From: a phage | Length of the DNA: 64,000 nucleotides | Assembly: GCA_018865545.1 (NCBI GenBank) | Contig: GCA_018865545.1_3633.1 | Reading direction: 5' to 3' (one strand) | Shown: positions 1 to 64,000 of the stretch, piece after piece | Position numbering within the stretch: position 1 is the first letter of the stretch | How the letters are laid out: each line of letters opens with the position of its first letter | The notes under the pieces: generated by a model | Seen by the model: only the letters and a program-made list of their open reading frames with translations | Told to the model about the DNA's origin: nothing | The model's database searches: none | Made by a program: the position numbers and the translations under genes

Positions 1-33
1 CTACGTGCGTTAGCCTCCCTGTGTGGTTAAATT

Positions 34-468
34 TTACTCTTCTGGTGTATCCCAATCGAGATGACTATGGAGAAACTTCCTCACGTACTCCCTTGCATCC
101 GTTTCTTGTGTGTGGTCATCTGCCCACATTTTAGCCACATTCCCAGCCACTTCGTAGAGTTCCCTCTCAAAATCTGTGAGTCCTGGGAGAATATTTACCA
201 AGAGTTTTTCACTCTCTGATATATTTTGTGGGTCAAGTGTCATGCTGGGATCAATTAATGTTTTCCAACCAGACCCAAAAAATTTCTGTATTTCAAGAGA
301 TTTCCTTGTGCAACTTACAAAATATTTTGTGGTATCTTGTCTAAGCGACCCAAAAATAAATTTACCACCGTTCCAACTCTTCCATGATATATCTATGGCA
401 CACCCTAGAGACAGGAAGTGAATATCCACTAACATGTCGAAAACTTTTAATTTATTTTGCGTGTTCAT
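34..468 (-). CDS. hypothetical protein
   Basis: 144-aa ORF, no recognisable motif. Confidence 0.35.
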   Translation of the reverse strand: MNTQNKLKVFDMLVDIHFLSLGCAIDISWKSWNGGKFIFGSLRQDTTKYFVSCTRKSLEIQKFFGSGWKTLIDPSMTLDPQNISESEKLLVNILPGLTDFERELYEVAGNVAKMWADDHTQETDAREYVRKFLHSHLDWDTPEE

Positions 469-1888
469 CTAAATTTACAGCCCTTCCGAAAGGTGGTACA
501 AATTTATTATTTCCGCGACCACAAATAACCCAAAGAATATCCCATTTGCGTCCCCAATCTTTTTTCTTGTGTCTTAAATCCTCTATATATCCGTCTGTAA
601 AAATAATAACGTCTTTTGCATCAAAAATGTTATTTTCAATATACTCAAAAGCCGATGCTGCAAGTGTCCCACCCGTATAATTTACTTTATAATCAAGCAT
701 TTCCTTGATATTATCATGTGTATAAACTTTAACCTCTCCGACTTTTGTTGACCAACAGAACAATGTCACGCGAAAAACGCGGTAAAGCTGGCATAATCCT
801 ACAATTTCTCCGAAGATTTTGTCTAAATTCGCCTTCGAAATTGATCCAGACACATCGAAGCCAATAACTATATCTATAGTATTATCGTACTCCCTTCCTG
901 GTAAAACAATATGCTGTTTTTTTCCAATAGCTCCATACTGCCGAAGTGCCTGTGTCATAGATCCAGACCTACGAGATGGTTTCCTGTATGTCAGGTTAGA
1001 CTTGATCCGAGAAAGCATACGCTGTTTGATTATCTGAAGATAATTTATGTGTGGTTTACGCATTCTTGCAATAACGTCACGCACCTCTTTCGGCCCCTCT
1101 CCTCCCGCTGCTTCCATCGCGGCCTCGATAAGACCAGATGACCACGACATATTATCATCTTTTTCTGCTTGGCTTGGCACTGGGTGAGGATCTTCATATC
1201 CTAGGATATTGCTGTCTTGATCATAATCACCTATGTGTGTGCCCATAGGTTTACCAACAGACGGTTGGCCTTTGTTTATGAGACTGTAAATCTCCTCCGC
1301 TGTCTTACCGTGGAAATTAAAATCACAGTAGCAATAAGCCATAAACCCAAACTCTTTACCTTTGTCAAAGGTTGTCTGTTTCCCCATTGGGAAGAAACAC
1401 ATCTGGCTGGAGCGTGGCCCAAGATCAGACACCACTAAATCCGTGTTAATATAATGATCTGCTGCTGTGTTGTAGGTTTTAGAATCAAATGCTTTTCCAC
1501 GGGATAAATGATCGTTAGTAATATGACGTAGCTCGTGCATAAGAATAACAACAACCTCTTTGGGTGTTTTCTTACGATAAAATACGTTCACATAGTCTTT
1601 ATAGTCATCTTTTTCTTGTTGTGTCATTGTGGGGTGATTATCCACACGCTCAAAAACCTTCTTCTTCCTTTCTTCAGGCATACCCATAATAAACTCAGGG
1701 TTGAAGTAGAGGTTTTTGTGATCAGTCGCTGCTGTTGGCAACCATTTCCAGTTAGCAACTAAGGGTAGAGAACTTAACAAAGTCCCGTAAAATGGTCTGT
1801 ACTTTAAAAGAGCTATTCGTGCCGATTGGATAACTTTTACAGCATCCTTCTCTAACTTGGCAATCATTTCATATTCGTCTTTTTGCAT
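452..1888 (-). CDS. VWA-domain protein with N-terminal HExxH metallopeptidase-like domain (MoxR-partner type)
   Basis: HELRH motif; C-terminal MIDAS-like GFDVSGS and FTDG motifs of the von Willebrand A fold. Confidence 0.7.
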   Translation of the reverse strand: MQKDEYEMIAKLEKDAVKVIQSARIALLKYRPFYGTLLSSLPLVANWKWLPTAATDHKNLYFNPEFIMGMPEERKKKVFERVDNHPTMTQQEKDDYKDYVNVFYRKKTPKEVVVILMHELRHITNDHLSRGKAFDSKTYNTAADHYINTDLVVSDLGPRSSQMCFFPMGKQTTFDKGKEFGFMAYCYCDFNFHGKTAEEIYSLINKGQPSVGKPMGTHIGDYDQDSNILGYEDPHPVPSQAEKDDNMSWSSGLIEAAMEAAGGEGPKEVRDVIARMRKPHINYLQIIKQRMLSRIKSNLTYRKPSRRSGSMTQALRQYGAIGKKQHIVLPGREYDNTIDIVIGFDVSGSISKANLDKIFGEIVGLCQLYRVFRVTLFCWSTKVGEVKVYTHDNIKEMLDYKVNYTGGTLAASAFEYIENNIFDAKDVIIFTDGYIEDLRHKKKDWGRKWDILWVICGRGNNKFVPPFGRAVNLDEHAK

Positions 1889-1899
1889 AATTATGCTCC

Positions 1900-1932
1900 A
1901 TACAAAAATAGGCTATCTTTCGACAGCCTATT
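1900..1932 (-). terminator. rho-independent terminator
   Basis: 8-bp stem AATAGGCT/AGCCTATT with 10-nt loop, U-rich tract on minus strand; between stop of 1940..2203 and start of 452..1888. Confidence 0.45.
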
Positions 1933-1939
1933 ATACTTG

Positions 1940-2203
1940 TTATTTTTTACTTGTAAATAATTCTATGGTATCAAGCGGCATAAAATTATTACCGCCAGTT
2001 AATCTGGCTCCCCATACCGGAACTTGTCCTCCAGTTGGTTGGTGTGGGAACATAAATAATACTATAGCCTCTACAGAAGTTATAACGTTTCTGGCATTTT
2101 TATAACGAACCCTATCACCAACTTTAAAATTTGGTTTCTTTCCAGATTCAATCATCTGGGCTTCTTGATCGGTAGCTGGCCTTCCAAGAATCTCTTCAAA
2201 CAT
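1940..2203 (-). CDS. hypothetical protein
   Basis: 87-aa ORF in operon-like arrangement. Confidence 0.35.
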   Translation of the reverse strand: MFEEILGRPATDQEAQMIESGKKPNFKVGDRVRYKNARNVITSVEAIVLFMFPHQPTGGQVPVWGARLTGGNNFMPLDTIELFTSKK

Positions 2204-2204
2204 A

Positions 2205-2393
2205 TTATTTTACCTCTTTATTACCGACATTCCACCAACTTACAGCAGTAGGCTCACTCAGAGCCTGTGGCCCAGATGTTCCACATTTCTGGCAGTAAAT
2301 GTAGTGAAATATTGTTTGACCAGAGCGTGATTGTTTAAGCAGAAGTGCATCATTTTTACAAAACGGACACGGTTTTGGTAGAGAATCTTTCAT
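2205..2393 (-). CDS. Lar-like restriction-alleviation zinc-finger protein
   Basis: 62 aa; CPFC...CQKCG cysteine pairs and SWWN motif resembling the Lar family. Confidence 0.5.
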   Translation of the reverse strand: MKDSLPKPCPFCKNDALLLKQSRSGQTIFHYIYCQKCGTSGPQALSEPTAVSWWNVGNKEVK

Positions 2394-3208
2394 TAAACCA
2401 CCTTGTTCAGCATAGCTGTAATTTTTGGTAAACTCATTTTCGTATTGATCATGAGTTGTGTTAATGCTGTTTCCATCTTTTCAGAAACAATAATGAAGTT
2501 GTCTTTTGCAAACCCAAGATCTAAATCCATAATGAGAATAGGTTTTGGTGTTTTTGTTAACTTCTCCCCTGTTAGAGAACAGGTGTTTCTTGAATATTTA
2601 GCCTTAAATTGTGCATAAGTAACGCTAACATTCATACCTGCTTCTGCAAATGTTTTACAGTAGTTTGCGTATGCAAGTGCAATTTCAACATCGTCAGGAA
2701 GAGATTTTTCTTTCATCTCTTCAACCTGCTCATCAATAATTACGTTCTCTGTCTCTTTCATATCTGTTTCCGTAGGTATGTATTTAAGTTTTAACTTTTC
2801 CAAGTGATCCTTTGACATATTTAACATCATTCCTTGGACGATATCCATGTCGAGTGGATCTACAATCGTTAGAGCTTTCTTTTTGTCTACAAGAAAATCT
2901 TTTAACTGGTTTGCTCTCTTACCGACTACACAAACGTTTCCACGAACATACCCTTTTTTGTCATCTATTCGTTCAACAGACGGGTAGAGGGGGTCATTAG
3001 GTGTCGCAGAAAAAGGTAGGCCTGTGTAATCACAAACACCTTTCCCAAGTAATCCGTTGCCCATCATAAACCAGTCATCTTCTGTCAGATTGAACTCTAT
3101 ACCTCTCGCTTTGGTATTCCTCTTTTTGAAAAAGAGTCGTGTTTTGAGATACCTTATCTCTTTGGTTGTAAACTCTTCATTCCAGTTCATACAGAATATC
3201 TCTGTCAC
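2393..3208 (-). CDS. hypothetical protein with degenerate HNH-like motif
   Basis: 271 aa; PSVERIDDKKGYVRGNV segment resembles nuclease-associated DNA-binding motifs; acidic C-terminal half. Confidence 0.35.
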   Translation of the reverse strand: MTEIFCMNWNEEFTTKEIRYLKTRLFFKKRNTKARGIEFNLTEDDWFMMGNGLLGKGVCDYTGLPFSATPNDPLYPSVERIDDKKGYVRGNVCVVGKRANQLKDFLVDKKKALTIVDPLDMDIVQGMMLNMSKDHLEKLKLKYIPTETDMKETENVIIDEQVEEMKEKSLPDDVEIALAYANYCKTFAEAGMNVSVTYAQFKAKYSRNTCSLTGEKLTKTPKPILIMDLDLGFAKDNFIIVSEKMETALTQLMINTKMSLPKITAMLNKVV

Positions 3209-3254
3209 TTAACTTGTGTTCGTAGTATCTCACAAATTTCCAGTTTGTCAAGTA

Positions 3255-3283
3255 TTGACTTTGATTTTTTAGTTATGTACATT
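3255..3283 (+). promoter_or_regulatory. candidate sigma70-type promoter
   Basis: TTGACT, 17-nt spacer, TACATT; in the divergent intergenic region upstream of ATG 3320. Confidence 0.25.
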
Positions 3284-3319
3284 CCTCATAACCAATGAAA
3301 ATATTTTTGGAGTTTGACC

Positions 3320-4174
3320 ATGGCAAAGATACCTGACGAAAACATTTCTTCTTATTTTGATGACTACCTGCATCACACAAAATCTATGAAAATAAATTTT
3401 AATGTATTCCGTGAAGCCATTATAAGGGAAGTTGAAAGTCGCCACCATGAACCAAACCCTTTAATAGAACTCATAAAACATGCTGTGCTTATGTGTTTTG
3501 ATACTCTGGATAGGAAATGTTACTGGAAATATTATGTTGAAGCTGACGAGCGTGCTTACATGGCAAGCGTAAACTTAACGCATGAGTTTTCAAGCTATGA
3601 TATTACTTGTGGGCAAATAACAATTTCTTTCCAAGGCTTTAATTATGGAATGTGTTTAGCAGGATCGTTGTCTGCACGAACACAAAAATTCCTGTCTGTT
3701 TTGTCCCAATTGGGGCATTGGGATGGTAATATGTTTTCCATAAAGGCTTCCTATGTCAGAACAAACCCAGATATTCTCCACATCAGGGAGATTAACTCCA
3801 GTTTTGGATCCTTTTCTCTGGCGGGTTGTTATGGAATGTTTTACCAAACAAAGATGTATGATTATGCAGGTCATGCTGCAATTAAGATAGCCAACACGCC
3901 AAACGTAGAGAATAAGAAATCGCACTACTACTTGGTGTGTAATACCCAAGAAGTAATGTACCATCGTGTTGTAGAAAAGGAGCTAAAAGAGCTTATCTTG
4001 GGGGAGATCCCTACCCAAGAGGAACGCTCAATGATAGAAATGGCTGGGTACAAAGGAGAATTTTTTCTTGATTCTCTTGTAGATTTTGATAATATTGGTA
4101 TAAAACCCTTTAACATGCAAGAGGCATATGAATGGCACAATCGAAGTCTGTCCCCAGTAACATGCAAGATTTAA
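3320..4174 (+). CDS. hypothetical protein
   Basis: ORF from ATG 3320 (track start 3314 is TTG); no motif recognised. Confidence 0.45.
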   Translation: MAKIPDENISSYFDDYLHHTKSMKINFNVFREAIIREVESRHHEPNPLIELIKHAVLMCFDTLDRKCYWKYYVEADERAYMASVNLTHEFSSYDITCGQITISFQGFNYGMCLAGSLSARTQKFLSVLSQLGHWDGNMFSIKASYVRTNPDILHIREINSSFGSFSLAGCYGMFYQTKMYDYAGHAAIKIANTPNVENKKSHYYLVCNTQEVMYHRVVEKELKELILGEIPTQEERSMIEMAGYKGEFFLDSLVDFDNIGIKPFNMQEAYEWHNRSLSPVTCKI

Positions 4175-4629
4175 GACCCCATCAGGAGTTGGCTTTAGCT
4201 ATAAAATTGGCCTCTGAAAACCATCTTAAGCAAAAAGATCGTGGTGGAATGCCCTACATTCTTCACCCATTAAGGGTGATGCATGAACTTGGTAATGATG
4301 ACTTACAGCTAATGGCAATCGGTGTCCTTCACGATATCCTTGAGGATACTAAAGTTACAGCTTACGATTTGGTAATGTTAGGGTTCACTAACAGAGTAAA
4401 AGATGCAGTTCTTCTGCTAACAAAGAAACAGAGCCTGACTGAAGAAGAGTACATTGAGGGCATCTGTACTAATTATGATGCGATTCGTGTAAAACTCGCT
4501 GATTTAAAAGACAATATGGACGTAAAACGTCTTAAATCCTTATCAGATAAGGATTTGGCAAGGTTAAAGAAATACCATGAAATGCATCTTAAACTTGCTG
4601 ATGCAAGAAAAAGATTCGAGGGGAAATAA
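4132..4629 (+). CDS. HD-domain hydrolase, small alarmone hydrolase (Rel/SpoT HD)-like
   Basis: HPLRV...LMAIGVLHDILEDT matches the HD signature of (p)ppGpp hydrolase domains; 165 aa. Confidence 0.55.
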   Translation: MAQSKSVPSNMQDLRPHQELALAIKLASENHLKQKDRGGMPYILHPLRVMHELGNDDLQLMAIGVLHDILEDTKVTAYDLVMLGFTNRVKDAVLLLTKKQSLTEEEYIEGICTNYDAIRVKLADLKDNMDVKRLKSLSDKDLARLKKYHEMHLKLADARKRFEGK

Positions 4630-4844
4630 TGAATGTTTATCAACCACATCCATTTGATCCAAAGAACAAAGCGGTGATCCACAGAGAATGGGTGGAGAGA
4701 AGGAAAACAGACTGTCCTGTTAAAGGTACAGAGGATTACAATAGGTTTTACATAGCAAAGTTTGTTGAGTATACTTTTATTAACAAAAAGGGTAAGAAAG
4801 TGCATGTTGCAGAATACCCTTTATGGATAAAATGGGAGGATTAG
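4629..4844 (+). CDS. hypothetical protein
   Basis: 71-aa ORF tightly packed with neighbours. Confidence 0.4.
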   Translation: MNVYQPHPFDPKNKAVIHREWVERRKTDCPVKGTEDYNRFYIAKFVEYTFINKKGKKVHVAEYPLWIKWED

Positions 4845-4845
4845 G

Positions 4846-5040
4846 ATGTATTGTAAACAACAATATACCCACAAAGGAACCATTAGGAAAAAGCAGTTCG
4901 GTTGGGTATGGGAAGACAAGTTAAAAGATGAAGGTGCTTATTGGGTAGCATTTGAAAGCAAGGCAAAATACCGTAAGAAAGACGGTAAACGAGTGGGTGG
5001 TGATGAATATCTTGATTTAGAATCTGTTAAGGAGTTATAA
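4846..5040 (+). CDS. hypothetical protein
   Basis: 64-aa ORF. Confidence 0.4.
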   Translation: MYCKQQYTHKGTIRKKQFGWVWEDKLKDEGAYWVAFESKAKYRKKDGKRVGGDEYLDLESVKEL

Positions 5041-5041
5041 A

Positions 5042-5398
5042 ATGGCACAGTGGAAACATCGACTTGATTTACGTGATATCTGGAAAGGTAATCCCGTAGA
5101 AGGTAAGGTAGAGCCTTGGGCAGATGATAATATTCACCTGTTTGTGGACATGCTTGTAAAAAGAGTAAAACGACTTTTACCAAAGCAAACTGATGAAGAG
5201 AATGCTGACTTCGATGGATGGTTGTATGATATTCTTGAAGAAATGCAGCATATTCTCACATATGAAGAATACTTGGAAATCTGTAGCAAAGAAGATAACC
5301 CCAACCTTATCGTGAGTCCTCTACAGCAGTTCAATCTGGCTTTGAACGAGTTCTACGACTGGTGTGATGAGAACAGAGTTTGGGTGGATAAGTGGTAA
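5042..5398 (+). CDS. hypothetical protein
   Basis: 118-aa ORF. Confidence 0.45.
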   Translation: MAQWKHRLDLRDIWKGNPVEGKVEPWADDNIHLFVDMLVKRVKRLLPKQTDEENADFDGWLYDILEEMQHILTYEEYLEICSKEDNPNLIVSPLQQFNLALNEFYDWCDENRVWVDKW

Positions 5399-5634
5399 AA
5401 CCTCTTGATTTTTCAGAGAGAGCGGAGTATTTAAAAACCGTTGTTAGAGCGAGGATGACACGACGACAATGGTTTTTAGTTTTTGGTGCAGAAAGAGTAG
5501 ACAATTTTTCTGCCAAAGACCTTGCATCAAGCATTATGAATCTGTATGCTGATATTGAATCAGCAGATATAGACAGTATCATTGAAAGTTATCTTGAGCA
5601 GAAGAACGATTTAAGGAACGAGACGAATGTCTAG
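5392..5634 (+). CDS. hypothetical protein
   Basis: 80-aa ORF overlapping neighbours by a few nt. Confidence 0.4.
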   Translation: MVKPLDFSERAEYLKTVVRARMTRRQWFLVFGAERVDNFSAKDLASSIMNLYADIESADIDSIIESYLEQKNDLRNETNV

Positions 5635-6835
5635 TAGAAATATTTTTGAAGATCATCGTGTTACACTCCGTGATATTCCAAGCCTCATGAAATTTTGTAA
5701 GAAGGCAAACAAAGCACTTATGATGTTTGGTGGTGCTGGGCTTGGTAAGAGTCAAGTCATGAAGCAAGTTGCCAATGAGATGTTTGGTGAACGAGATGAT
5801 AATCTCGTTGATTTTCGTCTTGCGGATAAAGATCCGACAGACGTAGTCGGTGTACAGATTCCTGTAACAGACGACAATGGAAAAACACGTACAGTCTATG
5901 CGCTACCAGATTTCTGGCCAGAAGACCCAGATTGGGAAGGTATTATTTTCCTTGATGAACTTTTACATGCTGATAACTACTTACAGAAAGTAGCTTTCCA
6001 AATTGTTTTGGATCATAAGATTGGTAAGTACACCTTTCCAAAAGGTGCAGTTTTTGCAGCGGCAGGGAACCGTCCTGGTGATGGTACGGCAGTGACCATG
6101 ATGGAAGCTCCTTTGGCTAACCGTTTTATTGTTGTGGAACTTGATTACGATGCCTCTGTGTGGATGCAGGATTATGCGTTGCGTAAAAATGTGCATCCAT
6201 CAGTAATTGGCTTTATCCAGGCCAATCCTGATAAACTGGAAAACTTCGAGGCCATGTATGAGATTAACAGTCCTGCATATGCCACACCACGAACTTGGGT
6301 TACTGCAAGTGATATTCTGTATGCGTATGAGGATGGTGATCTTACTTCCCGTCTTGCAATGGCTGCTTTGCAAGGGTGTATTGGTGGGCCATTAATGAAA
6401 GAGTTATGGTATTACCATACTCGCGTTGCTGATATGGTCCCCATTGAGAAAGTAATGGATGGTTCAATTAAGGAACACACTGGCTCTGATAGCTCTGATG
6501 TATTGTGGACGCTAGGATCACAAGGTTGCATCTGGCTACGTAAGGCTATGAAGAATACCAACTACACAGATGATCAGATTATTGACTTCTCAGCCAATTT
6601 CTTGCAATATCTGTATGATAACTTTGGTAAAGATGATGCTCATTCCAACCGCGATTTTGTATCATCTGTCTTCATGACGTTTATTAATGACAGTTCCACA
6701 GGGAAGGGTATTTTGTTAGATGGCCTTCGTGACAGACTGCCAGCGAAGTTACTTAAGAAGTATCCTGTCGTCATGCAGATTATTACTGAATATCACAAGA
6801 ACTTTGCAAAAGATGTAGATGCAATTTTAAATTAA
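5627..6835 (+). CDS. MoxR-like AAA+ ATPase
   Basis: Walker A GGAGLGKS, Walker B IIFLDEL, sensor AAGN. Confidence 0.75.
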   Translation: MSSRNIFEDHRVTLRDIPSLMKFCKKANKALMMFGGAGLGKSQVMKQVANEMFGERDDNLVDFRLADKDPTDVVGVQIPVTDDNGKTRTVYALPDFWPEDPDWEGIIFLDELLHADNYLQKVAFQIVLDHKIGKYTFPKGAVFAAAGNRPGDGTAVTMMEAPLANRFIVVELDYDASVWMQDYALRKNVHPSVIGFIQANPDKLENFEAMYEINSPAYATPRTWVTASDILYAYEDGDLTSRLAMAALQGCIGGPLMKELWYYHTRVADMVPIEKVMDGSIKEHTGSDSSDVLWTLGSQGCIWLRKAMKNTNYTDDQIIDFSANFLQYLYDNFGKDDAHSNRDFVSSVFMTFINDSSTGKGILLDGLRDRLPAKLLKKYPVVMQIITEYHKNFAKDVDAILN

Positions 6836-6837
6836 TA

Positions 6838-6862
6838 GCAGCAGCCTAATGGCTGCTTTTCC
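6838..6862 (+). terminator. rho-independent terminator
   Basis: stem AGCAGCC/GGCTGCT, loop TAAT, then TTTT directly after the MoxR stop. Confidence 0.55.
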
Positions 6863-6875
6863 CAGGAATACCTGA

Positions 6876-7292
6876 ATGAATGATATGTGGATAAAAACAC
6901 CAAATGGTGTTAAAGATCTTGATGTTGGTAGATGGCTTGTCGTTTTGGCAGATGGTGAGATCGGTATTTGTGAATCCTATCAAGGTTATAACAGCATTGT
7001 TCATGTCATCAATGGATCTTTCTACTTTGATTGTGAACCTGTCATTGCTTATATGCCTATGCCATCTGTCAGTAATCTTCTGAAAGAGCATTTTAAAACA
7101 GATGCTAATTTTAAGACCGCTGGAGCTAAGGTGATGGATCTTGATGATTGGAATTTCGGTGTCCTAGCGGCGATTTTTAGCCCTGAAGATGGGAATGGAT
7201 ACTGGTGTCCTAACGATAGCTATGAATCTGACGTTTCAGTATGGGATAAAAAGCCAGACTGGGCCACACATGTGGTATGGTATAATCGTTGA
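6876..7292 (+). CDS. hypothetical protein
   Basis: 138-aa ORF. Confidence 0.45.
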   Translation: MNDMWIKTPNGVKDLDVGRWLVVLADGEIGICESYQGYNSIVHVINGSFYFDCEPVIAYMPMPSVSNLLKEHFKTDANFKTAGAKVMDLDDWNFGVLAAIFSPEDGNGYWCPNDSYESDVSVWDKKPDWATHVVWYNR

Positions 7293-7468
7293 TGGCAAAA
7301 CATAAATTTAAGAAAGACCAGCTACATGAGAAATGGTGGATTGAAAGATCCGATATGGTTATGGCTGGGTACACCTATAAAAATAAGCGTGTGTTTGTTG
7401 TTTGTGCTAAAAATAAAAGCGAGGCATTGGAAAGTATGAATGCCTTCCTTGAAAGGAGTTGTGAATGA
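7292..7468 (+). CDS. hypothetical small protein
   Basis: 58-aa ORF absent from the track (<60 aa); ATGA start/stop overlaps on both sides suggest translational coupling. Confidence 0.35.
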   Translation: MAKHKFKKDQLHEKWWIERSDMVMAGYTYKNKRVFVVCAKNKSEALESMNAFLERSCE

Positions 7469-7647
7469 AGGTTAAAATGATTTCTGATTTTTCGGATGTT
7501 GATGGATATCCAAAAACAGGAGATATTCTTGAAGTAAGAGAAGAAATATTTAATGGTAGTTTTCTTGAGTGTTACTCTTGCGAATGGAATGGGAAAAGAC
7601 TGGATATCTATCCATACGAATGCGAAGAGGTATCAGACAATGCTTAA
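7465..7647 (+). CDS. hypothetical protein
   Basis: 60-aa ORF. Confidence 0.35.
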   Translation: MKVKMISDFSDVDGYPKTGDILEVREEIFNGSFLECYSCEWNGKRLDIYPYECEEVSDNA

Positions 7648-8161
7648 GTATAAAGTTGGTTGCTTAATAGAGGCAGCACTTAAAAGGGATGTTAATGTGA
7701 TAGCTCATGGTTGTAATACATTTTGCACCATGGGGTCTGGAATTGCTAAAGAAATAAAGAATACATTCCCAAAAATGTATGCTGAAGATTTAAAGACAGA
7801 GAAAGGTGATCGAACAAAACTGGGCAGTTATACTTGGGTTGTCATGAACGAAGGTAAACTGGCTGGTTTTAATCTGTACACACAATACGGTTATAATGGG
7901 CGTAGAATGGGTGTGAGGGATCTGAATTATAACGCCCTTTACGATTCCTTAGCAGCAATGCGAGATTGTTTGCAAAGGCACACAGATGGCTTTATGTCTG
8001 ATTATAAGATCGGGCTGCCAAAAATAGGTGCTGGACTAGCAGGTGGGGATTGGAAAATCATAGAAACTATGATAGAATCTGTTCTCCATGATTGTGATGT
8101 GACAATTTATGTCTTAAATGAAGAGGAGATCCCCGATGGCAAAAGAGAACATGCATCCTGA
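7640..8161 (+). CDS. macro-domain (ADP-ribose binding/hydrolase-like) protein
   Basis: VNVIAHGCNTFCTMGSGIAKEI and GLPKIGAGLAGGDW resemble the two glycine-rich macro-domain loops; start moved to ATG 7640. Confidence 0.5.
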   Translation: MLKYKVGCLIEAALKRDVNVIAHGCNTFCTMGSGIAKEIKNTFPKMYAEDLKTEKGDRTKLGSYTWVVMNEGKLAGFNLYTQYGYNGRRMGVRDLNYNALYDSLAAMRDCLQRHTDGFMSDYKIGLPKIGAGLAGGDWKIIETMIESVLHDCDVTIYVLNEEEIPDGKREHAS

Positions 8162-8321
8162 TATTGCTTACGATAAAATTGCGGAAGCAATTAAAAGTAT
8201 TGATCCAAAAATTGTAGATGTGTTAGATCGTAAAGATGCTATGAGCGCAATTTATGACGCTTGCTATGAAGTTCTGTGGCAAGATGGTATGGAAGATATC
8301 GACGAGGTGGAGGGCCAATGA
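8136..8321 (+). CDS. hypothetical protein
   Basis: start at ATG 8136 preceded by GAGGAG. Confidence 0.35.
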   Translation: MAKENMHPDIAYDKIAEAIKSIDPKIVDVLDRKDAMSAIYDACYEVLWQDGMEDIDEVEGQ

Positions 8322-8704
8322 TGGAAAGTAAATCTGTAACAGGCGTATCTAAAGATACTTATGTCTGTGGGAAGAGATACGCTGGTATCCTGTTTGGTGC
8401 TGAACCCTATTTCGGTTTTGGTTATACAAAAGATGTGCGTTGTATCTGCGGATACTTAGCAGATGACCTCAAAAAGCGTGGATTTAGCGGTTCTAATATC
8501 AGGACTTCTGTTGTCGAAAGTCTGATTATGCACGATGGGGAAATCTATGCTATTACGATGAACAGCGCCTATCGCTTAGGTAGCCTCCAATTACAACATT
8601 TTATCTCCAGTCCTGTATGGAGTCAGGAGATCACGAAACTTCTCGCCCAAGCAACTCTTGGTGTGACTTTTATTAATAAGGAAGATAGTAATGCAAGCAA
8701 CTAA
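8318..8704 (+). CDS. hypothetical protein
   Basis: start at ATG 8318 preceded by GGAGG. Confidence 0.4.
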   Translation: MMESKSVTGVSKDTYVCGKRYAGILFGAEPYFGFGYTKDVRCICGYLADDLKKRGFSGSNIRTSVVESLIMHDGEIYAITMNSAYRLGSLQLQHFISSPVWSQEITKLLAQATLGVTFINKEDSNASN

Positions 8705-9725
8705 GTACCCAAGCACTAGTCAATTTCGCAATGTTATCCGAGCGGTTAATGACCGTCTGACTTATGATGGTCGTGATGAGAATGGCAATATAAAGCGTAA
8801 GGTTGCCTCTCCAGACCAATATCTCATTCCTTATGTAGGAACAGTTAAAATTCACGGGACTAATTGCCGTGTAGTCTTTAATTCTGAAAATGAGGTTGTA
8901 TACCAGTCCAAAGAACGCGTTTTGTCTCTGGAAGAAGATAATTATGGGTTTATGGCCTTTATGGTTGAAAAAGACCCTAAAGGCCTGTTGGAGCAAGTCA
9001 AACAGATCTGCGAAGATCGTGGTATTGAATTTAAGTTCCCAGTAGAAATCGCTGGGGAATTTGCAGGGAAAGGTATCCAGAAAGGTGTTGCGGTATCTGA
9101 AATCATGCCTTTCTTTACTATTTTCCGTGTGGCAGTAGGAAAAGAGAATGACCATCGGAAATGGTTAGCTTTAAACGATATTCTTGGCATTGGATTACCA
9201 GAACAACGTATTTATAATATTTTAACTTTTGGTAAGTGGGAACTGGATATTCCTTTTAACATGCCAGAGACAGTGCAATCAGAAATTGCACAGATTACCG
9301 AAGGTGTGGAAAAAGAGTGTCCAGTAGGTAAATATTTTGGCGTATCTGGTGTTGGTGAGGGTGTGGTATGGACACCTAAAGATCGCCACTTGGCACATGT
9401 TTCTGCACTTTGGTTTAAAGTGAAAGGGCAAAAACATTCTGTTTCTAAAGTGAAAACCCTGGCTGCTGTTGATCCTGTGAAACTGCAATCTATCAAAGAT
9501 TTTGTGGAGTATGCAGTTACTGAGAACCGTTTACGACAAGGGTTGCAAGAAATTGGATTGGACATCGCATCTCTGGGGGCATTTATCGCATGGGTTAACC
9601 GCGATATCAACAAAGAAGAAGCAGATGTGTTAGAAGCCAATTCTCTTTCTATGAAAGACGTGGCAAAATTTACAACAAATAAAGCCCGTAGTTGGTACAT
9701 GGAACAACTTAACGAGGTGTCTTGA
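8691..9725 (+). CDS. RNA ligase (Rnl2-like nucleotidyltransferase)
   Basis: motif I VKIHGTN (lysine nucleotidyltransferase), EGVVW (motif IV-like), FKVKG (motif V-like). Confidence 0.7.
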   Translation: MQATKYPSTSQFRNVIRAVNDRLTYDGRDENGNIKRKVASPDQYLIPYVGTVKIHGTNCRVVFNSENEVVYQSKERVLSLEEDNYGFMAFMVEKDPKGLLEQVKQICEDRGIEFKFPVEIAGEFAGKGIQKGVAVSEIMPFFTIFRVAVGKENDHRKWLALNDILGIGLPEQRIYNILTFGKWELDIPFNMPETVQSEIAQITEGVEKECPVGKYFGVSGVGEGVVWTPKDRHLAHVSALWFKVKGQKHSVSKVKTLAAVDPVKLQSIKDFVEYAVTENRLRQGLQEIGLDIASLGAFIAWVNRDINKEEADVLEANSLSMKDVAKFTTNKARSWYMEQLNEVS

Positions 9726-9910
9726 TGGCTTTAATTGTTTCTACGACACACACAACTGTAGAACGTGGTATGTTAAAGGCAAAGTGTGACACAATTATTT
9801 TTGAAGATGAAGAACAGGGCAGAAAGTTTATTGAAGACAATAAAACATTTGTATACTCTGTTCAGAAAGCACCTATTGTTAAAGAGAAACAAAACAATGA
9901 TTACGATTAA
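9722..9910 (+). CDS. hypothetical protein
   Basis: 62-aa ORF. Confidence 0.35.
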   Translation: MMALIVSTTHTTVERGMLKAKCDTIIFEDEEQGRKFIEDNKTFVYSVQKAPIVKEKQNNDYD

Positions 9911-10241
9911 TGGTAATACAATTTCTGGAAACTATACCAATGGTAGTATCTCTATCACCACTAAGGGTGATAATGTCTATATCAATGGTGATTTAGTTCA
10001 TACCACAAACGATAAAAACATCACAGTTATTATCAAAGGTGATGCTAAAGAGGTACGTACAACATCAGGTGGTATCAATGTCTATGGAAATGTCTCTAAT
10101 GGTGTGATCTCAACATCTGGGGATATTAATGTTGAGAAAGATATCTTAGGCAATGTATCTTCGGTGTCTGGTGATGTTTGCGCAAATACAATCCATGGAA
10201 GTGTAAACACAGTGTCTGGAGATATTCGTTTCCATCGCTAA
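9897..10241 (+). CDS. small beta-solenoid-like repeat protein
   Basis: 115 aa from ATG 9897; periodic G-x-(I/V)-x-V / SGD(I/V) repeats. Confidence 0.4.
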   Translation: MITINGNTISGNYTNGSISITTKGDNVYINGDLVHTTNDKNITVIIKGDAKEVRTTSGGINVYGNVSNGVISTSGDINVEKDILGNVSSVSGDVCANTIHGSVNTVSGDIRFHR

Positions 10242-10245
10242 CAGA

Positions 10246-10270
10246 AAGCCCCTTTATGGGGCTTATTTGT
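10246..10270 (+). terminator. rho-independent terminator
   Basis: stem AAGCCCC/GGGGCTT, loop TTTAT, then ATTTGT. Confidence 0.5.
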
Positions 10271-10282
10271 CTGGAGTTAGTT

Positions 10283-10801
10283 TTGAAAATAAGATCTTTA
10301 TTATTTGCAGTTTGCTGTGCACTTTCTCTGTCTATTACCCCTGTTCTAGCCAAAGAAAGTGCAAAGAAGCCCCAAGTTCTTCACATTTGCAAGAAGAATG
10401 ATACAGAGCTTAATATTCTTGCCTGTAACTTGTATAAAGAGGGAAGAGGAGAAGGTGATTATGGAATGATGGGTGTCGCTTTTGTCACATTGAATAGAAA
10501 AGATGACAAGAATTTCCCGCATACTATCAAGAAAGTAGTTTACCAGCCGGGGCAATTCTCTTGGACATTCGGTGGGCAATCCTTTAAAGTCTATGAAAAG
10601 GATAGGTGGTTAAGAGCTAAATTTTATGCTAAAATCTTGATGAGATTGCATAAAGACCACAAAAGTTTATACAAGGCTCTTGACTACACAAAATCAGCAA
10701 CGTACTATCATGCAACTACTGTTAGGCCATCTTGGGCAAAAGTCATGGTGAAAACAGTGAAGGTTGGGAATCATATTTTTTACAAGCATCCTGACGCATA
10801 A
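10283..10801 (+). CDS. secreted SleB-like cell wall hydrolase (candidate endolysin)
   Basis: signal-peptide-like N-terminus (KIRSLLFAVCCALSLSITPVLA); KEGRGEGDYGMMGVAFVTLNR and QPGQFSW match the SleB/Hydrolase_2 signature; start placed at TTG 10283 after GGAG. Confidence 0.6.
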   Translation: MKIRSLLFAVCCALSLSITPVLAKESAKKPQVLHICKKNDTELNILACNLYKEGRGEGDYGMMGVAFVTLNRKDDKNFPHTIKKVVYQPGQFSWTFGGQSFKVYEKDRWLRAKFYAKILMRLHKDHKSLYKALDYTKSATYYHATTVRPSWAKVMVKTVKVGNHIFYKHPDA

Positions 10802-10821
10802 TTAGTTCATAGAGGTATTGA

Positions 10822-12822
10822 ATGATTATTCAAAGATCTGACAACAAAGTTCAGGTAACTGGGAACGTAGAAAGATACCAAGCATCAATTGCAATGAATC
10901 CTGAGACTTTCAGTATTCTTATCGATGGAATTTATAAAGATAAACCTTTGGCAGCAGTACGAGAGCCTCTCTTCAACGCTGTAGATGCTCATACAGAGGC
11001 AGGGTGTTCTGATAAACCCATCATCATCCACTCACCAACAGACTTGGAACCTTGGTATTCTGTTAAGGATACAGGGTTAGGTATGGATCATGAGATGGTA
11101 ACACGTACATTCATGATGATTGGTGAGTCCACAAAAAGAAACAGTAATGATCTGATTGGCGCGAAAGGTATTGGGTCAAAAGCGCCTCTTGCAGTAACAG
11201 ATATGTTCACAGTTGTTTCTGTTAAAGATGGAGTGAAAACAACATACTCTGTTCACAAAAACAGCGGAATACCAGAGGTTGTACCTTTATTCTGTTGTGA
11301 AACAACAGAGGAGAATGGTGTAGAGGTTAAATTTAACGTAAACACTTGGGAAACAGGAGCTTATCGACAGGCTATTGTAAAATGCCTTCGTTATGCCAAA
11401 TTCCCATATATTATTAACGATCCTTTTGTTAAAACTCAGATTGAAGATCGCACTTATCCTGTTCAGTATCGGTATGAGGATGAGGAGACTGGCTGGGTTC
11501 TTGAGATGTATAGTAGCATTTCAAGAAACGCTGATAGTGTTGTCATCATGGGGCAACAACCATATCTCTCTGATTATCTCTCTACTCGCAAAGAACTGCC
11601 TATGATGACGGTATCTATCCCTATTGGGGATTGTAATGTAGATCCTGGCAGGGAGTGGACAGTAGAAGGAAAGAATGACGGGGGATTTCGTGATAAACTT
11701 GAAAGTTTTGTGACGAAAGCTATCCGACTTCGCGGAGAAGAAATCACAAAAGAATTAAGCGATCTGCCAACTTTAAAGGCAGTTCTTGATCATATGAAGT
11801 TTATTGGCGGTTACTTCGCTACAAAGTACGGTGCTGCTTTTATTGCAAATAAGTTCAAGAATTATACTGATGGTTCTTACATAGATTACTGTGAAACATA
11901 TGGTGGCGAAGGCTCACGCCGTGGTAAGGATGAGCGTTATTCATACGCAGAGTTGATGAATGGTCATCCACTGGTTTACAATGATGATCACAAGTATGTG
12001 CGCTCTAAATGTAATTGGCTTGCAGAGAAGTTCGGTAAGAGATCGTTTATAACCGATGCTGATTACGCTCTGTCCTTATACAGTGATAAATTCTTTGAGG
12101 GGATGATTTTCAAGTTATCTGAACTTGAAAAACGACCAGTGCAAAAAGCAGATAAAAAGTATGGTGGCTATGGTTATTACGAACCGGGTCATAAAGTTTG
12201 GATAATCAACCAAGATGGCTCCGTAGATGTAACCCGCATTTCCCGTGCTCAGTTTGAAGATATTGAGGCGGCTATGGTCTACTGGGGTGGGCAGGTGAAA
12301 GGATTATGCCCGTTAGGATACGTTTCCAATCTTAGAACAACTTGGAGAAAGCAACCGCCAACATTTCTTAAGAATCTTGGTGTAGCTGGTAAGTTATATA
12401 TTGTGCCTTTAAACAGATCAAGTTGGCTGCCAGATGAGGCACGGGTTATAACTGAGGAGGATATTCATGCTCTTGCAAAAACTAACCTTCTTGAATATCA
12501 TTTATATCAAGAAGTGGGGAAAGATCATGAGTATCATAACATTGTTAAAGAGCTTAGCTATTTTGGTGTGATGGTAGCTAGTTTCCCAAAATGGGAGATG
12601 AAGGTAAACATACCCAGTTATTGTTCAGTTCCTGGCTACGAAGATAGTCGTGAGAAAGCATTAGGGATGATAGAGGCCAAGAAGAGAATTGGGAAAAAGC
12701 TACTACAGATTAAGAAAGATCGTTACCCATTGTTAAAATACATTAATATTAGGCATTTCAATACTCCAGAGATGCTAGAGTATCGTAAATTTATTGACAG
12801 CAAAGGAGAAAAAGGTGAGTAA
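10822..12822 (+). CDS. GHKL (Bergerat-fold) ATPase-like protein
   Basis: N-box EPLFNAVDA, G1 box DTGLGM, G2-like GAKGIGSKA; 666 aa, rest unassigned. Confidence 0.5.
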   Translation: MIIQRSDNKVQVTGNVERYQASIAMNPETFSILIDGIYKDKPLAAVREPLFNAVDAHTEAGCSDKPIIIHSPTDLEPWYSVKDTGLGMDHEMVTRTFMMIGESTKRNSNDLIGAKGIGSKAPLAVTDMFTVVSVKDGVKTTYSVHKNSGIPEVVPLFCCETTEENGVEVKFNVNTWETGAYRQAIVKCLRYAKFPYIINDPFVKTQIEDRTYPVQYRYEDEETGWVLEMYSSISRNADSVVIMGQQPYLSDYLSTRKELPMMTVSIPIGDCNVDPGREWTVEGKNDGGFRDKLESFVTKAIRLRGEEITKELSDLPTLKAVLDHMKFIGGYFATKYGAAFIANKFKNYTDGSYIDYCETYGGEGSRRGKDERYSYAELMNGHPLVYNDDHKYVRSKCNWLAEKFGKRSFITDADYALSLYSDKFFEGMIFKLSELEKRPVQKADKKYGGYGYYEPGHKVWIINQDGSVDVTRISRAQFEDIEAAMVYWGGQVKGLCPLGYVSNLRTTWRKQPPTFLKNLGVAGKLYIVPLNRSSWLPDEARVITEEDIHALAKTNLLEYHLYQEVGKDHEYHNIVKELSYFGVMVASFPKWEMKVNIPSYCSVPGYEDSREKALGMIEAKKRIGKKLLQIKKDRYPLLKYINIRHFNTPEMLEYRKFIDSKGEKGE

Positions 12823-13807
12823 TCCTTTATTCATGTCACGTCGTGAAGCTCGTGAATACGCTAAGAAAAATAATATGGTGGTTGTTGATCGTGGTCTAAA
12901 TGTTCTTAAACGCTGGACAGTTGCACCCAAGAAAGGAATGCCGACAACCAAAAAGGCTAAGGAAGATCCTGTAGGTATTATGAAGCCAGTGCATACTCTT
13001 GCACAACCAATTGTCCTTGTTACCCAAGACAATATCCATATCACTTTGTTAAATGGTGAACAATATACTCTAAATAGTAGCAGCCCCATCTTCAAAGAAG
13101 TTGGTGTTATCCTTTGGACAGGAGGAATAGATGCTGCTGTACAACGTATTTTGGAAGAGAAAGAAGCAGAAAAGAAAAAGACCATTGATTTTGGTGATAA
13201 TTTAGTATTGATAGATAGTGCTTTATATTGGCACGGTCAAAAACAGGAAAGCAGTATTGCTAAACGAATCATTAAAGATATTGAGAATGATTGCTTTGAC
13301 GAACGATATGTCAAATTCATGCAGAAGTTGCTACACAACCCGTCGTATGCTTCTGTTAAAATGCTTTATGATTTTGTAAAACATAATGATCTTGAGATCC
13401 TTGAAAACGGAAATATTAAGGCATACAAGAAAATTAAGATAACTGTAGATGGCCCACGAGATTGTCATACAGGTAAAGTTCCTAATTATAAAGGGCAAGT
13501 GATTTCCATGCCACGTAATATGGTTGAGGATAATCCCAATAGAACATGTAGCCAAGGTTTGCATGTTGCATCTATTGACTATGCCGCTACCTTTGAGAAG
13601 ACTTCAAGGGCACTTGTAGAAGTATCTGTGGATCCGGCAGATATTGTCAGTGTCCCTTATGACTATAACCAGAAAAAATGCCGTTGCTGTCGTTATGAAG
13701 TTCTGACAGGAACACCAAAACCAGCAGGTGCACCAGATATTATTGTCATTGGTGTACAGGGTAAAATTCTTGAAGAGATTTATCTACAAGAATCTAAGGA
13801 GGACTGA
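12815..13807 (+). CDS. hypothetical protein
   Basis: start at GTG 12815 after AAAGGAG (ATG 12833 is an alternative). Confidence 0.45.
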   Translation: MSNPLFMSRREAREYAKKNNMVVVDRGLNVLKRWTVAPKKGMPTTKKAKEDPVGIMKPVHTLAQPIVLVTQDNIHITLLNGEQYTLNSSSPIFKEVGVILWTGGIDAAVQRILEEKEAEKKKTIDFGDNLVLIDSALYWHGQKQESSIAKRIIKDIENDCFDERYVKFMQKLLHNPSYASVKMLYDFVKHNDLEILENGNIKAYKKIKITVDGPRDCHTGKVPNYKGQVISMPRNMVEDNPNRTCSQGLHVASIDYAATFEKTSRALVEVSVDPADIVSVPYDYNQKKCRCCRYEVLTGTPKPAGAPDIIVIGVQGKILEEIYLQESKED

Positions 13808-15111
13808 TGTCTCAATACGGGGTTGGCGTTGAAGAAGCTCTTGGCGCTATAATGTCCGGTGAAAATGTGTTTATCAGTGGTTATGCAGGTGCTGGAAAGA
13901 GCCATACCATAAAAACTATCCAATCCTTATACGCAGGTTCAGTCTTGACAGTGGCCCCTACAGGGGCTGCTGCCATTAATGTGGATGGTATGACGGCACA
14001 CAGAGCTTTCGGACTTTCATTAGGCGTGTCCACTAAAAAAGATGCAGAAGAGATAAAGGCAAAGGCTAAGAAGTTGCTTAAAAGTAAAGCACTGAAGATT
14101 CTTATTATTGAAGAGATAAGTATGTTCAGGGCAGACAAACTTTGGGAAATGGACATGAAATGTCGTCTGGCACGTAAAAAACCTAAAGAGCCTTTCGGTG
14201 GTTTGCAGGTGTGCATGTTCGGGGATTTCTTACAGAATCCACCTGTTTTGAAAGGTGAAGAAAAAGAGATCTACTACCAGTTCCACGACACAGAACTTTG
14301 TTGCTTTTCTAAAACATGGAAAGAATTGAACCCATATCCTGTATTTCTTGATAAAATATACAGGCAAAGTAGTGTTCATTTTTCAACACTTCTTAATTGC
14401 CTTCGCAAGGGAGAGCGTATTCCAGAGATTGTTGAGTTTATGAATACTTATTGCTACAACATGGGAAAACCCTTGGATGCTATAACAATAACCTCAACAA
14501 ACGCGGCAGCAGACAAAATAAACAAAAAACGTTTTGATGCAATACCTGGAATCCCAACAGTTTACAAGGCAAAAAAGACAGGGCAATTTAACCAGACACC
14601 TGTACCTGAAGAGTTATATCTGAAAGAGGGGGCGCAGGTGATGATTACTGTCAATGACCCCAGAGGTCTGGATGAACCAAGTTATGTGAATGGTTCCCGT
14701 GGGGAGATTGTTGAACTACGTAAATACAGTGTTAAAGTCCGCCTTGAGAATGGTGATATTGTTGACGTAGAACCTTATGTGTGGGAAAATGTTGAGTATA
14801 ACCCCATAAAGGTGAAAAACCCAGATGGTACAATAACTGAAGAAATTGAGAAGATTATCATTGGTGAGTACAGGGCTTTACCGATTCGTCTTGGGTGGGC
14901 TGTTACAATACACAAAGCACAAGGATTAACATTACCGGAAGTTAATGTTGACTTTGGCAATGGGACTTTTGCACCGGGCATGGCATACGTGGCTTTTAGC
15001 AGAGCAACAAGTGCAAAAGGATTAAGGTTATTACGTAGGATCAGGGATAAAGATATTATCGTTGATCAACGTCTTGTTAAGTTTTATGAAGAGACTTTCC
15101 CTGGTAAGTAG
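13807..15111 (+). CDS. Dda/Pif1-like SF1B DNA helicase
   Basis: Walker A GYAGAGKSHT, Walker B ILIIEEISM, C-terminal VTIHKAQGLT motif; 434 aa. Confidence 0.75.
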   Translation: MSQYGVGVEEALGAIMSGENVFISGYAGAGKSHTIKTIQSLYAGSVLTVAPTGAAAINVDGMTAHRAFGLSLGVSTKKDAEEIKAKAKKLLKSKALKILIIEEISMFRADKLWEMDMKCRLARKKPKEPFGGLQVCMFGDFLQNPPVLKGEEKEIYYQFHDTELCCFSKTWKELNPYPVFLDKIYRQSSVHFSTLLNCLRKGERIPEIVEFMNTYCYNMGKPLDAITITSTNAAADKINKKRFDAIPGIPTVYKAKKTGQFNQTPVPEELYLKEGAQVMITVNDPRGLDEPSYVNGSRGEIVELRKYSVKVRLENGDIVDVEPYVWENVEYNPIKVKNPDGTITEEIEKIIIGEYRALPIRLGWAVTIHKAQGLTLPEVNVDFGNGTFAPGMAYVAFSRATSAKGLRLLRRIRDKDIIVDQRLVKFYEETFPGK

Positions 15112-15121
15112 GAGATAGCTG

Positions 15122-15547
15122 ATGGCCTCATATTCAAAAAGTGAACTTTTAAAGAAATTTAAAGCTGAATTAAAGGGTTGGTGGGATAATAAAGAATCTC
15201 ATCATGGTAAAGACACCACACATATCCAGATGGCATCGGTTGATGAAATGATGGCTGCATTAGGATATGCACCTCGTTTACTACCTAACTACCCAGATGT
15301 TAAGGATGGTCGTTTTGGATATTATCGTGTTTGGGGTTCTGAAAAACACCCTTTAAACCTGTCTTTTGAAGATGCTGTGTCACTTCATAATAATTGTGTT
15401 TGTAAAGCTCGTGTTTTAGCTCCTGACGCTATCAGCTTTGCTTTACGGAGTAAAATTGTACAACAGGTGGCTGTCCAGCGTTTGAAAGGTAAAGGTGAGA
15501 AAGGTCAGATCAAATCCCAGAAGCGTTGGATTAAATTCGAGGACTAA
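15122..15547 (+). CDS. hypothetical protein
   Basis: 141-aa ORF. Confidence 0.45.
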   Translation: MASYSKSELLKKFKAELKGWWDNKESHHGKDTTHIQMASVDEMMAALGYAPRLLPNYPDVKDGRFGYYRVWGSEKHPLNLSFEDAVSLHNNCVCKARVLAPDAISFALRSKIVQQVAVQRLKGKGEKGQIKSQKRWIKFED

Positions 15548-15549
15548 TT

Positions 15550-15921
15550 ATGAAAATATCTACAAGTAAAGGTACAAGAACAGTGGCAGAAGAAACTTTC
15601 CGTCGACTTATGGAGATTTCTAAAGAACTCTCTGCAAAAGGTGAGCATCGTATGGCGTGCGATGTTGAGAATGCTGCACATATAATAAACTCCTTGGATG
15701 TTCTTATCCATCAGTCTTTGCAAGCCTGTAAAAGAATTGGTTTTGAATATGACCCGACCCTCAAAGAGGGTGAGTTTGCACAAGCGTTCTTCTGGTTGCA
15801 GGAAAAAGGTCAAGACGCATATAATTCTCGTATGGCAGACACAAAGTATCTCTTCTATAAAGGTGTGGAAGAGAAGATCACTGATCTGTTTAACTACTTT
15901 AAGGAAAATAAAGATGTTTAA
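15550..15921 (+). CDS. hypothetical protein
   Basis: 123-aa ORF. Confidence 0.45.
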   Translation: MKISTSKGTRTVAEETFRRLMEISKELSAKGEHRMACDVENAAHIINSLDVLIHQSLQACKRIGFEYDPTLKEGEFAQAFFWLQEKGQDAYNSRMADTKYLFYKGVEEKITDLFNYFKENKDV

Positions 15922-16096
15922 AGTCGAAGACTTTACAGATTTGAGTCAAGTTTCAACTGAGAAATTGTTGAAATTACGAGATGTTGCACGAGACAACTTT
16001 CTTGAAGCAAAGTTGTCTGCCGAAGAGTCGTGGCAGCGATACGAAGACATCCTAAATGAAATTAAGGAGCGAATGAATGTTGAAGAAGCTCTTTAA
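15914..16096 (+). CDS. hypothetical protein
   Basis: start at ATG 15914 overlapping the upstream stop. Confidence 0.35.
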   Translation: MFKVEDFTDLSQVSTEKLLKLRDVARDNFLEAKLSAEESWQRYEDILNEIKERMNVEEAL

Positions 16097-16403
16097 GTGG
16101 TTTTTCCCACCACACCAAAAAGCAGAAAAAGTTTTTGATTTTACTGAGTATAGGGGCAATGGCCATGATATTACACTGCGTCTCAACCAATCTGGGGAGG
16201 TTGCAGAAGCTGTGATTATCTTATCCGATGATGTAGAAAAACCGGAAGATGGTGATCTTGTTATCGTAGATCTTGATAATATTTTTGGTGATGGAAGCGG
16301 AGTGACGACATATGTGATTAGTCACATAGAGTATGTTTCTTCTGAGATCTCAAGAGCAAGTTTAGTCTTGAAGAAGGAGGATATCAATGCAGACAAAAGC
16401 TGA
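16077..16403 (+). CDS. hypothetical protein
   Basis: 108-aa ORF. Confidence 0.4.
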   Translation: MLKKLFKWFFPPHQKAEKVFDFTEYRGNGHDITLRLNQSGEVAEAVIILSDDVEKPEDGDLVIVDLDNIFGDGSGVTTYVISHIEYVSSEISRASLVLKKEDINADKS

Positions 16404-16860
16404 TATCTTAATCGGAGATATTGAGAAACTGGCAAAGAAAGCCACCAGAGGGCACTGGTGGATAGATAGCCATGGACATGCAATGGTAGCATTCCAAAAT
16501 GATAATAAAATAGAAACTGTTTTCATCACAGATCCTAAAATGGGTCCGGCAAAGAGACATGAGGGAACCGGGAATTTATCTCACTGGCAAAATGACTACG
16601 ATGCCAGTTACATTGCCACCGCAAGCCCAGATAATGTTCTGTACATTATTAATGAGCTAAGAGGAAAACGAGATGCTTATGATAAAATTAAAGAGCATCT
16701 CGACAACTTAGGCGGCTATGGCGCAGAATTGAAAAAGCGTGTAGAAGCCGAACTATATGCTAATGGTTGTCAGAGTTCTCTTGTTCACATATTAGCTTTT
16801 GTGGATGCCCTGTTAAAAGAAAATATTGAGTTAAAACAAGAGTTGGGGGAGTATGAATAG
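16387..16860 (+). CDS. hypothetical protein (shares SPxxVLxxIxEL motif with paralogues at 28092-28659)
   Basis: ASPDNVLYIINELRG resembles ATPQLVLALIEEIED and ITPHIVLALLDEIKK of the later ORFs. Confidence 0.4.
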   Translation: MQTKADILIGDIEKLAKKATRGHWWIDSHGHAMVAFQNDNKIETVFITDPKMGPAKRHEGTGNLSHWQNDYDASYIATASPDNVLYIINELRGKRDAYDKIKEHLDNLGGYGAELKKRVEAELYANGCQSSLVHILAFVDALLKENIELKQELGEYE

Positions 16861-17137
16861 CAAATCCCCTATGGTAGACATTGAGTTCGAATACGACCAT
16901 GAGGATTGCGGATTGGTGGTTGTCGAAGCTCTATTTTCTGTTCAAAAACCTGACTTCTTCAGTAAAGAAAGCGACTGGGATTACAACGGTTTTCAGGAAC
17001 TGGAATATTGCGCTGTATTCAAAAACGGTAAGCAAATCTATCTTGACATTCCAGATGATGTGCTATACCATCATTTAAGAGAATACCTAAGAGATCTAGA
17101 GATAAACGGGTGTTACAATAGAGAAGAAGGTTTCTAG
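16853..17137 (+). CDS. hypothetical protein
   Basis: 94-aa ORF. Confidence 0.4.
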   Translation: MNSKSPMVDIEFEYDHEDCGLVVVEALFSVQKPDFFSKESDWDYNGFQELEYCAVFKNGKQIYLDIPDDVLYHHLREYLRDLEINGCYNREEGF

Positions 17138-17141
17138 AATT

Positions 17142-17363
17142 ATGGTTAAAAACACTGTTAAACTCATTGAGTTCAAAATTAGCAAAACAAAAAGAGAAGA
17201 AGTAGAGAGCAAACTGGCTGAACTTCTTGATGATGGCTATGACATTGCAGGACAGCATGAAGCTGAAGGTTGGCTGGTGTATACTTTAGTGAGAAAGCAT
17301 TCCCAAGTGCAAGACATTCCATACGGTGCAGATGGAACTCCTGTCCATACAGCGTTGCATTGA
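17142..17363 (+). CDS. hypothetical protein
   Basis: 73-aa ORF. Confidence 0.4.
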   Translation: MVKNTVKLIEFKISKTKREEVESKLAELLDDGYDIAGQHEAEGWLVYTLVRKHSQVQDIPYGADGTPVHTALH

Positions 17364-17376
17364 TTTCTAGTGTACT

Positions 17377-17406
17377 CAAAAGGCCCACATTACGGGCCTG
17401 TTTTCT
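17377..17406 (+). terminator. rho-independent terminator
   Basis: stem AGGCCC/GGGCCT, 7-nt loop, then GTTTTCT. Confidence 0.5.
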
Positions 17407-17409
17407 GGT

Positions 17410-18132
17410 ATGGGAGGTGTATTGAGTGATACGGTTTTGTGCATGTTTGACGGATCAGGCATCATGGGTTACGAATGGGCAAAAAACGGGTATAAAGTAA
17501 TATGCCTTAACTATGATGATGCTGACCACGGCGGTTATGAAAGTATCCGAGTAAAACATAAAAATATAGAATACATTAATGTTTGGATAGATGACCAGTT
17601 TAACCCAACAGAGATAGGGATCTGTAAGCCAAGTATTATATTCGCATTTCCACCATGTACTGACATGGCTGTTAGTGGTGCAGCGCATTTCGCAAGAAAA
17701 GCTGCAAAAGACCCTTTATTCCAGATAAAGGCTGTAAATACAGCAAAGGTGGCAGCAAGGTTGGCAGATGAATACGACTGCCCTTACATGATAGAAAATC
17801 CTGTTAGTGTTCTATCTTCTCTGTGGCGTAAACCAGATCATTCATTTCATCCTTATGAGTACGGCGGGTATCTATCAGAGAATGATGTTCATCCGTTTTT
17901 TCCAGAATACATAAAACCCAGAGATGCCTACCCTAAGAGGACTTGTTTGTGGACAGGCAATGGTTTTAAGATGCCGGAGAAATTACCTGTCCCCGTGTTA
18001 AGAGGGTATTCTGAGCAGCACCTAAAATTGGGTGGTAAATCAAAAAAGACAAAGGTTATAAGATCGTTAACCCCAAGAGGATTTGCCAAAGCTGTATTCC
18101 TATATAATGATTTTAGGAGGGCTGGTGGATAA
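17410..18132 (+). CDS. C5-cytosine methyltransferase-like protein (compact)
   Basis: motif I-like FDGSGIMG, motif IV-like FPPCTD..SGA (PC dipeptide), motif VI-like ENP; only 240 aa. Confidence 0.45.
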   Translation: MGGVLSDTVLCMFDGSGIMGYEWAKNGYKVICLNYDDADHGGYESIRVKHKNIEYINVWIDDQFNPTEIGICKPSIIFAFPPCTDMAVSGAAHFARKAAKDPLFQIKAVNTAKVAARLADEYDCPYMIENPVSVLSSLWRKPDHSFHPYEYGGYLSENDVHPFFPEYIKPRDAYPKRTCLWTGNGFKMPEKLPVPVLRGYSEQHLKLGGKSKKTKVIRSLTPRGFAKAVFLYNDFRRAGG

Positions 18133-18274
18133 AAATGTCAAGATTCTCACAGGAACTAGTATTTCAGAATTAGAATTAAAGCTAAACACTTGGTTTAGAA
18201 AAGGTTACTGTATTTCAGGTGGTATATCTGTGTGTAATGGCTGGTATATGGCTGTAGTTACCAAACCCTTCTAA
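18125..18274 (+). CDS. hypothetical small protein
   Basis: possible GTG start after AGGAGG. Confidence 0.25.
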   Translation: MDKNVKILTGTSISELELKLNTWFRKGYCISGGISVCNGWYMAVVTKPF

Positions 18275-18283
18275 GGAGAAGAG

Positions 18284-20284
18284 ATGAAGATGACAAAATG
18301 GGGGGCTGGTGCATACTTTGAAGGTGAGAACCCAAAAGCATTCCGACCTACAAAAAGTGGTGGTAAAGTGAATTATCAGAAAAAAGAAGAAGAAACTGTA
18401 GAGTCTGTCCTAGATAGTACAAGGATCTTGGCTGTCCCCCAAATGGATATTAGTTTAGATGCAGCTAAGTACTTCAAGATCAGATCTGCAACAGATTTGA
18501 AAGACGGTACTACAGTGGTGGCAACATATCTTCCATATTATGACAAATATGGGAAATTGACAGGGTACAAAAAACGAGACTGGACTGTTCCGAAAGAGAA
18601 AAAGGGGCATTTCTCTGTTGTTGGCACAGTAAAGGCTTCCTCTCAATTTTTTGGTCAACATGAGGCCTCTATGGGATCTGGTAAAAAACAGATCTTTATT
18701 GTTGAGGGGGAAGGTGATGTAACGGCTGGCTGGCAAGCTGGGTTTGAGTATATTAAATTCCTTCATAGCAATCCTAACACGTCACGTTCAGTACGTGAGT
18801 GGGCAAACAATGCTTTAAAAGGCATCAAAGCAATTCAGGATGGGGAAGAGGTTTCTAATTGCCCGACATTACCTTTTATCGGGTTGAACTGTGGTACAGC
18901 CAATGCTGTGGATACATTCGCCCACAACGAAAAGTTTATCAGGGAATATGAAAAGATTGTCCTTGGCTTAGACAATGATGAAGCCACAGCAAGGGAAAAA
19001 GAACACAGAATTAAGAAAGGTAAGGAAGCCACAGATGATGTCGCAGGTTTTTTACTGTCTGACAACATCTATGTTGCACGATACCCAAATGAGCGCAATG
19101 ACCCAAATGGTGTTAAAGATATCCGGGATATTTACAAAAAAGGTAAATGGATGGATATCTGGAATATGTTTGCTAAAGCGCAGGATAAATATGTTCCAGA
19201 CAAATTGATTGGGTTGGAGAGAATATCTATTGAAAATCTCCGTAAAAAGAAAAAAGATGGCGTTCCGTTGCCGTGCTTTCCTCGTTTGTATGAACTAACA
19301 AGAGGCCCACGAACAGGAGAATTGTGGACACTGACAGGCCCATCTGGAGCTGGGAAATCAACTTTCTCAAGAAAGATTGAGTATGCAATTATCGAGTACC
19401 TCCGTAACATGGATATTCCCCGATTAGACGGTTGGAAAGAGAACGAGAAAATTGCAATTATTCGTCTAGAGGAGGATGAGGAGGAGTCTGTAAACAGCTT
19501 ATATGCTGAGGAGCTAAAGATTGACCCGAAAGCATTTGTTGCAGACCCAGAACAATTCCTTACCGATGAGCAGCACTTAGCTATACACCAACGATGGATT
19601 GCCGAAGATAAGGTTAAAATTTTCGATCACTTTGGTTCAATACCAACTGACCAATTACTACAAAAATTGAAACAGATGGTTTTCCTTGATGGGTGTAGAT
19701 GGATTATCTTAGATCACTTATCGATGGTGATATCAGGATTAAAATCCGATAACGAGCGAAGAGATTTAGATAACATCATGACGGAATTGGCTGCCTTCTG
19801 CAAAAAATATGACGTGTTTATCCTCAGTATCAGCCATATGAAGCGTAAAGAGATCCAGATTCCAAAAGACAAAGATGGTAATCTCTTACCGTTTTGGTAT
19901 CCTGTGCGGAAAGAGGATCTCCGTGGGTCAGCAGCACTCGAACAGTTATCATGGGTTGTATTAGGTGTTGAACCTGAAGAACTCCCTGATCGCTCTCGTG
20001 GGCGTATTCGTAGCGTTGTAATGAAAAACCGTCCACATAAAAAATTAGGTATAGCGGATACTCTGATTATGGATGATAATGGTCAGTTTTCTGATGCGTC
20101 AGGATGGGTGTGGGAAGACAATATGTTTAAACTCAACGGGGAGGTAATGCTAAGACCTAAATCAATGGTTCAAAGTTTAGAGCTTGAAACACCTGTGGGT
20201 AAAATTGCTGTTTCTGTTCCTCAACAAGAACCTGCTGTTGTTATTGAGGAACCTGAAGATTTGGACAACGACACACCATTTTGA
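18284..20284 (+). CDS. DNA primase-helicase (TOPRIM plus DnaB-like)
   Basis: TOPRIM-like IFIVEGEGD; Walker A GPSGAGKST; 666 aa. Confidence 0.7.
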   Translation: MKMTKWGAGAYFEGENPKAFRPTKSGGKVNYQKKEEETVESVLDSTRILAVPQMDISLDAAKYFKIRSATDLKDGTTVVATYLPYYDKYGKLTGYKKRDWTVPKEKKGHFSVVGTVKASSQFFGQHEASMGSGKKQIFIVEGEGDVTAGWQAGFEYIKFLHSNPNTSRSVREWANNALKGIKAIQDGEEVSNCPTLPFIGLNCGTANAVDTFAHNEKFIREYEKIVLGLDNDEATAREKEHRIKKGKEATDDVAGFLLSDNIYVARYPNERNDPNGVKDIRDIYKKGKWMDIWNMFAKAQDKYVPDKLIGLERISIENLRKKKKDGVPLPCFPRLYELTRGPRTGELWTLTGPSGAGKSTFSRKIEYAIIEYLRNMDIPRLDGWKENEKIAIIRLEEDEEESVNSLYAEELKIDPKAFVADPEQFLTDEQHLAIHQRWIAEDKVKIFDHFGSIPTDQLLQKLKQMVFLDGCRWIILDHLSMVISGLKSDNERRDLDNIMTELAAFCKKYDVFILSISHMKRKEIQIPKDKDGNLLPFWYPVRKEDLRGSAALEQLSWVVLGVEPEELPDRSRGRIRSVVMKNRPHKKLGIADTLIMDDNGQFSDASGWVWEDNMFKLNGEVMLRPKSMVQSLELETPVGKIAVSVPQQEPAVVIEEPEDLDNDTPF

Positions 20285-20478
20285 GAGAAAAAGAGGATAC
20301 GTGTAAAATATGATGAGTTAGCTATTCGTGTTGCCAAGGGGCTTGAGGGGTACATTCCCGCCAAGAGAAGCCCTTTGGCAAAGAAACATAAATCAAAAAT
20401 AGGTAGTTTTCCACATAATCTATAACCAACTAAGAGATGGGCGACGATACAGTCAAGCCCATCTTGAATAGGAGGAGT

Positions 20479-22515
20479 ATGAAAGGGCTTTTTGTCGGAG
20501 ATAACGAAGCTGACGGATTATTAGAAGAGGCAACTAAATATCACTGCACACTTTTTAAAGAATATGCTGTAAATAACTGGGTGTTGTTTCTCGATCCTGC
20601 TCACAAGGAATACCAGAGTGCAGTTAATTTTGCACGCAGCAAAGAAGGTGTTAATTTACGTATCCTTTCTTATGATGATTTTTACTCTTGGTTGCAGACC
20701 GAGCCAAGAGGGATAGCAATACATAACCTGTTCGGCTATGATTTACGTCTGTGGAAAAAACTTTCTGGGATTGAATATGACATGTTCAAAGACCCAAAAT
20801 GTATGGGGACGATAGGTAATAAACAGGTAAATCTTTACGACACTCTTTCAATGAGTCGTGTTCTTTACCCAGATCGCCCATTGCCTAATGGCTGCCCAGA
20901 TTCTGTATTGAACCCTGTAACAGGAAAACGTGACAGGGTTGGGCCACACGGCTTATTGGCATGGGGTTATCGTGTAGCAAACAAGAAAGTGCAGATTGAT
21001 GATTGGCGTAATCAGCCATTGTGGGAATATGTAAACCGTGTGTGGGAAGACGTTATCATTAACGAACTTGTGTGGAAAGCTCTTATTGATGAGTCAAATG
21101 GTACGCGATGGCCTGATGACAAGCAGTTTATGTACACTGATAAACCTCACGGGATGCACCAGATTAATTGGAAAAATGCATTACGTAGGAGAATGCTCAC
21201 AGACTATTTGATGATAGAGCAAGAAATACAAGGCGTATACTTTAATCGGGAGGAGGCAGAAAAATTAAGAGATCGCATAGATAAGATGATGCGAGAAATT
21301 GAAGAAGAGGTAGAACCACTTCTTCCAAAAAAAGAGATGACGAAATCTCAACAACCAAAATTCCCAGCTAACCCTTTTGACACAGCGGGTAATATATCTC
21401 ATCATGGGTGGAATTGGTTGGAATATAAACTTGGCTATCCTGTTAACAGGGAAGCTCTGGAGTTTAAAGCTCCACCAAAAACAGCTTTTAAGAGTAATGG
21501 GGATGTAAGTGCAGCAGGGGAGAGATATTGCATCCAGAATGGCATTGAAGATCCGGCTTTATACGGTGATTTCATTCGTTCCCAGCGAACCAAAGAGAAC
21601 ACACTCGAACCTTTACCGCCAGATCTTCTAGAGAAGGCTAAAGAAGACCTTCGAAACAGAAAAATGCCAGATTTAATGGTTCCAATGAAAATCTCTAATC
21701 AAGATGATATTAAAAAATATTTGATCAAAGATGCTGGTTGGAAACCTACACTGTGGCGTGTAAAAGATGTTACTAAGGATCAATTTAAAAAGACTCGTGA
21801 AGATTCTGAAATTGATGTACTAGTTAAGAAGTACATAGAAGAGTTGGCAGAGTCTGAGTATAAATCTCTTATTCTTGACTACCTTAATGATTCAGATGAG
21901 AAATTCAACATTTCAGAGCGTAAGTTTGACCATCGCCATGCATCTGAAAGGGGTTATTCAGAGATATTTAAGAAATTTCGGCGTAAAGCACGCCAGTTAC
22001 CGACATCTCCTCAATTAAAAGATAATTTTGGGCATCTGTGTCCAAATTTGGAGAAAATTGATGTGCATATGGCAAAACAGATTGTTAAGTGGCTATCACT
22101 TCGTAACAGGCGATCTGTTTTAGACCCAATGGATGAGGATAAGACGGATACAGGGTTATTAAATCACCCTCGTTTAGACATTGACGGAAAACTTCCAGCA
22201 CGTTTTTCTGGAATCACTAACACGGGCAGGTGCAAGCATACTGTTTGCGCAAACATGCCCAAGCCTGATCCGAAGGTTTTGTTGGGAAAAGAAATGCGGG
22301 GTCTTTGGACAGTCCCTGAAGGCTACTACCTGATGGGTTGTGATGGATCTAACTTAGAAGGTATGATTGCAGCGGCAGGGGCTTTTGAGTTTGATGGTGG
22401 TGAGTATTTACGTATCATGATGGAAGAGGATGCCCATGAACGAAACGCAAGAGCATACACAATAGCAGCAGGAAAGGAGGTAACACGCTCTGGAGGAAAG
22501 GGGGTTACGTATGGT
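20479..22515 (+). CDS. family-A DNA polymerase, exon 1 (3'-5' exonuclease to start of motif B)
   Basis: start ATG 20479 after AGGAGG; Exo I-like FVGDNEADGL; motif A-like CDGSNLEGM; ends ...RSGGKGVTYG, the first half of motif B. Confidence 0.75.
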
Positions 22516-23249
22516 TAATGATAGCCCCCTTACAAAGTAATTTGTAAGGTGCACCCATTGAATTGCTGGGAAGTCTGACCGAGTTATGTCGAAGATAATC
22601 AGCAGGTAAGCGAATGCTTCCCTCTTACAAAAGGAGGGAGAATATGAGTACATTTTGTTGTATAATCTGCGGTGAACAATGTGTTAAAACTGGTAAAAAT
22701 CAAAAAGTATGTCTCTCTGAAGGTTGTAGAAGAGAATATTCAAAGATAAAAACCAGAGAATATAGACGCAGAAAGGCCGAAAGAGAAAATAGGCTTGACA
22801 GAGTTGGCATAGGAAAAGGTGGTGGGCAGCCTCGTGGGAAATTGTCCAAATTTTATAAAAATGGCATATCGATGTTTCGTAAGTTATCCCCTGTCATAAA
22901 GGAACAGAGAAGATACTGTAATAGATGTAATAAAGATCTTCTTTATGCAGGTAAGGATGAGTGGTGCGTTCATCATATTGACCATGATAGGACGAATAAC
23001 GAAATAAGTAATTTTGAATTACTTTGTAAAAAATGCCATCAAATAGAACATAAATGTTGGGAAGCATTCGAAACTTCAACGACTAGCCGAAAGGCGTAGG
23101 GCCAAGCGGTGAGGGAAACCTCCAGTCTTTCAGACTGCCGAAGCAGTGGGCATCCTGAAAAGGATGAAGATATAGTCTGATCTGCATAGAAATATGTAGC
23201 AGTTCCTAAGAGGACGGGCATGGTGTAGCGAGCCATGTTGAACAATATG
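22516..23249 (+). mobile_element. group I self-splicing intron (IA-like) in the DNA polymerase gene
   Basis: exon 1 ends in U, intron ends in G; P-like AATTGCTGGGAAG (22561-22573), Q-like AATCAGCAGG (22597-22606), R-like TTCAACGACTAG (23075-23086), S-like GAAGATATAGTCTG (23166-23179); several GNRA-capped hairpins; HNH ORF between Q and R. Confidence 0.75.
22644..23099 (+). CDS. intron-encoded HNH homing endonuclease
   Basis: N-terminal Cys-rich zinc-finger-like region; C-terminal CVHHIDHDRTNN...CKKCH HNH motif; start ATG 22644 after AAGGAGGGAG. Confidence 0.7.
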   Translation: MSTFCCIICGEQCVKTGKNQKVCLSEGCRREYSKIKTREYRRRKAERENRLDRVGIGKGGGQPRGKLSKFYKNGISMFRKLSPVIKEQRRYCNRCNKDLLYAGKDEWCVHHIDHDRTNNEISNFELLCKKCHQIEHKCWEAFETSTTSRKA

Positions 23250-23882
23250 ATCATGTATGGAGCACAAGCTCCTAAGATAGCCGCAATGCTGGGTATCCCC
23301 CTTAATAGAGCACAGGCTGTAATAGACGCATTCTGGGATAGTAACTTCGGGTTGAAAATGCGTAGAGAGTGGTTAGAAAAATTCTGGGAGGCAAATGGGA
23401 GACGCTATATTCCAGGCATGGACGGGCGTAAAATTTGGACTCGTTCTAAACATTCTCTGCTGAATGCTTACCAACAAAACGGTGGTGCTTCATTGTTTGA
23501 CCTCATGGGAGTCCTGTTCCATTGGGAATTGGTGAAACGGGGATGGTACGACCAAGGTGTCAGGAGGGTTATCTACTACCACGATGAGATACAGGTACAA
23601 GTACCGGAAAGATTTAAATCAATAACGGAGCATTCTAACTTAGAGGCTGCACAAAGCTATGTAGACATGATGCTTGAAAAAGGCCATCGTTTCGACGGGC
23701 ATTATGTGAAAGCAGGTAAAGTTATTGTTGAACCTGATGTGTATGGGAAATACAGGATACTGCATTGCCCAGTAGGAGAGCTTGCAACAAAATGTGTAGA
23801 AAAAGCATCTAAGATAATGGGACTTCCCGTTTTAATTACAGGAGAATATCTTTGTGGATACACATGGGCAGATTCCCACTGA
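23250..23882 (+). CDS. family-A DNA polymerase, exon 2 (rest of motif B, motif C)
   Basis: begins IMYGAQAPKIA, completing motif B (K..YG..YGA...KI) when joined to exon 1; YYHDEIQV matches motif C. Confidence 0.75.
   Translation: MMYGAQAPKIAAMLGIPLNRAQAVIDAFWDSNFGLKMRREWLEKFWEANGRRYIPGMDGRKIWTRSKHSLLNAYQQNGGASLFDLMGVLFHWELVKRGWYDQGVRRVIYYHDEIQVQVPERFKSITEHSNLEAAQSYVDMMLEKGHRFDGHYVKAGKVIVEPDVYGKYRILHCPVGELATKCVEKASKIMGLPVLITGEYLCGYTWADSH
23854..23870 (+). repeat. direct repeat, copy 1 (flanks freestanding HNH gene)
   Basis: GTGGATACACATGGGCA; 14 of 17 nt identical to copy 2 at 24410-24426. Confidence 0.4.
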
Positions 23883-24492
23883 TGAAGTAGAGGAAATTTG
23901 GAAGGATATCGTAGGGTATCCTGATTATCAAGTAAGTAATTATGGAAATGTAAGATCTTTTAAATCAGGAATGTGGAAATACTTAAAAACTAAAAGTGAA
24001 AATTTATCTCCACAATGCTATCCGAGCGTGTGCTTGTACAAAAGGGGTAAAGATTCAGGGAAAAGTTTTTCAGTCCATAGACTTGTAGCGGAGGCTTTTA
24101 AAGAGCCTCCTTCTCCAGAATTGCAGAAAGAATGTAGAAAAACTGTGCTAGGAGTTCCAATTATAAACCACATAGATGGTGACAGACATAATAATAGGGT
24201 TGAAAATCTTGAGTGGTGTACCTATAGCCATAACAATACAGTGGCTTATGGTATGGGGAGAATCCAAAAATTTGGTGATGATTATCATTTATCTGTTCTT
24301 ACAAAGGAGAAAGTTTTAGAGATTGTACGGCTTATTGATTGTGGGATAACACACAAAGCTATTGCGGAACTATTCGGAGTTTCCAGAAATACAATATCTT
24401 CTTTAAATAATGGATACTCATGGTCACATGTCACAGGAAGACCTAAGAAAGTCCAGAAAAGAAGATCAAAAACAGACCCTATATCAGAGTAA
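23854..24492 (+). CDS. freestanding HNH homing endonuclease (NUMOD4-like N-terminus, HNH, C-terminal HTH)
   Basis: EEIWKDIVGYPDYQVSNYGNVRS; HIDGDRHNNRVENLEW; HTH-like ITHKAIAELFGVSRNTIS; GTG start overlaps the polymerase 3' end. Confidence 0.65.
   Translation: MDTHGQIPTDEVEEIWKDIVGYPDYQVSNYGNVRSFKSGMWKYLKTKSENLSPQCYPSVCLYKRGKDSGKSFSVHRLVAEAFKEPPSPELQKECRKTVLGVPIINHIDGDRHNNRVENLEWCTYSHNNTVAYGMGRIQKFGDDYHLSVLTKEKVLEIVRLIDCGITHKAIAELFGVSRNTISSLNNGYSWSHVTGRPKKVQKRRSKTDPISE
24410..24426 (+). repeat. direct repeat, copy 2
   Basis: ATGGATACTCATGGTCA. Confidence 0.4.
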
Positions 24493-24502
24493 GGTAAAAA
24501 TA

Positions 24503-24874
24503 ATGAAAGTAAAAGGAACCAAGACAACAACACAACTTATTGATGTTGAAGTAAACGACTCTGAAATCAAAAGAATCATAGATAGCCAAGACAAAATAAT
24601 CTTGGCAGAAGCAATTCAACAAAAACTTTTAAACAAATTCTTCAAAAGATGCCTACCTTCAATAGACGGAGAGATTATCGTAAGAAAGGACGCTAAGGCT
24701 GGCAATAGAGGAACACGGGTCTTCGTCCATGTTGATGCCGATTGGGATTACCATAATAATGTTGGTGTGGATAAAGAAATCAGGCCATTGACACACGGAG
24801 AGATTGTGCTGTATGAGAACATCCGAAAGCTACCTGAGTATATAATGTCGTTGGATGCTGAATTGGCTAATTAA
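24503..24874 (+). CDS. hypothetical protein
   Basis: start at ATG 24503. Confidence 0.4.
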   Translation: MKVKGTKTTTQLIDVEVNDSEIKRIIDSQDKIILAEAIQQKLLNKFFKRCLPSIDGEIIVRKDAKAGNRGTRVFVHVDADWDYHNNVGVDKEIRPLTHGEIVLYENIRKLPEYIMSLDAELAN

Positions 24875-24940
24875 GAACACTTGCTATAGGCAATCTGTTT
24901 GTGTATCATTTCGCTACCTGACACTTTGTGGAGAATTTCT

Positions 24941-25360
24941 ATGAGAAATGTAAAGATACATGCAATACCAAGTGACTATTTATCACCCCCTGTACAAGGG
25001 AGTTCCTTCTGTACAGACATGGTTTCTTACGATGACTACAAGAAACTGGAGGGTATGTTCATTGACGTAGCATCAGAAAATGCACTCCTAAAGAAGTTCA
25101 TTCGTGAGAGTTGTTATGTTTTTGATGGGGAACAATCTGATATCTCTGATGCATATACCCCAGCAGATCAATCACTTTTAATGCCTGGTTTGGAAGCCAC
25201 ACAGAAGTTTTCTACAGAGATGATGGCTCAAGGTGTTCATATGTACGGTATGCTCACAATCCGTATCGGAGAGCAGGAGCAAGAAGAAAGCATCATCTAT
25301 GCGGGAAAGCAAGCCCTTCTTTATGCAGAACAACTTCGTAATGGAGATTTCGAACAATGA
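24941..25360 (+). CDS. hypothetical protein
   Basis: start at ATG 24941 (track start 24899 is TTG). Confidence 0.4.
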   Translation: MRNVKIHAIPSDYLSPPVQGSSFCTDMVSYDDYKKLEGMFIDVASENALLKKFIRESCYVFDGEQSDISDAYTPADQSLLMPGLEATQKFSTEMMAQGVHMYGMLTIRIGEQEQEESIIYAGKQALLYAEQLRNGDFEQ

Positions 25361-25851
25361 ATTTTGATATTACAAAGCTACATGTCTTACTACAAAGTTT
25401 TTACCTTTCTTACGATGCTTGGGTAAAAAGAGGAGCACCAGACTCTGATATTTTCTCTCGTGACTGCGGTTTGTGTGCTAATTTATATGATTGGTGTAAT
25501 GTGAATCATTTGTCCGGCTACATGGATGACCTACTGGACATGCTGCATGATGATTTCGAAAAGGCGGGGCTAGATAAAAGATTGCCTTTCAACCAGACAA
25601 GCCCCTATAGTAGAGAAATGTTTAAAAATACTTGCCATAAGAACAAAGAACGCTTGCAATGGGTACAAGACAATATAGATTTGTTCAAGAAGGAGCAAGG
25701 AGCTTTAAGAAATAAGTATGAAACTTTGAGCGACGCTGCTAAAATGGTTGTGTATACATGGGCAAGTGCGGACAGTAAACAATTTAAAGCAAGTATGGAT
25801 AAAAGCGTCCCTGTATTACGAGATATTCTGTTCAATGAGGGGGAATCATGA
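25357..25851 (+). CDS. hypothetical protein
   Basis: 164-aa ORF. Confidence 0.45.
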   Translation: MNFDITKLHVLLQSFYLSYDAWVKRGAPDSDIFSRDCGLCANLYDWCNVNHLSGYMDDLLDMLHDDFEKAGLDKRLPFNQTSPYSREMFKNTCHKNKERLQWVQDNIDLFKKEQGALRNKYETLSDAAKMVVYTWASADSKQFKASMDKSVPVLRDILFNEGES

Positions 25852-26162
25852 AAACCTTTACAAAAGAGCAGCTACTTAAGCATGTTCGCTCTAATGTTGA
25901 CCATCTGAAAGACCTCCAACAGCGTGTTGGTGAGGCTGGAGATGAGTATAAGAAGATTTTTGACATGGTATCTCTTGATTTGGAGATTGCTAAGATCGCA
26001 TTAAATGCATTAGAAGCAAAACCGATTGGTGCTTTCCATATCGCAGAGCAGCAAGTCGATGGTACAAGCGATTATATCAAAGATGGGGAATGGCCCATTG
26101 ATAACGGAACAATTGAAGTGTACACTTCACCACTTGCTTTTACAAAGAGTAGCCGATATTAG
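25848..26162 (+). CDS. hypothetical protein
   Basis: 104-aa ORF. Confidence 0.4.
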   Translation: MKTFTKEQLLKHVRSNVDHLKDLQQRVGEAGDEYKKIFDMVSLDLEIAKIALNALEAKPIGAFHIAEQQVDGTSDYIKDGEWPIDNGTIEVYTSPLAFTKSSRY

Positions 26163-26216
26163 ATAATTTACCAAAAATGGGTTTCTTTGGCATATTTTTC
26201 ACAAATGGTTCTTATT

Positions 26217-27086
26217 ATGAAAGATAAAGTTTTTGTTCCGCCTATAAAATCGCAAGGGATTAAGACTAAACTGGTTCCGTGGATAAAGAGAATTGTTCCT
26301 AAAAACTTTAATGGGGTATGGGTCGAGCCGTTTATGGGGACTGGAGTTGTTGCCTTTAACGTTGCTCCTAAAGATGCATTATTATGTGATACAAACCCTC
26401 ATTTGATTTCTTTTTATAATGCATTGAAAAATAAAGATATAACAGGGGATCTTGTTAAGGATTTTTTATATCGTGAAGGTGAAAAACTCTTATTAAGTAA
26501 TGGTGAGTATTATTATGAAGTCAGGGAAAGGTTTAATAATTACAAGGAACCTTTAGATTTTTTATTCTTAAATAGGTCTTGTTTTAATGGTATGATTAGG
26601 TTTAATAGTAAAGGAGGGTTTAATGTTCCTTTTTGTAAAAAACCAAACAGATTTGCACAAGCATATATTACCAAGATTTCGAATCAAGTTGATAGGATTT
26701 CTGAAATAATATCAAAAGGGAACTATACATTCTTGTGTCAGTCATTTGAAAAAACTATTGGCATGGTAAATAGGGATGATGTTGTTTATTGTGATCCTCC
26801 ATATATTGGTAGGCATGTTGATTATTTTAATTCATGGGGAGAGCGTGACGAGCGTTTATTATTTGAAACGTTATCATCTTTGAATGCTACATTTATAACG
26901 TCTACGTGGCATCATAATGATTATAGGGAAAATAAGTACGTTCGTGATTTATGGTCATCTTTTAGAATATTGACGAAAGAACATTTTTATCATGTTGGAG
27001 CGTCCGAAAAAAACAGATCCCCGATGGTAGAGGCGCTAATTACAAATATCAATTACTTACCCCAGGCTGAAGCTGCGAAATGTTGA
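26217..27086 (+). CDS. Dam-like DNA N6-adenine methyltransferase
   Basis: motif [11 protein letters not shown], catalytic DPPY; local GC about 26% against about 40% for the window. Confidence 0.75.
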
Positions 27087-27104
27087 GATTAAGGTGAAAT
27101 AGTT

Positions 27105-27476
27105 ATGACCACTATTACCAAAGAACGTCTGCTGACAATCAAGCAATGGCGCGAAACATACGGACTAGGTAGCAACGTTGTACTGCCAGCAGAAGAAGCG
27201 CAAGAACTGGCTCGAATTGCTCTGGCATCGCTGGAAACAGAGCCTGTAGCATGGATGTGTGAGGACGCAGATGGTCGTGAGTATAACGCTCGCAATGAAT
27301 TTTCTGGTGGGAGGAAAGGAACCCCACTCTACACCTCTCCTAACGTGCAGGTAGTGCCGGAAGAAATGTATTGGCAGGATGCGCCAGTTGAAGGCAGCAG
27401 CAAAGCGGCTGCATACGCTACAGGCTGGAATGCCTGCCGCGCCGCTATGCTCAAAAAGAAGGGGATGAATCAATGA
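27105..27476 (+). CDS. hypothetical protein (high-GC island)
   Basis: 123-aa ORF; local GC about 50%. Confidence 0.45.
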   Translation: MTTITKERLLTIKQWRETYGLGSNVVLPAEEAQELARIALASLETEPVAWMCEDADGREYNARNEFSGGRKGTPLYTSPNVQVVPEEMYWQDAPVEGSSKAAAYATGWNACRAAMLKKKGMNQ

Positions 27477-27540
27477 CTTGGCCTGAAGCATTCACAACGG
27501 TAGGGGTTGTAATGGCTGTAGCCTTTGCAGTGTACTCAGT

Positions 27541-27756
27541 TTGTCGATGGGGGTGATGATGATAAAAGAACAACTAGGGAATGATACTCAAAAATCACGT
27601 TTTCAGCAGTGGTTGGAACAACAACATGACCAGATTGATGTGGATTGTGGTTGTGTTTCTATTGAAACATTCATGTATTGGTTACAAGTGGCGTATGAGG
27701 CAGGAGGAGATTTAAATGAGCAATGGTTATCAACCTGTCATCTCGGAAATGACTAA
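27541..27756 (+). CDS. hypothetical protein
   Basis: 71-aa ORF in high-GC island. Confidence 0.35.
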   Translation: MSMGVMMIKEQLGNDTQKSRFQQWLEQQHDQIDVDCGCVSIETFMYWLQVAYEAGGDLNEQWLSTCHLGND

Positions 27757-28102
27757 TGTTGCGCTTCCACCTTCGTCACCAAGCCTTAAAGCAGCAACCC
27801 AACAACCAGTTGCTTGGCGCTATCGTTATGTAAAACAGGGAAATCTGTGGACTGGTGACTGGAAATATGTCCCAACAAAAGAAGATTGTAACGACAGACC
27901 AAACTACGAAATTCAGGCGTTATACACCACACCTGTAACTTTAGAAGGTTTGTCTAAAGCAGTGCGCTTCTATGAACAGGTTAAGCGTGAAAATCCACCA
28001 GTCGAAACAGGGGCATGGAAAGATGCTATTGACTGGATACTCAAAGAGGCATATGATGTGGTAAATAAAACCACACAGGACTTATCGAGTTATGAAAATT
28101 GA
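27716..28102 (+). CDS. hypothetical protein
   Basis: 128-aa ORF in high-GC island. Confidence 0.4.
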   Translation: MSNGYQPVISEMTNVALPPSSPSLKAATQQPVAWRYRYVKQGNLWTGDWKYVPTKEDCNDRPNYEIQALYTTPVTLEGLSKAVRFYEQVKRENPPVETGAWKDAIDWILKEAYDVVNKTTQDLSSYEN

Positions 28103-28421
28103 TTACCAAAAATTACGTAAGCTAGCGGAGATAGCAAGAGATGGTGGTACTTATCAAGAAATAACTGACTACCGTACTATGGCCACACCTCAGCTTGTGC
28201 TGGCATTAATTGAAGAAATTGAAGATCAAGGCAAACGTATTGCAGATCTGGAGGCACGGATAGTAGATCTTCCTCAACGGTTGCAACCTGGTGCTGATGG
28301 TTATGATGATTGGTATATGCACAGCGCAGATGATGGTGAATATTTCAAAGCCGATGAGGTTATCGCGGCAATCTACGCCGCTGGCATTCGCCTCAAGGAG
28401 GCAACCAGTGAGCGGAATTAA
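28092..28421 (+). CDS. coiled-coil protein, tandem paralogue 1 (possibly Ead/Ea22-like)
   Basis: DYQKLRKLAEIARDGG and ATPQLVLALIEEIED shared with the next ORF. Confidence 0.45.
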   Translation: MKIDYQKLRKLAEIARDGGTYQEITDYRTMATPQLVLALIEEIEDQGKRIADLEARIVDLPQRLQPGADGYDDWYMHSADDGEYFKADEVIAAIYAAGIRLKEATSERN

Positions 28422-28659
28422 TTACCAAGCACTGCGTGAGGCGGCGCAGAACGCGAAAGATTTAGGTGGGATTAAGAATTACAAGCGAGGCGAGCAAGCT
28501 GTTGCCGAATTTGAGTCCTTGATAACACCACACATTGTGCTGGCGCTACTGGATGAAATTAAGAAGTTAGAAGACACAAATATTGACGCCATGTGTCAAA
28601 TTGCAGAACTCAAAACTAATGTCAAGTTATTGAAGGAAGGGGTAACTAGCCATGACTGA
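28408..28659 (+). CDS. coiled-coil protein, tandem paralogue 2
   Basis: start GTG 28408 after AAGGAGG; NYQALREAAQNAKDLGG and ITPHIVLALLDEIKK. Confidence 0.45.
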   Translation: MSGINYQALREAAQNAKDLGGIKNYKRGEQAVAEFESLITPHIVLALLDEIKKLEDTNIDAMCQIAELKTNVKLLKEGVTSHD

Positions 28660-29107
28660 GAAATCGGTGCATATTGATGAAATCAAACGTCTTGGTGCTA
28701 AATGTGCAACTCTTTTAGAAGAGAAATACCATGATAAAAAGAAAATCTCCGAACTTGCGACTCGTTGTGCAGAGCTAGTCGCTGAAAATATAGTGCTGCA
28801 CAGGGCAATTAAAGCTGTCCACAATGTTGCTGATAACTCCAGTGGGGTTGCCGATTGGCATTTGAATGGCGATATCTCTGCATGGGAAGAGGTTCTTCCT
28901 GAAATTTATGATATCAAAACCCCAGCTACCGATGCTTTCCTGGCTGAAGTACGGGCGCAGGGCGTGGAGATGCTGGCAAAAAATCATCAGAGTATCGTCA
29001 ATGCACTTAAGGGAGATTCTTTATTTTCTGATGGTGAAAACCGACATGCAGCTATTGTTTCCGCAGCCGTATATTTCGCCGCAGAGCTTCGCAAAGGGGG
29101 TGAGTAA
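28652..29107 (+). CDS. hypothetical protein (weaker relative of the paralogue pair)
   Basis: 151-aa helical ORF. Confidence 0.4.
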   Translation: MTEKSVHIDEIKRLGAKCATLLEEKYHDKKKISELATRCAELVAENIVLHRAIKAVHNVADNSSGVADWHLNGDISAWEEVLPEIYDIKTPATDAFLAEVRAQGVEMLAKNHQSIVNALKGDSLFSDGENRHAAIVSAAVYFAAELRKGGE

Positions 29108-29289
29108 TGCGTGTGGCATGTATCGGCCTGTTACCGTATCCGATTCGATTTTGGGCATCTGCGCCAATTGCAAATCCGAATATCCTGATGGCTGACAACA
29201 TCATCTCGGCACAGAAGCGCCATACCGGTATTGCAGCGGCACGACGAGCAGCCAAGAAACGCAGAAAGTCAAAACATAAGAGGAAATAA
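29107..29289 (+). CDS. hypothetical protein with basic C-terminus
   Basis: C-terminal KKRRKSKHKRK. Confidence 0.35.
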   Translation: MRVACIGLLPYPIRFWASAPIANPNILMADNIISAQKRHTGIAAARRAAKKRRKSKHKRK

Positions 29290-29453
29290 TGAAAGAAATA
29301 TTATTTGCATTCATATTTGCACTTGTAAGTGTTCCTGTGGCGATGGTTATGGCTGGTTTACCAGTTCATAAAGGGCTGCTTTTTGCGGGGCATATAGGAG
29401 CTTTTGTCATAGGTTTGCTCACTTGTCTACAGGTGGTTGCTAAAGATGTGTAA
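29289..29453 (+). CDS. small hydrophobic (membrane) protein
   Basis: 54-aa ORF absent from the track; two hydrophobic stretches. Confidence 0.3.
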   Translation: MKEILFAFIFALVSVPVAMVMAGLPVHKGLLFAGHIGAFVIGLLTCLQVVAKDV

Positions 29454-30102
29454 AAATCGTTTTTACATGATGTGCTTGCGTGAAACTGTAGGTAATAACG
29501 CCTCATTCCATTGCCATAACGGTAATGGTTACAGTTCTGATATCGATCGCGCTCATGTTTACACGCTGGAAGAAGCCCAAAAAGCCTGGAATTGTGGTCG
29601 AGATATCGATCAACCTGTTTGTGCCGATAGTGTGGATGCAATGGCTGTGTGGCACGTTGATTGCCAGTACATCCCTACAGAAAGCCTGATTGAGTCAGAT
29701 TGCACTGCGTATGTGGCCTACAAAAAAGGTAGCTGGAACGGCAACGATGTTTACTGGCTTCAACACGGTGGATTGCCAACAGATGACTTCAGTAAAGCAA
29801 CCATCTTTAGCGTCACCAACAGAAACGAACCAGGAATAGTTTGGTTGCCATTTTCCATTGCTGATTCAGCAAAGCGCAGGACGTTCAATATCAATAACTT
29901 TAACCGCAGAACAATGGCTCAGGGCGCAGGTTTGATCATGCCTGACTGGTTGAAAAAGCAGAACAGAAGAAAGAAGTCACGAACCGGGAAGGTGCGTTGG
30001 AATTGTCCGTATTGCGGAAAAATAGTCTGGCAGTACAGTCCCTATGATTTTGAAGGATGTCGTGATCACAACTGTGAAGGGTGGGTATATGGAAGATTTT
30101 AA
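29446..30102 (+). CDS. cysteine-rich hypothetical protein
   Basis: start ATG 29446; C-terminal CPYCG...CRDHNC. Confidence 0.4.
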   Translation: MCKNRFYMMCLRETVGNNASFHCHNGNGYSSDIDRAHVYTLEEAQKAWNCGRDIDQPVCADSVDAMAVWHVDCQYIPTESLIESDCTAYVAYKKGSWNGNDVYWLQHGGLPTDDFSKATIFSVTNRNEPGIVWLPFSIADSAKRRTFNINNFNRRTMAQGAGLIMPDWLKKQNRRKKSRTGKVRWNCPYCGKIVWQYSPYDFEGCRDHNCEGWVYGRF

Positions 30103-30298
30103 AATTAAACAAGGTTGTTTATACAAGTCTAAATTATCTTGGGATCCAGAGCAGAAATACCTTGTTACTGCCGTTGGTTTAAATCATGTCTTGATTACTG
30201 ACTACCCTTTGATTAAAATTAACGAGGGTTATTTAGAGCACTGTTTAACATACAAACAGTTCAAAGAAGACTTTATCTATGTTGGGGAGGTAGAATAA
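30089..30298 (+). CDS. hypothetical protein
   Basis: start ATG 30089. Confidence 0.35.
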   Translation: MEDFKIKQGCLYKSKLSWDPEQKYLVTAVGLNHVLITDYPLIKINEGYLEHCLTYKQFKEDFIYVGEVE

Positions 30299-30828
30299 TG
30301 GAACTTTCTAAATTCGCAGACTTGGTTAACCATATAGCCTCTTTACGTGGGAAACAATATCAGGATCCAGACACTAAAGTAACAATTGTTATTCATTCCC
30401 CAAGTACTGTTGGAGCAACACCTTCGGTTGATGTTCAATCTATACATGCAGGATTCGATTGGGATAGTGGACAAATAATGATTTTCCCATCTCAACCACT
30501 CACTGTGCTCTCAAAAGAGCAAGTAGAGGCCATTTGTGAAAGTGTTCATAAAGGACAATCTTGGCACGCTTTTCAAGAATACAAAAGACATAAGGAAGAA
30601 ATTGAAAAAGCACAGGCTCGTATTAAAGAGCTTGAAGAAGATCTTGGAAATATAAAACTTGTTGCTTCGGGTCTGCTCTCTGAATATCTCATGAATAAAG
30701 GTACTGATCTGGAATTTATCGCCTGTGTGACTCCATCGAAAAACACAATAGGTAATGGTGGTGTGTGGGATATGTGGCGAAAACTGGATAAGATGATTGG
30801 AGATAAAGATGAAAAATCGCAAAGCTAA
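30298..30828 (+). CDS. hypothetical protein
   Basis: 176-aa ORF. Confidence 0.45.
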   Translation: MELSKFADLVNHIASLRGKQYQDPDTKVTIVIHSPSTVGATPSVDVQSIHAGFDWDSGQIMIFPSQPLTVLSKEQVEAICESVHKGQSWHAFQEYKRHKEEIEKAQARIKELEEDLGNIKLVASGLLSEYLMNKGTDLEFIACVTPSKNTIGNGGVWDMWRKLDKMIGDKDEKSQS

Positions 30829-31018
30829 AATCCTTCTCCTGCCAAGGAAAAGGGAATCCCAAGTATTAAAAGTAAGCAATAGACGTGTTGTTTTATTTAA
30901 GTATTATGGCGCAATGGTTGCCGGAGAGAGAAAAAAGTTAAGCATAAAACAAAAGATTAAATACAGGAAACTCGAAAAAATATTTAATAATGCAATGGCA
31001 AAATTGAGGAATAACTAG
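30809..31018 (+). CDS. hypothetical basic protein
   Basis: start ATG 30809; Lys/Arg-rich. Confidence 0.35.
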   Translation: MKNRKAKILLLPRKRESQVLKVSNRRVVLFKYYGAMVAGERKKLSIKQKIKYRKLEKIFNNAMAKLRNN

Positions 31019-31312
31019 ATGACCAAAGAAATGTGGGAACATCACGAGGATTTGTTTGGTGAAAACCAAGTTATTGTTAAAGGTAGTCTTGAGAAAGAGG
31101 GAAACGGAATGGAGAGCTACTCCCCAATCTGTACCGCTGAAAACGGGAATCTAGCTTTGGCTATTGCAATGTGTCCCTTGATTGTGGATGCTCTCGAACA
31201 AGCCCTACCATATGTAAAAGCGGCAGCAAAAACTGATGGACATGCCAACGGAACTTATCAGCTTGCAGCTAACATTGTTTCTGACTGGAAGAGATATATG
31301 AATAAAGGATAG
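31019..31312 (+). CDS. hypothetical protein
   Basis: 97-aa ORF. Confidence 0.4.
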   Translation: MTKEMWEHHEDLFGENQVIVKGSLEKEGNGMESYSPICTAENGNLALAIAMCPLIVDALEQALPYVKAAAKTDGHANGTYQLAANIVSDWKRYMNKG

Positions 31313-31316
31313 AAAC

Positions 31317-31673
31317 ATGATGTCTTTTTTAGAGTGGGTCCAGGTGCATAATAACTGGTTCCCTGCTTTATCGTTTTATGTGTTGTGTTCTATTTGGGCT
31401 TTCATTTTATCGTATAAAGGGACATGGAAACACGTTGTTGTCTCTTTTGTTATGTTCGTTATTCTTGGGGCAACAACTATTAACTACTTTCTCCTTTACG
31501 AGGATGGCTACAAAGAGTACACAAAAAACTGGGAATCGTGCACAACACAAAAAGCATTGGATGAAATGTATGTCTTCGATAATGTAAAAGAGAAATGTAT
31601 GAAGCCTGTTGTTGGCTTTGTACCAACAGAGAGCGTAGATATACTGGAAATTAAAAATGGAGATTGGACATGA
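31317..31673 (+). CDS. membrane protein
   Basis: two hydrophobic segments in the N-terminal half. Confidence 0.4.
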   Translation: MMSFLEWVQVHNNWFPALSFYVLCSIWAFILSYKGTWKHVVVSFVMFVILGATTINYFLLYEDGYKEYTKNWESCTTQKALDEMYVFDNVKEKCMKPVVGFVPTESVDILEIKNGDWT

Positions 31674-31945
31674 CAAACAAAAAGTTAACAGGTGCACAAC
31701 TTGTTGAGAATCTCAAAGAGAAACTTCGCAACAACCCCTCTTTGGAAGAGGAATTGCTACTTAAATATTTCGAAGATAATGTGGATATGCTCCCTGTGGA
31801 ATATGGTTGTCCAGAGGGTTTCCACAAAGCATTTCGACAAGTGGATGTGTGTAAGAAAGGCTATCAAGATATGGTTATTTGGAGTATCCTTTCAGGAGGG
31901 GATTCGGAAAGGGTTTGGGAAGTTATAGAAGAGTTTTTCTCTTGA
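31664..31945 (+). CDS. hypothetical protein
   Basis: 93-aa ORF. Confidence 0.4.
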   Translation: MDMTNKKLTGAQLVENLKEKLRNNPSLEEELLLKYFEDNVDMLPVEYGCPEGFHKAFRQVDVCKKGYQDMVIWSILSGGDSERVWEVIEEFFS

Positions 31946-31952
31946 GGTTTTT

Positions 31953-32144
31953 ATGAGATTTTTATCTGCGTTAAGCATTCTCTTCATAGCGTTGAAGTTG
32001 TGTGAGATTATAGACTGGTCTTGGTGGTTAGTTCTTGCCCCTCTATACCTACCATGGGCAATTGTTGTCATGCCCCCTTTGATTATAGCGGTTACAGCAT
32101 TTGTCCTGTCTTTTCTCCAAGAAAAAGACAAAAAATCATCTTGA
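31953..32144 (+). CDS. small membrane protein
   Basis: 63 aa with two hydrophobic helices. Confidence 0.4.
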   Translation: MRFLSALSILFIALKLCEIIDWSWWLVLAPLYLPWAIVVMPPLIIAVTAFVLSFLQEKDKKSS

Positions 32145-32200
32145 CATACATGCATGCATAGTGTAAGATGTGATACTCAACAACCTTGTAAGGAATAGAC

Positions 32201-32542
32201 ATGCCTAAAGAAAAACAAACACCTGAAAATAAAGAGGATATCCGTTTTCTTGATCTTGATGAAGGGCAGTTTGGAACAATCGTATACTTGTCCAGCGCCA
32301 GTCACCAGATGGGAACAGTAATCGGGTCGAAAGAAATTCGAGAAGAGATGCTAAAGCTCATCCAAAGTGGTAACTATAAAACGGTAGAGGATGCAATTTC
32401 ATGGATCCGAGGACACCGCAACAATTTGTTGAAATTAAATACTGCTTCCACTTTTGCATTGAACCTGCTAAATCAAGTTGAAGATTTAGTGGTAGATAAA
32501 ATGTTGAGCGTTGGAAACGAAACTGCTGAAGGCGTTAAGTAA
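32201..32542 (+). CDS. hypothetical protein
   Basis: 113-aa ORF. Confidence 0.4.
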   Translation: MPKEKQTPENKEDIRFLDLDEGQFGTIVYLSSASHQMGTVIGSKEIREEMLKLIQSGNYKTVEDAISWIRGHRNNLLKLNTASTFALNLLNQVEDLVVDKMLSVGNETAEGVK

Positions 32543-32556
32543 TAAAAGGAGAGAGA

Positions 32557-33774
32557 ATGAGCGTAATCAATGAATTTAAGAATCCAATCAACGGAAAAGT
32601 TGATTATTTTGCGAAAGGTTTTATCAAGTATGTTAATATTCGTCCAGTGAAAAACGCTGACGCAGATGGTATCCGGCGTACCCATATCCCTGCTCGCAAC
32701 GGGCAACCAGCTAAAGTTATTGAGGCTACGCACTCAATCAGTTTCCTGATGCAAGAGGTTGACGATAATAACAACGTTATTGACCCACAGAGCCAAGGTG
32801 AGTGGATTTCTATGGGTGAGAAAAAACTTCACCCAAGCCATGCAGACAAAATTCAGGTGAAATTTGATTCTGGATACAAAGATATTGTGGCGGGGATGGT
32901 TGTTTCTTTCCCTCTCAAAATTACTAAGAGTGGGGATAAAACGTATACAAACGGCACTTTAAACGGAAAGACCTTCAGCATTCTCGATGAAAGTAAAGTT
33001 GGTCAAAGTGCTCCTCGCCAGCAATCTTCGACCCAATCACCTGCAAATGCCCAAGTTAAAGGCACTAAAATTTATGGTGAGATTGCTGCAATCGTTGGCA
33101 ATGTGGTGACAGTTAATGATGAGAAGAATGGTCAAGGAAACCTTGTCCTCACAGATGAGCAATTGGCGCAAGTTGTAGTAGGTGGTCGTGTCACTGCGAT
33201 TGTTAACCTAAGTGATGGTACGGTCTTAAGTGGATTTAAAGCCTATGGTCCTGCTGGGCAGACTAAGAAGTCATCTGGCGGCTATGATGCTTTAGGTGTT
33301 GCTTGTGGACACGGCATCAACGGTGTGAAGGAACTCATTAAAGCTGGTTTTAAGATCGAGGATCGTCTCTCTGCCGCGAAGATGGTTCACAACGCTACAG
33401 TAGCTATGAAGGCTTTTGTGGCAGAGAAAACAGGAAAAGATGTGGAATCTAATGCGGTGGGCGCTAGTGCGGGTAATGCTATCTTAGTGGCTTGTGCTTT
33501 GTATCATCAAACCGATAAACTAACAGAAGATAGTATTCTGAATGCCGCCAAAGATGTTTACCTAACACTATCAGAGCCGTTTTACGAGTTCTTATCTAAA
33601 GGTGATGGGAAGACACAACAAAAGAACAAACAGCATGCTAAGGAACCTTTGAACAGTTCCAATAGCGATATTCCGAATATGGAATCGCCAGCACCTGAAT
33701 TTGACTATGATGAAGATATCCCTTTCAGTCCTGTAGGTCTACAGTACGGTAAACATCGGGTATACATCCTGTAA
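32557..33774 (+). CDS. hypothetical protein, possibly ssDNA-binding (acidic DEDIPF-like tail)
   Basis: C-terminal FDYDEDIPF resembles the SSB acidic tip; Gly/Ala-rich middle. Confidence 0.3.
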   Translation: MSVINEFKNPINGKVDYFAKGFIKYVNIRPVKNADADGIRRTHIPARNGQPAKVIEATHSISFLMQEVDDNNNVIDPQSQGEWISMGEKKLHPSHADKIQVKFDSGYKDIVAGMVVSFPLKITKSGDKTYTNGTLNGKTFSILDESKVGQSAPRQQSSTQSPANAQVKGTKIYGEIAAIVGNVVTVNDEKNGQGNLVLTDEQLAQVVVGGRVTAIVNLSDGTVLSGFKAYGPAGQTKKSSGGYDALGVACGHGINGVKELIKAGFKIEDRLSAAKMVHNATVAMKAFVAEKTGKDVESNAVGASAGNAILVACALYHQTDKLTEDSILNAAKDVYLTLSEPFYEFLSKGDGKTQQKNKQHAKEPLNSSNSDIPNMESPAPEFDYDEDIPFSPVGLQYGKHRVYIL

Positions 33775-33787
33775 ATACCTCATAAAA

Positions 33788-33815
33788 ATGGAGGGGAGAT
33801 CCCCTCCATTTTTTG
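33788..33815. terminator. bidirectional rho-independent terminator between early (+) and late (-) blocks
   Basis: 9-bp stem ATGGAGGGG/CCCCTCCAT with AGAT loop, A-run before and T-run after. Confidence 0.6.
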
Positions 33816-33959
33816 ATTAAAGTCTAGGTGTTTATTAGGGATTTATACAACAGTGGCGATCTTATGATAATTACATACTCCTATAAAGTGTGGATTATTT
33901 GTAATAAATATTTACTTGTAAAAATAAGTGATGTCCTACAAAATTATAAAAGAGCTTTA

Positions 33960-34592
33960 TTAAACCACCGTTACTGTTTCTTTGTGGGTGGCAGAAACAT
34001 CTTTGTATGTACCTTTTAATCCACATTGTGCCTCACCAGAGGATATGCATGTAAATATCCCGCTAGGAGCCATGCTTATGATGTTAGGTGTTTCTGCAAA
34101 CCCATAGACAGAGAAGTCATCTTCTTCCATGATCTCTGGCGGGAATACATCAAAACCAACCATATTAGGGGATGGGTTGCCAGGATCAAAAGAAGGATCG
34201 CCTCTATAGACAAACCAGAACCTGTCCCCGATTGATCTATTTCCTATAGGGTCAACGTCCAATCTCAACTCTTCTACATTTCCAGTTATAACATCGGATA
34301 AAGTTATATCTCCAACTGTCTTTGCTGTCATCAATATACTGAAGTAACCTTCTGAAATAAAGGATATTTCCCCATCTTTATTAACAGAGACCGAATCCGG
34401 CGTATTAGCTTCAAAAGTTATATCATATATATCAGCCCCTTCGGGGGAAACCGCATACGCCAGCTTTTTAGAACTACCTTTTAATGCAATACCTATAGGT
34501 TGTAAAGTTATGGATTGTGCCGCTATCTTGTTAATAATTGTATTATAGAAACAAGGAATTGGATACATTAAACCTCCTAAAACAAAGGCCAC
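33960..34592 (-). CDS. hypothetical tail-associated protein
   Basis: 210-aa ORF just downstream of a tail-fibre gene. Confidence 0.35.
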   Translation of the reverse strand: MAFVLGGLMYPIPCFYNTIINKIAAQSITLQPIGIALKGSSKKLAYAVSPEGADIYDITFEANTPDSVSVNKDGEISFISEGYFSILMTAKTVGDITLSDVITGNVEELRLDVDPIGNRSIGDRFWFVYRGDPSFDPGNPSPNMVGFDVFPPEIMEEDDFSVYGFAETPNIISMAPSGIFTCISSGEAQCGLKGTYKDVSATHKETVTVV

Positions 34593-34609
34593 TGCTGTGG
34601 CCTTTTACA

Positions 34610-36364
34610 TTATGGTTGTGGTCTACGGACAATAACAGTGTCGATAACCCCACCTTCAACACCATTAAAGGTTAATTGAAGGATGGTGACTGAATTTGCT
34701 GTTGTATTAACAGTTTCACTGTTAAGGACAACATAATTAGGATCCAGAGTCACACTGTGCCCACCTGTGGCATCCTGCGTCAGATAAATCATAGCGGAGA
34801 AAGGTTGCTGTGGATCAGGCCATGCTCCGATTGTCAGATTTTTATTTACTGTGACATTATAAATGTTGGATGTGCCGCTTGGTGTCCATGTTGCTGTCGG
34901 ATCGTCAACTTCTTCCGATTGTAAAGTTAGGAAACTTACATTGGTGGAAGAAAGTTGTGTCTGGCCGTTAACAAATAACTGATTTGTCGTTACACTGCTT
35001 TGAGCAGAAAGAGATGCTACGTTTACGTTTTGTCCTGTCAAATCAAACGTAATACCAGATACAGTCCCCTTAACAATCAGGTTGTTTACTGTTGTTGTGC
35101 CAGAAGATCTATTTAAAGTCACATCGCCATCAGATATTATCTTACCAAGGGTTGAAGTTCCGTTGACAGTTAGATCACCACCTACAGACCCGTCACCAGT
35201 CGCAGTGAATCCCTCCCCTAAAGTTAATAGCCCTGTGACATTACCAGTTGTAGAGGAGAAATCTTTGAGACTGGCTTGTCCATTAACAACAAGGTTGTTA
35301 GTAACTTCTAAGCTCTCACATGTTGTACTGTTGAGATTGGTGTTACCATTGACTTGTAAATCACCACCTACAGTAATCCCTTGTGCCGTTGTTACAGAAT
35401 TAGGCGAGATATCTTCCCCATTGACAGAAAAAGAAAGTCCTGTTACAGTACCTGTAATCTTTAAGTTTTCAAGTTCTGTTATCCCAGAAACTTTAAGACG
35501 AGCTTCAGAAGGGTCTTTTTTAGAGTTACCTGTAATGTAAACATAGTCGAAGGTATTATTACCAAGACCTGTGAAAGACATTGTTGTATTGTCTGCTACT
35601 GGCACACCGTTTATGATGATGTCTGTATGTAACTGATGTGTCTGCGCTGAGTATGCTTCAAGCCTTGTTTTTATAAACGTCGGGTTAGAATCATCACTGT
35701 AGGCAAAAGATAGACTTGAATTATCTTTTGTTAAGATAAGATTCTGGAATTTTCCTGTTTGATTTTCAGCATTAACAGGCCCATTAAATGTTGACACACC
35801 GCCAACAGAAAGCGTATTAAGACTCGCTAAACCTGTTACAGTAAGATCCGCGAATGTACCGTTGCCACCCGCAATTCCAGCCAAAGCAGTAGCAATAGCT
35901 CTAGTAACGAATTGTGTTGTTGCCAGAGTTGTACTGTTACTATCCGCTGATGGTGTTGGTGCTTGAGGGTTCCCTGTAAAAATAGGGCTGTCAATAGGCG
36001 CAAATAGCTGAGACATAGATTCTGAATCGTTGTATAATCTCCAGTTAACATTATTGACTGGATTAGGAGGTAGTGTTACAGGCGAACTCTCTGTCGCACC
36101 GGGTGCATACCACCATTGGACACCTCTTTCCCCTGTATAGGCATACAACTGATTAAATACCGTCGTCTGTTGTCCAGCAACCCACGGCAGTGGAGGTGTT
36201 TTAAAGAATAAATTGTCAAGAAATGCTTTTCTGACTGTAGGTATCAGACTGCCATCCTCTGTAACTACAGTTTCAGTAGCTGCCCCATTGACAACTTTAT
36301 GAAGGCGTTCAGAATCTTCTACAACCTGATCTACCGCCTGTTCAAATTTAGTCATGTCCGCCAC
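34610..36364 (-). CDS. tail fibre protein
   Basis: PIFTGNPQAPTP...TTQFV collar motif shared with 56066..57676 and 58239..59489; long Gly/Thr/Asn-rich repeat region. Confidence 0.55.
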   Translation of the reverse strand: MADMTKFEQAVDQVVEDSERLHKVVNGAATETVVTEDGSLIPTVRKAFLDNLFFKTPPLPWVAGQQTTVFNQLYAYTGERGVQWWYAPGATESSPVTLPPNPVNNVNWRLYNDSESMSQLFAPIDSPIFTGNPQAPTPSADSNSTTLATTQFVTRAIATALAGIAGGNGTFADLTVTGLASLNTLSVGGVSTFNGPVNAENQTGKFQNLILTKDNSSLSFAYSDDSNPTFIKTRLEAYSAQTHQLHTDIIINGVPVADNTTMSFTGLGNNTFDYVYITGNSKKDPSEARLKVSGITELENLKITGTVTGLSFSVNGEDISPNSVTTAQGITVGGDLQVNGNTNLNSTTCESLEVTNNLVVNGQASLKDFSSTTGNVTGLLTLGEGFTATGDGSVGGDLTVNGTSTLGKIISDGDVTLNRSSGTTTVNNLIVKGTVSGITFDLTGQNVNVASLSAQSSVTTNQLFVNGQTQLSSTNVSFLTLQSEEVDDPTATWTPSGTSNIYNVTVNKNLTIGAWPDPQQPFSAMIYLTQDATGGHSVTLDPNYVVLNSETVNTTANSVTILQLTFNGVEGGVIDTVIVRRPQP

Positions 36365-36374
36365 AAGAATCTCC

Positions 36375-36638
36375 TTATTGGTCTGACTCTTCCCTACGTT
36401 GTGCTTCTACACCCCAGCGTAGAGATATTAACTTACTTATTAACTGCGGGGCAGCTACTGTGGGGGCATACACCCACATATACCACTCCGTTAATGTGCC
36501 TTTGAAACCCCAATCCAAAAAAACTGCTGTCATTGCAGCTAATCCGATATTGCTCCAAAATTTTGTGTGGGAGGCTTTCTCTGGATTTACTGGGGATCTG
36601 ACAAGATCTTTTAAAAATTTCAATATTGATTTTATCAT
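36375..36638 (-). CDS. small membrane protein
   Basis: 87 aa with a central hydrophobic segment. Confidence 0.35.
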   Translation of the reverse strand: MIKSILKFLKDLVRSPVNPEKASHTKFWSNIGLAAMTAVFLDWGFKGTLTEWYMWVYAPTVAAPQLISKLISLRWGVEAQRREESDQ

Positions 36639-36653
36639 AATACATTAGAATCC

Positions 36654-37127
36654 TCAATAATTTACTCCAGGAACAATTCTGGCTATAATTATGAAACCAA
36701 CAACAACAGAAGTTTTAAACAATTCTTTTATTGTACCTGTTTTGTATGCAGCGCATAATAAAAGAACTTCCATAAATGTTGGATATGATGAATTTATCGT
36801 GAAGCCTAATGCGTTCGGTAAAATAAATGGGAACTGCATAATTAAAATTTGGCAAAACAAAACAGGTAGAGATAGTGCAAGCATTAGCTTTTTTCTCCAT
36901 CCTGTCAAAACACATGCAGTAAAGAAAATCAGAGATATATCCAAAAACCAACAAAAAGTTAGGTAGAGTGATAAATCAAATGCGTAGATATGGGAACTGA
37001 ACCACCAGTACAATATATTCTCTATCAGGATATGAACCATGCCAAGTACTGACATGGTTCGGATACCTTTATCATTATCAAGAAGTAGCACTGCAAAGCA
37101 TATAAAGTACAGTGCAGAACTTATCAT
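36654..37127 (-). CDS. multi-pass membrane protein
   Basis: 157 aa with several hydrophobic helices. Confidence 0.4.
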   Translation of the reverse strand: MISSALYFICFAVLLLDNDKGIRTMSVLGMVHILIENILYWWFSSHIYAFDLSLYLTFCWFLDISLIFFTACVLTGWRKKLMLALSLPVLFCQILIMQFPFILPNALGFTINSSYPTFMEVLLLCAAYKTGTIKELFKTSVVVGFIIIARIVPGVNY

Positions 37128-37438
37128 TTCATTTGGCTCTCTATAAGAATTTTAAGCTGGTCTATAAGATCAACTCTCAAACTGCTTACATCCTCTTTTA
37201 AGTCTTTTCTAAAATCTGAAACATCATCGCGGACAGCTTTCAGTTTTTTATCAAGAATCTCATCAAGTTTTTCTTTAGTGACCATTTCTGCCTTAATTCT
37301 TATGATGTCCCTATCAAGTTCATCAAGACGTTGTTGTGTCTTTTTATAGTCTGAGTATGTTAACTTCAGAACACCAACTAAGAAAAACGTCAATACGCCC
37401 CATACGGCTTTTAAGATAGCAAATAGGTCAATAGACAT
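37124..37438 (-). CDS. membrane-anchored coiled-coil protein
   Basis: N-terminal hydrophobic helix then charged coiled-coil (QQRLDELDRDIIRIKAEM). Confidence 0.4.
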   Translation of the reverse strand: MSIDLFAILKAVWGVLTFFLVGVLKLTYSDYKKTQQRLDELDRDIIRIKAEMVTKEKLDEILDKKLKAVRDDVSDFRKDLKEDVSSLRVDLIDQLKILIESQMK

Positions 37439-37450
37439 TCCTTAGCTCCT

Positions 37451-38035
37451 TTACTCAACTGACGGTCTTATAGCCCATGTTATGTTAGGAGCATCCTCAG
37501 TTTTAATGCTTAATACCTCACAACGATAAATCTTTAATTTCTTAAGAATATCTGCCATGTGCTCTGGTAGTTTTTTACCTGTTACCTGCTCATAGTCTTC
37601 ATATGTCTGAATATATTGACTTGCCCATGCAATTTCCTTATCCTTGTGAAGTTTTGCCTCTTGTATAGATCGGAAATAGGTATAAACAAATTTGCCATCT
37701 TTTAATGCCACGTCACCGAGGTCATACTCAATGCCTTTAGGCAAATTTTCTACCGGAACAACCGCTATTTTCCAGCCGCTGAAAGGAGTGCACCCATCAA
37801 AACCTTCATAGCAAACGCAGCAAACCCTATCGTCGAGATCCAGCGAAAGAAAAGCATATTTCCCCGGCTCTGTTTGGGATTTCAATTCTTCGGCTATTTC
37901 ATAATAGTCTTTCCCCGTAGATTCTTCATAGAAAAAAGGGGCGAAAGGGTTAGCTTCCAACAATCTTTTCGTAGCTCCTGTTGCATTATCAGGAAGTGGA
38001 GAATAAGGGAAAAATGGTCCAAATATTTTGTTCAT
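37451..38035 (-). CDS. hypothetical protein
   Basis: 194-aa ORF. Confidence 0.4.
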   Translation of the reverse strand: MNKIFGPFFPYSPLPDNATGATKRLLEANPFAPFFYEESTGKDYYEIAEELKSQTEPGKYAFLSLDLDDRVCCVCYEGFDGCTPFSGWKIAVVPVENLPKGIEYDLGDVALKDGKFVYTYFRSIQEAKLHKDKEIAWASQYIQTYEDYEQVTGKKLPEHMADILKKLKIYRCEVLSIKTEDAPNITWAIRPSVE

Positions 38036-38052
38036 GCAACTCTCCTGAATGA

Positions 38053-39147
38053 TTAAACTCTACTTACGTTGTGCCAGACACCATTTACTTGTTTCTGGAT
38101 ATACGCATAGTAAACCCCACCAATGTTGTCTGCTGAGTTTTTACCAACATCTTGAGGATAGATACCTGTCATAACTGCACCCGCTGGCGCTTGCCAGTTC
38201 CAAGATACTAGGTTACTACCAGGCCAGTACCATGTGTTACCTGTTAATCTAACATCTTGAACACCGCCAGTTTGGATATTAACATTGCCGTTACCATCCG
38301 CACCTACACCATTAACAGATCTTACGATATTTCTCCCAGCAACCGTAGCAGAGTTATTATTTACAATTAACGCATTTACGTTTGCTGTTCCATTAACTCT
38401 TGCAGATGGTGTTGTTAATGAGCTTGTTGCTACAACAGTCTGACCTTGAATTTGCCCTGTAGCCGTCAAAGAGGATGTTCTTGTTGTGGTGAATGTTGCA
38501 TTTGTGCCATTAACATTTGTTCCTTGTACAGTTCCTGTGGCAACAACATTTCCTGTTACTTTACACAAAGCCGCTGAGGAGCTAATAGCATTAAGCTCCA
38601 TCATAGTGAACATCCCAGAGTTACCTGAAGGAGAGAATCGGAAACGTATAGAATCTACACCGTTTGTCCCTGCTGTTCCCGGATTATCTCCAAGAACAAA
38701 ATCCCAGTACGTCCAGTCAGAAGCCGGATTTGTAGTTGTAATATACGCAGTATCTGTTTCAGAAGGTTGAAAATTCAATCTCGGCAATGACAAAGCTCCT
38801 GTCATTGTATCTCCCGTTACATTCACGTAACGGTTGTCGGCCTCTGATCTGCTCCACACATCAAGGTTGACTCTGGATGTTTCCTTGTCAGCTAAATCAG
38901 ACAGATTTTCACTTCTTCTTAAAAATCTTGTATCTAATTCAGGAATTTGATCCCCTGTAACATATTTTATCCAACTTGTCATCATATGAAGAACATAGTT
39001 AAATTCTTCACAAGCTGGTTTTTCTCCCATATCCCAACCTTTTAACCAAAGGTCGTCAATAGGTCTTATTTTATTCTCCCCGTGAGTATTAGGGAGAATT
39101 ACATCCCCCGCTGCCCAAATCTCGATTGGTATACTTGGTGTAGCCAT
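38053..39147 (-). CDS. tail fibre protein
   Basis: GDTMTGALSL fibre motif; Gly/Thr/Asn-rich repeats. Confidence 0.55.
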   Translation of the reverse strand: MATPSIPIEIWAAGDVILPNTHGENKIRPIDDLWLKGWDMGEKPACEEFNYVLHMMTSWIKYVTGDQIPELDTRFLRRSENLSDLADKETSRVNLDVWSRSEADNRYVNVTGDTMTGALSLPRLNFQPSETDTAYITTTNPASDWTYWDFVLGDNPGTAGTNGVDSIRFRFSPSGNSGMFTMMELNAISSSAALCKVTGNVVATGTVQGTNVNGTNATFTTTRTSSLTATGQIQGQTVVATSSLTTPSARVNGTANVNALIVNNNSATVAGRNIVRSVNGVGADGNGNVNIQTGGVQDVRLTGNTWYWPGSNLVSWNWQAPAGAVMTGIYPQDVGKNSADNIGGVYYAYIQKQVNGVWHNVSRV

Positions 39148-39162
39148 AAAAGTATCTCCTTC

Positions 39163-41226
39163 TTAAACTTCTGGTGGGGTATCTTTTAAATACCCTTTCA
39201 ATGCTGTATGCCCCATATGAAAGACTGCGGATTGAGAGTTGTGCACTGTTATAGAATCATGCATTACTTGTGGATACGCCCATATGTATTGATAAATACC
39301 TGGAAACTTAAACTCATTAAGAACGATGTTCCCTATAATCATTTTCCAAAGATATTCTCTATAATTAGAATTAGGGTCAAATCCGTATAATGGTGCTAGC
39401 CCTTCGTCTGGAACAAATCCTGCCAGATAATGTATCTTATCTTCTTTAAATTTTAAGACATCTCGCGGAATGGTGATGGCCTGGAATGATTTTTCCATTT
39501 TTCCTTGAAGTAACCAGTCATAGCACTCGGAGCAATAAAAATCAAAATTCTCAGGTGTATAACTACCACTAGGGAAATTTATCTTTTCCATAATACCATT
39601 ACCAATAATGGATGGTAAAAACGGTAAAAGTGTTATTTTTGCATTAGGATAAGATTTTTTAAGATCAGCACCGAATTTTACCACTCGCTCCCCTAAGCAC
39701 TGTCTTAGAAAATCTACATACTCATCATAGGGTGTTCCGGTCTTAAAGTCATAAATTGTTCCCATGTCTTGAGCATACAATCCAGTCTCTTCATTAAAAC
39801 GAACTTTTGTAGTATAATCATAGACACAAGGTAAGTTAGTAGCTGTATTATACCACCACCAAGGTTCTCCTATCTGAATGATAACAACTTGGTTAACTTG
39901 TTCGCACGTAGCTGCTATTTTATTTATCACACTTTGGATATATTGCATACCCTCATTAATATTAGGTGATAATACCCAACTAGGAGGTGTATAGCCTGTT
40001 TCAGCCAATGCATCATTCCAATCATGCTGCACCCATTCTGCCGGACATACAGTGCTCATCAACTCAAAACTAATAGAATTGATAACCTTATAACCATTTG
40101 CTCGTGTCAGTGCGAAATAGTTATTCATCCATTGTAGGGTTGCATTATTGACAGGGACATCTTTGTTCAGTTTCCATGCGGAGCTTTCCCAAGAGAACTC
40201 GTAATAATGCGACATACCATTATAGTGGTTTATCATATCCCTGTACCCAAGTTTCAAGCAGTTGTCCACCACTCGTTCAGGTGTCAGGTTATACATGTCA
40301 TCATAGGATGTACACATACGCACATCATGTGCAGGAATTGTCAAATTATTAACTCTCATCATTGTATAGCCTGTATCAGGCTCTTTAAGAGTTATTTTCA
40401 ACATAAGGTTCTGATTTTCTTTAGGGACAACATCTTCTCCTTCTGCATACTTCTCAGATATCATAGAAAAGAAAAACTGATCCACTTGAGAGGTATCCAC
40501 TGGCACGTTCACATCAGGGCCAGATTTTAAATTTGAAAAATCAAGTTTGATTGTGGCTCTTTTATAATCCTCGCTGATATTTTCAGCATAAGCGTACAGA
40601 GGGATATAATGGGTCGCCCCATCTAAAAGTTTAAGGGTTAATGTCGGGGTCAATTTCTCATTATTGAAATCAGGCATTCCGTCGCCCAACTCTATATCGA
40701 ACCACAGTTTAGCGTTTCGAAGATCTGCGTGATCTTGAAAAGAGATCCCTTTATGATCATACTTATCTTTTGTGCTCCAAATAACCCCTGCTAAACCGCT
40801 TACAGTTCTATTAGTCATATAAGCTGTAAGTATATTACCATTAGATATTATAGAGCAACTTTCTGTGGGTTGAGAATCAATTGTCCAATATTTAGGTAGA
40901 AACATTTTCTCTTCTTTTGTTCCCCACCCCAACTCAGACATATCCTCCTTGGTGCTAATAACACATCTGGAAGCCAGCCTGTCTAGCCTTGCACCAAAAG
41001 ACGGATTACTCATTTTTAAGGTAAATTCTCTTGGTAATGAGTTTTTAGGATGTTGTTTTATCTCCACAGGTATCTGTACAGACTTTTCCCCTTTAGGAAT
41101 TGTTGCCGTACCTACTTTGGGTGTATAATCTCTTCCAGCAATAGCTGTGTTTGATATTGTTTCATAGTCAAAGCTGACAGCTACAGAGTCATCTTCTCTT
41201 CTGGCTGTGAAAATAGCCTCTGCCAT
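39163..41226 (-). CDS. tail spike/fibre protein with N-terminal Calx-beta-like domain and large globular C-terminal domain
   Basis: VSFDYETISNTAIAGRDYTPKVGTATIPKGEKSVQIPV resembles a Calx-beta repeat; Trp/Tyr-rich C-terminal domain (IGEPWWWYN). Confidence 0.45.
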   Translation of the reverse strand: MAEAIFTARREDDSVAVSFDYETISNTAIAGRDYTPKVGTATIPKGEKSVQIPVEIKQHPKNSLPREFTLKMSNPSFGARLDRLASRCVISTKEDMSELGWGTKEEKMFLPKYWTIDSQPTESCSIISNGNILTAYMTNRTVSGLAGVIWSTKDKYDHKGISFQDHADLRNAKLWFDIELGDGMPDFNNEKLTPTLTLKLLDGATHYIPLYAYAENISEDYKRATIKLDFSNLKSGPDVNVPVDTSQVDQFFFSMISEKYAEGEDVVPKENQNLMLKITLKEPDTGYTMMRVNNLTIPAHDVRMCTSYDDMYNLTPERVVDNCLKLGYRDMINHYNGMSHYYEFSWESSAWKLNKDVPVNNATLQWMNNYFALTRANGYKVINSISFELMSTVCPAEWVQHDWNDALAETGYTPPSWVLSPNINEGMQYIQSVINKIAATCEQVNQVVIIQIGEPWWWYNTATNLPCVYDYTTKVRFNEETGLYAQDMGTIYDFKTGTPYDEYVDFLRQCLGERVVKFGADLKKSYPNAKITLLPFLPSIIGNGIMEKINFPSGSYTPENFDFYCSECYDWLLQGKMEKSFQAITIPRDVLKFKEDKIHYLAGFVPDEGLAPLYGFDPNSNYREYLWKMIIGNIVLNEFKFPGIYQYIWAYPQVMHDSITVHNSQSAVFHMGHTALKGYLKDTPPEV

Positions 41227-41238
41227 ATGTGGTCTCCT

Positions 41239-41916
41239 CTACTCTGTTGCATCTACAGAAATATTGTCAACATAAATAAGGATGTCATCCGATGTTCTTG
41301 GTGGATCCGGTACGTAAACTAGATGGGCTAAACCGCCATCCCCAGTTCTTGATTTCTCTGCCACAGATCCGAATCCAAGTGCATGTTTGTCATTCTTAAA
41401 GCCAAACGCCAAACCCACAGACTCTGTTAGTCTAAGGTGAGTTGGTAACGGTAATAGGTCAAGTATCTCATCTATCGCTGCTGCTAAGTCGAAACAGCTT
41501 TTCGATACGTTTACGTCAAAACGGTAATTATCCCCTTTGTAAGTTGTAAAATTTCCAACACCAAACAGTTGATCTAATGTTTCAATAAACTCTGGTCTTG
41601 TACCGTGTCTTGCAGATCCAGCAGCCAAGATCATTATTATTGCCCTATAGGTGGCATCATCAAGCCCGTTTCTCTCAATACCAACCTGATTACCTATCTC
41701 ATCAAGATTCAGCCCTGCGGCATTCCTTAATAATCTACCTTCTGATAGCTTTACAAGCATCTCATCAATAGCTTTCAATCTTTCAAGGTATATTGTCAGA
41801 AATTTTACAAGATTCTTTTTCTCTTTCAGAAAATCACCAGGGAGATAATCAATACCTCCCTCAACGAAATCTGGCAGTGTGTGTATATGATTTACATCTT
41901 TTAAATAGTCTGCCAT
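41239..41916 (-). CDS. baseplate-associated protein
   Basis: position between baseplate and fibre genes. Confidence 0.35.
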   Translation of the reverse strand: MADYLKDVNHIHTLPDFVEGGIDYLPGDFLKEKKNLVKFLTIYLERLKAIDEMLVKLSEGRLLRNAAGLNLDEIGNQVGIERNGLDDATYRAIIMILAAGSARHGTRPEFIETLDQLFGVGNFTTYKGDNYRFDVNVSKSCFDLAAAIDEILDLLPLPTHLRLTESVGLAFGFKNDKHALGFGSVAEKSRTGDGGLAHLVYVPDPPRTSDDILIYVDNISVDATE

Positions 41917-41926
41917 AATAACATCC

Positions 41927-43420
41927 TTAAAGAACTTGCTGGAAAGTTATGTCATTTAACTCTACAGCGAAAACTTCTGTCATAGTAGCAACAATATCAT
42001 CATTAGTGTACGTACTGTCTGGCTCACCTTTGTTTTTGACATCTACTAAAAGTTGAGTAAATCTGCCTGATGAGATGGATGACCCCACAGCAGAAACAAG
42101 TTGGATATTGTACAACGTATCTGCAATGTTAAGAGGATCAACAACAGCTTTAAGGGAATCCCTGATCGTGTTCTGTTCTGTAAGGGATAGTAATTTACCT
42201 TTATATCTGACACGAATTTCAAGTTGCCTTACTTTTGCCTTGCTATGATAAATTCTTTCTACTTGGTCATCTTCTGTAGTCACATCATAGAATACATCAC
42301 CATAAGTAGCATTAGAGAGTGCTATAGTATTATAAAGTGCCTTACTGATATCTTCTGTGGCCCCACCATAGACTACTGTCTCAAACTTATACGCTGGAAC
42401 ACCGTACTCGTTTGTCACACCAGTATTGTTGGAGAAAATTTTAACCTTACTTACACCAGGCACATTTAAAACAGCAGAAACAATAGCAGGTCGTGTTGCG
42501 GCAGCGCCCGCTGATGTGGTGTTCGAAGCCCTCAGCTTATATTCTGTATCCGTCTCAACATCTGTACCATCACTAAATGCTTCCCTGTTCGTCAAGCTAA
42601 CAAAACCACTTGGTGTCGGGCTTATGTTAGTAACTGTCTCTGCTTCTCTAGATATTTCTCCTGCTTCAACAGCAATAACATCCATGGTTATTGTTCTTTG
42701 ACCAAGTAGGGGTGATGTTCTAAAGTCCACAGGAGCATTAAGACCAATCATTTTCTTATTTTGATCATAACCTATAAACATACTTCCTGAAGAAGATTCG
42801 ATAAAGATCTTATCTTCGTTCAGATAAGTTGTATTATCGACTATAAACTCTTTCATAGCCATCATAAAAGAGTTTAATTCGGTACTGTTTGGAGTTTTGT
42901 TTTTCAGAGATAGGTTCAGTGTCTTTGTTGTCCCATCATTCTGGTTAACTATCTGGATGGTGTAGTTACCAAGAACCCAATCTTGATTGGTTATTTGCTG
43001 CGCTATGATATTGCCAGCAACGGCGGTATCTTCTGTTAACACAAAATTTCCACCGTCAATACTGTATGTTGCGGCATCATAAATCATGTTATACGGCACT
43101 GTGTTATTAATTACCATTTGAACAGTACCGGACCCTTTGGTTTTTCCTCTACGGAATATGCCACGACGACCAAGAATCTCGTCAAGATATATACCTTCTG
43201 CCCCTGCTAGCGTTTGTGCTGCATAAATAGATGCAGCCAAAAGAATTAATTGATATTCCCTTTCGTTGAAAATAGTAGTGATCTTATCAACAACAGAGTT
43301 AGTTTGGGTGTTAAAGTTTTCACCAAAAGCTCTAATAAGGGATTGCTTAGTGTCTGTTATCAAGTCATCAAGGGACGGAATTGAAAAACCGTAGTCATTT
43401 AATCCAAATTGAGCAGCCAC
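41927..43420 (-). CDS. baseplate wedge (J-like) protein
   Basis: 497 aa; position after spike and hub candidates; GTG start after GAGGAGG. Confidence 0.4.
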   Translation of the reverse strand: MAAQFGLNDYGFSIPSLDDLITDTKQSLIRAFGENFNTQTNSVVDKITTIFNEREYQLILLAASIYAAQTLAGAEGIYLDEILGRRGIFRRGKTKGSGTVQMVINNTVPYNMIYDAATYSIDGGNFVLTEDTAVAGNIIAQQITNQDWVLGNYTIQIVNQNDGTTKTLNLSLKNKTPNSTELNSFMMAMKEFIVDNTTYLNEDKIFIESSSGSMFIGYDQNKKMIGLNAPVDFRTSPLLGQRTITMDVIAVEAGEISREAETVTNISPTPSGFVSLTNREAFSDGTDVETDTEYKLRASNTTSAGAAATRPAIVSAVLNVPGVSKVKIFSNNTGVTNEYGVPAYKFETVVYGGATEDISKALYNTIALSNATYGDVFYDVTTEDDQVERIYHSKAKVRQLEIRVRYKGKLLSLTEQNTIRDSLKAVVDPLNIADTLYNIQLVSAVGSSISSGRFTQLLVDVKNKGEPDSTYTNDDIVATMTEVFAVELNDITFQQVL

Positions 43421-43490
43421 GATTATGCCTCCTCTTGTAAATTATTATAAGATGTGGTTATTTTACCACAATATGTCTTAATTATAAATA

Positions 43491-43521
43491 GTAAACACAA
43501 ATAAAGGGGCATAAGCCCCTT
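43491..43521 (-). terminator. rho-independent terminator
   Basis: stem AAGGGGC/GCCCCTT with ATAA loop, U-rich tract on minus strand. Confidence 0.45.
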
Positions 43522-43525
43522 TCCA

Positions 43526-44053
43526 TTATTCATTAGTTGCCCACTTATTCCACCAAGTTGCGTCACCTGTACGAGGTAAACGGAAATTGATGAGGTAATA
43601 GAGTTTGTTAGCCCAAAGTATCCAGCCATCATCATCGCAAAGGATTGTTGTCCCTGCATCAGCTTCTGGATAATAATACTCATCCTGCCCTATAAAGGCA
43701 ATCCTAACAACCTCTTGTTCTTTGGTTGTCACTTCAAAATATGCTTGATAGCTTCTTGTCCCTGAATCCATTGTGGAATGAAAATAAGTTATTTCCAAAA
43801 CGTCCGGTTCCTGCCTTGTTACCTCTTTTATCTTATTATCAAGTACAGTCTTCATAACCTTCTTGCTAATATATGTTCGATATGGAAATCCGAATGTCTC
43901 ATCGAAATACCAGTCTCCTTGCCAGACATTAAACCTTAGCCACAAACGTTGACGAAGACTAACTTGGTTTGATTCTATCAGTTTAAGACCTTCTGAGACA
44001 TCGAGATCCCCAGTAACAGGATCCATTAATAAATCAGAATAGAGAGTTGCCAT
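43526..44053 (-). CDS. baseplate protein
   Basis: 175-aa ORF in the baseplate cluster. Confidence 0.35.
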   Translation of the reverse strand: MATLYSDLLMDPVTGDLDVSEGLKLIESNQVSLRQRLWLRFNVWQGDWYFDETFGFPYRTYISKKVMKTVLDNKIKEVTRQEPDVLEITYFHSTMDSGTRSYQAYFEVTTKEQEVVRIAFIGQDEYYYPEADAGTTILCDDDGWILWANKLYYLINFRLPRTGDATWWNKWATNE

Positions 44054-44062
44054 TTACACTCC

Positions 44063-44764
44063 TTATTTGTTAGGGACATTTGTGTCACTTTCACCAGATG
44101 GGTCTGTCCAAATATAGTGATGTGTGTGTCTTGTAAACCAGTCGTAGAAATCATTTAGATTCACACCTCTAGCTGTCACGATATTCCCATCTGGTGTAAC
44201 CTTCGCCCCATTCATCTCTATATTCCCATCAGGCTTCGCTGTCAATGTCGCAGACCCGTTGGTAAAAGACATTTTACCATCTTTATCAACAGTAAATGTT
44301 CCCACTGGGCCTTTTAATACAAAATCTCCTTCAGGGGCAAGAGAGAAATGAACTTGGTCGTTCCATAATTCCACATTGTTTGGGTCGATAACCATTGCAT
44401 TCCCATCACTGTGAACACCAATGATTGACCACCCAGGAAATAAACCGTGTGTCGTTAAGTCATTAGCATCTGACTCATTTCTCTCTGAAAAAGATAACCC
44501 GACAATATCACCTGGTTTAACAGGCAATGTAAGTCTTGCCTTACCGCCGTTTGCGCTTGGCATCGAAAGCGGCACATCGAAAACAGCAGGATATGCATCT
44601 ACTGTTCCGTCATCGAAATTAGTGGATGCTAAAGGTTGTACAGTTGCTGAGGGTATGCTATAATCAACCTCAACAACCTTCGCCCTTAATCCTGTGTGGA
44701 TGTCTCTAGCTTGTCTCGCAAACCACTGATTCAATGCTGCGTCCATTCTTTGAATTGCTGCCAT
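44063..44764 (-). CDS. central spike (gpV-like) protein
   Basis: 233 aa; beta-rich; C-terminal His cluster TRHTHHY. Confidence 0.4.
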   Translation of the reverse strand: MAAIQRMDAALNQWFARQARDIHTGLRAKVVEVDYSIPSATVQPLASTNFDDGTVDAYPAVFDVPLSMPSANGGKARLTLPVKPGDIVGLSFSERNESDANDLTTHGLFPGWSIIGVHSDGNAMVIDPNNVELWNDQVHFSLAPEGDFVLKGPVGTFTVDKDGKMSFTNGSATLTAKPDGNIEMNGAKVTPDGNIVTARGVNLNDFYDWFTRHTHHYIWTDPSGESDTNVPNK

Positions 44765-45762
44765 TATTCCTCCACAACACCACCACGGGCTTCAGCAAGG
44801 CCAATTTCGGAAATCCAATCTCCACCTTCAAGTTGCCCTTTGTGTGTCAAATATACTACTTTATAAAAACCTGTATATTTATGACTCTTCAAATAAATTG
44901 TGCTCTCAGGAATAATTGCCCCATTAAGCTCTGTGGTTACAACCAACCCAGCGTCTTCTTTTATTCTTGCTCTACTTGGTCTTGTATCCGTGCCAGGTTT
45001 AGGTTTCCTTTTTTTCTTTTTGCTTTCTTTCTCAAGTCTTCTTTTAGCAGGTTCTGGATTCTGTGGGGTTGGAGAATCATGCATCCCAGATTCTGCGCTT
45101 ATTTCAAAAACAGCGTTCTTAAATCTTTTACCTTGGGTTGTCCAGTACACAGCACCGTCTTGGACACTAAATGTGGAACCTGTATTTCTAGCTAATCTCT
45201 CAAGATTATTAGCAGCATTCCCTGTGAATGCCATTGATTGTTGAAGAGTCTTATTCCCGAATTTAACAACTTTTCCGATAGGTAATTTTAAATCAGAAAT
45301 TAAATCATTAAGAACAGTATCTAAAGGTGTTCCTTTTTTATATGATCTTGCTGTTTTAGCAGTCATAATATTTGTGGTTGCATCACCAAGGATCATTTTT
45401 GTTTGGCGAGTATTTCCATCCCATTTATCCTGAACAAACTCTACTGTCCCAGAGAATAACATTTGGTTTTCACCATCAAACCCAGCCTCCAACACTATGG
45501 CTAGAGATTCTCTCTGATTAGCATCTAGATAGCTAACGGTCTCATCACTTAAATTGTAAATTGTTACGTAACCTTTGTTGGGGTCTTTTGAGTTGTCTTT
45601 TTTAACTTCAAATTCTATATTTGCAGAACCGTACTCATTACTTACAACATAAGCATCCTTATTATTCTGATTTGTATAATCTGAAATATTCGTTGGCTTC
45701 TCTCCAATGTATACTGGTTTACCTATTGTTAGTTTATATGTTCTTGTTCTGTAAGATGGCAT
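44764..45762 (-). CDS. baseplate hub-like protein
   Basis: 332 aa; position; Lys-rich linker. Confidence 0.35.
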   Translation of the reverse strand: MPSYRTRTYKLTIGKPVYIGEKPTNISDYTNQNNKDAYVVSNEYGSANIEFEVKKDNSKDPNKGYVTIYNLSDETVSYLDANQRESLAIVLEAGFDGENQMLFSGTVEFVQDKWDGNTRQTKMILGDATTNIMTAKTARSYKKGTPLDTVLNDLISDLKLPIGKVVKFGNKTLQQSMAFTGNAANNLERLARNTGSTFSVQDGAVYWTTQGKRFKNAVFEISAESGMHDSPTPQNPEPAKRRLEKESKKKKRKPKPGTDTRPSRARIKEDAGLVVTTELNGAIIPESTIYLKSHKYTGFYKVVYLTHKGQLEGGDWISEIGLAEARGGVVEE

Positions 45763-45767
45763 AATTA

Positions 45768-46118
45768 TTACTCCTCACCTGTTAACTCCTCATCAGGAGA
45801 TGAATAAAGAAGTTGGAGATCTGCAAGAAATCCGATATTGTATCTTCCGACACGTTTTGTAGATTGTTTAAAAGAAAAAACAGACAATTGACCAGATGGT
45901 ATATTCTCAAGGTATTTGAATGGCTCAAAGATATCAAATATTGTTGTTAATTTAAAAGATATCGTAGGTGTTGAACCAACATCCCCAAAATACACCAACC
46001 AAGATTCATCCCTCTCATTCCATTGAAATCTCATCTCGTATGTTTTACTGTCCAAGACAACTCTCATTGTTTGATCAGCAAACCCATCTATATCCCAGAC
46101 AAAAGTTATTTTAGACAT
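45768..46118 (-). CDS. tail/baseplate protein
   Basis: 116-aa ORF. Confidence 0.35.
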   Translation of the reverse strand: MSKITFVWDIDGFADQTMRVVLDSKTYEMRFQWNERDESWLVYFGDVGSTPTISFKLTTIFDIFEPFKYLENIPSGQLSVFSFKQSTKRVGRYNIGFLADLQLLYSSPDEELTGEE

Positions 46119-46128
46119 CTATAGTTCC

Positions 46129-46995
46129 TTACTTACCAAACTTCATAGGGTTCCCATCCAGATCTTTAAATTCCCCAGACGGAGTAAGTGTATATGACCC
46201 AACTTTCTGTAGAGAAGTAACATCATCTAAATTATGGTGTCTGCTCTCTGACCAGTTTTTCCAGAAATCAGCTTGGTCTCCAGAGTATAATGTTTTTCTA
46301 GCCATAATATCAACTTCTTGTTGGGTAGCGGATGATTGAACAGAACCTTTCTGTTTTGTTTTCCCTGACTTCTTAGGATCTGTGTAGATGGTGGCTAAAA
46401 CAGTCTTTCCTAATGTGAATGTACGGAACTCTGTAAACTCTAATTGAAAAACTAATGCCGCGCCATCTGAATTGCTACGAGATGCCTCCATTGAAGTAAG
46501 GATATAATTATCTAAGATTCTATCCTCTGTCACAAGAGTTACAATTTGTCTTTGGTCTATGAGGCGCTCAAGCACTTCCAGAGCTTTTTCTGGTCTTTTT
46601 GAAGCAGCGGGGTTCTGATTATCGGTATCTTTATCTATGTAATTAAACTGAATAATTGAAAGTGGTGATGAGCTAACCCTTGCACTAAAAGAGAATTTCC
46701 CATCTTCTATTACACCGTGATCACTAAACTTAACCCTATCTTCAACTGCATAAGAAGTCTTATCCACAGTTCTCGTATAGGAGTGTTCTTCAACAACATC
46801 AAAAATTATAGCTAAATCGTCTGTATAATTTTTATCTTTCAGTTCAATATTACGACCACCATAATTCAAACCGCTGGCAAAAAGTGTATACTTAACACCA
46901 GAGCTTGTTTCTTGTGCATTACTTACCTTTCTTTCGACATTTGCTGTAGCTTTACCTTGCTGCGGTTTTGACTGGTTATTGGAAACTGAAGCCAT
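46129..46995 (-). CDS. tail protein
   Basis: 288-aa ORF downstream of the tape-measure region. Confidence 0.35.
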   Translation of the reverse strand: MASVSNNQSKPQQGKATANVERKVSNAQETSSGVKYTLFASGLNYGGRNIELKDKNYTDDLAIIFDVVEEHSYTRTVDKTSYAVEDRVKFSDHGVIEDGKFSFSARVSSSPLSIIQFNYIDKDTDNQNPAASKRPEKALEVLERLIDQRQIVTLVTEDRILDNYILTSMEASRSNSDGAALVFQLEFTEFRTFTLGKTVLATIYTDPKKSGKTKQKGSVQSSATQQEVDIMARKTLYSGDQADFWKNWSESRHHNLDDVTSLQKVGSYTLTPSGEFKDLDGNPMKFGK

Positions 46996-47040
46996 AAGAA
47001 CCTCACTTGTTATTGTATGATTTTATCATAAATCTTTTAT

Positions 47041-47070
47041 TAAAACAACAAAAAGGGGCAAAAGCCCCTT
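47041..47070 (-). terminator. rho-independent terminator
   Basis: stem AAGGGGC/GCCCCTT with AAAA loop, then UUUGUUGUUUUA on minus strand. Confidence 0.55.
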
Positions 47071-47074
47071 CAAA

Positions 47075-48195
47075 TTATTGAGGGACAGCAAGAATAAGAT
47101 TAATGTTATCCATATTAGCTGTCTCTATTTGCTGATCAATCATATTCCGTAATTCTCCAGCATCTATTTTAATTGTTATTTCACCACTGACAGGCTCGGT
47201 AGGAATAACCATAGGAGCTACAATTTGACCCGCAGTAGATCCGCCCGGCATCAAATTATGGGATTGAAGATAGTTGGCTTTATCCTGCATATGCCCAGCC
47301 CAAAGCGATGTCCACCAACTACTTAACATCCCTCCGGTAACAGCCATTAAGTCACCACCACCAAATGAATAAGCATTTCCAAGATCTTGTTTTTTAGCGT
47401 TCTTTTCACTATCGTTGGAATTTACGTAGTCGTATCCCATAAGGGCAGCAGCAACGTAGGGATTTCGTATAGACCACCCTAGCAGCTTACCAAAAACCCC
47501 ACTTCGTTTCCCACCACCTTTCCTATCCCACGGTCCATTACCACCGCTATTACCTCCCCCAGATTTTGGTACGTCCGGCCCACCAAAAATTTCTTTAAGA
47601 ATTTTTAATGTTCCCGTTATTCCAGCAATTTTAGCCAAGATTCTGAATACTCTAACCAAGGAAGCTGCGAAGAATAGAGCACCGAGACCCCAACCTACCC
47701 AGTTAGTCGCTTTTTGGAATGTCTCACTTTTCTTTATCCATTGTGGGATATACATGTTTAATTCTGCATTTATAAAAATGCAGACATTAGATATCGTATG
47801 TGCGATATCCATAAAGCCCTTTATGAATCCAGAAGTAAATTGTCCAACTTTCTCAGCTAACGGTCCTTTAGCATCCAACATGTGGGACAAATCATTAAAC
47901 GTCTTAGTTAATTCATCCCCAAATCCACTTTCAAATATCTTATTTTGAAAGTTCATCCATGTTTGTTGTAAACGCTGCATAGCAACACGGTTGCTTTGTT
48001 GTGCCTTGGTAAGTGCACCACCTTTTCTTGCGGCCTCGGCATAATACTTAGCGACCAAAGGAAGAATTTTTGAAGCCTTTAGCTCCCCATTCTTCATCAT
48101 ATCCATTAATTTTGCAATGTCTATAGATGAATCATTGAATGCTTCTTGTGTGGCTTTAAGGAATACATCAAGGGAACCAGGGATGCCCTCGGCTA
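47075..48195 (-). CDS. tail tape measure protein, C-terminal part (putative exon 2)
   Basis: frame is open upstream of the first ATG (48106) to 48196, directly abutting the structured intron core; Gly-rich segment; 5' limit uncertain by a few nt. Confidence 0.5.
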
Positions 48196-49014
48196 CTTAT
48201 TGTCCCCTCAGTTCGCTACACTGAGGCGGTGTGCTAAAACACCCGCCACATGTTTCCATGTGGAACAGACTATATCTTCCTCTGATTTTACAGAGGCCAA
48301 CCATTTCGGAGCGGCTTCGCCCCTACTCTCCTACACTCATCGGAGATAGTCGTTGAGCACATAACTTAAAGATTTTTTAATAAACGTCGCCAAGCATTTT
48401 TATGTTTTATCCTGTGGATAGTTGATCTTGTTACACCAAACTCATTCATTAAAGATGTTGTATCCTCAAAACGCCTGTGGTAAATCCTAATAACTTGATC
48501 TTCTGTTAATTTGCAATTAGGATTTCTTTTTCCATCTACGGAGTTTAGACCTTTTGAGAAAGCATGTTTTTGGTTCTGCGACCTAGTAACATACTCCAGA
48601 TTATCTTTGTGGTTGTTGGCCTTATTACCATCTTTATGGTTAACTTCCATTTTTGGATGTGGCGGTTCACCAATGAATGTTAATGCGACTATCCTGTGTA
48701 CAAGATACAATACACACTTTCCGTCTACCCTAAAGTAAACTCTTTTATATCCATTGTGTATTGTTTGCTCAGTTAGTTTCTTCCATGTACCTCTTTTTGT
48801 TGAAAAGATTGCACCATCTTCTCGACAAAAGTACCCGTTATGTCCAGGCACGGGTCTAATCTCTAAGTTACTTCGCTGCGGATTGTCCATTGTTACATCT
48901 CCAAACTTTTTACTATACCTGAGATAGTTATTCTCAGCCATTATTATGTTACCATAATAATTTAGTATTTGGTAGCTTTAGGAGTTCCCCGCAATTAGAT
49001 TGGTTTTACAACAG
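48196..49014 (-). mobile_element. group I intron (IA-like) with HNH ORF; minimum extent, 5' splice site unresolved
   Basis: minus-strand RNA carries R-like CAACGACUA (48347-48355), S-like GAAGAUAUAGUCUG (48266-48279), GNRA-capped P9-like hairpin, P-like AAUUGCGGGG (48987-48996); GC-rich stem-dense segment 48200-48360. Confidence 0.6.
48366..48941 (-). CDS. intron-encoded HNH homing endonuclease
   Basis: NUMOD4-like N-terminus; HNH motif EVNHKDGNKANNHKDNLEY; C-terminal HTH-like region. Confidence 0.7.
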   Translation of the reverse strand: MAENNYLRYSKKFGDVTMDNPQRSNLEIRPVPGHNGYFCREDGAIFSTKRGTWKKLTEQTIHNGYKRVYFRVDGKCVLYLVHRIVALTFIGEPPHPKMEVNHKDGNKANNHKDNLEYVTRSQNQKHAFSKGLNSVDGKRNPNCKLTEDQVIRIYHRRFEDTTSLMNEFGVTRSTIHRIKHKNAWRRLLKNL

Positions 49015-50325
49015 CTAGTATGTCAACTGTTGTTTTAATTCTTCAGCCATGATCTGACCTTTACCCATCATTTGTTGGATAGCGGTAATACCACGCTGGA
49101 ATTTTACAGGATCAACCTGAAGTGCAGTAGCATATTCTGAGAAACCTTTGAACAGTTCGTCATTTTGCGCCTTGCTCAAAACACCTTTGGCAGATATGGA
49201 CATTTGGGTATAACCTTGGGCGGCGGTTTTTAAATCCAAACCCAATCTGTAAGATTGCTCCCGAACAAACTGTATTCTTTTCGCTGCTTCTTCTGAGTCA
49301 TCAGAAACCATTAACATGGTAGCTTCCATGCCTTGAAAGAATTGTCCTGTTTTCACAACACTTGCGGCAGCATTAAAAGCTCCGTATGCAGCAGAAACAC
49401 TAATTAATGTGCTACGAAGGTTTTTCAATCCTTGATCAAGAGATAGTGTATTTGCCTTAGCTTTGCGGAGTCCTGTTTCCATTGCTGCCAATTCAGCACG
49501 GAAATTAGAAGCTCTCATAGTCTGGCTTTGCATAAATCTCTTTTCCAGATCATCATAACCTTTAATTTTAGACCTGAAATCATCACCATACTTAGCACGA
49601 AGTCTTACAGCAGCATTAGCAATTGTTGATTGTTTTGCAGCCTTTATCCTTTCTGCTCTTAACGCTTCTCTTTCTTTCTTCTTATTAGCATCTTTTTCTG
49701 CCTTAATCTCATCCGCTGTTTTTTCTTTCGGAATAGATTTATGATAGCGTTCCATAGCAGAGTTCTGGGCAGCCACAAGACTTGGATCGTGACGACTATT
49801 AGGATCCCCAACAATACCAGAGGCAGACCCTGAAGACTTTCTTGCTGCAAGTTCTTGCTGCAATCTTGCTTGACGGGCAGCAGATATTTCTGGATTTGTT
49901 CCATATCCAGAACCTGTTTTTTCCATCTGCTTCAACTTTGATTTTAATGCATTATATTCTTTTTGTTCTTCAGGTGTTCTTCTGTTTGTTAGTCTGGCTA
50001 CTGCTTGCTTTCTTCTCGCGCTCTCAACTTTGGCTATTTGTTCACGAGCACGAGCTTCCTTTTTTGCCATTGCAATAGCATGTGCCGTAGATTTTGCTTG
50101 CTCTGCACGTTCAGTTTGGTGTAATCTTTTAGCTACAAGACGAGCCTCTTGCGCAGAACGTTTATAAATTGCTGCCGGATTACTTTTATTAGAAGTGAAA
50201 GCTCTGTTAGTCTTTTCCCATTCCTTCTTCAGGGATTTTATAGCTTTCATTGCACGACCGTAACTGGTGCGATCTACAGACCACTCGACAGCATTTACGG
50301 TTTTAGTTACTATGATATTCGCCAT
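49015..50325 (-). CDS. tail tape measure protein, N-terminal part (putative exon 1)
   Basis: Ala/Lys/Glu/Arg-rich coiled-coil; directly downstream of the frameshifted chaperone pair; the last 20-30 codons may be intron-encoded. Confidence 0.5.
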   Translation of the reverse strand: MANIIVTKTVNAVEWSVDRTSYGRAMKAIKSLKKEWEKTNRAFTSNKSNPAAIYKRSAQEARLVAKRLHQTERAEQAKSTAHAIAMAKKEARAREQIAKVESARRKQAVARLTNRRTPEEQKEYNALKSKLKQMEKTGSGYGTNPEISAARQARLQQELAARKSSGSASGIVGDPNSRHDPSLVAAQNSAMERYHKSIPKEKTADEIKAEKDANKKKEREALRAERIKAAKQSTIANAAVRLRAKYGDDFRSKIKGYDDLEKRFMQSQTMRASNFRAELAAMETGLRKAKANTLSLDQGLKNLRSTLISVSAAYGAFNAAASVVKTGQFFQGMEATMLMVSDDSEEAAKRIQFVREQSYRLGLDLKTAAQGYTQMSISAKGVLSKAQNDELFKGFSEYATALQVDPVKFQRGITAIQQMMGKGQIMAEELKQQLTY

Positions 50326-50334
50326 AGATTTTCC

Positions 50335-50371
50335 TCAATAAAAAAGCCAGGTTCCGAGAAGGAACCTGGCT
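50335..50371 (-). terminator. rho-independent terminator / attenuator
   Basis: 11-bp stem AGCCAGGTTCC/GGAACCTGGCT with GAGAA loop, then UUUUUU on minus strand. Confidence 0.55.
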
Positions 50372-50376
50372 TGAGA

Positions 50377-50766
50377 TTAACCTCTTCTACCTCGGCGCGA
50401 CCTATTTGCAGCGGCGGCAGCATTGGCTGCACTTTGTTCCTCTCTCTCCTGTACGTCTTGGATAAACTCTTCAATATCAAGATATTCGTTCAGTTTAAGC
50501 AGGTAGGCCATGTCAGCAGACTCAAGTGAGGAATAAGACTCACCTTTAAAACTCTTCAGAGCACGACACCACAAATAATCGAACCAAGTCAATGAGCTAT
50601 TTTTTCTTGCATAATTCATAGCTCTCAGGACAACTTTCGAAATATTAGACGGTGTTACTCCGCTTCCTCTGCCTGATCCATCGTGTTCAGTTGATGGGTC
50701 TGACCCAGGCGTCCCAGAAGATCCTGAAGGTTTGCGAAACCGTCTTTCGTGAAAAAACAGCCGTAG
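50377..50766 (-). CDS. tail assembly chaperone, -1 frame extension (GT-like product)
   Basis: -1 frame stays open for 37 codons upstream of its first ATG, overlapping the 3' end of 50655..51122. Confidence 0.5.
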   Translation of the reverse strand, partial: LRLFFHERRFRKPSGSSGTPGSDPSTEHDGSGRGSGVTPSNISKVVLRAMNYARKNSSLTWFDYLWCRALKSFKGESYSSLESADMAYLLKLNEYLDIEEFIQDVQEREEQSAANAAAAANRSRRGRRG

Positions 50767-51122
50767 TTAACCTCCAGCACTTTTGCCACGAGTTTGATAA
50801 GGTCCATCATCTTCCCTTGGAAAATATCATCAATGTCTACCTTACCTGCCATACCATCAACAGATACATCGTCCAGAATTAAGGCAAAAAGTTCTTCAAT
50901 ATTATCTTGCTCCATCTGGTCAAATAGGTATAATACTGCTGTTGGAATAGCATCAGAAAGATTCTGCCCACCAGACATAAGTGCTCCAGAAATGGATGCC
51001 ATTGGAACAGCAATATAACGTCCTATCTTAGGAATATTTTTAAATGCTTTTGTTGGGGACCAATGTGTAATAACAAAGTTGTGACCCGCTAGGTCAATTT
51101 CAGTTGTTTGTCTGATTTTCAT
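50655..51122 (-). CDS. tail assembly chaperone (G-like)
   Basis: between tube and tape-measure genes; start ATG 51122 after AGGAG (track start 51188 is GTG). Confidence 0.5.
   Translation of the reverse strand: MKIRQTTEIDLAGHNFVITHWSPTKAFKNIPKIGRYIAVPMASISGALMSGGQNLSDAIPTAVLYLFDQMEQDNIEELFALILDDVSVDGMAGKVDIDDIFQGKMMDLIKLVAKVLEVNYGCFFTKDGFANLQDLLGRLGQTHQLNTMDQAEEAE
50751..50757 (-). other. slippery heptamer U_UUU_UUC for -1 programmed ribosomal frameshift
   Basis: TTTTTTC in the zero frame as tgU UUU UUC within the overlap of the two chaperone frames. Confidence 0.5.
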
Positions 51123-51197
51123 GCACGCTCCTGCGTCTTTAGAAGTTGAACTATCCTTACGTGTATAAAGGCCACATCCATGTGGCACACGAAATTA

Positions 51198-51671
51198 TTA
51201 AATAATACCGGAAAGTCCAGCGAGGCCGAAGCCAACAGAGGACAGAGTATCAGGACTCAACCAAGCATCCAGAATACCAATTTCCCAGTCCATCTGACCA
51301 ACTTCCGTTCCGTAAGTAAGGTCAGGCTGTTTCTGAATCCATCCAATTGTACTCAAGCCCATACCTTGAGAACCTTCCAGAAGAACAGGGAAGAAAATAA
51401 GGCCAGTTACGGATGCTTGTTTTTGCCAGTTTGCTAAATTACCATTCCATGATGCTGTATTCTGAAGAGAAACCGTCATAACACCAGATTGGTTACGGGA
51501 CAGTGCAGCAGATAGCTCACCATCAACCCCCATGTGGGGGATGATATTGTCTTCATTACGGGACACAACAATTTTCGTGTCCGCTGCGAATCCTGTTACT
51601 CTTTGAGTCATCAGATACAATTTTACTTTTTTAGGGTCATATGCATACGGCGTTAGAATAGCTGTATTCAT
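51198..51671 (-). CDS. tail tube protein
   Basis: 157 aa, immediately upstream of the chaperone pair. Confidence 0.45.
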   Translation of the reverse strand: MNTAILTPYAYDPKKVKLYLMTQRVTGFAADTKIVVSRNEDNIIPHMGVDGELSAALSRNQSGVMTVSLQNTASWNGNLANWQKQASVTGLIFFPVLLEGSQGMGLSTIGWIQKQPDLTYGTEVGQMDWEIGILDAWLSPDTLSSVGFGLAGLSGII

Positions 51672-51674
51672 TTA

Positions 51675-53087
51675 TTACACTCCTGCTGTTACTGTCTGTG
51701 CGTTACCAGAATTTGAACCTGTTTTGTCCAGCATGACAGTCATACGGATCTTGACAAAATGTAGTGGTGTGTTGTATACCAGTTCCACTTTCACGTTGTT
51801 AAGTGTACGTGCTGCCAGATCGTTAGTAGGTATGCTTCCACGCAGAGGGATTGTGATTACAGGGTCGAAGAAGACCTTGTTAACCTCATCATAACCTGTT
51901 AAAATAGCTCCGTTAGAAATACCTACGTTGATAGGGTTATTCATGATGACAGACTTCAGGTTAGGGAGGTCATCATCACTCATTTTAACAGACAGCCCCA
52001 TGTTGGATCTGCGGGACATATATCCGAAAACACTTTCTTCGGTGCGGAACTTAAGCCAGTGACCAAATCTCACAACATCTACATAATTGCCGGAAGCGCA
52101 TTTGCCTTCATAGAAGGATCCTACACCATTAATCATGCGGTAGAAGTTCAGATTCTTACCCCAGATAGTCATACGTTCCGTTGCACTCAAGGTTGGAGCA
52201 ACAACCCCGTCCATAGTCTTCAGGTGGATAGAATCCCCATAGGAAGGATCATTTGAGGCCATCGCCCCGATAATTCCTCCTTCTGGATAGGCACTGTCTG
52301 CCAGCGGATCGTACATACCAATAGAGGTGTCGTATTGCAGAGCTTTCAGTTCATCTGCGATGGAATCACTATCAGCAGTTTTAGATTTTTCATCCGCAGT
52401 TGAGTAGACATGCATCTTGTAATTTGCAGCGGCGAATGCGGCGGCACTTAAGATAGATGTTTTTGTGTGTGACTCAGTGCTGACAAAATACCAGTTCTCA
52501 TTTGCGGTCATAACCTGCGGAAGAACAGAAGAAACTGTCTCATCGGAGGTATTGGTGATGACCATATTTCCGCTGTCTTTACCAACACTAAACTTGCCAC
52601 TATCTTTTGGGGCAATTGTTACTTTAGCCTCGCTTGCTGTTGCCGTAAGTACAGTCTTCAGCGTTGTATCCGCATTAATAGCGTCAGCCAGAGATGTAGC
52701 AATTGTAGAAGGCTCTGAAGATGCATTTACATTGACAAGTATGCTCTTTTGATAAGCCCCTGTCACAAAGTTTAGAGCTACAGGTGTTTCTGGGTCTGTG
52801 TTTGTCTGGTCTGTAAAATCCACAATCGTATTGGTGAAGCCTTGGCGACCAATCATCAGATATTGTGGACGGAATGTTCCAGAAAATGCCTTAGATGCAT
52901 AATTATATGCAGGTGTTCCAACAGCAAATCCATCATCAACTAATTGACTAAGTTCGGTATAAGCACGAACTCTTTCTGGGAAGATATTATGGATCGCAAG
53001 GAACAGTGGGGTTTCAAACCCTTTTGTGTCGATTGGTTGAGTACCAAGTGTGACTGTTACATCAACCACCTTGTCATTATAAGCCAT
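51675..53087 (-). CDS. tail sheath protein
   Basis: 470 aa, immediately upstream of the tube gene. Confidence 0.45.
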   Translation of the reverse strand: MAYNDKVVDVTVTLGTQPIDTKGFETPLFLAIHNIFPERVRAYTELSQLVDDGFAVGTPAYNYASKAFSGTFRPQYLMIGRQGFTNTIVDFTDQTNTDPETPVALNFVTGAYQKSILVNVNASSEPSTIATSLADAINADTTLKTVLTATASEAKVTIAPKDSGKFSVGKDSGNMVITNTSDETVSSVLPQVMTANENWYFVSTESHTKTSILSAAAFAAANYKMHVYSTADEKSKTADSDSIADELKALQYDTSIGMYDPLADSAYPEGGIIGAMASNDPSYGDSIHLKTMDGVVAPTLSATERMTIWGKNLNFYRMINGVGSFYEGKCASGNYVDVVRFGHWLKFRTEESVFGYMSRRSNMGLSVKMSDDDLPNLKSVIMNNPINVGISNGAILTGYDEVNKVFFDPVITIPLRGSIPTNDLAARTLNNVKVELVYNTPLHFVKIRMTVMLDKTGSNSGNAQTVTAGV

Positions 53088-53213
53088 CGATTTCCTCTTT
53101 TATTTCTGTACGTACAGTTATTGACCAGCACTTATTTGTGCTGTGTTGTGGGTTATTTCTCCACATCGTGATCACCAATAAGCCAGTGCTTATCAATAAC
53201 CAAAATATTTCTT

Positions 53214-53744
53214 TTAATCCTCTTTCGGAAAATGATATGAAAGTTGCGCATTGAGGGTTTCCAAATCTTCGAAAACTCCAGTGTCTGTTTCTGCAAAGCA
53301 AACATTAAAAGTTATCAGCACTACAGCCCGAGTTTCATATTTTTGGACATTCAAAGGAACTCTCAACCGAGATATTGTTGAAGAGGAGGAATATGCAAAA
53401 GGTGAATTAGTTGGGAAATACTTATCGTATATAAAAGGTAAGTTCATAGCTTGTAAAATACGACTTAGGGCATTTGGTGCTTTACCACGATAAGCAGTCA
53501 ATGTATATACAATTTCATAGTTATGAACTGTCATCGCTCGACCATCATCAGTAAATCCATCGTCTGATTGCCAGTCAAGCTGATCTACAGCAGTAAGATC
53601 CACTAGAATAAACTCACCATCAACTTTAGGTATTTCATCTTCCCCTGCCAGCACGACTTTCCTACCAGTAACTTCTTTACAAAAAGAACCTATTGTTTTC
53701 GTCAAAGCATCGAAGATTTCATCTGTACTGATAAAATCAGTCAT
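53214..53744 (-). CDS. tail completion / head-tail joining protein
   Basis: position between head and tail modules. Confidence 0.3.
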   Translation of the reverse strand: MTDFISTDEIFDALTKTIGSFCKEVTGRKVVLAGEDEIPKVDGEFILVDLTAVDQLDWQSDDGFTDDGRAMTVHNYEIVYTLTAYRGKAPNALSRILQAMNLPFIYDKYFPTNSPFAYSSSSTISRLRVPLNVQKYETRAVVLITFNVCFAETDTGVFEDLETLNAQLSYHFPKED

Positions 53745-54178
53745 TAAATACCTCCGTTTGTCCCTTCTGGTATTGCCACCACATAAGCTCTGAACCTAGA
53801 GACACCTGTGGTCTGATACAAATCAGATTTAATAACTGTGAACCACTCCATCTCACCACGAGAGTTCATTAATAGGATCTGATCAGCCATGTTATCAGAC
53901 CCTTCAACTGGGCCTTTCAACATCACAGATGAATACACAGTAAAGGAATCATACTGCCTACCACCTTCAGGAACTAATTGGGACGTATAATCCCTAGCTG
54001 CTTTACCACTAATAGGTTGAACGACACATTCAGGTACATCAAATTCAACATACTCAATATCCAACCCACCATTTTCAAATGGATTATCTAAGTCTGTCTT
54101 TTTGAACTGTCTGTGTCTACCTTTCATGGTGACTCTGGGTATCAATTTGTTCTTGCCTATGAGTTTGTATCCCGCCAT
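53744..54178 (-). CDS. head-tail connector protein
   Basis: position. Confidence 0.3.
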   Translation of the reverse strand: MAGYKLIGKNKLIPRVTMKGRHRQFKKTDLDNPFENGGLDIEYVEFDVPECVVQPISGKAARDYTSQLVPEGGRQYDSFTVYSSVMLKGPVEGSDNMADQILLMNSRGEMEWFTVIKSDLYQTTGVSRFRAYVVAIPEGTNGGI

Positions 54179-54181
54179 AAT

Positions 54182-54658
54182 TTACGCCCCTGAACCTCTT
54201 CTGTTCGAAATTTTATAAGTTGTGGAATCTCTTAAATCCCCATAATGATACATAGCTGCGCTAAAACCTTTGACATCTGCCCATGCATCTGATACAGTAT
54301 TATGAGGGAAAAGACCAGAGTCTATTACAAACTTAATTTTTTCAGCACCTGCTTTACCAATTTTTTTCAGCATTGGGGTTGGATTATTACTTCCAGATGC
54401 TAACGTGCCGAATAACTCCTTCTGTAATTTCTCCAAATCCTTTTGAAAGGACACAGCCGCGCTAGTTATGAATGTACGGGCTGGAAGATTATTCCAGCCT
54501 TGTTCATGGATAGCTGCCAGAGTTGCAGTATTTAGTCCTGAATAGTGTGGGTCATCATAATAACCATAGGAGACTTGTTTTTTATCAAGTTGCTGTACAG
54601 AGTTATAAAAATTCTCCAAAGCACTTAAATCTTGATGAGATTTAAATTTTGTTCTCAT
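54182..54658 (-). CDS. head-tail connector protein
   Basis: position. Confidence 0.3.
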   Translation of the reverse strand: MRTKFKSHQDLSALENFYNSVQQLDKKQVSYGYYDDPHYSGLNTATLAAIHEQGWNNLPARTFITSAAVSFQKDLEKLQKELFGTLASGSNNPTPMLKKIGKAGAEKIKFVIDSGLFPHNTVSDAWADVKGFSAAMYHYGDLRDSTTYKISNRRGSGA

Positions 54659-54723
54659 AAGAACTCCCGTTAAGGTATTTTACCACATTATCCAAGCAAA
54701 ATCAATAATTAGGAATACGATTG

Positions 54724-55242
54724 TCAATAATACCTGTGTTTTGGGTATCTCCGAGGAATACCGGGAACTCCTGTTTGAGGAACTATACCGGAAACATCAA
54801 ACGGGCTTCTTGAGTTAGGATTACTCTTAACACGCCAAAACTCATCCTGTCGCACACCGCCCACAATAACCAAACCAGAGACACCATTCAGGCAGCTATT
54901 GACGTAATCAGGGTTTTGCAGTAGCCAGTCCAGAAAATCTTTCCAGTTCTGATAGGAAGATCCACCTTTTACCTGTATCGTCTCATCACCTATCTTTTCC
55001 AATCTTTCTGTGATGGATGCCTCGCCAGAATTTATCTCTTGAAGAATTAACCATCTTAATACAGCCACCATTGTGTTATAGACCACTTTCCACATGTCGC
55101 AAGGCGTGGATGATGGGTTAGGCCAGTTTGCTCTTTTTTTCTCTATCTCAAGGAATGCCATGATAACTTCATCAGGTAGTGCCTCTGGGGATATTGACCC
55201 AAGCAGGAGCCTGATGTAATCAACAATTTCTTGGTCTGTCAT
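54724..55242 (-). CDS. head completion protein
   Basis: position. Confidence 0.3.
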   Translation of the reverse strand: MTDQEIVDYIRLLLGSISPEALPDEVIMAFLEIEKKRANWPNPSSTPCDMWKVVYNTMVAVLRWLILQEINSGEASITERLEKIGDETIQVKGGSSYQNWKDFLDWLLQNPDYVNSCLNGVSGLVIVGGVRQDEFWRVKSNPNSRSPFDVSGIVPQTGVPGIPRRYPKHRYY

Positions 55243-55314
55243 CTAACTCTCCATTTTATGTTACTTGTCAGTAACTATATTATCACAAAATACAATTTTT
55301 GTCATTAAAAACGC

Positions 55315-55342
55315 TTGACACGAAAAATTCCGTAGGTAAGAT
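55315..55342 (+). promoter_or_regulatory. candidate sigma70 promoter for the secreted-protein gene
   Basis: TTGACA (55315-55320), 16-nt spacer, TAAGAT (55337-55342); GGAGG before ATG 55370. Confidence 0.4.
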
Positions 55343-55369
55343 AAACACAACAATTGCTATGGAGGATTT

Positions 55370-55774
55370 ATGAAAAATATTTTAAAAATTACAATTGGTC
55401 TGTGCGTCTGTGCTGTTATTGCAGCGGGAACTCTCCAATATGTGAAAAAGAACCCAGATATTAATGATTATAAATCTGTCGAGGCAAGTTGGTTGTCGCC
55501 AGAAGAAAAAGATGAGGCAATTAGCCGTATTGTACAATTATCTTGCGATAAGAGATTCAGAGAAGCATTTAAACCAGGCGTTATTGTTGTGTCATCAGGT
55601 TTCGAGGGTAGGATAGCAGAACAGGCGGAAGCATATCAATATTTTGATGATGTCGCAATTATCTCAGGAAAACAATCTTACACTGGAAAATACATCTGCA
55701 CTTTTTACAAAGATGGGCGGGAAGTGTATATTAATGCAAACTTGGATAAAGGAGTGCAAGGAATCCTAAAATAA
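55370..55774 (+). CDS. secreted/periplasmic protein (moron-like accessory gene)
   Basis: N-terminal signal peptide MKNILKITIGLCVCAVIAAGT; opposite strand to surrounding structural genes; own promoter and terminator. Confidence 0.55.
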   Translation: MKNILKITIGLCVCAVIAAGTLQYVKKNPDINDYKSVEASWLSPEEKDEAISRIVQLSCDKRFREAFKPGVIVVSSGFEGRIAEQAEAYQYFDDVAIISGKQSYTGKYICTFYKDGREVYINANLDKGVQGILK

Positions 55775-55796
55775 AAGACCCCGAAGGGTCTTTTTA
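55771..55796. terminator. bidirectional rho-independent terminator
   Basis: AAAAGACCC-CGAA-GGGTCTTTT between convergent genes. Confidence 0.6.
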
Positions 55797-56054
55797 TCAC
55801 GACATAATACCAGCGGCTTTCAATTTGGCAAGCAAAGCATTAAAATCGTTGACCAACGTAGAGACATCTGAAGCCACAGAATCTGCTTGTGTTTGTGCTT
55901 TCTTAACACCTCCTAATACTGATTCCGTAGCCGCTGGAAGAACATAGCTATCTGAGCCTCCAGCAACAATATCTTCGATTTTCACAGATTTTCCAGTTTT
56001 TATATCAATAAGGCTTGATGCATATACTTTACCTGCTACGCCATTTGTTGCCAT
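55797..56054 (-). CDS. fibre-related small protein
   Basis: N-terminus MATNGVAGKVYASSLIDIKTGK resembles the N-terminus of 58239..59489. Confidence 0.4.
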   Translation of the reverse strand: MATNGVAGKVYASSLIDIKTGKSVKIEDIVAGGSDSYVLPAATESVLGGVKKAQTQADSVASDVSTLVNDFNALLAKLKAAGIMS

Positions 56055-56065
56055 ATTTTCTCCTT

Positions 56066-57676
56066 TTAACTTGTGTAACTATATTGAACAACATAGTTAA
56101 ATTCATGTGAGGCTTCATCAGCACCTGCTTCGGGTATTACTCCAGCTAACCCAGAATTACCAGCCCCACGAAGAAGTTTCTTGATTTCCTTTGTCTCAGG
56201 GTCGATGGTATGCGTGGGAACTGTTGGTAGAATAAGCCATACAGCCACTGTAGGTTTCTCTGATCCGACAACCTTGGGGTATTCTGCATAGATATCGTAA
56301 TCAAGATATGTACCATCTTCCATACAAGGTAGTTCTCTCAAGCGAACATCTGTAATAACATTTGTGCTGCCAGCAGGCGCGCTATACAGGGTGACTGTTG
56401 TTTTCAAATATATAGAAGACCCAGACCTCCCTACCGCTTTATCAGCCGAAGGTGTATCTCTATAATTGAAAGAAAAATTCCCAGATGTTGCTGACAACCT
56501 CATAGACGGCTGAGGGGAAAATGGGATATTAAAGCTCGCTTGTTGACTTGAATCATCTGTCATTGTAAAAGTTAGTGTAACCTGTTGTGCGTTATCAACT
56601 TCTTTCACAACAGCATTAACAGATTTTATTGTTTGACCATCAGGTGCTTTTGGTATTCCCAAATTTAAGACCTGTGATGGTGATTGACCAGTTATTTCAA
56701 TAGTAGGTTGTGATCCACTATCTAAAACAGTAACTGTGCCAGCAGACAGTGTGTAAGCATTATCAGAGATCTGCTTTTTAACAAATTCTACGTTGGCAAT
56801 CTGGGTTCCTATTGCTGAGTCACTTGGTGTCGGGCTTTGTGGTGTACCAGTGAACACAGGGCCATCAAGATCTGCCTTAAGGGAGATAAGACGTTTTAGT
56901 CCTTCAACATCAACCTTCAGGTTTTCCCATCCGATGAGATAACCACTACCAGTTGTATGATAACGGTTGTACCAAAAATCCCCGTTAACACCGAAAAAGA
57001 ATATCCCTTTCTCTTCGTATTGTGGACCAGAACTGTTCCGTGATGTACTAATATATTTTATTTCGATAAGTCCGTTGAATACCACTCCTGGAATTATTTT
57101 ATCTTCCCCTGCCAATTGTGATACTTGGTAAACCCCTGGTGTTGCTGCTCTAACCCATGTTAAGAACTCTGATGTTCCAGAGTTGCCACTAAAATTTTTT
57201 GTACTAGTGAGTATTGCTCCAAAACCAAACGCACCAGGTATAGCGGCAACACCTTCTGTACGATCATAAAGCCATTCTTGTACTTTAGTAGGTGCAACAT
57301 ACAACCCCTCTTCACCTTCAGAAGTTAGATTTGTTAAAGTATTTCCTTCTTTAGGAGATATAGGGATATTTATTTCGGGCGCTGTTACATATAATGCCCC
57401 TTGTTTCAACTCCAACAGGTTATTTGCAGCAGGGCTAACCTTAACAGCTAACCCATTATCTCCAGCTTGGAGAGCATTATTTTCATCTTCTGCCACCACA
57501 ACAACACCTTTAAGTGGTGTTGCTTTTTCACCATTACCTGAAAGTTTTATGGTCGCGGTGTCTTCTGTGTATAATTTAAAAGATTGGCTTGGGAGTCCTG
57601 ATCCTCCAATACTATGCCCATCTGGAAGTATGACTTCAGCATTGACAACTTTATCCTTATAATCCATAACTACCAC
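56066..57676 (-). CDS. tail fibre protein
   Basis: PVFTGTPQSPTPSDSAIGTQIANVEFV collar motif; C-terminal PGAFGFGA block shared with 58239..59489. Confidence 0.5.
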   Translation of the reverse strand: MVVMDYKDKVVNAEVILPDGHSIGGSGLPSQSFKLYTEDTATIKLSGNGEKATPLKGVVVVAEDENNALQAGDNGLAVKVSPAANNLLELKQGALYVTAPEINIPISPKEGNTLTNLTSEGEEGLYVAPTKVQEWLYDRTEGVAAIPGAFGFGAILTSTKNFSGNSGTSEFLTWVRAATPGVYQVSQLAGEDKIIPGVVFNGLIEIKYISTSRNSSGPQYEEKGIFFFGVNGDFWYNRYHTTGSGYLIGWENLKVDVEGLKRLISLKADLDGPVFTGTPQSPTPSDSAIGTQIANVEFVKKQISDNAYTLSAGTVTVLDSGSQPTIEITGQSPSQVLNLGIPKAPDGQTIKSVNAVVKEVDNAQQVTLTFTMTDDSSQQASFNIPFSPQPSMRLSATSGNFSFNYRDTPSADKAVGRSGSSIYLKTTVTLYSAPAGSTNVITDVRLRELPCMEDGTYLDYDIYAEYPKVVGSEKPTVAVWLILPTVPTHTIDPETKEIKKLLRGAGNSGLAGVIPEAGADEASHEFNYVVQYSYTS

Positions 57677-58242
57677 CCAATTTTTATCCTTTGTAATTCC
57701 TCAACCGTAGAGGCTGAAAGCACTTGATCTTTCATTTCTCGTTGCTTGATGTATATTGAATCATTCTTAGTTGCCAACTCGGAAGACATAGCCACAACAA
57801 GATTTTCAAATTCAGAGTTACTCATCTCTACAGGTTTGTTATCAACATCTCTCCAAACCACAGCTTGTCTAGCCGAGGATGCTTTTTGTGCTAATAATAC
57901 TGGATAAATACGACCAAGGGTTGCATTATTGACATCATACCTTGCACCATTATAAGAAACAATAGCTGTAGAGCTTTCTTCCAGTTTTCTCCACTCTTTT
58001 ATTTCTGATAACATCTGTTGCTTTAATGCCTCGATAAATTGAGGGTTTACTACATACGGGGCAATCTCCCCAAAATTACCAGATTGTAAGGAATCCCAAA
58101 CTGCCTTTCCTGTTTCGCTACAGTCGTTGCTGGAAGCGGTGTATGGGAGATAATCAGAGAAACCCTCAAAAAGGACGAGGCAATCAACGTCACCATTAAG
58201 AAGATACTGTGGAGACTTGATAGCTTTAATATCTAGCATCAT
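57670..58242 (-). CDS. tail fibre assembly/accessory protein
   Basis: 190 aa between two fibre genes. Confidence 0.3.
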   Translation of the reverse strand: MMLDIKAIKSPQYLLNGDVDCLVLFEGFSDYLPYTASSNDCSETGKAVWDSLQSGNFGEIAPYVVNPQFIEALKQQMLSEIKEWRKLEESSTAIVSYNGARYDVNNATLGRIYPVLLAQKASSARQAVVWRDVDNKPVEMSNSEFENLVVAMSSELATKNDSIYIKQREMKDQVLSASTVEELQRIKIGW

Positions 58243-59489
58243 GCAATCCTCATAAAAAGGCCAATATAACCTGTATCAGTACCATTTCTATTGCTTGGTG
58301 AACCGGATAAGGCTATAAACGTACCTCTCTGTGTTTCAGTACTGTGTGTAACAGAAACTGGTGTACTTTGATATGCACCTGTTGCGGAAACATTGCTATA
58401 AAGCGTTATACACCCTATGCGGGAACCTGGGATAGTCTGACCACGAACAAGTTTTCTGTTTGAATCACTATCCGACTCGCCAAGATACACTCCTAACATT
58501 ATTCCTCCAACATCAGGACTCCCCCAAGAATTGCCTACCGTAGACTGCAAAGAAGAGAATTGCCCTTTTATATTCACCCAGTCACCATTGGCAAAAATAG
58601 TCAGTAAGCGATAAAGGTACAACTCCCCATTTATGCCATAAAAATAGGCATGTTTACTATTTTTTGCTGCCTGCTCTGCATTCTCTGCTGGATATGGTGA
58701 CAATACCTCAACCATACCTCTAAAAGTGATCCCTTCAATAATACGTGTACCACCTGAAGGTAAATCTTGGCGAACAAGGTAACGACCAGGTTGTGCACTT
58801 CTCAACCAAGAAACCCATTCCTCTGGCCCATTCTTCTCTTGAAAAACAACTTCTTTCTCGGCAGGGATAAACGCCCCAAAACCAAATGCCCCTGGTAAAG
58901 ATACTACCCCATCGGTGGCATCATAGATATCGTTTTGTACATCTTTTGTAGCGGCGGTTTTTATCCCCAGATAATCAAGAACCCCAGTTTTTGAGTCTTG
59001 CCCTATAATAACTCGACCAACAGCGGAGAGATTTGCCAAAGCCATTACGTTTTTGTCACTGAAATAAGCTAGTTTATTTCCAGCAGTAATCAATCCTGAC
59101 AAAGATGTCAGTATTTCACTCAATGGTTGTTTACCCGCAAGCGCGTTAGTCATGGTGGTCGCAAAGTTAGGGTCATCACCTAATGCCTTCGCCAATTCAT
59201 TGAGAGTATCTAATGTTTCAGGCGCTGAGTCAGCCAATTTTGCAATTAAACCCCTCACATATTCTACATTAGCTATTTCCTTTCCAATAGCATCATCCAA
59301 CGGTGTTGGTGCTTGAGGGTTCCCTGTAAATGAAGGGCTTTCTATTGGGGCTTTAGATGCAATAAGATCTGTTATATCTTCTGGAATATTCCCGCCACCC
59401 AGTTCATCAAAATTTATTTTCTTTCCTGTCTTCTGGTCAACCAATGCACGACCATAAATTAAACCACCAACACCTGTTGTTGCTGTCAT
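58239..59489 (-). CDS. tail fibre protein
   Basis: PSFTGNPQAPTPLDDAIGKEIANVEYV motif; PGAFGFGA block. Confidence 0.5.
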   Translation of the reverse strand: MTATTGVGGLIYGRALVDQKTGKKINFDELGGGNIPEDITDLIASKAPIESPSFTGNPQAPTPLDDAIGKEIANVEYVRGLIAKLADSAPETLDTLNELAKALGDDPNFATTMTNALAGKQPLSEILTSLSGLITAGNKLAYFSDKNVMALANLSAVGRVIIGQDSKTGVLDYLGIKTAATKDVQNDIYDATDGVVSLPGAFGFGAFIPAEKEVVFQEKNGPEEWVSWLRSAQPGRYLVRQDLPSGGTRIIEGITFRGMVEVLSPYPAENAEQAAKNSKHAYFYGINGELYLYRLLTIFANGDWVNIKGQFSSLQSTVGNSWGSPDVGGIMLGVYLGESDSDSNRKLVRGQTIPGSRIGCITLYSNVSATGAYQSTPVSVTHSTETQRGTFIALSGSPSNRNGTDTGYIGLFMRIA

Positions 59490-59516
59490 TGCTTAACTCC
59501 TTGAAAAAAAAACATT

Positions 59517-60026
59517 TTAAAATGCTTCTAATTCAGATTTAAGATCAGCAATCATCTTTTCAAAGGATTTGTTCTTAGTCAGTGTAACACCTTTAGAAAG
59601 TGCAAACTCAACTAATCTATCTTTACTACCTTTTTTATCAGCTTCATCATTCAGAGACATTGCTTCCTCTAAAATCAGGTCAATAGATAGATTTTCTTTA
59701 TCATCCTTTTTATCTTGCACTTCTACAATCTTGGCATCAACTACCTTACCCATACTATTTGGGCTAGGGATATCTTTGTTGAAGAACACGATATAAGATC
59801 CCATACGAATAGTAGAGTGCTGTGCATCAACATCAAGACCAGACATCTCAGCAAGAGCAGTGAAAAACTCAACAGTGTTTCTGAATGCTTTGTGTTGTGT
59901 TCCCACACATAAACCATTCAAAGGCAGTCTTGCAGATACCGCTGCATTCAATTGTGGTGCATATGCTCCGAAAAACTTAAACAGTTCCACTTTATTAGGG
60001 AAAATACGATAATTTTGATTTGCCAT
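59517..60026 (-). CDS. hypothetical virion protein
   Basis: 169-aa ORF downstream of capsid gene and terminator. Confidence 0.35.
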   Translation of the reverse strand: MANQNYRIFPNKVELFKFFGAYAPQLNAAVSARLPLNGLCVGTQHKAFRNTVEFFTALAEMSGLDVDAQHSTIRMGSYIVFFNKDIPSPNSMGKVVDAKIVEVQDKKDDKENLSIDLILEEAMSLNDEADKKGSKDRLVEFALSKGVTLTKNKSFEKMIADLKSELEAF

Positions 60027-60100
60027 AAAATCTCCTTTTATTCCTTAGTAAAAACCACTTGACAACACAGGATAAGTGGCTATTATTAAGGTCAGAATGT

Positions 60101-60132
60101 GAAAAAAGGGGAGGTGATAATTCACCTCCCCT
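60101..60132 (-). terminator. rho-independent terminator
   Basis: 10-bp stem GGGGAGGTGA/TCACCTCCCC with TAAT loop, then UUUUUU on minus strand. Confidence 0.6.
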
Positions 60133-60157
60133 CATTAGAGGTAGCATTTAAGCTATC

Positions 60158-61171
60158 TTATGCGAAAGTACCAGTAGAACGCACAACCAGTTCAGGACGG
60201 GTGTTAACCGTCAAGAAGGAAGTTTCAGATTCAACTTTCTCTTCACGCAGATATGCAGAAGATTTGTACCACAGATACAGTTCTTCAGCTACAGTGTTTG
60301 CTTCACGAACATCATCTGCCGGAGCATAGTGGATCTGGAACATATCATCAATACCTTGCGGCAGGATGTATGCTTCACCATCTGGGATATATCCAGAGAT
60401 GTCTTCAATGTAGGTTACGTTCTTATGAACAAACATACGGTTGTTGGCATTCTCAGAACCCATACCCAGACGACGACGCAGCGGCTCTTGGGTAGAAGAA
60501 TAATACTGGTATGCATTCATGATCAGCGGATGGGCGATCAGAGCAGAGAACCATTTACGAGAAGCCAGAACAATGATATTGTAGTTATTGCCGTTATCAC
60601 CTGCATTGTCGATGATGTATGCACGAGCGTCTTTCTCAATCAGATCAGACGGGTCAACAGCGACATCTGTGAAGTCGATATTGGCAGTATGCTGGGTAAC
60701 TCCCCACTCAGTAAAGTAGTTGTACTGTGCGGTCGGATCTTGTGGAGACCATGATTTACCCATGATTGCCTGAACCATTGCTTTTTCTTTCAGTTGTTCA
60801 TGAGAAACGCGAATACGCTTAACTACGCGAGCAACTACGTCTTCAACAGTTCTCGGAGCGTCCGTAGTGAAATATTTACGGAAGTTCTGAACATCTGCCG
60901 CAGTGATCTGACGATCCAGAGGGAAGAACGGAATGTTGAAGTTCTTGATTTGAGCTTTTTCACTACCCACATAGTTACGTTCTCCACCACGACGACGTGC
61001 AGGAATATCCGCAACAATTTCGTCAACACGCTCAACACGAGCAATTGTGGTTTCACCATGGTAAGCGGTGAACAGATCCATGTTGGTAATCAGGCGATAC
61101 TGACGTGGAACAAGTTCCAGTGCTGCGCCAAGGTTTACGATTTGAAAGTCGTTAGTCTGTACTGCTGCCAT
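60158..61171 (-). CDS. major capsid protein
   Basis: 337 aa; follows scaffold-like and decoration-like genes and precedes a strong terminator. Confidence 0.5.
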   Translation of the reverse strand: MAAVQTNDFQIVNLGAALELVPRQYRLITNMDLFTAYHGETTIARVERVDEIVADIPARRRGGERNYVGSEKAQIKNFNIPFFPLDRQITAADVQNFRKYFTTDAPRTVEDVVARVVKRIRVSHEQLKEKAMVQAIMGKSWSPQDPTAQYNYFTEWGVTQHTANIDFTDVAVDPSDLIEKDARAYIIDNAGDNGNNYNIIVLASRKWFSALIAHPLIMNAYQYYSSTQEPLRRRLGMGSENANNRMFVHKNVTYIEDISGYIPDGEAYILPQGIDDMFQIHYAPADDVREANTVAEELYLWYKSSAYLREEKVESETSFLTVNTRPELVVRSTGTFA

Positions 61172-61194
61172 TTATAAATTCTCCTTGATGCAAA

Positions 61195-61617
61195 TTAGCT
61201 GATAGCCGTTACTTTAATATCTTCAGAACCATCGTAATATTTATCGGTGATTTTCAGACCTCTTGCCTCAAGAGCTTTAATAGCAGTCTCGTCAATTCCA
61301 GTGGAACCGTCGGAGAACACAATCTTGGACTTATTCAGAGTAACGCCACGAACAGCAACAACAAAATTATATTTGGTTCCTACTTTGTACGGGGTAACTG
61401 GCTCGTAAGCAGGTACAAGATCATGGTCAACAAGAACACCATAAGCATCCGCACCACTTCCAGAAGCGACCAGAGTACCGTCTTCTTTAACAATCATACC
61501 TGCTTTCATACCTGCTGCGTACTGAATCTCCATTTCCTTGAAGCTATAGCCTTGGTCAGAAGAATCAACTTTACCCAGTACAATGTCAGAGTAGAAACCT
61601 TGAATTGGATTAGCCAT
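61195..61617 (-). CDS. head decoration-like protein
   Basis: 140 aa between scaffold and capsid genes. Confidence 0.4.
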   Translation of the reverse strand: MANPIQGFYSDIVLGKVDSSDQGYSFKEMEIQYAAGMKAGMIVKEDGTLVASGSGADAYGVLVDHDLVPAYEPVTPYKVGTKYNFVVAVRGVTLNKSKIVFSDGSTGIDETAIKALEARGLKITDKYYDGSEDIKVTAIS

Positions 61618-61635
61618 TTATTTAATCTCCTCGAA

Positions 61636-62637
61636 TTACGCGTTCATTGCAGCCGCTTCGCGTGCACGGGCGCGAGCTTTTTCTACGTTGGCTTTCAGAA
61701 TATCTTCAGCAGACTTATTAATGTCGTCTGTAGCAGCTTCAGCACCGGAACCATGTTCAGCGGTAGCAAATTCTTTTTTCACAGTCTTAACTTCTTCTTC
61801 AAGCTCCTGAATACGAGCCTGTGCTTTTTCCAGAATAGCCACCACAGGAGCATTAGCTTTCTCGATAATAAAGTTAGCCAGTGCTTCATGATCAGAGTCA
61901 GCAGCGAAAGTGAAAGTTTTTGCTTTATTCAGAGCTTCTTTCTTTTCCACTTCAACGGCAGCTTTGATGATTTCATCAGCTTTAGCAGCTTTGGCTTCAG
62001 CTTCTTCTAATTTTTTAACCAGATCTAGATATTCCTGAGATTTGGTCACATCAACATTATTAGACACTGAGGTCTCCTCTTTTTTCTTGGATTTATCAAC
62101 TACAGGTTTTGAACCTGCTTCTTTGACGACCCCAGTCACCTGGAGATCTTTATCATCACCCTCTACGAAAGTGACTCCTAATTCTGCAACACCTTTTTCA
62201 AACAATTGTTGTAATTTTAGCAACTCATATTGTTTAGCGAGATCTAATTCTTTACCTTCGTGAGCAGCTTTAGCAATTGTTATTGCTTGCACGCGTTCTT
62301 CAAGAAATTCTTGATGTTGTGCATTCCACGCCACAATAAATTCATCATCAGGGTTTTGCGCCGCATCGTATTCAAGTTCAGTTTCAAAACCAAGAAGTTT
62401 TGCCAGCAGTTCTGCATCATCATGCCACATGTAGAAGAATCTACGCAGAAATTCTTCAAAGCTCATTGTAACAGTTACTTGCTGGAGGGCTTTGATAACG
62501 TCTTTAGTAAGCTGCTCAGGTTTAAGATCAGACTTCATAAGAAGTGATACTGGTCTTAAATTAGCAGAATACCCTTGAAGCTCATGACACAGTGCAATAC
62601 CCTTCTCCTTAATGGCTTTGGCCTTTACAATTGTCAT
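61636..62637 (-). CDS. capsid scaffolding protein
   Basis: Ala/Glu/Lys-rich coiled-coil; position. Confidence 0.5.
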   Translation of the reverse strand: MTIVKAKAIKEKGIALCHELQGYSANLRPVSLLMKSDLKPEQLTKDVIKALQQVTVTMSFEEFLRRFFYMWHDDAELLAKLLGFETELEYDAAQNPDDEFIVAWNAQHQEFLEERVQAITIAKAAHEGKELDLAKQYELLKLQQLFEKGVAELGVTFVEGDDKDLQVTGVVKEAGSKPVVDKSKKKEETSVSNNVDVTKSQEYLDLVKKLEEAEAKAAKADEIIKAAVEVEKKEALNKAKTFTFAADSDHEALANFIIEKANAPVVAILEKAQARIQELEEEVKTVKKEFATAEHGSGAEAATDDINKSAEDILKANVEKARARAREAAAMNA

Positions 62638-63323
62638 TCGTCCTCTTCCTCTGTTTCATCTAGATAACCCAGACATTCGATACCGAAATCAACATCTGTT
62701 ATTTCTCCTGTTGCTGTGTCCACACGCCCAGAGCACTGGATGCTTAAACCACCAACAACATTTGCTTTTTTCAAATTCCACAAATCAGGATCATTATACT
62801 TAACCTTGGCTACCCATGTTCCTGCTTTAATTATCTGTTCCGTCCCAATGACCACAACATCCAGTTCTTCTTGAATCCAAGTTTTTTCAATAGTGAATGC
62901 ATCAGTCTCGCTAAGATGGAATAAATTTTCTTTCACCAAACCAGCAGCGAGTGCCTTATCGTAAGATTCTTTTGCCTTTACTATCGTTTCAGGAGACATC
63001 CACTCTCCATGGGCATCCTTGGTGTTTGGCTCATAAATAACCTCATAAGAGATCATTTGTTCCGCATCTTTTTGGATATTAACTACAGATGTTTCTTTAT
63101 TAAGACTCTTTTTAAGATTTAGAGATAAAACTCTCTCAGAAGCCTTTTCTACAGAAATTTCTGGAGAATGGCCTGAAGCAATCAGGCCATTAGCGATATT
63201 CAGTATCTTGCTCTTTTGAACAAGAGACAGATCAGATACTGATGAAGGAAGGTCTTTAATGCTTTTAAATTTCATTATTTCCCCATTAACAGTTATTTTA
63301 ACATCGTTCTTTTTCTTTTGCAA
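62634..63323 (-). CDS. head maturation protease or head-assembly protein
   Basis: 229 aa upstream of scaffold; acidic C-terminus. Confidence 0.3.
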   Translation of the reverse strand: MQKKKNDVKITVNGEIMKFKSIKDLPSSVSDLSLVQKSKILNIANGLIASGHSPEISVEKASERVLSLNLKKSLNKETSVVNIQKDAEQMISYEVIYEPNTKDAHGEWMSPETIVKAKESYDKALAAGLVKENLFHLSETDAFTIEKTWIQEELDVVVIGTEQIIKAGTWVAKVKYNDPDLWNLKKANVVGGLSIQCSGRVDTATGEITDVDFGIECLGYLDETEEEDE

Positions 63324-63344
63324 GTTATTTCAGAAAGTTGAGTG

Positions 63345-63914
63345 TTAATTCTCTAAATTAGAAACAGAATTATCCCTCACTGTTGATATTTTTGATGTTC
63401 CGTTACCTGTTGACCCTGGAGTCATCCCATCACCAGAACGACTTACATCCTGACCAAGAATTTGCAACAACTCTTCAAGGTCCATATCTTCTGGGATTTC
63501 TTCGTCAAAACCACCAACCTCAAGAATTTTATTAATAACTGTAGGTGTCTTAGGCAAGTACCCAACAGCACCGATACGCTGAACAAATTTAGAGAAGCCT
63601 TCCATATCAACTTCTTGAATAAGCCCAGGTTTTAATCTTGGCATATCTTCGTCAGACAATCTTATATCGTTCAAAGCAAGAAGTTGAGGTATTAAGTTCT
63701 TATTGAACGCCTCAACAATAATATCAATATCTCTCTGGACAAAATGACCATGAATAGTTTGTTTTGATTCTGAAAGATTATAAGATCCTTGCCCATCGTT
63801 ACCTAAGTTAATAAACCCCGCACCAAAACGATCAAGAATAGCCTTCTTACGAGAGTTAACAAGCTCTTGTGTGCTGTATTGTTTACCTGCGCCATCGATC
63901 CCTTTAAGGGACAT
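63345..63914 (-). CDS. head morphogenesis protein (possibly 3' part of a gene running past the window)
   Basis: 189-aa ORF at the window edge. Confidence 0.3.
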   Translation of the reverse strand: MSLKGIDGAGKQYSTQELVNSRKKAILDRFGAGFINLGNDGQGSYNLSESKQTIHGHFVQRDIDIIVEAFNKNLIPQLLALNDIRLSDEDMPRLKPGLIQEVDMEGFSKFVQRIGAVGYLPKTPTVINKILEVGGFDEEIPEDMDLEELLQILGQDVSRSGDGMTPGSTGNGTSKISTVRDNSVSNLEN

Positions 63915-64000
63915 TTCATATTGTTTACCACCTTGATTATTGAGGTCAGATGGTAAGATAAAATAGGCTTGTTCCCCAGCGTGTGCGTTTGCAGCATCTG

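What the first reader, a model, noticed from the sequence alone, without database searches (positions are those of the whole stretch)
452..6835. MoxR-type AAA+ ATPase and its VWA/metallopeptidase-like partner encoded divergently 4 kb apart
MoxR ATPases normally work with an adjacent VWA protein. Here the ATPase (5627-6835, +) and the HExxH plus MIDAS-containing VWA protein (452-1888, -) lie on opposite strands, separated by Lar-like, HD and unknown genes. The pair is split rather than operonic, and its role in a lytic phage is unknown.
Basis: partly seen in the sequence, partly recalled or inferred. Interest (0 to 1): 0.5.

Follow-up and report, generated by a model that had tools for sequence, protein, structure and literature searches.

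The report
Split phage MoxR ATPase–VWA peptidase pair
The phage carries a motor ATPase and its adaptor protein (a zinc-peptidase-like domain fused to a metal-dependent binding domain); they form a widespread but still uncharacterised phage gene pair (N4 gp24/gp25) that an old inversion has placed on opposite strands here.

Summary
ORF 5627-6835(+) is a divergent MoxR-clade AAA+ ATPase. ORF 452-1888(-) is a Pfam DUF2201_N (HExxH zincin-like) + DUF2201 (VWA with full MIDAS) protein. They lie on opposite strands, 3.7 kb apart.

The window is about 95% identical to Escherichia phage Av-05 (Vequintavirinae). The pair is not new. It belongs to the same families as coliphage N4 gp24/gp25, two of the 14 core genes of N4-like phages, function unknown. 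It also occurs in jumbo phages, many uncultured phages and bacterial two-gene cassettes. The DUF2201 family has about 14,400 cluster representatives at E<=1e-30.

Outside the rV5/PVP-SE1/Av-05 lineages the ATPase gene sits just upstream of the DUF2201 gene on the same strand: 106 of 109 informative viral loci and 71 of 74 bacterial loci. CR3-like Vequintavirinae keep HD..ATPase-VWA in one direction. A single inversion of the HD..ATPase block explains the split.

The two genes now flank conserved back-to-back sigma70-type promoters, reported for rV5, so co-expression is likely. All catalytic motifs are kept in 113/113 viral pairs.

Best reading: a two-component MoxR/VWA remodeller carrying a zincin peptidase, with unknown target. 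This is a new member of a known kind and of moderate interest.

The parts
452..1888 (-). DUF2201-family protein, 478 aa. The N-terminal part (aa 1 to about 280) is a zincin-like domain. A basic linker carrying the conserved R-P-S-R-R motif spans aa about 296-330. The C-terminal part (aa about 331-478) is a VWA domain with a complete MIDAS. Counterpart of N4 gp25 and rV5 gp012.
1523..1537 (-). HExxH motif (H118-E119-L-R-H122). H127 and D144 follow and are candidate third zinc ligands.
   Evidence: H122 and D144 are invariant; H118, E119 and H127 are >=90% conserved in 40 sequences. The motifs are kept in 113/113 viral homologues. Inteins are inserted at exactly these two motifs in P0231 and P0256.
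842..856 (-). MIDAS motif D345-V-S347-G-S349. T408 and D432 complete the site.
   Evidence: Invariant columns. Kept in 182/182 aligned homologues. The profile matches integrin I-domains over this stretch.
5627..6835 (+). MoxR-clade AAA+ ATPase, 402 aa. The AAA+ module spans aa about 1-270 and includes a helix-2 beta-hairpin insert (aa 76-92) and a pre-sensor-1 hairpin (aa 131-136). A helical C-terminal extension (aa about 270-402) is specific to the Vequintavirinae-type proteins. Counterpart of N4 gp24 and rV5 gp004.
   Evidence: PHROG 1297, E 4e-105. The profile matches midasin AAA domains at E 1e-26, and also CbbQ and NorQ. AF2 model pLDDT 88. Foldseek top hits are CbbQ2 6l1q and NorQ 9qh*, E about 3e-8. 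N4 gp24 matches the family profile at E 6e-74.
5729..5752 (+). Walker A motif G35-GAGLGK41-S42.
   Evidence: G38, G40, K41 and S42 are invariant in 38 sequences. Kept in 181/182 pairs.
5954..5959 (+). Walker B motif D110-E111.
   Evidence: D110 is invariant and E111 is >=90% conserved. Kept in 182/182 pairs.
3209..3319 (.). Divergent intergenic region with back-to-back sigma70-like promoters. On the (-) strand, TTGACA-16-GATACT (3251 to 3224, preceded by TG) leads into the Srd-like..DUF2201 unit. On the (+) strand, TTGACT-17-TACATT (3255-3283) leads into the HD..ATPase unit.
   Evidence: Promoter scan. TTGACA-N17-(G/C)ATAAT is conserved upstream of the Srd-like gene in eight related loci besides the window. 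Bidirectional promoters are reported at the equivalent rV5 gene 10/11 junction (PMC3606486). The overall number of promoter-like sites in the region is not above shuffles, so position and conservation carry the argument.
2393..3208 (-). Srd-like protein, the first gene of the leftward unit that ends with the DUF2201 gene. It is context, not part of the pair.
   Evidence: PHROG 3118, with weaker Srd/anti-sigma PHROGs. rV5 gp011 is annotated 'Srd-like'. It is linked upstream of the DUF2201 gene in all rV5-like lineages.
4132..4629 (+). HD-type phosphohydrolase. It serves as a marker of the inverted block: it travels with the ATPase gene both in this window and in CR3-like phages.
   Evidence: PHROG 990. 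Synteny comparison.

Best explanation
The two ORFs encode the two subunits of one machine, a MoxR-clade AAA+ motor and its VWA adaptor. They belong to the same families as coliphage N4 gp24/gp25.

Inferred mechanism, by analogy with NorQ-NorD, CbbQ-CbbO and midasin:
1. The ATPase forms a hexamer.
2. The hexamer docks the VWA domain of the DUF2201 protein at its pore through the conserved helix-2 insert.
3. The MIDAS site holds an acidic residue of a target protein.
4. ATP hydrolysis pulls or twists the adaptor.
5. The N-terminal HExxH zincin domain, fused to the VWA domain, then cuts or otherwise processes the held target.
Overall this would be a two-piece, ATP-driven, MIDAS-targeted remodeller/protease.

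The target is unknown. Because the cassette is also common in free-living bacteria, the target is probably a conserved bacterial protein or the adaptor's own cargo.

The opposite-strand arrangement results from an ancient inversion of the HD..ATPase block in the ancestor of the rV5/PVP-SE1/Av-05-type Vequintavirinae. Both genes are now read outward from conserved back-to-back host-type promoters, so they are probably made together early in infection.

Shown: family membership, intact motifs, co-occurrence, ancestral adjacency, the inversion, and promoter conservation.
Inferred: physical interaction, proteolysis, timing and target.
For: Families:
- Pfam and PHROG matches.
- The ATPase profile matches midasin, CbbQ and NorQ.
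- Foldseek top hits are CbbQ2 and NorQ, including NorQ-NorD complexes.
- N4 gp24/gp25 match the family profiles at E 6e-74 and 9e-104.

Partnership:
- In 215 loci seeded with the DUF2201 protein, the ATPase gene, wherever found (197 loci), lies on the 5' side of the DUF2201 gene.
- It is on the same strand in 106/109 informative non-Vequintavirinae viral loci and 71/74 informative bacterial loci. In 65 of the bacterial loci the gap is at most 300 nt.
- In the reciprocal test, 69 of 80 ATPase-seeded loci hold a DUF2201 gene within 10 kb.
- One lineage keeps both genes at least 36 kb apart (L019/L232).
- Pairwise divergences of the two proteins correlate with r 0.978 over 160 loci, and 0.965 within Vequintavirinae.

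Activity:
- HExxH, H127, D144, MIDAS, Walker A/B, sensor 1 and two arginines are kept in 113/113 viral pairs.
- Inteins sit in the two peptidase motifs of two homologues.

Inversion:
- CR3-like phages have HD(+)..ATPase(+)-VWA(+).
- Split lineages have ATPase(-) HD(-) | Srd(+)..VWA(+).

Expression:
- Back-to-back promoters are conserved across genera and reported for rV5.
- N4 gp24/25 are middle genes.

Mechanism template: the NorQD cryo-EM 'finger-in-pore' model (PMC13036017).
Against:
- No obvious long 'finger' insertion is seen in the compact VWA domain of the model. The basic RPSRR linker (aa about 296-330, low pLDDT) is only a candidate.
- Proteolytic activity has never been shown for any DUF2201 protein. 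A few bacterial homologues have a degenerate HExxH (KQALH, HDALH), so the domain can work without catalysis in some lineages.
- Correlated divergence is expected for any two vertically inherited genes of one genome, so it does not prove contact.
- The promoter evidence is by consensus match and conservation only.
- The ATPase does not reach any Pfam MoxR-type model on its own.
Confidence: 0.6

Rival explanations
1. The pair is a classical MoxR/VWA maturation chaperone, like NorQD, CbbQO, CoxDE or the chelatases. It would insert a metal into, or reactivate, a specific enzyme of the phage or host. In this reading the HExxH domain serves as a metal-holding or target-binding module rather than as a protease.
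For: - The closest solved relatives of the ATPase are CbbQ and NorQ.
- A sub-threshold VWA_CoxE match.
- All experimentally understood MoxR/VWA pairs are remodellers or metal inserters.
- Some bacterial homologues lack the catalytic Glu or His.
- Nucleotide-metabolism genes lie nearby in N4 and in other phage loci.
Against: - The full HExxH with its Glu is kept in 113/113 viral and 67/69 bacterial proteins. This is typical of a working hydrolase rather than a mere metal holder.
- The motif region resembles M48, SprT-like and selecase peptidases.
- No conserved client enzyme gene accompanies the cassette across lineages.
Confidence: 0.25
2. The pair assists virion (tail or head) assembly. The model is the MoxR-type ATPase and VWA protein of Acidianus two-tailed virus, which are implicated in tail development.
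For: - The ATV ORF892 VWA protein appears among structural matches.
- The ATV system is cited as a MoxR-vWA example.
- The neighbouring small ORFs 34-468 and 1940-2203 fall in PHROGs labelled 'tail protein'.
- A second structural module lies near the gp24/25 homologues in N4-like roseophages.
Against: - The genes sit in early/middle-type units driven by sigma70-like promoters, away from the structural module.
- The main text of the rV5 paper does not name them among the virion proteins it identified.
- The same cassette is common in bacterial chromosomes with no phage context.
- PHROG labels in this region are demonstrably unreliable ('HNH endonuclease').
Confidence: 0.08
3. After the split, the two genes became functionally independent in this lineage. 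Alternatively, the database labels are right and the 478-aa protein is an HNH endonuclease or DNA-repair protein unrelated to the ATPase.
For: - Opposite strands, 3.7 kb apart, in different transcription units.
- RefSeq/PHROG name 'HNH endonuclease'. One GenBank record calls a homologue 'DNA repair ATPase'.
Against: - There is no HNH or nuclease domain. Pfam gives DUF2201_N + DUF2201 only.
- Both genes are retained with all motifs in every split lineage examined, even when at least 36 kb apart.
- Their divergences stay tightly correlated within Vequintavirinae (r 0.965).
Confidence: 0.05

Closest known systems
Coliphage N4 gp24 (AAA ATPase) / gp25 (vWFA protein), core genes of N4-like phages (Schitoviridae)
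   Same: - Same two protein families: profile E 6e-74 and 9e-104, direct BLASTP 4e-28 and 2.5e-14.
- Same motifs.
- Non-structural genes.
- Function unknown.
   Different: - In N4 the genes are adjacent and co-directional (gp24 then gp25, 167 nt apart). They are transcribed as middle genes by the phage RNA polymerase II.
- Here they are divergent, 3.7 kb apart, behind host-type promoters.
- The Vequintavirinae proteins are larger. The ATPase has a C-terminal helical extension of about 130 aa. The peptidase domain has two insertions.
NorQ-NorD and CbbQ-CbbO (MoxR AAA+ / VWA remodellers of nitric oxide reductase and Rubisco)
   Same: - Closest solved structures to the ATPase model.
- The VWA domain has a MIDAS.
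- Two-gene cassette with the ATPase gene first.
- These systems supply the mechanistic template: VWA at the pore, MIDAS on the target.
   Different: - Sequence identity is only 13-19%.
- NorD and CbbO have no HExxH domain and are much larger adaptors with a distinct N-terminal domain and a long VWA 'finger'.
- Their client enzymes are encoded nearby. No client is evident here.
Bacterial AAA_5 + DUF2201_N/DUF2201 two-gene cassettes (for example Deinococcus hopiensis and sulfur-oxidising Gammaproteobacteria)
   Same: - Same domain architecture and gene order, usually with overlapping or abutting ORFs.
- Uncharacterised.
   Different: - 20-27% identity to the phage proteins.
- Shorter proteins.
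- Many gammaproteobacterial cassettes carry a conserved third gene of about 370 aa downstream, not seen in the phage.
Midasin (Rea1/Mdn1)
   Same: - Best sequence-profile match of the ATPase is to the midasin AAA domains.
- The midasin MIDAS domain is among the VWA fold matches.
- A MIDAS domain that docks on the AAA ring.
   Different: - Midasin is a single giant polypeptide with six fused AAA modules, acting in eukaryotic ribosome biogenesis.
- It has no peptidase domain.
AAA+ zinc proteases such as FtsH
   Same: The concept of an AAA+ motor working with an HExxH zinc peptidase.
   Different: - FtsH is a single chain of the classical AAA clade with an M41 peptidase and no VWA domain.
- Here the motor and the peptidase are separate proteins coupled (by inference) through a VWA domain.
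- This is a resemblance of idea only; it was not tested.

Membership tests
MoxR-clade AAA+ ATPases | AAA+ core with Walker A, Walker B, sensor 1 and arginine residues intact | tested here: met
   G38/G40/K41/S42, D110/E111, N148, R166 and R222 are invariant or nearly so and are kept across 182 homologues.
MoxR-clade AAA+ ATPases | Helix-2 insert and pre-sensor-1 beta-hairpin in the AAA+ fold | tested here: met
   The AF2 model (pLDDT 88) shows a beta-hairpin at aa 76-92 between strand 2 and the Walker B strand, and short paired strands at aa 131-136 before the sensor-1 strand. This rests on a predicted model only.
MoxR-clade AAA+ ATPases | Closest sequence and structure relatives are MoxR-clade members | tested here: met
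   Profile against PDB: midasin E 1e-26, also CbbQ and NorQ. Foldseek: CbbQ2 and NorQ on top, E about 3e-8.
MoxR-clade AAA+ ATPases | Match to a curated MoxR-type Pfam model (AAA_3/AAA_5/bpMoxR) above threshold | tested here: not met
   The window protein reaches only bpMoxR at 16.5 bits against a cut-off of 27. Homologues at 30-35% identity do carry AAA_5/AAA_3, so membership is by transitive homology.
MoxR-clade AAA+ ATPases | Genomic coupling to a VWA-domain protein | tested here: met
   Family-wide adjacency. In this window the partner is 3.7 kb away on the other strand.
MoxR-clade AAA+ ATPases | Hexamer formation and ATP hydrolysis | not testable with these tools
   Needs biochemistry.
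VWA domain with MIDAS | Alpha/beta Rossmann-like VWA fold | tested here: met
VWA domain with MIDAS | DxSxS ... T ... D metal-ion-dependent adhesion site | tested here: met
   D345, S347, S349, T408 and D432 are invariant.
Zincin metallopeptidases | HExxH motif on a helix plus a third zinc ligand | tested here: inconclusive
   HELRH lies within predicted helix 109-124. H127 and D144 are conserved candidates for the third ligand. Matches to M48, SprT-like and selecase around the motif are only sub-threshold. The geometry of the model was not inspected.
Zincin metallopeptidases | Proteolytic activity | not testable with these tools
   No experimental report was found for any DUF2201 protein; a full-text search for 'DUF2201' gave only three incidental mentions.
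N4 gp24/gp25-type phage pair | Both proteins homologous to N4 gp24 and gp25 | tested here: met
   hmmsearch E 6e-74 and 9e-104. BLASTP 4e-28 and 2.5e-14.
N4 gp24/gp25-type phage pair | Adjacent, co-directional genes with the ATPase first | tested here: not met
   Divergent and 3.7 kb apart here. This is the derived state of one Vequintavirinae branch.
Cobaltochelatase CobS/CobT, RavA/ViaA, CoxD/CoxE | Match to the family-specific Pfam models | tested here: not met
   No CobS/CobT or RavA/ViaA model was hit. VWA_CoxE scored only 20.2 bits against a cut-off of 26.4.
Known anti-phage defence systems (PADLOC) and MoxR-vWA ternary conflict systems | Match to a defence-system model, or presence of a VMAP/iSTAND/FtsH third component | tested here: not met
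   No PADLOC match for either protein. No such third gene is present in the window.
HNH endonuclease (the database label) | HNH/His-Me finger domain | tested here: not met
   No HNH-type Pfam match. The whole protein is covered by DUF2201_N + DUF2201.

The most novel reading that the evidence does not exclude
The pair is a previously unrecognised type of two-component AAA+ protease. A MoxR motor would feed or position substrates for a MIDAS-targeted zincin. It is one of the very few non-structural modules shared by unrelated virulent phage groups: N4-like podophages, rV5-like myophages, jumbo phages, cyanophages and crAss-like viruses. It would act on a conserved bacterial protein during host takeover. 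Selection on the partnership is strong enough that both genes persist even when inverted or tens of kilobases apart.
Probability: 0.3. Interest if true: 0.65.

Novelty: new member of a known kind. Interest (0 to 1): 0.35.

Why it matters
N4 gp24/gp25 have been listed as core genes of unknown function since the N4-like phages were first compared. This analysis links them with the rV5-like 'MoxR ATPase', with proteins mislabelled 'HNH endonuclease', and with thousands of bacterial AAA_5/DUF2201 cassettes. That defines one large, motif-intact, uncharacterised machine.

The Vequintavirinae inversion is a natural experiment. The partnership survives loss of operon linkage, which argues that the two products need each other rather than merely being co-transcribed.

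If the zincin is active, this would add a new architecture to the ATP-dependent proteases and a new host-takeover (or self-maturation) step common to many virulent phages. If not, it is one more MoxR/VWA chaperone awaiting its client. In practice it also flags a widespread annotation error.

Tried and rejected
- Single-sequence searches of both proteins against PDB sequences gave nothing useful. Profiles were needed.
- The 40-sequence alignment was too diverse for locus finding. It was replaced by three narrower alignments.
- NCBIfam and PADLOC gave no family for either protein or for distant homologues. A defence or anti-defence assignment could therefore be neither supported nor excluded.
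- The two long DUF2201 hits (733 and 794 aa) were checked as possible ATPase-DUF2201 fusions, which would have been Rosetta-stone evidence. They are intein-containing proteins, not fusions.
- Bacterial neighbourhoods were searched for a conserved client gene. Only a clade-specific unknown third gene and ordinary local synteny (BepA-like and SoxYZ genes) were found.
- The CRISPRi-ART phage fitness study was checked. Phage SUSP1 has 138 coding sequences against more than 200 in rV5-like genomes, and the passages retrieved give no result for a gene of either family. I did not test SUSP1 for the pair.
- The main text of the rV5 paper does not name gp004 or gp012 among the proteins it discusses as detected in virions. 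The full mass-spectrometry table (Additional file 5) was not read.
- A megablast search for a cultured relative of the lineage with widely separated genes (L019) found none.
- tRNA scan of the window: none found.

Full report
**What is in the sequence.**
The first 8 kb of the window are 95% identical to Escherichia phage Av-05, a virulent myophage of the Vequintavirinae, genus Avunavirus.

- ORF 452-1888(-), 478 aa, matches Pfam DUF2201_N, 'putative metallopeptidase' (E 9e-20), and DUF2201, 'VWA-like' (E 6e-10). It also matches PHROG 1314 at E 2e-113.
- ORF 5627-6835(+), 402 aa, matches PHROG 1297, 'ATPase', at E 4e-105. In Pfam it reaches only a sub-threshold bpMoxR match.
- The genes are divergent with 3,738 nt between them.
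- Leftward from a 111-nt intergenic region lie an Srd-like gene (2393-3208), a Lar-like gene (2205-2393), a small ORF (1940-2203) and then the DUF2201 gene.
- Rightward lie an unknown gene (3314-4174), an HD phosphohydrolase (4132-4629), four small ORFs and then the ATPase gene. The last small ORF overlaps the ATPase start by 8 nt.

**Family assignment.**
I collected homologues of both proteins and aligned them.

- In the DUF2201 protein, H122, D144, D345, S347, G348, S349, G407, T408 and D432 are invariant. H118, E119 and H127 are at least 90% conserved. This gives an HExxH(x4)H motif plus a complete MIDAS.
- In the ATPase, the Walker A residues G38/G40/K41/S42, Walker B D110, sensor-1 N148, R166 and R222 are invariant. 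Walker B E111 is at least 90% conserved.
- A profile of the ATPase family matches the AAA domains of midasin (E 1e-26), and also CbbQ and NorQ.
- The AlphaFold model of the ATPase (pLDDT 88) has a helix-2 beta-hairpin insert and a pre-sensor-1 hairpin. Its best solved matches are the MoxR ATPases CbbQ2 and NorQ, including NorQ bound to the NorD VWA domain.
- The region around HExxH resembles M48, SprT-like and selecase peptidases only weakly.
- Neither protein matches a PADLOC defence model or an NCBIfam family.
- The label 'HNH endonuclease' carried by PHROG 1314 and copied into RefSeq for Av-05, rV5 gp012 and N4 gp25 has no support.

**Are the two genes partners?**

- tblastn finds the DUF2201 protein in 491 phage records and the ATPase in 824.
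- I fetched 215 loci around DUF2201 homologues: 135 viral contigs and 80 bacterial genomes. I located both genes with profile HMMs.
- Wherever it was found, the ATPase gene lies on the 5' side of the DUF2201 gene.
- Outside Vequintavirinae it is on the same strand in 106 of 109 informative viral loci and in 71 of 74 informative bacterial loci. In 65 of the bacterial loci the gap is at most 300 nt.
- In the reverse test, 69 of 80 viral loci seeded with the ATPase hold a DUF2201 gene within 10 kb.
- On one uncultured Vequintavirinae-like contig of 136 kb, the two genes are at least 36 kb apart, yet both are intact (L019 and L232).
- Pairwise divergences of the two proteins over 160 non-redundant loci correlate at r 0.978, and at 0.965 within Vequintavirinae. 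This shows co-inheritance without partner swapping. It does not by itself show contact.
- All catalytic motifs of both proteins are kept in 113 of 113 viral pairs.

**Why the genes are split here.**
- Among 24 Vequintavirinae-type loci, 19 have the divergent arrangement with gaps of 3.4-5.1 kb. These include Av-05, PVP-SE1, rV5 and relatives infecting Klebsiella and Erwinia.
- Four CR3/CR9-like loci keep ATPase-then-DUF2201 on one strand.
- Gene-by-gene comparison shows HD(+)..ATPase(+)-DUF2201(+) in the CR3-like phages. The split lineages show ATPase(-), HD(-), then Srd-like(+)..DUF2201(+).
- One inversion of the HD..ATPase block produces exactly this order. All outgroups are co-directional, so the split is the derived state.

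**Expression.**
- The intergenic region 3209-3319 holds two back-to-back sigma70-like promoters with adjoining -35 boxes (TGTCAA-gta-TTGACT).
- The count of promoter-like sites in the region as a whole is no higher than in shuffled sequence.
- However, TTGACA-N17-(G/C)ATAAT is conserved upstream of the Srd-like gene in eight related loci besides the window, which itself has TTGACA-N16-GATACT. A weaker outward-facing partner sits beside it (read by eye in the window and in one related locus, L009).
- The rV5 genome paper reports bidirectional promoters at the equivalent gene 10/11 junction. It defines transcription units 10-1-238-164 and 11-26, which contain the ATPase (gp004) and the DUF2201 gene (gp012) respectively.
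- The genes are therefore probably co-expressed from a shared control region by host RNA polymerase. This is an inference.

**What is already known.**
- N4 gp24 and gp25 are adjacent genes annotated 'AAA ATPase' and 'vWFA'. They belong to the same two families.
- They are two of only 14 core genes of N4-like phages. They are middle genes with no known function.
- Structural matches also occur in Bacillus phage PBS1, cyanophage S-TIM5, crAss-like viruses and others.
- The DUF2201 family has about 14,400 cluster representatives (clusters at 50% identity) at E<=1e-30.
- The full-text search for 'DUF2201' found only three incidental mentions, and none of the papers read here reports a functional test of a DUF2201 protein.
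- The 2026 NorQD cryo-EM work provides the general MoxR/VWA mechanism: a VWA 'finger' in the AAA+ pore contacting the helix-2 inserts, and MIDAS or the linker on the target.

**Most likely mechanism.**
I take the two proteins to form one machine. A MoxR hexamer engages the VWA domain of the adaptor. The MIDAS holds a target. The fused zincin domain processes it.

- The near-universal retention of the catalytic Glu and both His argues for real hydrolysis. So does the presence of inteins inserted precisely in the HExxH|xxxxH and A|CD motifs of two homologues.
- On the other side, no long VWA finger is visible in the model, and the low-confidence basic RPSRR linker is only a candidate. No DUF2201 protease activity has been reported. 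A few bacterial homologues have lost the motif.
- The chaperone or metal-insertion reading therefore remains a serious rival.
- A role in virion assembly, or functional uncoupling of the two genes, is unlikely.

**Verdict.**
The observation and its interpretation are correct. The thing itself is a lineage-specific rearrangement of a widespread, already catalogued but uncharacterised phage and bacterial gene pair. It is a new member of a known kind and of moderate interest. It is a good experimental target because orthologues exist in the tractable phages N4 and rV5.

Noticed in passing
window 452-1888(-); also RefSeq Av-05 YP_009111244, rV5 gp012, N4 gp25: PHROG 1314 is labelled 'HNH endonuclease', and this name has been copied into RefSeq for the DUF2201 proteins of several phages. 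Pfam shows only DUF2201_N + DUF2201 and no HNH domain. One GenBank homologue is called 'DNA repair ATPase', and an ATPase homologue is called 'ribosomal protein uS19'.
   Followed up: yes
L223 (rV5 NC_011041) 7756-9217: In the rV5 reference genome the DUF2201 gene is broken by a +1 frameshift near 9003/9005. It is annotated as two genes (gp012, gp013). Close relatives have one 485-aa ORF. This is either a sequencing error or a real disruption between the MIDAS Thr and Asp.
   Followed up: partly
proteins P0231 (794 aa) and P0256 (733 aa), metagenomic DUF2201 homologues: Both carry an insertion flanked by intein-like junctions, each placed exactly in one of the two most conserved peptidase motifs: HEVLH|C...HN|CVYEH, and WNMA|C...HN|CDYNIN next to the invariant Asp. 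In P0231 Pfam detects Hint and LAGLIDADG domains; in P0256 no intein domain is detected and the reading rests on the junctions alone. Inteins usually home to functionally critical sites.
   Followed up: partly
window 1907-1957 (-): An 11/12 sigma70-like promoter (TTTACA-16-TATAAT) overlaps a hairpin followed by a T-run, in the 51-nt gap just upstream of the DUF2201 start codon. It could be a terminator/attenuator or a secondary promoter that sets DUF2201 expression apart from the upstream genes.
   Followed up: no
window 2393-3208 (-) and related loci L008-L026, L019, L223: The Srd-like gene (rV5 gp011 type) stays within about 1 kb upstream of the DUF2201 gene in all rV5-like lineages. This holds even where the ATPase gene is at least 36 kb away. 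It is absent from the neighbourhood in CR3-like phages.
   Followed up: partly
window 5392-5634 (+): An 80-aa ORF overlaps the ATPase start codon by 8 nt, which suggests translational coupling. It has a 40%-identical counterpart in PVP-SE1. The ORF at the equivalent position in rV5 (gp005) carries the PHROG name 'ATPase' although it is only 89 aa long.
   Followed up: no
L142-L221 (gammaproteobacterial genomes): In 30 of 71 bacterial AAA_5/DUF2201 cassettes, a conserved, mostly helical gene of about 370 aa follows on the same strand; its counterpart in L222 has no Pfam match. It may be a third component or a client in that clade.
   Followed up: partly
L250, L252, L253, L259-L261 (IMG/VR contigs; three of them are 414-434 kb): A group of contigs, some of jumbo-phage size, has a good ATPase homologue but no DUF2201 gene within 5-10 kb downstream. 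The partner is either distant or replaced.
   Followed up: no
L019 and L232 (IMG/VR contig 3300045988_163358, 136,426 bp): This uncultured Vequintavirinae-like genome has both genes on the same strand, but about 98 kb apart on the contig (about 36 kb if the genome is circularly permuted). No cultured relative was found by megablast.
   Followed up: partly
window about 3.2 kb and about 34 kb: GC skew changes sign at both places, matching switches in coding strand. No tRNA genes occur anywhere in the 64-kb window.
   Followed up: no

Follow-up and report, generated by a model that had tools for sequence, protein, structure and literature searches.

A probable Lar-family zinc-ribbon protein encoded by an accessory gene of an Av-05-like phage, a candidate restriction alleviator

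The stretch of phage DNA analysed here (64 kb in length, and referred to below as the window) carries on its minus strand a short gene whose 62-aa product is almost certainly, judging by profile matches, a member of the Lar family (PF14354). The explanation that best accounts for the observations is that this Lar-family zinc ribbon, the product of a clade-restricted accessory gene, acts as an alleviator of type I restriction in the manner of the Lar protein of the Rac prophage; we give this reading an even chance of being right. The finding is an ordinary one, with nothing new in kind, and the exact annotation already stands on the nearest published orthologue. Genome papers on Vequintavirinae, too, have mentioned 'restriction alleviation' genes of the Lar type (PMC8879037). 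The positions of the gene, its motifs and its neighbours, together with those of two genes that bear on DNA modification, are collected in Table 1.

Table 1. Positions in the window of the Lar-like gene, its predicted motifs, the surrounding minus-strand features and the methyltransferase-like genes
Feature	Position	Strand	Remarks
Lar-family gene	2205..2393	(-)	62 codons plus TAA stop, ATG start; single-domain protein
First zinc knuckle, C9-P-F-C12	2358..2369	(-)	Predicted
Second zinc knuckle, C34-Q-K-C37	2283..2294	(-)	Predicted; followed by the sub-branch motif G38-x-x-G41-P42
C-terminal helix, residues 47-56	2226..2255	(-)	Predicted in AF2 model; A50, W54 and N55 form the family 'A...WN' signature
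Shine-Dalgarno-like AAGGTGG	2398..2404	(-)	4 nt 5' of the ATG; within the 3' end of the Srd-like gene
Srd-like gene, 271 aa	2393..3208	(-)	Upstream; the Av-05 annotation begins at an ATG 18 nt downstream (3190)
Downstream gene, 87 aa	1940..2203	(-)	PHROG 10489, E 1.2e-33; its 'tail protein' label is doubtful
Candidate sigma-70-like promoter, TTGACA, 16 nt, TG-GATACT	3224..3251	(-)	In the divergent intergenic region before the Srd-like gene
Intrinsic-terminator-like hairpin	1907..1932	(-)	11-bp stem and T run; pattern match in a terminator scan, just 3' of the 87-aa gene
Dam-family N6-adenine DNA methyltransferase gene	26187-27086	(+)	PF02086, 213.5 bits; TIGR00571, 272 bits (cutoff 114.85); DPPY motif
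C5-MTase-like candidate, 240 aa	17410-18132	(+)	Motifs FDGSG, PPC (FPPCTD) and ENP (IENPV); PHROG 757

The original prediction, made from the letters of the window, was of a 62-aa ORF at 2205-2393 with paired CxxC motifs and a WN dipeptide. The ORF listing contains exactly one ORF in that interval, with the 62-aa product MKDSLPKPCPFCKNDALLLKQSRSGQTIFHYIYCQKCGTSGPQALSEPTAVSWWNVGNKEVK. It is read from the minus strand, a point on which the prediction had been silent, and no competing ORF was listed on the plus strand across the interval. The motifs were all present: CPFC at residues 9-12, CQKCG at residues 34-38 and WN at residues 54-55, the dipeptide being preceded by a further tryptophan to give WWN (W53-W54-N55). 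A six-frame profile search found no second Lar-like ORF in the 64-kb window. The start codon overlaps the TAA stop codon of the Srd-like gene (as TAATG), which suggests that translation of the two genes is coupled, and the AAGGTGG ahead of it is kept in phages Av-05 and TH18 (sequence comparison). At the other end, the 87-aa gene begins 1 nt past the stop codon of the Lar-like gene. Comparison with the Av-05 orthologue by the Nei-Gojobori method revealed 15 synonymous and 10 non-synonymous differences over 57 aligned codons, corresponding to a dS of 0.61 and a dN of 0.078. With a dN/dS ratio of 0.13 the gene is under purifying selection, and 2205..2393 is a genuine gene.

The description of the product as Lar-like, for which the lack of any Lar-family hit had been named as the refuting outcome, held up in profile searches. 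Against PF14354 (Lar_restr_allev) the protein scored 36.1 bits (E 7.7e-09), above the gathering score of 28.6 bits, with residues 7-57 corresponding to model positions 4-57 of 58, and PHROG 599, 'Lar-like restriction alleviation protein', was matched at an E value of 2.7e-11. The NCBIfam model TIGR03655 (anti_R_Lar) gave 37.1 bits (E 2.9e-09), narrowly under its curated cutoff of 39.6, and the RalR equivalog model NF007260 gave 13.4 bits (E 0.09), its cutoff of 113 not being reached. A word-indexed search returned one relative only, the protein being too short for the index, and an exhaustive search was used instead; among 1.84 billion cluster representatives it retrieved 334 relatives with an E value of 1e-3 or lower, of which just two had an E value of 1e-10 or lower. 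In many of these relatives the Lar domain is repeated in tandem, two to four times. Ten longer relatives were checked for domain fusions: each matched PF14354 (E ≤ 2.5e-06), nine with scores over the gathering threshold and one (P0131) just short of it, and they contained repeated Lar domains only, with no unrelated domain. In an alignment of 54 sequences, C9, C12, C34, C37 and W54 were invariant, and P10, F11, G41 and P42 were conserved in at least 90%. The distance from CPFC to the second CxxC is about 20 residues, in keeping with the four-cysteine layout of the Lar family. Judged from the sequences, the motif CxxCG-x-x-GP marks a sub-branch of the family that holds the 62-aa protein.

An AF2 model built from the 54-sequence alignment (mean pLDDT 83.2, pTM 0.62) has an N-terminal knuckle, beta strands at residues 17-24, 27-34 and 40-44, and then the helix at residues 47-56, the second knuckle being placed between the second and third strands. 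The predicted fold is that of a four-cysteine zinc ribbon in which two CxxC knuckles would hold a three-stranded sheet, with a short helix at the C-terminal end, and the protein probably binds zinc. The best structural neighbour in BFVD, with a query-normalised TM-score of 0.88, was the Av-05 protein named 'Restriction alleviation protein, Lar family'; behind it came dozens of phage proteins annotated as Lar, for which the query-normalised TM-scores were mostly 0.6-0.8. Since these neighbours are annotated as Lar, the modelled fold is taken to be the Lar fold. Sequence and profile searches of the PDB returned generic zinc ribbons only (aIF2-beta at E 0.0016, then Elf1 and TFIIS-like proteins), Foldseek gave no PDB match better than E 0.6, and no solved structure or complex of the Lar family was found in the PDB by sequence, profile or fold. 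Generic ribbons such as the aIF2-beta C-terminal domain, the Rpb9/TFIIS domain, Elf1 and Trm112 also have two CxxC knuckles around a small sheet, but they lack the C-terminal A...WN helix of the Lar family, and their homology to the window protein is non-significant.

The window is approximately 95% identical to Escherichia phage Av-05 (Vequintavirinae, Avunavirus), a phage described as having a broad host range that includes E. coli O157:H7 and Salmonella (PMC4463512). Over the first 8 kb the identity is 95.4% to Av-05 and 94% to vB_EcoM_TH18 and three sister isolates. Orthologues of the Lar-like gene occupy the same slot in Av-05, vB_EcoM_TH18, 18-1-2, 19-1-2 and 24-2-1, and their products are 81-84% identical to the window protein and agree with it in every motif residue, the DNA on either side being 94-95% identical. 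The Av-05 orthologue (YP_009111242.1 / A0A076G6A6) is named 'Lar-like restriction alleviation protein' in RefSeq and is likewise placed in the Lar family by UniProt (A0A076G6A6); those in TH18, 18-1-2, 19-1-2 and 24-2-1 are unannotated. The window protein differs from the clade orthologues by ten to twelve substitutions, mostly conservative. It has 62 residues as against 67 in these relatives, a 6-nt deletion and an earlier TAA having dropped the C-terminal tail, and while the gene of the relatives overlaps the downstream gene by 8 nt, the window copy does not.

In the phage collection the orthologue was confined to six records of the Av-05 clade, the next-best phage matches being Lar-like proteins, about 34% identical, of unrelated Salmonella siphophages. 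A six-frame profile check found no Lar-like ORF in the syntenic block of SSE121, pEp_SNUABM_01 or LL12. The Srd-like gene directly adjoins the homologue of the 87-aa gene in Salmonella phage SSE121 (Seunavirus) and Erwinia phage pEp_SNUABM_01 (Henunavirus), and in Escherichia phage LL12 (Vequintavirus) it is the metallopeptidase gene that comes after the Srd-like gene. Since the orthologue is found only in the Av-05 clade and the slot is empty in these three phages, the Lar-like gene is an accessory insertion specific to that clade, placed between the Srd-like and 87-aa genes. Such a pattern of presence and absence is as expected for a horizontally acquired accessory gene, and is typical of anti-defence and other host-interaction genes.

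Outside the Av-05 clade, the closest homologue was a 76-aa protein with 52% identity (P0002), encoded on three metagenome contigs (L004, 235-465; L005, 197-427; L006, 1369-1599). Its gene lies directly 3' of SSB and ProQ/FinO-like genes and 5' of a gene for an HTH protein, with SocA_Panacea-domain genes some 3 kb further downstream. This layout hints at the leading region of a plasmid or ICE; P0002 had no match in PLSDB.

The Lar-like gene is the middle one of three genes in a compact minus-strand unit that is apparently made up, in order, of the promoter candidate, the Srd-like gene, the Lar-like gene, the 87-aa gene and the terminator-like hairpin. The promoter candidate agrees with the consensus at 10 of 12 positions and has an extended -10 TG, although as a pattern match it comes from a region whose overall count is not above that of shuffled controls. 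The 271-aa product of the first gene matches PHROG 3118 (E 3.9e-94) as well as PHROG 1400 ('Srd anti-sigma factor') and PHROG 4592 ('decoy of host sigma70'). A tblastn comparison aligned it with srd of T4-like phages at about 28% identity, and it had no match in Pfam or NCBIfam. The likeness of this neighbour to Srd suggests that the unit is an early host-takeover operon. The Srd-like gene is conserved across Vequintavirinae, where relatives are inconsistently labelled 'HNH endonuclease', 'anti-termination protein' or 'anti-sigma factor'. An obligate pairing of Srd-like and Lar genes was considered and rejected, as the Srd-like gene occurs without Lar in three other Vequintavirinae genera. The products of 1940-2203 (-) and 34-468 (-) bear 'tail protein' labels that stem from PHROG (10489 and 6790, respectively) and have been propagated by RefSeq; these labels look unreliable, the context being early and non-structural.

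Other genes of the region may be mentioned here. It is flanked by a gene for a DUF2201 metallopeptidase and VWA protein at 452-1888 (-) and by one for a MoxR-like AAA+ ATPase at 5627-6835 (+), a pair conserved in other Vequintavirinae; RefSeq mislabels the 452-1888 protein as 'HNH endonuclease' in Av-05 and SSE121. The 202-aa ORF at 7553-8161 (+) corresponds to an Av-05 gene annotated 'macro domain-containing protein', which could have an ADP-ribose-processing anti-defence function. Relatives of the 165-aa ORF at 4132-4629 (+) are annotated as HD-domain phosphohydrolase or ppGpp 3'-pyrophosphohydrolase, and this ORF had no Pfam match at E ≤ 0.01. No Rfam family reached its gathering score across the 64-kb window, so that this stretch contains no tRNA or other catalogued RNA gene by that search, as against the nine tRNAs that Av-05 reportedly encodes.

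It had also been proposed that several restriction countermeasures may be present, a Dam and a C5-MTase-like enzyme being named. Half of this proposal stood: the Dam enzyme was confirmed by its matches to PF02086 and TIGR00571. The C5-MTase, presumably the 17410-18132 (+) ORF, is still a candidate, supported by the motifs and the name of PHROG 757 ('DNA methyltransferase', E 6.4e-87), with no Pfam, NCBIfam or PDB sequence match; the 240-aa product could be a DNA-modification enzyme of a divergent or unusual kind.

The Lar protein of the Rac prophage, also known as RalR, was the first member of PF14354 / TIGR03655 and is the only one to have been characterised. In a BLASTP comparison with the E. 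coli K-12 protein (b1348, NC_000913.3), the window protein showed 27% identity across 55 aa (E 4e-06), with the WN dipeptide and the two CxxC pairs in register. The Rac protein is of similar size (64 aa), has the same CPFC...CxxC...A..WN layout and belongs to the same Pfam family; both genes are, moreover, accessory genes in a phage early region. There are differences as well. RalR does not have the G-x-x-GP motif of the window protein, and its gene neighbours recET in a temperate lambdoid prophage and has the sRNA RalA as its partner, whereas the window gene lies beside a Srd-like gene in a virulent myovirus. At the level of homology, the proposal of a candidate anti-restriction factor is supported by the PF14354 and PHROG 599 matches, by the BLASTP alignment to RalR, by the Lar-annotated neighbours in BFVD and by the RefSeq name of the Av-05 orthologue.

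Rac Lar alleviates restriction by EcoKI and enhances modification, as does lambda Ral (King and Murray, 1995, as cited in PMC4041452 and summarised in PMC10286901); according to that summary, both proteins act by stimulating the methyltransferase. Ral, a small early protein of lambda that is also found in P22 and phi21, relieves EcoKI and EcoBI restriction and has been proposed as a functional analogue of Lar (PMC3874165, PMC10286901); it is believed to bind EcoKI directly, so that the maintenance methyltransferase of this system gains de novo activity (PMC3874165). Ral and RalR have been described as unrelated (PMC4041452). Lambda Ral is not homologous to the window protein either, the lambda Ral family having given no Pfam match to it at E ≤ 10. 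Lambda Ral is not known to be a four-cysteine zinc ribbon.

By analogy with Rac Lar, the small protein of the window would be made early in infection and would bind the type I restriction-modification complex of the host, the likely target being an EcoKI-like (type IA) complex. Binding would shift this complex from cutting towards de novo methylation, and unmodified phage DNA would survive and become modified. The window contains five EcoKI sites (6.1 expected), seven EcoBI sites (11.8 expected) and three EcoAI sites (5.6 expected). Avoidance of type I sites was rejected on these counts, which are close to chance and show no depletion; the window DNA could accordingly serve as a substrate for type I enzymes and does not escape by site avoidance, a result that fits alleviation but does not discriminate between readings. 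That the 62-aa protein actually alleviates type I restriction seems to us about evenly balanced, if anything slightly short of even, because its identity to Lar is low, the TIGR03655 cutoff was missed, no functional residues are on record for that activity and the domain is reused elsewhere.

A different job for the same zinc ribbon is a possibility that we take seriously but consider doubtful. Here the Lar fold would serve as a protein- or nucleic-acid-binding module directed at some host target other than type I restriction-modification. That target might belong to replication or to a further defence system, or it might lie in the transcription or RNA-decay machinery, where the module would act alongside the coupled Srd-like protein. 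Searches of the literature turned up no experiments on Lar-like proteins from virulent phages. The only member of the family tested for restriction alleviation is the distant one described above, which lacks the sub-branch GP motif, and the window protein scores under the TIGR03655 cutoff. In a DnaE1 polymerase the Lar domain has taken the place of the C-terminal domain (PMC3919608), and such occurrence in non-phage contexts means that it may be a generic binding module; its presence in two to four tandem copies, and the position of P0002 beside SSB and ProQ/FinO-like genes, point the same way, as does the weak likeness in fold and sequence to the aIF2-beta, Rpb9/TFIIS and Elf1 ribbons, which are generic interaction modules. 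The tight coupling to the Srd-like gene would also agree with this reading, but three other genera have the Srd-like gene and no Lar gene beside it, so the pair is not obligate. Nor is there positive evidence for any specific alternative target, and an accessory, clade-specific gene placed in a putative early operon is no less in keeping with an anti-defence role. A narrower form of the proposal, that the GP sub-branch targets another host defence, or the host machinery of the Srd-like protein (RNA polymerase sigma factor or RNase E), instead of type I restriction-modification, we hold to be unlikely. If it were true, thousands of phage proteins in PF14354 would for the most part carry a wrong 'restriction alleviation' label, passed on from one prophage gene.

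RalR itself has been reported to be a toxic, Mg2+/Ca2+-dependent, non-specific DNase that cuts both methylated and unmethylated DNA and is neutralised by the sRNA RalA (PMC4041452). The window protein shares its Pfam family and weakly matches the NCBIfam RalR model (E 0.09), and might thus be an endonuclease of this type that damages host DNA, or a toxin. Changes at RalR positions 14, 37, 39, 49, 51 and 52 reduce toxicity, and the K52Q protein is inactive, its DNase activity lost (PMC4041452). In the BLASTP alignment these positions correspond to N14, G41, Q43, W53, N55 and V56 of the window protein, so that one of the six is conserved (N51, as N55) and five are not; K52 is among the latter, being replaced by V56 in the window and by Ile in Av-05. 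The RalR equivalog score, 13.4 bits, stands against a cutoff of 113, and the predicted 62-aa zinc ribbon is without a recognisable nuclease active site. Searches of the window for a homologue of RalA gave only chance BLAST matches of 12-16 nt (E ≥ 0.37), no stretch of at least 14 nt complementary to the Lar-like mRNA was found elsewhere in it, and the Rfam search was likewise negative for a RalA-like antitoxin RNA, although an unrelated sRNA may exist. With the toxicity residues not conserved and no RalA-like RNA detected, a role as a RalR-type DNase is quite improbable.

That the ORF is non-functional, a chance or decaying reading frame between two real genes, can hardly be true: the protein is very short and ends differently from its relatives (62 versus 67 aa, through the 6-nt deletion and earlier stop), but the dN/dS of 0.13 with the register held over 57 codons, the strong Shine-Dalgarno sequence and coupled start, the significant Pfam match and the invariant key residues all speak against it, and the variable tail is a non-conserved, low-confidence end (pLDDT below 50 at residues 60-62).

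For the window itself, the finding matters little beyond correct annotation, as it adds one more orthologue to a catalogued family. For that family the case counsels caution: one experiment of 1995 underlies the functional label given to all its members, and the protein used in it is only 27% identical to the one described here and was later reported to be a DNase toxin. The question raised is general and not specific to the window: whether the Lar-fold proteins of virulent phages alleviate type I restriction, and whether, in phage-therapy candidates of the Av-05 group, this gene contributes to the broad host range reported for them.

Follow-up and report, generated by a model that had tools for sequence, protein, structure and literature searches.

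A predicted exported SleB-like hydrolase encoded upstream of rIIA in a Vequintavirinae phage, a candidate accessory muralytic enzyme

Does a small cell-wall hydrolase with an N-terminal export signal, encoded among early genes beside rIIA, serve its phage as the endolysin, or does it act on the wall in some other capacity? The locus in question lies in a 64,000-nucleotide stretch of phage DNA, analyzed here as a whole and termed the window, from a member of the Vequintavirinae that is 96% identical to Av-05 and 95.5% identical to TH18. The gene is not new: it has been annotated before in Av-05 ("cell wall hydrolase SleB"/"endolysin"), and the literature describes it as conserved throughout the Vequintavirinae, equipped with a signal peptide and toxic in E. 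coli. The authors of the CB7 study, in particular, note the signal peptide and report toxicity upon expression in E. coli ('data not shown').

Start codon and upstream hairpin

The open frame on the forward strand extends over 10178-10801, within which the realistic coding sequence is 10283-10801, ending with the TAA at 10799-10801. The elements that bear on its expression are:

10246-10264, forward strand: GC-rich, terminator-like hairpin of the rho-independent type with a U-rich tail, directly 5' of the ribosome-binding site
10256-10258, forward strand: first in-frame ATG, within the hairpin; taken as the start codon in RefSeq Av-05
10273-10276, forward strand: Shine-Dalgarno sequence GGAG, with a 6-nt spacer to the TTG at 10283-10285
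10283-10801, forward strand: coding sequence of the predicted exported SleB-like (Hydrolase_2) peptidoglycan-cleaving enzyme; 172 amino acids, TTG start, TAA stop

All the elements listed in a preliminary description of this DNA are present in the sequence where it had placed them. It had located the first in-frame ATG in the loop of the hairpin, which holds for the A and the T, whereas the G already opens the 3' arm, and had preferred TTG 10283 with its GGAG site as the start. Comparison with relatives bears out this preference. The ATG at 10256-10258 lacks a Shine-Dalgarno sequence and has no counterpart in KB57, slur12, PBES02 and Schickermooser; in these phages, which represent four other genera, there is no in-frame start codon 5' of the homologous TTG, GTG or ATG, so that this NTG is the sole in-frame option, and it is preceded by (T)TTGGAG or AGGAGG. 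Because these four relatives are without any in-frame start further upstream, we assign the start to TTG 10283 and not to the loop ATG. Across all relatives compared, (T)TTGGAG or AGGAG is found 6-8 nt 5' of the start, the N-terminus of every homologue has the form M-K/L-[IVLK], and the start codon is TTG or GTG in six of seven genomes. The upstream ATGs given as database starts for Av-05 and PVP-SE1 are thus not supported by the comparative evidence. The practical result for the window is a correction of the start from the ATG of RefSeq Av-05 to TTG 10283.

The hairpin comprises a 7-bp stem with five G-C pairs and a 5-nt loop (AAGCCCC, loop TTTAT, GGGGCTT), followed by ATTTGTCTGG. A 76-nt region containing it folds with a free energy of -20.2 kcal/mol (z=-2.33 versus shuffles). 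A terminator scan of positions 7000-15500 found 3 candidates against 5.4 expected in shuffles, i.e. no excess; hence, the significance of the hairpin comes from its conservation in relatives and not from the scan. A hairpin with a U tract occurs at the same place, with differing stems, in Av-05, 4MG, KB57, slur12, PBES02, JG004 and PS24, and this arrangement directly 5' of the Shine-Dalgarno sequence is seen in six Vequintavirinae genomes and two Pseudomonas phages. The rV5 counterpart is the published terminator t003. The window hairpin itself has a weak U tract (AUUUGU) and is a putative terminator. The retention across genera of both the upstream terminator hairpin and a non-ATG start suggests that expression is deliberately kept low. 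For a distant homologue, gp151 of PAK_P3, RNA-seq at 3.5 min recorded reads about 6-fold below those of the upstream gene; its transcript is present both early and late without significant change, and it is not a late gene.

Catalytic domain, cysteine pairs and export signal

The following features were delineated in the protein:

10283-10351, forward strand: predicted Sec signal peptide spanning residues 1-23 (MKIRSLLFAVCCALSLSITPVLA); the predicted cut follows A23
10352-10798, forward strand: predicted mature periplasmic protein; 149 amino acids, 17.4 kDa, pI 9.8
10388-10390, forward strand: codon of Cys36, predicted from co-occurrence to be the disulfide partner of Cys48
10424-10426, forward strand: codon of Cys48, five residues N-terminal to the catalytic Glu; co-occurs with Cys36
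10439-10441, forward strand: codon (GAG) of Glu53, the predicted catalytic residue, in the motif Y-K-E-G-R-G-E
10448-10783, forward strand: Pfam Hydrolase_2 (PF07486) domain, residues 56-167, by profile match

The assignment to SleB/Hydrolase_2 is far above chance. The Pfam profile PF07486 is matched over its entire length (1-100 of 100) with E=3.4e-21 and 76.2 bits against a gathering score of 27; PHROG 938, labeled 'endolysin', is recovered with E=1.2e-26, and the SleB chains 4f55 and 4fet in the PDB with E=3.7e-9 and 2.9e-8. An AlphaFold2 model has a pLDDT of 88.9, with residues 31-170 above 90, and in fold searches it retrieves 4f55/4fet with probability 1.00 and TM-scores of 0.73-0.77; nothing besides SleB catalytic domains was found in the PDB at E<=0.001. 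Of 178 aligned sequences, 177 have Glu53, which is invariant in the alignment A1; E53, N71, R72 and H164 are all invariant or nearly so across the 178. In 4f55/4fet the residue aligned with Glu53 is the Glu of the Y-G-E-S-R-G-E motif, which we take to be the catalytic residue of SleB.

The comparison with Bacillus SleB (4F55, 4FET), a germination-specific lytic transglycosylase, also marks the limits of the analogy. The two share the fold, 26% identity and the motifs Y-x-E-x-R-G-E, N-R, Q-F-S-W and H...Y; the phage protein, however, lacks the N-terminal PG_binding_1 domain, Hydrolase_2 being the only domain found and residues 24-40 forming a short linker, and it carries a predicted periplasmic disulfide pair that is absent from SleB. 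Correspondingly, the profile of the spore cortex-lytic enzyme equivalog, TIGR02869, gives 53 bits, below its cut-off of 236.5. SleB is a spore protein that requires muramic-delta-lactam, whereas the phage host has no cortex with this modification; as muramic-delta-lactam is absent from E. coli, the substrate preference of SleB is not transferable to the phage enzyme. In a review the SleB domain is grouped with the lytic transglycosylases, and by analogy the phage enzyme would likewise cleave glycan strands as a lytic transglycosylase.

The disulfide prediction is based on covariation of cysteine pairs. All 41 of the 178 aligned homologues that have C36 also have C48, and a second pair, C45+C83, is found in 117 of the 118 sequences having C45 and is mutually exclusive with C36+C48. 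Two exclusive, co-occurring pairs indicate disulfides, and therefore point to an oxidizing compartment as the probable location of the domain.

The preliminary description had placed SleB/Hydrolase_2 motifs behind a typical signal peptide, and the N-terminus, the Pfam match and the modeled fold agree with this. Applying the sequence rules by reading, we recognize in MKIR-SLLFAVCCALSLSI-TPVLA/KE (the slash marking the predicted cleavage) an n/h/c layout with P at -4, V at -3 and A at -1. In homologues the c-region P-[VA]-[LV]-A and the following K or A are kept while the h-region varies freely, and a hydrophobic N-terminus is present in 143 of 161 close homologues; the PBES02 homologue has an annotated sig_peptide feature. 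In the AlphaFold2 model residues 1-30 have low confidence, with a helix at 3-17. A lipoprotein signal was considered and rejected, as the residues before Cys11 and Cys12 are A-V and V-C and do not form a lipobox of the type [LVI][ASTVI][GAS]. No twin-arginine motif is found in the N-terminus.

Genomic context and the relation to other lysins

The gene lies in the early/middle block, among replication and RNA-repair genes, not within a lysis cassette and 23 kb from the structural block. Its upstream neighbor (9894-10241) encodes a soluble beta-solenoid protein, for which a fold search gave no significant match, and downstream is:

10822-12822, forward strand: rIIA, starting 20 nt past the stop of the SleB-like gene

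The order SleB-like gene, rIIA, rIIB, helicase is kept in the subfamily, including slur12 and 4MG, and in rV5 gene 2 (the hydrolase) overlaps gene 1 (rIIA). Orthologues in the Vequintavirinae (rV5 gp2, PVP-SE1 SleB, CR3_087, CB7_83 and Av-05 Av05_00150) have the same signal peptide, cysteine pair and upstream hairpin, and their genes sit between the RNA-ligase block and rIIA/helicase; identity is 96-97% to Av-05 and P0001, 57-63% to Seunavirus and Mydovirus, and 51% to rV5-like proteins. More distant exported Hydrolase_2 proteins occur in other virulent phages: the T5-like 'SleB' (phiR2-01 g072, AKFV33 ORF81), PJG4_029 of JG004 (Pakpunavirus), sleB of PS24 and gp151 of PAK_P3 (both Nankokuvirus), and those of Phapecoctavirus. 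These are likewise small and single-domain and carry an export signal at the N-terminus, and their genes lie among others that are early or serve nucleic-acid metabolism; a hairpin is again found just 5' of the gene in JG004 and PS24. However, they are only 31-43% identical to the window protein, have no rII linkage, and use the alternative pair C45+C83, except for JG004, whose cysteines are arranged differently. The T5-like homologues have a cleavable signal peptide, whereas the Pseudomonas phage versions (Pakpunavirus and Nankokuvirus) have an N-terminal membrane anchor in its place.

No holin or spanin adjoins the SleB-like gene in the window. The earlier suggestion that the lysis functions are dispersed agrees with the relatives, in which the spanins adjoin the terminase and the GH19 lysin adjoins phoH. 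A scan of the 89 ORFs of the window recognized no other muralytic domain, and no lysozyme like rV5 gp89 was found among the ORFs at 26-34 kb. In 4MG, KB57 and Certrevirus a small, holin-like ORF with two transmembrane segments directly follows or overlaps the SleB-like gene, a possible link to lysis; the window lineage and rV5 are without this adjacent small membrane ORF of the other genera. When the ORFs from 4MG, KB57 and PBES02 were used as tblastn queries against the window, TH18 and Av-05, the matches were at chance level only, and in PHROGs none of these candidates bears a holin label.

Every genome checked carries a canonical lysin besides the SleB-like protein. The closest complete relative, TH18, encodes a signal-less endolysin combining PG_binding_1 and Glyco_hydro_19 domains (PHROG 181, E=3.9e-75) outside the window; rV5 has the Phage_lysozyme gp89 in addition to gp2, CB7 and W70 have M15 peptidases, and in T5-like phages an M15 peptidase adjoins the holin with the SleB-like gene far away. 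By analogy with TH18, the main endolysin of the window phage most probably lies outside the window. The proposal of a signal-peptide endolysin therefore stands in part: an exported wall hydrolase is well predicted, but the protein is unlikely to be the endolysin of this phage, because TH18 has a canonical, signal-less GH19 endolysin, and other lineages also pair two lysins. Canonical endolysins are cytoplasmic, without a secretion signal, and act as the main enzyme of a lysis cassette or late operon; here the N-terminal signal peptide is conserved, no holin or spanin adjoins, and the GH19 enzyme of TH18 is encoded elsewhere.

Two Av-05 products were rejected as further lysis components. Av05_00178, a 'glycoside hydrolase', is a T4 e-lysozyme homologue within an 11-kb T4-like block; the window is without this block and joins its flanks directly, for which reason the block is probably an assembly chimera. 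Av05_0065, a 'hydrolase' between two membrane proteins, does not look muralytic on reading of its sequence and lies outside the window.

A proposed accessory enzyme and its alternatives

The reading that we tentatively regard as the best is that of a holin-independent, periplasmic, disulfide-stabilized accessory muralytic enzyme resembling lytic transglycosylases. The small pre-protein would be exported by the host Sec system and cut after Ala23 by signal peptidase I, releasing a basic, soluble periplasmic enzyme of 149 residues with the SleB/CwlJ (Hydrolase_2) fold. This would use Glu53, by analogy with SleB, for the cleavage of glycan strands, with a Cys36-Cys48 disulfide formed in the periplasm bracing the helix that bears the catalytic Glu. 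Since no holin is needed for such an enzyme to reach the wall, the phage would keep its dose low, by an upstream terminator that requires read-through and a weak TTG start. In its accessory role it would nick or thin the sacculus from the periplasmic side, which would make for rapid and full lysis when the spanins and the holin-dependent PG_binding_1+GH19 endolysin, whose gene lies elsewhere in the genome, come into action. We infer that the protein is exported and cleaved, has the chemistry of a lytic transglycosylase, is kept at low dosage and takes an accessory part in lysis. The placement in the early/middle block and the early-plus-late transcription in PAK_P3 would suit a role before lysis equally well, and late expression would be simpler if lysis were the sole purpose of the gene.

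Such a role before lysis is a possible, if somewhat doubtful, alternative: a low-dose exported lytic transglycosylase could remodel or turn over the sacculus well ahead of lysis, for the release of muropeptides or precursors (an auxiliary metabolic function), for a change of the wall against superinfection or for cell enlargement, leaving lysis itself to the GH19 endolysin, holin and spanins. The position beside rIIA/rIIB among replication and RNA-repair genes, outside any lysis cassette, is in keeping with this, as are the conserved expression-damping signals, the transcription of PAK_P3 gp151 by 3.5 min, the proposal of the PAK_P3 authors that gp151 is an auxiliary metabolic gene explaining the accumulation of cell-wall precursors, and the recurrence of a second exported Hydrolase_2 protein in unrelated virulent lineages with a complete lysis system. 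Against the idea, the translationally coupled, holin-like ORF of three genera resembles a lysis pair, and toxicity upon expression suggests a lethal rather than a gentle enzyme. An unlikely alternative makes the protein the principal endolysin after all, secreted early in the manner of Lys44 and effective once a distant holin collapses the membrane potential. It is the sole muralytic domain in the 64-kb window; its gene is present in all Vequintavirinae genera while the other lysin switches type between them (GH24 in rV5, GH19 in TH18 and PVP-SE1-like phages, M15 in CB7 and W70); PHROG and RefSeq label it 'endolysin'; and the holin-like ORF adjoins it in three genera. Yet the database names are automatic transfers and not tests, a canonical lysin accompanies it in every genome examined, and its gene, with a weak start codon, follows a terminator in an early/middle block.

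Routes to the periplasm or wall without a holin pore are known from the SAR endolysins (P1 Lyz, phage 21 R) and from Lys44 of the Oenococcus phage fOg44, which use Sec. These have T4-lysozyme-like or GH25-type folds and are the sole endolysins of their phages, encoded in the lysis cassette. The window protein shares with them the predicted Sec route without a holin pore, and with Lys44 the order of a predicted cleavable signal peptide followed by a muralytic domain, but differs in its catalytic fold; moreover, SAR domains are uncleaved, in contrast to its conserved signal peptidase I site. It is quite improbable that the protein is itself a SAR endolysin, held inactive at the inner membrane by an uncleaved N-terminal segment until a pinholin depolarizes it, with a variant in which cysteines of the signal segment might reshuffle the Cys36-Cys48 disulfide in the manner of P1 Lyz. 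The residues S5-A23 do include 9 of 19 (47%) Gly/Ala/Ser/Thr/Cys, a Cys recurs in the hydrophobic segment of the Avunavirus, Seunavirus and Mydovirus homologues, Cys48 and the catalytic Glu are 5 residues apart, and the anchors of the Pakpunavirus and Nankokuvirus homologues look uncleaved. Against these are a textbook signal peptidase I site (P-V-L-A/K) kept across genera, a hydrophobic core of only about 14 residues, and, in the window, rIIA directly downstream with no adjoining pinholin; the absence of the segment Cys from rV5-like, Certrevirus and Phapecoctavirus homologues leads us to reject P1-Lyz-type activation except as a low-probability rival. Least probable of all is a virion-associated lysin acting in DNA injection: peptidoglycan-cleaving domains are common in tail tips and some structural matches in BFVD are SleB-like domains in proteins of more than 1000 residues, but here the protein is small, has a Sec signal and is encoded far from the structural module. 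The preliminary description had named virion association as evidence against a lysis protein; the virions of relatives are without it, CB7_83 not being among the 26 CB7 virion proteins and rV5 gp2 not being in the published rV5 virion proteome.

With the accessory enzyme as the preferred reading for the window, a wider generalization is conceivable, which we put forward as a speculation more likely to fail than to hold: unrelated virulent phages of Gram-negative hosts (Vequintavirinae, Stephanstirmvirinae, T5-like Demerecviridae, Pakpunavirus and Nankokuvirus) might each have retained a Hydrolase_2 lytic transglycosylase as a second enzyme, exported and independent of a holin, which is made from early in infection, acts before lysis and is deliberately held at a low level by a terminator directly 5' of its gene, together with a non-ATG start in the E. 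coli-type phages. Automatic pipelines call the window protein 'endolysin' and endolysin-mining studies count it as such; if it is truly a low-dose, self-exporting accessory enzyme, these labels mislead enzybiotic screens as well as models of lysis in rV5-like phages. Unaided passage across the inner membrane, combined with toxicity to E. coli, could also make such a protein useful as a tool. Were the generalization true, the exported Hydrolase_2 proteins would constitute a distinct class of phage peptidoglycan enzymes, neither endolysins nor virion lysins, with wall conditioning, muropeptide release or superinfection control before lysis as their functions.

Genomic setting and start codon of the SleB-like gene

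Escherichia phage Av-05 (Vequintavirinae, Avunavirus) shares 96.3% identity with the 4 kb around the SleB-like gene, and vB_EcoM_TH18 (TH18) and three related records share 95.5%. The order in the window is: macro-domain protein, RNA ligase, β-solenoid protein, hairpin, SleB-like gene, rIIA, rIIB and a PIF1-like helicase.

Features in and around the SleB-like gene
7553-8161, +, macro-domain protein
8691-9725, +, RNA ligase
9894-10241, +, β-solenoid protein, 115 aa, directly 5' of the hairpin
10246-10264, GC-rich hairpin: 7-bp stem (5 G-C), loop TTTAT, tail ATTTGTCTGG
10256-10258, in-frame ATG spanning the hairpin loop and 3' arm
10273-10276, GGAG (Shine-Dalgarno), followed by a 6-nt spacer
10283, TTG start
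10283-10801, +, SleB-like ORF, 172 codons, TAA stop
10822-12822, rIIA, directly 3' of the SleB-like gene

The sequence elements listed in the preliminary description were all found where it had placed them; the folding energy around the hairpin is -20.2 kcal/mol (z=-2.33). That description also favored TTG 10283 as the start, and the homologous starts in relatives bear this out: the codon is TTG in 4MG (Seunavirus), KB57 (Mydovirus) and Schickermooser, GTG in slur12 (rV5-like) and ATG in PBES02 (Certrevirus). The proteins of these five phages open with M-K/L-[IVLK] at the equivalent position, and relatives' start codons lie 6-8 nt 3' of (T)TTGGAG, AGGAG or AGGAGG. In KB57, slur12, PBES02 and Schickermooser no in-frame ATG, GTG or TTG occurs between the previous stop and the homologous start, which is thus the sole possibility there. 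The loop ATG, taken as the start in the Av-05 annotation, is limited to the Av-05/window lineage, has no Shine-Dalgarno sequence and was rejected. On these comparative sequence grounds we regard TTG 10283 as secure.

The upstream neighbor is an all-β solenoid with SGD[VI] repeats (AlphaFold2 pLDDT 81). It shows sub-threshold Pfam hints of Bactofilin (E=0.003, 4MG homologue) and FapA (E=0.026), and one homologue is named ‘polymer-forming cytoskeletal protein’ in UniRef; a Foldseek search against the PDB gave no significant match. Avunavirus, Seunavirus and Mydovirus have its gene 5' of the SleB-like gene; the rV5-like phages and Certrevirus do not. As some bacterial bactofilins recruit peptidoglycan enzymes, a phage bactofilin-like protein beside a wall hydrolase is suggestive. 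Further upstream, the macro-domain protein (Pfam Macro E=1.6e-4, barely at threshold) is encoded close 5' of the RNA ligase, and in Av-05 a methyltransferase is annotated between the two; 7553-9725 could be an RNA-repair or ADP-ribose-related counter-defense cluster.

Catalytic domain, export signal and cysteine pairs

The SleB-like protein covers the complete Pfam Hydrolase_2 profile (PF07486; E=3.4e-21; 76.2 bits, threshold 27) and matches PHROG 938 ‘endolysin’ (1.2e-26); its Av-05 counterpart is annotated as ‘cell wall hydrolase SleB’ in GenBank and ‘endolysin’ in RefSeq. SleB catalytic domains are its PDB sequence match (4f55, 3.7e-9) and, as 4f55/4fet, the sole significant PDB fold matches (probability 1.00, TM-score 0.73-0.77) of an AlphaFold2 model built from 22 sequences (mean pLDDT 88.9; residues 31-170 >90). 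The Glu of the SleB motif Y-G-E-S-R-G-E corresponds in the alignment to E53 of the phage protein (motif Y-K-E-G-R-G-E). Of 178 sequences, 177 have this Glu, and N71, R72 and H164 are equally fixed. A review classes the SleB domain with lytic transglycosylases; two phage papers nevertheless label it an amidase. Unlike SleB proper, the phage protein has no peptidoglycan-binding domain and scores 53 bits where TIGR02869 (SleB equivalog) requires 236.5, and is hence not an equivalog.

The N-terminus comprises an n-region (MKIR), an h-region (SLLFAVCCALSLSI) and a c-region (TPVLA), followed by KESAKK; the cleavage site predicted from it has A at -1, V at -3 and P at -4. This N-terminus contains neither a lipobox nor a twin-arginine motif. 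Between genera the h-region changes freely, while P-[VA]-[LV]-A with K/A after it persists in the c-region, as would be expected if a signal peptide is cleaved off. A mature protein of 149 aa, 17.4 kDa and pI 9.8 is predicted. A hydrophobic N-terminus is found in 143 of 161 close homologues (library-wide phmmer matches with at least 25 residues ahead of the catalytic motif). Export signals are likewise predicted in other phage groups: a cleavable signal in T5-like homologues (...SHA, cut before T) and an N-terminal membrane anchor in those of Pakpunavirus and Nankokuvirus.

Two cysteine pairs are mutually exclusive among the 178 aligned sequences: C36+C48 (both in 41 sequences, C36 alone in 0) and C45+C83 (C83 present in 117 of the 118 having C45). 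The Bacillus SleB catalytic domain has neither. This covariation gives independent support for the predicted periplasmic location. The molecular identity of the protein as a Hydrolase_2 enzyme with predicted export is secure.

Second lysins and holin candidates

The suggestion that this protein is a signal-peptide endolysin holds in part. Its muralytic domain is the sole recognizable one inside the window: a Pfam scan of the 88 other ORFs (at least 70 aa, coding strands) returned 41 families, none acting on peptidoglycan. Relatives have a second lysin. TH18, the closest complete genome (133.9 kb), encodes a 234-aa endolysin with PG_binding_1 and Glyco_hydro_19 domains and no signal peptide (PHROG 181 ‘endolysin’, 3.9e-75); its gene adjoins phoH, beyond the stretch equivalent to the window. 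rV5 has both gp2 (Hydrolase_2, overlapping rIIA) and gp89 (Phage_lysozyme, termed ‘an obvious lysin’); CB7 and W70 have an M15 peptidase besides the SleB-like protein; in T5-like Salmonella phages the M15 endolysin adjoins the holin and the SleB-like gene is distant. Two other publications describe pairs of lytic or endolysin genes, in a Phapecoctavirus and a Certrevirus respectively. The SleB-like protein is kept across the whole subfamily (CB7 paper), unlike the canonical lysin, whose type differs from genus to genus; the contrast speaks for a separate, non-redundant role rather than ‘the’ endolysin. A principal Sec-type endolysin is improbable. CB7_83 is not among the 26 CB7 virion proteins, nor is rV5 gp2 in the rV5 virion proteome; virion association is therefore unlikely, and a virion lysin barely credible.

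At 102.8-114.1 kb the Av-05 record (NC_025830) contains T4-like DNA, a block of 11 kb that encodes a homologue of the T4 e-lysozyme as well as denV, ipI-III, tk, vs, regB and rI. This block is missing from the window, where its flanks are joined directly (compared: window 1, 59504-59512), and Av-05 is also without the phoH-GH19 endolysin-RNR block of TH18. The record looks chimeric or misassembled, so its gene content is unfit for inferring the lysis system of the lineage.

In 4MG, KB57 and Certrevirus (PBES02, CB7) an ORF of 51-65 aa with two transmembrane segments overlaps the SleB-like gene or follows within 4 nt; the CB7 authors consider theirs a class II holin candidate. At the three relatives' loci tabulated below this ORF is 51-62 aa long. 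In 4MG the SleB-like gene is followed by the small membrane ORF, then rIIA, rIIB and the helicase. In the window and rV5 there is no small ORF and rIIA comes next, in rV5 overlapping the hydrolase gene; a tblastn search of the window for this ORF gave chance-level hits only. The SleB-like gene and the small ORF look like an exported lysin and holin/pinholin pair, lost or moved in the window lineage and rV5.

Small membrane ORFs
L007 (4MG locus, Seunavirus), 3536-3709, two transmembrane segments, basic C-terminus
L008 (Mydovirus locus), 3536-3688, two transmembrane segments
L010 (PBES02 locus, Certrevirus), 3474-3662, two transmembrane segments
Window, 29289-29453, +, 54 aa, 2 transmembrane segments
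Window, 31317-31673, +, 118 aa, 2 transmembrane segments
Window, 31953-32144, +, 63 aa, 2-3 transmembrane segments, charged C-terminus QEKDKKSS, phrog_1374

The three window ORFs carry no holin label in PHROGs and are candidate holins or antiholins. With these lying elsewhere in the window and spanins adjoining the terminase in relatives, the preliminary description was right to suggest dispersed lysis functions. A lone 134-aa gene lies at 55370-55774 (+), on the opposite strand within the structural module. The N-terminus of its product resembles a signal peptide (MKNILKITIGLCVCAVIAAG...), and its PHROG match is phrog_11434 (‘membrane protein’, category moron); this product may be a surface or exclusion protein.

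Expression context and proposed role

In the window, Av-05, 4MG, KB57, slur12 and PBES02 the Shine-Dalgarno sequence is preceded, at a distance of 8-12 nt, by a hairpin with a U tract. The distant Pseudomonas phages JG004 and PS24 have such a hairpin too; the stem sequence differs in every genome compared. The rV5 hairpin has been published as the rho-independent terminator t003 (-16 kcal/mol), with no promoter listed between t003 and gene 2. The start is TTG or GTG in six of seven E. coli-type genomes. In published PAK_P3 RNA-seq the distant homologue gp151 is transcribed by 3.5 min, when its reads are about six-fold below those of the gene 5' of its hairpin, and shows no significant change by 13 min, against increases of log2 4-12 for true late genes. 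Together, these features suggest production before lysis at low dose, which fits an enzyme whose access to the wall needs no holin and whose expression in E. coli the CB7 authors reported as toxic (data not shown).

A sigma-70-like element, TTGACT-17-TACTAT at 10680-10708 (+), lies within the 3' part of the gene, 114 nt 5' of the rIIA ATG. At the homologous codons 4MG has a better one (TTGACA-17-TATTAT), and KB57, slur12 and PBES02 have none. It may serve rIIA/rIIB as an internal promoter, or it may simply arise from the conserved L-D-x-T...Y-Y codons.

The gene, its SleB-like domain, signal peptide and Vequintavirinae-wide conservation were already known from databases and literature. The present analysis adds the comparative proof of the start codon, the predicted covarying disulfide pairs, the terminator and weak-start context kept across relatives and, based on TH18, the probable placement of the canonical endolysin outside the window.

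As to physiological role, a SAR endolysin is very improbable, since the cleavage site is conserved and the Cys in the signal segment is not. A periplasmic role other than lysis is possible if somewhat unlikely; examples are wall turnover, superinfection control and an auxiliary metabolic function, the last already suggested in published work for PAK_P3 gp151. We tentatively favor an accessory muralytic enzyme: the pre-protein would be exported by Sec and cleaved by signal peptidase, and the mature, disulfide-braced, lytic-transglycosylase-like enzyme, expressed at a low level from the early/middle block, would act in the periplasm next to the canonical GH19 endolysin.

Follow-up and report, generated by a model that had tools for sequence, protein, structure and literature searches.

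Wang et al. studied the Dcm of phage strain K42, which is 95% identical to KarlJaspers (bioRxiv 10.1101/2023.08.16.553469; another paper cites it as Cell Rep 2024;43:114857). Escape mutants of retron Ec86 were found to disrupt the 711-bp K42 Dcm gene, and expression of K42 Dcm was toxic only when Ec86 was present. LC-MS showed that K42 Dcm raises the level of 5mC on the msDNA of Ec86, and the enzyme triggers the retron; the control carrying the substitutions C82A/E128A/K175A/K176A gave low 5mC, and K175 and K176 were named as substrate-binding residues. A Dcm of this type was present in 34 of 35 Ec86-sensitive phages, which belong to three families. The target site of K42 Dcm was assumed to be CCWGG by analogy with the host Dcm, the sole support for the site being that mutation of CCTGG in the msDNA stem abolishes Ec86 defence (bioRxiv 10.1101/2023.08.16.553469).

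For gp52 of Pantoea phage AAS23, BLASTP revealed no conserved domain and HHpred gave a match to a Shigella C5-methylase, and AAS23 DNA behaves as Dcm-methylated in restriction digests, including digestion with EcoRII (PMC8004638). A different transfer is catalysed by CmoX (PDB 8yf3), a phage DNA cytosine C5-carboxymethyltransferase of 333 aa with the motif SPPC. CmoX is defined by xPPC together with an Arg replacing Asn304 of M.HhaI motif X; its R350 lies in a true motif X, its gene adjoins cmoA and cmoY, and Cx-SAM is supplied by E. coli (PMC12783734).

The gene examined here lies in a 64-kb stretch of phage DNA, which was analysed as a whole and is referred to as the window. The features at its boundaries are as follows.

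17381..17409, + strand: terminator-like hairpin (AGGCCCACATTACGGGCCT) with a T-rich tail, from a consensus scan, abutting the coding sequence upstream
17410..18132, + strand: coding sequence of a probable compact Dcm-like DNA C5-cytosine methyltransferase, 240 aa from ATG 17410
17413..17424, + strand: GGAGG (17413-17417) and then an in-frame TTG (17422-17424), candidate ribosome-binding site and start codon, by direct reading

Translation may in fact begin at TTG 17422, downstream of GGAGG, and would then give a protein of 236 aa. This start is suggested both by the preceding GGAGG and by the spacing of the motif FDGSG, which would then stand 8 residues from the N-terminus and so match most homologues, in which the distance is 6-8 residues. 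The function of the hairpin at 17381..17409 remains putative, since the number of terminator-like sites detected in the region by the consensus scan was equal to, and thus no higher than, that expected from shuffled sequence.

Escherichia phages 18-1-2, 19-1-2, TH18, 24-2-1 and Av-05 share 94-95% identity with the region, and Av-05 is classified in Vequintavirinae, Avunavirus. The orthologue is annotated as 'DNA methyltransferase' in the RefSeq record of Av-05 and as 'hypothetical protein' in the other five of the six closest records. The gene is an ordinary one in this respect, being an orthologue of the 'DNA methyltransferase' genes of Av-05-like phages. Upstream of it are a Pif1/Dda-type helicase gene (13807-15111) and several small ORFs, and downstream are a primase-helicase gene (18284-20284) and then a DNA polymerase gene (from 20437); the gene sits within a replication module. 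No nuclease partner was found among these neighbours (helicase, primase-helicase, polymerase and small ORFs), implying that the enzyme is an orphan, and a restriction-modification pair was rejected for the same reason. No vsr-like partner was found at the locus.

Sequence comparison showed that the window protein is 54% identical over its full length (E 3e-89) to gp55 of KarlJaspers (Bas06, MZ501090), the product of a 711-bp gene annotated as 'Dcm-like C5 cytosine methyltransferase', and 52% identical to AAS23 gp52. It also matched PHROG 757, 'DNA methyltransferase', over residues 7-234 (E 6.4e-87), and its similarity to this compact phage Dcm-like family (PHROG 757) is therefore full length. 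In the alignment, the four residues that were changed in the K42 mutant (C82, E128, K175 and K176) correspond to C83, E129, K176 and R177 here, of which C83, E129 and K176 do not vary in a set of 60 diverse relatives.

Homologues were found by tblastn in 1509 phage records, with hosts that include Escherichia, Klebsiella, Salmonella, Shigella, Campylobacter, Vibrio, Arthrobacter and others, and with annotations spanning 'hypothetical protein' to 'Dcm methylase'. A large protein collection yielded 4689 relatives, the best 120 of which are 219-259 aa long, and an exhaustive profile search gave 1952 clusters (50% identity) at E <= 1e-3 and 885 at E <= 1e-10. Complete family members are nearly all 200-260 aa long, indicating that compactness is a trait of a large family and not the result of truncation; the window protein, with 240 aa and an end soon after the IRSxTPRGFA block, is of the same size. 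The family is often left as 'hypothetical protein' because it is invisible to Pfam and NCBIfam: the window protein gave no Pfam match at E values up to 10, PF00145 at its gathering threshold included, and no match in the NCBIfam scan. The paper on Klebsiella phage KP36 reported no cytosine methyltransferase gene in the KP36 genome, and tblastn detected the family in many other Klebsiella phage genomes, similar in size to that of KP36.

The initial annotation, made from the sequence, had recognised FDGSG, FPPCTD and ENP within the 240-aa ORF in the order of C5-methyltransferase motifs I, IV and VI. The analysis bore this out, placing them at residues 13-17, 80-85 and 129-131 in the following series of elements.

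17446..17460, + strand: motif I, FDGSG, residues 13-17, predicted SAM-binding loop after strand beta1 (residues 8-12)
17647..17679, + strand: motif IV, FPPCTD, residues 80-85 (nt 17647-17664), with the predicted catalytic Cys83 and a flexible loop to G90
17794..17802, + strand: motif VI, ENP, residues 129-131, at the end of strand 126-131
17803..17934, + strand: family-specific conserved insert, residues 132-175 (WRKPD...HPYEYGGYL...PRDAYP), between motif VI and the motif VIII-like strand
17935..17964, + strand: motif VIII-like strand KRTCLWTGNG, residues 176-185, with K176, T178 and W181 invariant
17965..18033, + strand: short hypervariable segment, residues 186-208, candidate mini target-recognition element of the GYSxQH subtype
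18028..18108, + strand: sole conserved block after the variable segment, LGGKS..TKVIRSLTPRGFAKAVFLYN, residues 207-233, C-terminal helix-turn-helix

FDGSG stands directly after the first beta-strand, where the PF00145-type superfamily has FxGxG, and in profile alignments (non-significant) its counterparts are FAGIGG in E. coli Dcm and motif I in DNMT2. The Pro-Cys that the superfamily carries after strand beta4 is found in FPPC (residues 80-83, after the strand 76-79), which aligns with the PC of Dcm and with that of DNMT2, and the glutamate of motif VI is found as Glu129 of ENP, which aligns with ENV of Dcm. KRTCLW (176-181), which overlaps a modelled strand at 178-183, is the candidate counterpart of the basic motif VIII residues (QxRxR type) on strand beta7. 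In 49 close relatives, F13, G15, S16, G17, P81, P82, C83, T84, E129, N130 and P131 are all invariant, and in an alignment of 60 diverse relatives (mean column identity 31%) the invariant positions include P82, C83, T84, E129, N130, P131, P148, Y174, K176, T178, W181, P189, R218 and G224. Since there is conservation in thousands of homologues, both a chance occurrence of the motifs and a non-coding region were rejected. The insert at 132-175 varies between 23 and 54 aa across the family (median 41), and its residues W139, R140, P148, D172 and Y174 are invariant or nearly so; it is a candidate DNA-contact surface.

The AlphaFold2 model, based on the 49-sequence alignment, had a pLDDT of 89.4 and a pTM of 0.88 and showed the C5-methyltransferase catalytic-domain fold. 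The insert was modelled at pLDDT 95-98, and two C-terminal helices were modelled at residues 212-219 and 223-233. The only segment with pLDDT below 50 comprises residues 85-90, directly after the catalytic Cys83. In C5-methyltransferases, a mobile catalytic loop follows the catalytic Cys. A non-methyltransferase fold or the lack of a catalytic Cys loop had been named at the outset as the outcomes that would overturn the assignment, and the result was the opposite on both counts, with a predicted C5-methyltransferase fold, an invariant Cys83 and a loop at 85-90.

The protein had further been described as too short for a canonical enzyme and as having no obvious target-recognition domain. Its 240 aa are indeed fewer than those of M.HhaI (327 aa), M.HaeIII (328 aa), the DNMT3 domains (about 270-290 aa) and E. 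coli Dcm (472 aa), and only 26 residues lie between W181 and G208, compared to the roughly 80 or more that a target-recognition domain takes up between motifs VIII and IX. This spacing is 23-60 aa across the family. No other part of the family is so poorly conserved or so variable in length as the segment 186-208, which falls into the subtypes GYSxQH, NPGW, FGxSRQH and NxSPV and is the natural candidate for a minimal recognition element.

Motif IX (RxLTxRExARLQGFP) and motif X (GNxV plus a helix) are not both present, and a single block was found at residues 207-233 (also given as LGGKS..TKVIRSLTPRGFAKAVF). Among the 60 diverse relatives, R218 and G224 of this block are invariant and S219, P222 and A228 nearly so, and family members stop a median of 21 residues past R218. 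Local hhalign comparison gave a score of 11.8-12.0 with motif IX of Dcm, RRLTPRECARLMGF (E 0.01-0.08, non-significant), and a score of 7.5 with motif X (non-significant), motif IX thus being the better alignment; the helix-turn-helix shape of the block in the model would also suit a motif X role. Whichever of the two motifs the block represents, the other is absent, as is a canonical target-recognition domain.

The sequence tie of the family to canonical C5-methyltransferases is weak. No match among PDB sequences was obtained with the protein (phmmer) or with the close-family profile. The broad-family profile matched DNMT2 (E 0.68) in an alignment that pairs motifs I-IV correctly, and gave two unrelated matches at similar E values; PF00145 was touched by 7 of the 60 diverse relatives (best E 0.0067). 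In the comparison with C5-methyltransferases that the initial annotation had called for, hhalign of the family profile with the single E. coli Dcm sequence put motifs I, IV and VI in register, pairing FPPC with FPCQ and ENP with ENV, at a non-significant E of 0.23. The profile-profile comparison with Dcm was also non-significant: the canonical Dcm profile, which was too narrow (the homologues among the matches listed, at least 120, are all at least 74% identical to Dcm), yielded just a meaningless 11-column match with the family profile.

DNMT2 is the only superfamily match in the PDB profile search (E 0.68), and the protein has no recognisable target-recognition domain or GN-type motif X. These findings would suit a catalytically dead or non-DNA-directed relative, which could be a decoy that binds SAM, a binder that counters host defence, or a methyltransferase of the Dnmt2 kind that makes m5C in RNA (tRNA). 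Such a relative is very unlikely. The catalytic Cys, the Glu of ENP and the basic strand do not vary among the roughly 2000 clusters of the family, a sign that catalysis has been retained, and the 54% homologue methylates msDNA in vivo while its catalytic mutant gives low 5mC. The initial annotation had left a choice between a minimal methylase, a base-modifying enzyme and a decoy. The production of 5mC in vivo by the 54% homologue favours the methylase, and the invariance of the catalytic residues throughout the family led to rejection of the decoy.

A base-modifying activity could consist in a transfer other than that of methyl, for instance of carboxymethyl from the Cx-SAM that E. coli CmoA makes, in a base hypermodification like that by CmoX. 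The CmoX signature combines xPPC with an Arg in motif X, and E. coli has Cx-SAM (PMC12783734); the family, for its part, has FPPC and an invariant Arg218 in its sole C-terminal block. This activity is nevertheless improbable in the extreme. The homologue K42 Dcm yields 5mC as determined by LC-MS, the family has FPPC where CmoX has SPPC, and the block containing R218 aligns better, if non-significantly, with motif IX than with motif X. Scanning of 14 neighbouring ORFs revealed no cmoA-like or cmoY (ligase)-like gene, so that the set that marks CmoX (SPPC, Arg for the motif X Asn and cmoA/cmoY neighbours) is not found at this locus. An Arg at the motif X position is also carried by DNMT3A and DNMT3B, yet these are methyltransferases.

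Taken together, these results indicate that the protein is very probably an active, orphan, SAM-dependent DNA cytosine-C5 methyltransferase of the compact phage Dcm-like family (PHROG 757). The support shown in this analysis consists of homology, fold, motif conservation and genomic context; the target site, the timing and the biological role are inferred. By analogy with established C5-methyltransferase chemistry, SAM would be bound at the FDGSG loop and the target cytosine flipped out of the DNA; Cys83 of FPPC would attack C6 and Glu129 of ENP would protonate N3, with basic residues of the KRTCLW strand holding the base, and the methyl group would be moved to C5 before elimination of the cysteine. 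The short hypervariable segment, of about 26 residues, would stand in for a full target-recognition domain and be followed by a single C-terminal helix-turn-helix. The position of the gene between the Pif1/Dda-type helicase and the primase-helicase and DNA polymerase suggests that the enzyme would be made during phage DNA replication and would methylate the DNA afterwards. Such post-replicative methylation would render progeny DNA resistant to host restriction, and if the target is CCWGG, as is possible, the protection would be directed against EcoRII-type enzymes. A predicted side effect is that the activity could trigger retron Eco1 (Ec86) in hosts that carry it.

The frequency of CCWGG bears on the target site. 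CCWGG is the most under-represented short palindrome in the 64-kb window, with 43 occurrences compared to 101.7 expected from a maximal-order Markov model (O/E 0.42, z -5.8); GAATTC, AAGCTT, CTGCAG and CAGCTG are wholly absent from the window. Depletion of this kind is not what full self-protection at CCWGG predicts. KarlJaspers, which encodes a Dcm-like and a Dam-like enzyme, showed no avoidance (CCWGG O/E 1.03, GATC 1.0). The pooled CCWGG O/E was 1.06 (median 1.13) in genomes of the NPGW subtype (KarlJaspers, AAS23 and relatives) and 0.75 (median 0.73) in those of the GYSxQH subtype, a difference (Mann-Whitney p 2e-4) that is not an independent test, since the 34 related loci compared include many near-duplicates and the groups differ in phylogeny as well as in subtype. 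The pattern fits protection at CCWGG by the Drexlerviridae enzymes. The subtype difference is confounded with phylogeny and is treated here as an unexplained observation rather than a result.

It is possible, though less likely than not, that the enzyme is an active DNA C5-methyltransferase with a target other than CCWGG, that is another site, or a shorter and relaxed one, set by the hypervariable segment of the subfamily; in that case the CCWGG label, taken over from the Drexlerviridae enzymes, would not hold for this enzyme of the Vequintavirinae. Within the family, hypervariability and variation in length are confined to the stretch from the motif VIII-like strand to LGGKS, which splits into subtypes, and NPGW genomes spare CCWGG while GYSxQH genomes avoid it, the site being the most depleted palindrome of the window (O/E 0.42). 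In the literature, no directly mapped methylome, and thus no direct mapping of specificity, was found for any family member. However, the subtype groups are confounded with phylogeny and contain near-duplicate loci, and Dhillonvirus-like loci, which are also of the GYSxQH subtype, have a CCWGG O/E of 0.84-1.01. The depletion could stem from decay by deamination of 5mC, CTTGG+CCAAG being mildly enriched in the window (O/E 1.17), or could reflect selection acting before the methyltransferase is expressed. In addition, Ec86-sensitive phages of several families encode such a Dcm, and activation of Ec86 needs the CCTGG of the msDNA. Palindrome statistics for the 34 loci brought out no alternative candidate site. 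The chance that the window enzyme targets CCWGG is estimated to be close to even, if slightly below.

A broader proposal, which we consider unlikely but not negligible, is that the family is a minimal sequence-reading C5-methyltransferase scaffold in which a swappable loop of about 25 residues and the insert between motifs VI and VIII read the DNA, and in which the target of the GYSxQH subtype is not CCWGG. Such a scaffold would have lost one C-terminal motif of the two in addition to the target-recognition domain, and a GYSxQH target other than CCWGG would explain why CCWGG continues to be purged from this genome. If this were true, the blanket 'Dcm-like / CCWGG' label would be incorrect for part of the more than 1500 phage genes that carry it, and the family would represent the smallest known programmable cytosine methyltransferase.

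The finding is real yet largely known, as it concerns a large annotated phage family with one experimentally studied member, and only the minimal architecture and the never-mapped specificity deserve follow-up. Methyltransferases of this type determine whether a phage is sensitive to restriction enzymes and retron Eco1, which matters for the choice of therapeutic phages and production hosts, and mapping of their specificity could correct many annotations. The architecture, comprising motifs I-VIII, a loop of about 25 residues and one C-terminal block, is unusually small for a presumed sequence-specific DNA methyltransferase.

In the canonical monomeric bacterial enzymes M.HhaI and M.HaeIII (327 and 328 aa, compared to 240 aa here), the target-recognition domain takes up about 80-100 residues from motif VIII to motif IX, and motif X is of the GN(S/A)V type; neither feature is recognisable in the window protein. 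E. coli Dcm / M.EcoRII, the namesake of the phage family and its presumed functional analogue (acting on the inner C of CCWGG), has motifs I, IV and VI in register with those of the phage protein and a motif IX, RRLTPRECARLMGF, that resembles the phage C-terminal block. Unlike the phage protein, E. coli Dcm has 472 aa, an N-terminal domain and a large target-recognition domain, and it matches PF00145 and PF18284, to neither of which the window protein gives a match. The window protein accordingly falls outside the Dcm/M.EcoRII family, whose members combine both Pfam domains with a large target-recognition domain in about 470 aa.

The catalytic domains of DNMT3A and DNMT3B, also C5-methyltransferases, have an unusually small target-recognition region too, together with a motif VIII-like strand of the form ...WGN/WTGNG. 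They are only 13-18% identical to the phage protein, which is about 50 aa shorter than their approximately 270-290 aa and ends after one C-terminal block, whereas the DNMT3 domains keep both motif IX and motif X and act on CpG as oligomers assisted by DNMT3L.

The system most similar in architecture is the KarlJaspers/K42 Dcm. The two differ in that KarlJaspers is a siphovirus of the Drexlerviridae while the phage examined here is a Vequintavirinae/Avunavirus-like myovirus, in the hypervariable segment (NPGW there, GYSxQH here) and in CCWGG O/E (1.03 compared to 0.42 in the window). Formation of 5mC and triggering of the retron were shown for K42 Dcm, whereas for the window protein both are predicted. 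In other respects the two proteins agree closely: they belong to the same family, have the same architecture in 236 and 240 aa, respectively, share the catalytic residues (C82/C83, E128/E129 and K175-K176/K176-R177), and are encoded by genes that in both phages lie near replication genes.

Analysis of the site statistics showed that restriction sites are strongly avoided in the window. GAATTC, AAGCTT, CTGCAG and CAGCTG were each absent from the 64-kb sequence, against an expectation of 8–20 copies each. Among the short palindromes, CCWGG was the most strongly depleted across positions 1–64000 (43 observed vs 102 expected); GGWCC, CTAG, GGCC and CCGG also fell below expectation over the same interval, and GCWGC and GCSGC were mildly enriched. 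CCWGG is scarce even though the same genome codes for a supposed CCWGG methylase.

The DNA of Klebsiella phage KP36 has been reported to resist EcoRII; its authors found no cytosine methyltransferase gene in the phage and credited the resistance to host Dcm (PMC3620542). Our comparison showed that many Klebsiella phage genomes of approximately 49–52 kb carry a homologue of the compact family, with 47–50% identity. On the basis of these other Klebsiella phages, the attribution to host Dcm in KP36 may therefore need another look.

In the search of BFVD, the compact methyltransferase fold also matched parts of very large proteins encoded by uncultured Caudovirales, namely A0A6J5SE15_1 (1397 aa) and A0A6J5NPY6_2 (1126 aa), one of which is labelled 'Helicase/UvrB, N-terminal'. 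These matches had 24–26% identity and E values of 1e-9 to 1e-11, suggesting that the compact module doubles as a domain of giant multidomain phage proteins.

Several small features lie around the methyltransferase gene:

16077–16403, ORF matching PHROG 10936
17142–17363, ORF of 73 aa on the upstream flank, matching PHROG 10384
17381–17409, terminator-like hairpin (AGGCCCACATTACGGGCCT plus GTTTTCTGGT) directly upstream of the methyltransferase start
18125–18274, ORF of 49 aa on the downstream flank

The two flanking ORFs showed weak mutual similarity (33% over 33 aa) and a common pattern, E(L/V)ExKL...GYxIxG...GW. Both PHROG 10384 and PHROG 10936 bear the label 'DNA ligase', an implausible assignment because the matching proteins are only 73–108 aa long; the label on ORFs 17142–17363 and 16077–16403 probably reflects a misannotation that has been propagated, and the RefSeq entry of Av-05 carries it too. 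The number of terminator-like sites in the region equalled the shuffle expectation. For the 246-aa version of the methyltransferase, as annotated in Av-05 and in P0001, the start would have to fall within the hairpin.

The Av-05 annotation includes a second, very small 'methyltransferase', Av05_00154 (384 bp; positions 324–707 of the Av-05 locus L001), which adjoins genes for a macro-domain protein and for a member of the RNA ligase family, with rIIA/rIIB downstream. Its counterpart in the window would be expected approximately 8.7 kb upstream of the compact methyltransferase.

The DNA polymerase gene of the window is split over 20437–24492 as follows:

20437–22518, N-terminal part of the polymerase (PHROG 17 positions 667–1071)
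22614–23099, HNH endonuclease ORF following the N-terminal part
23235–23882, C-terminal part of the polymerase (PHROG 17 positions 1072–1233)
23854–24492, second HNH ORF, following the C-terminal part

This arrangement looks like a homing-endonuclease or intron-type interruption. Compared with the window, Av-05 has one more HNH insertion, so that its polymerase is broken up into three annotated pieces.
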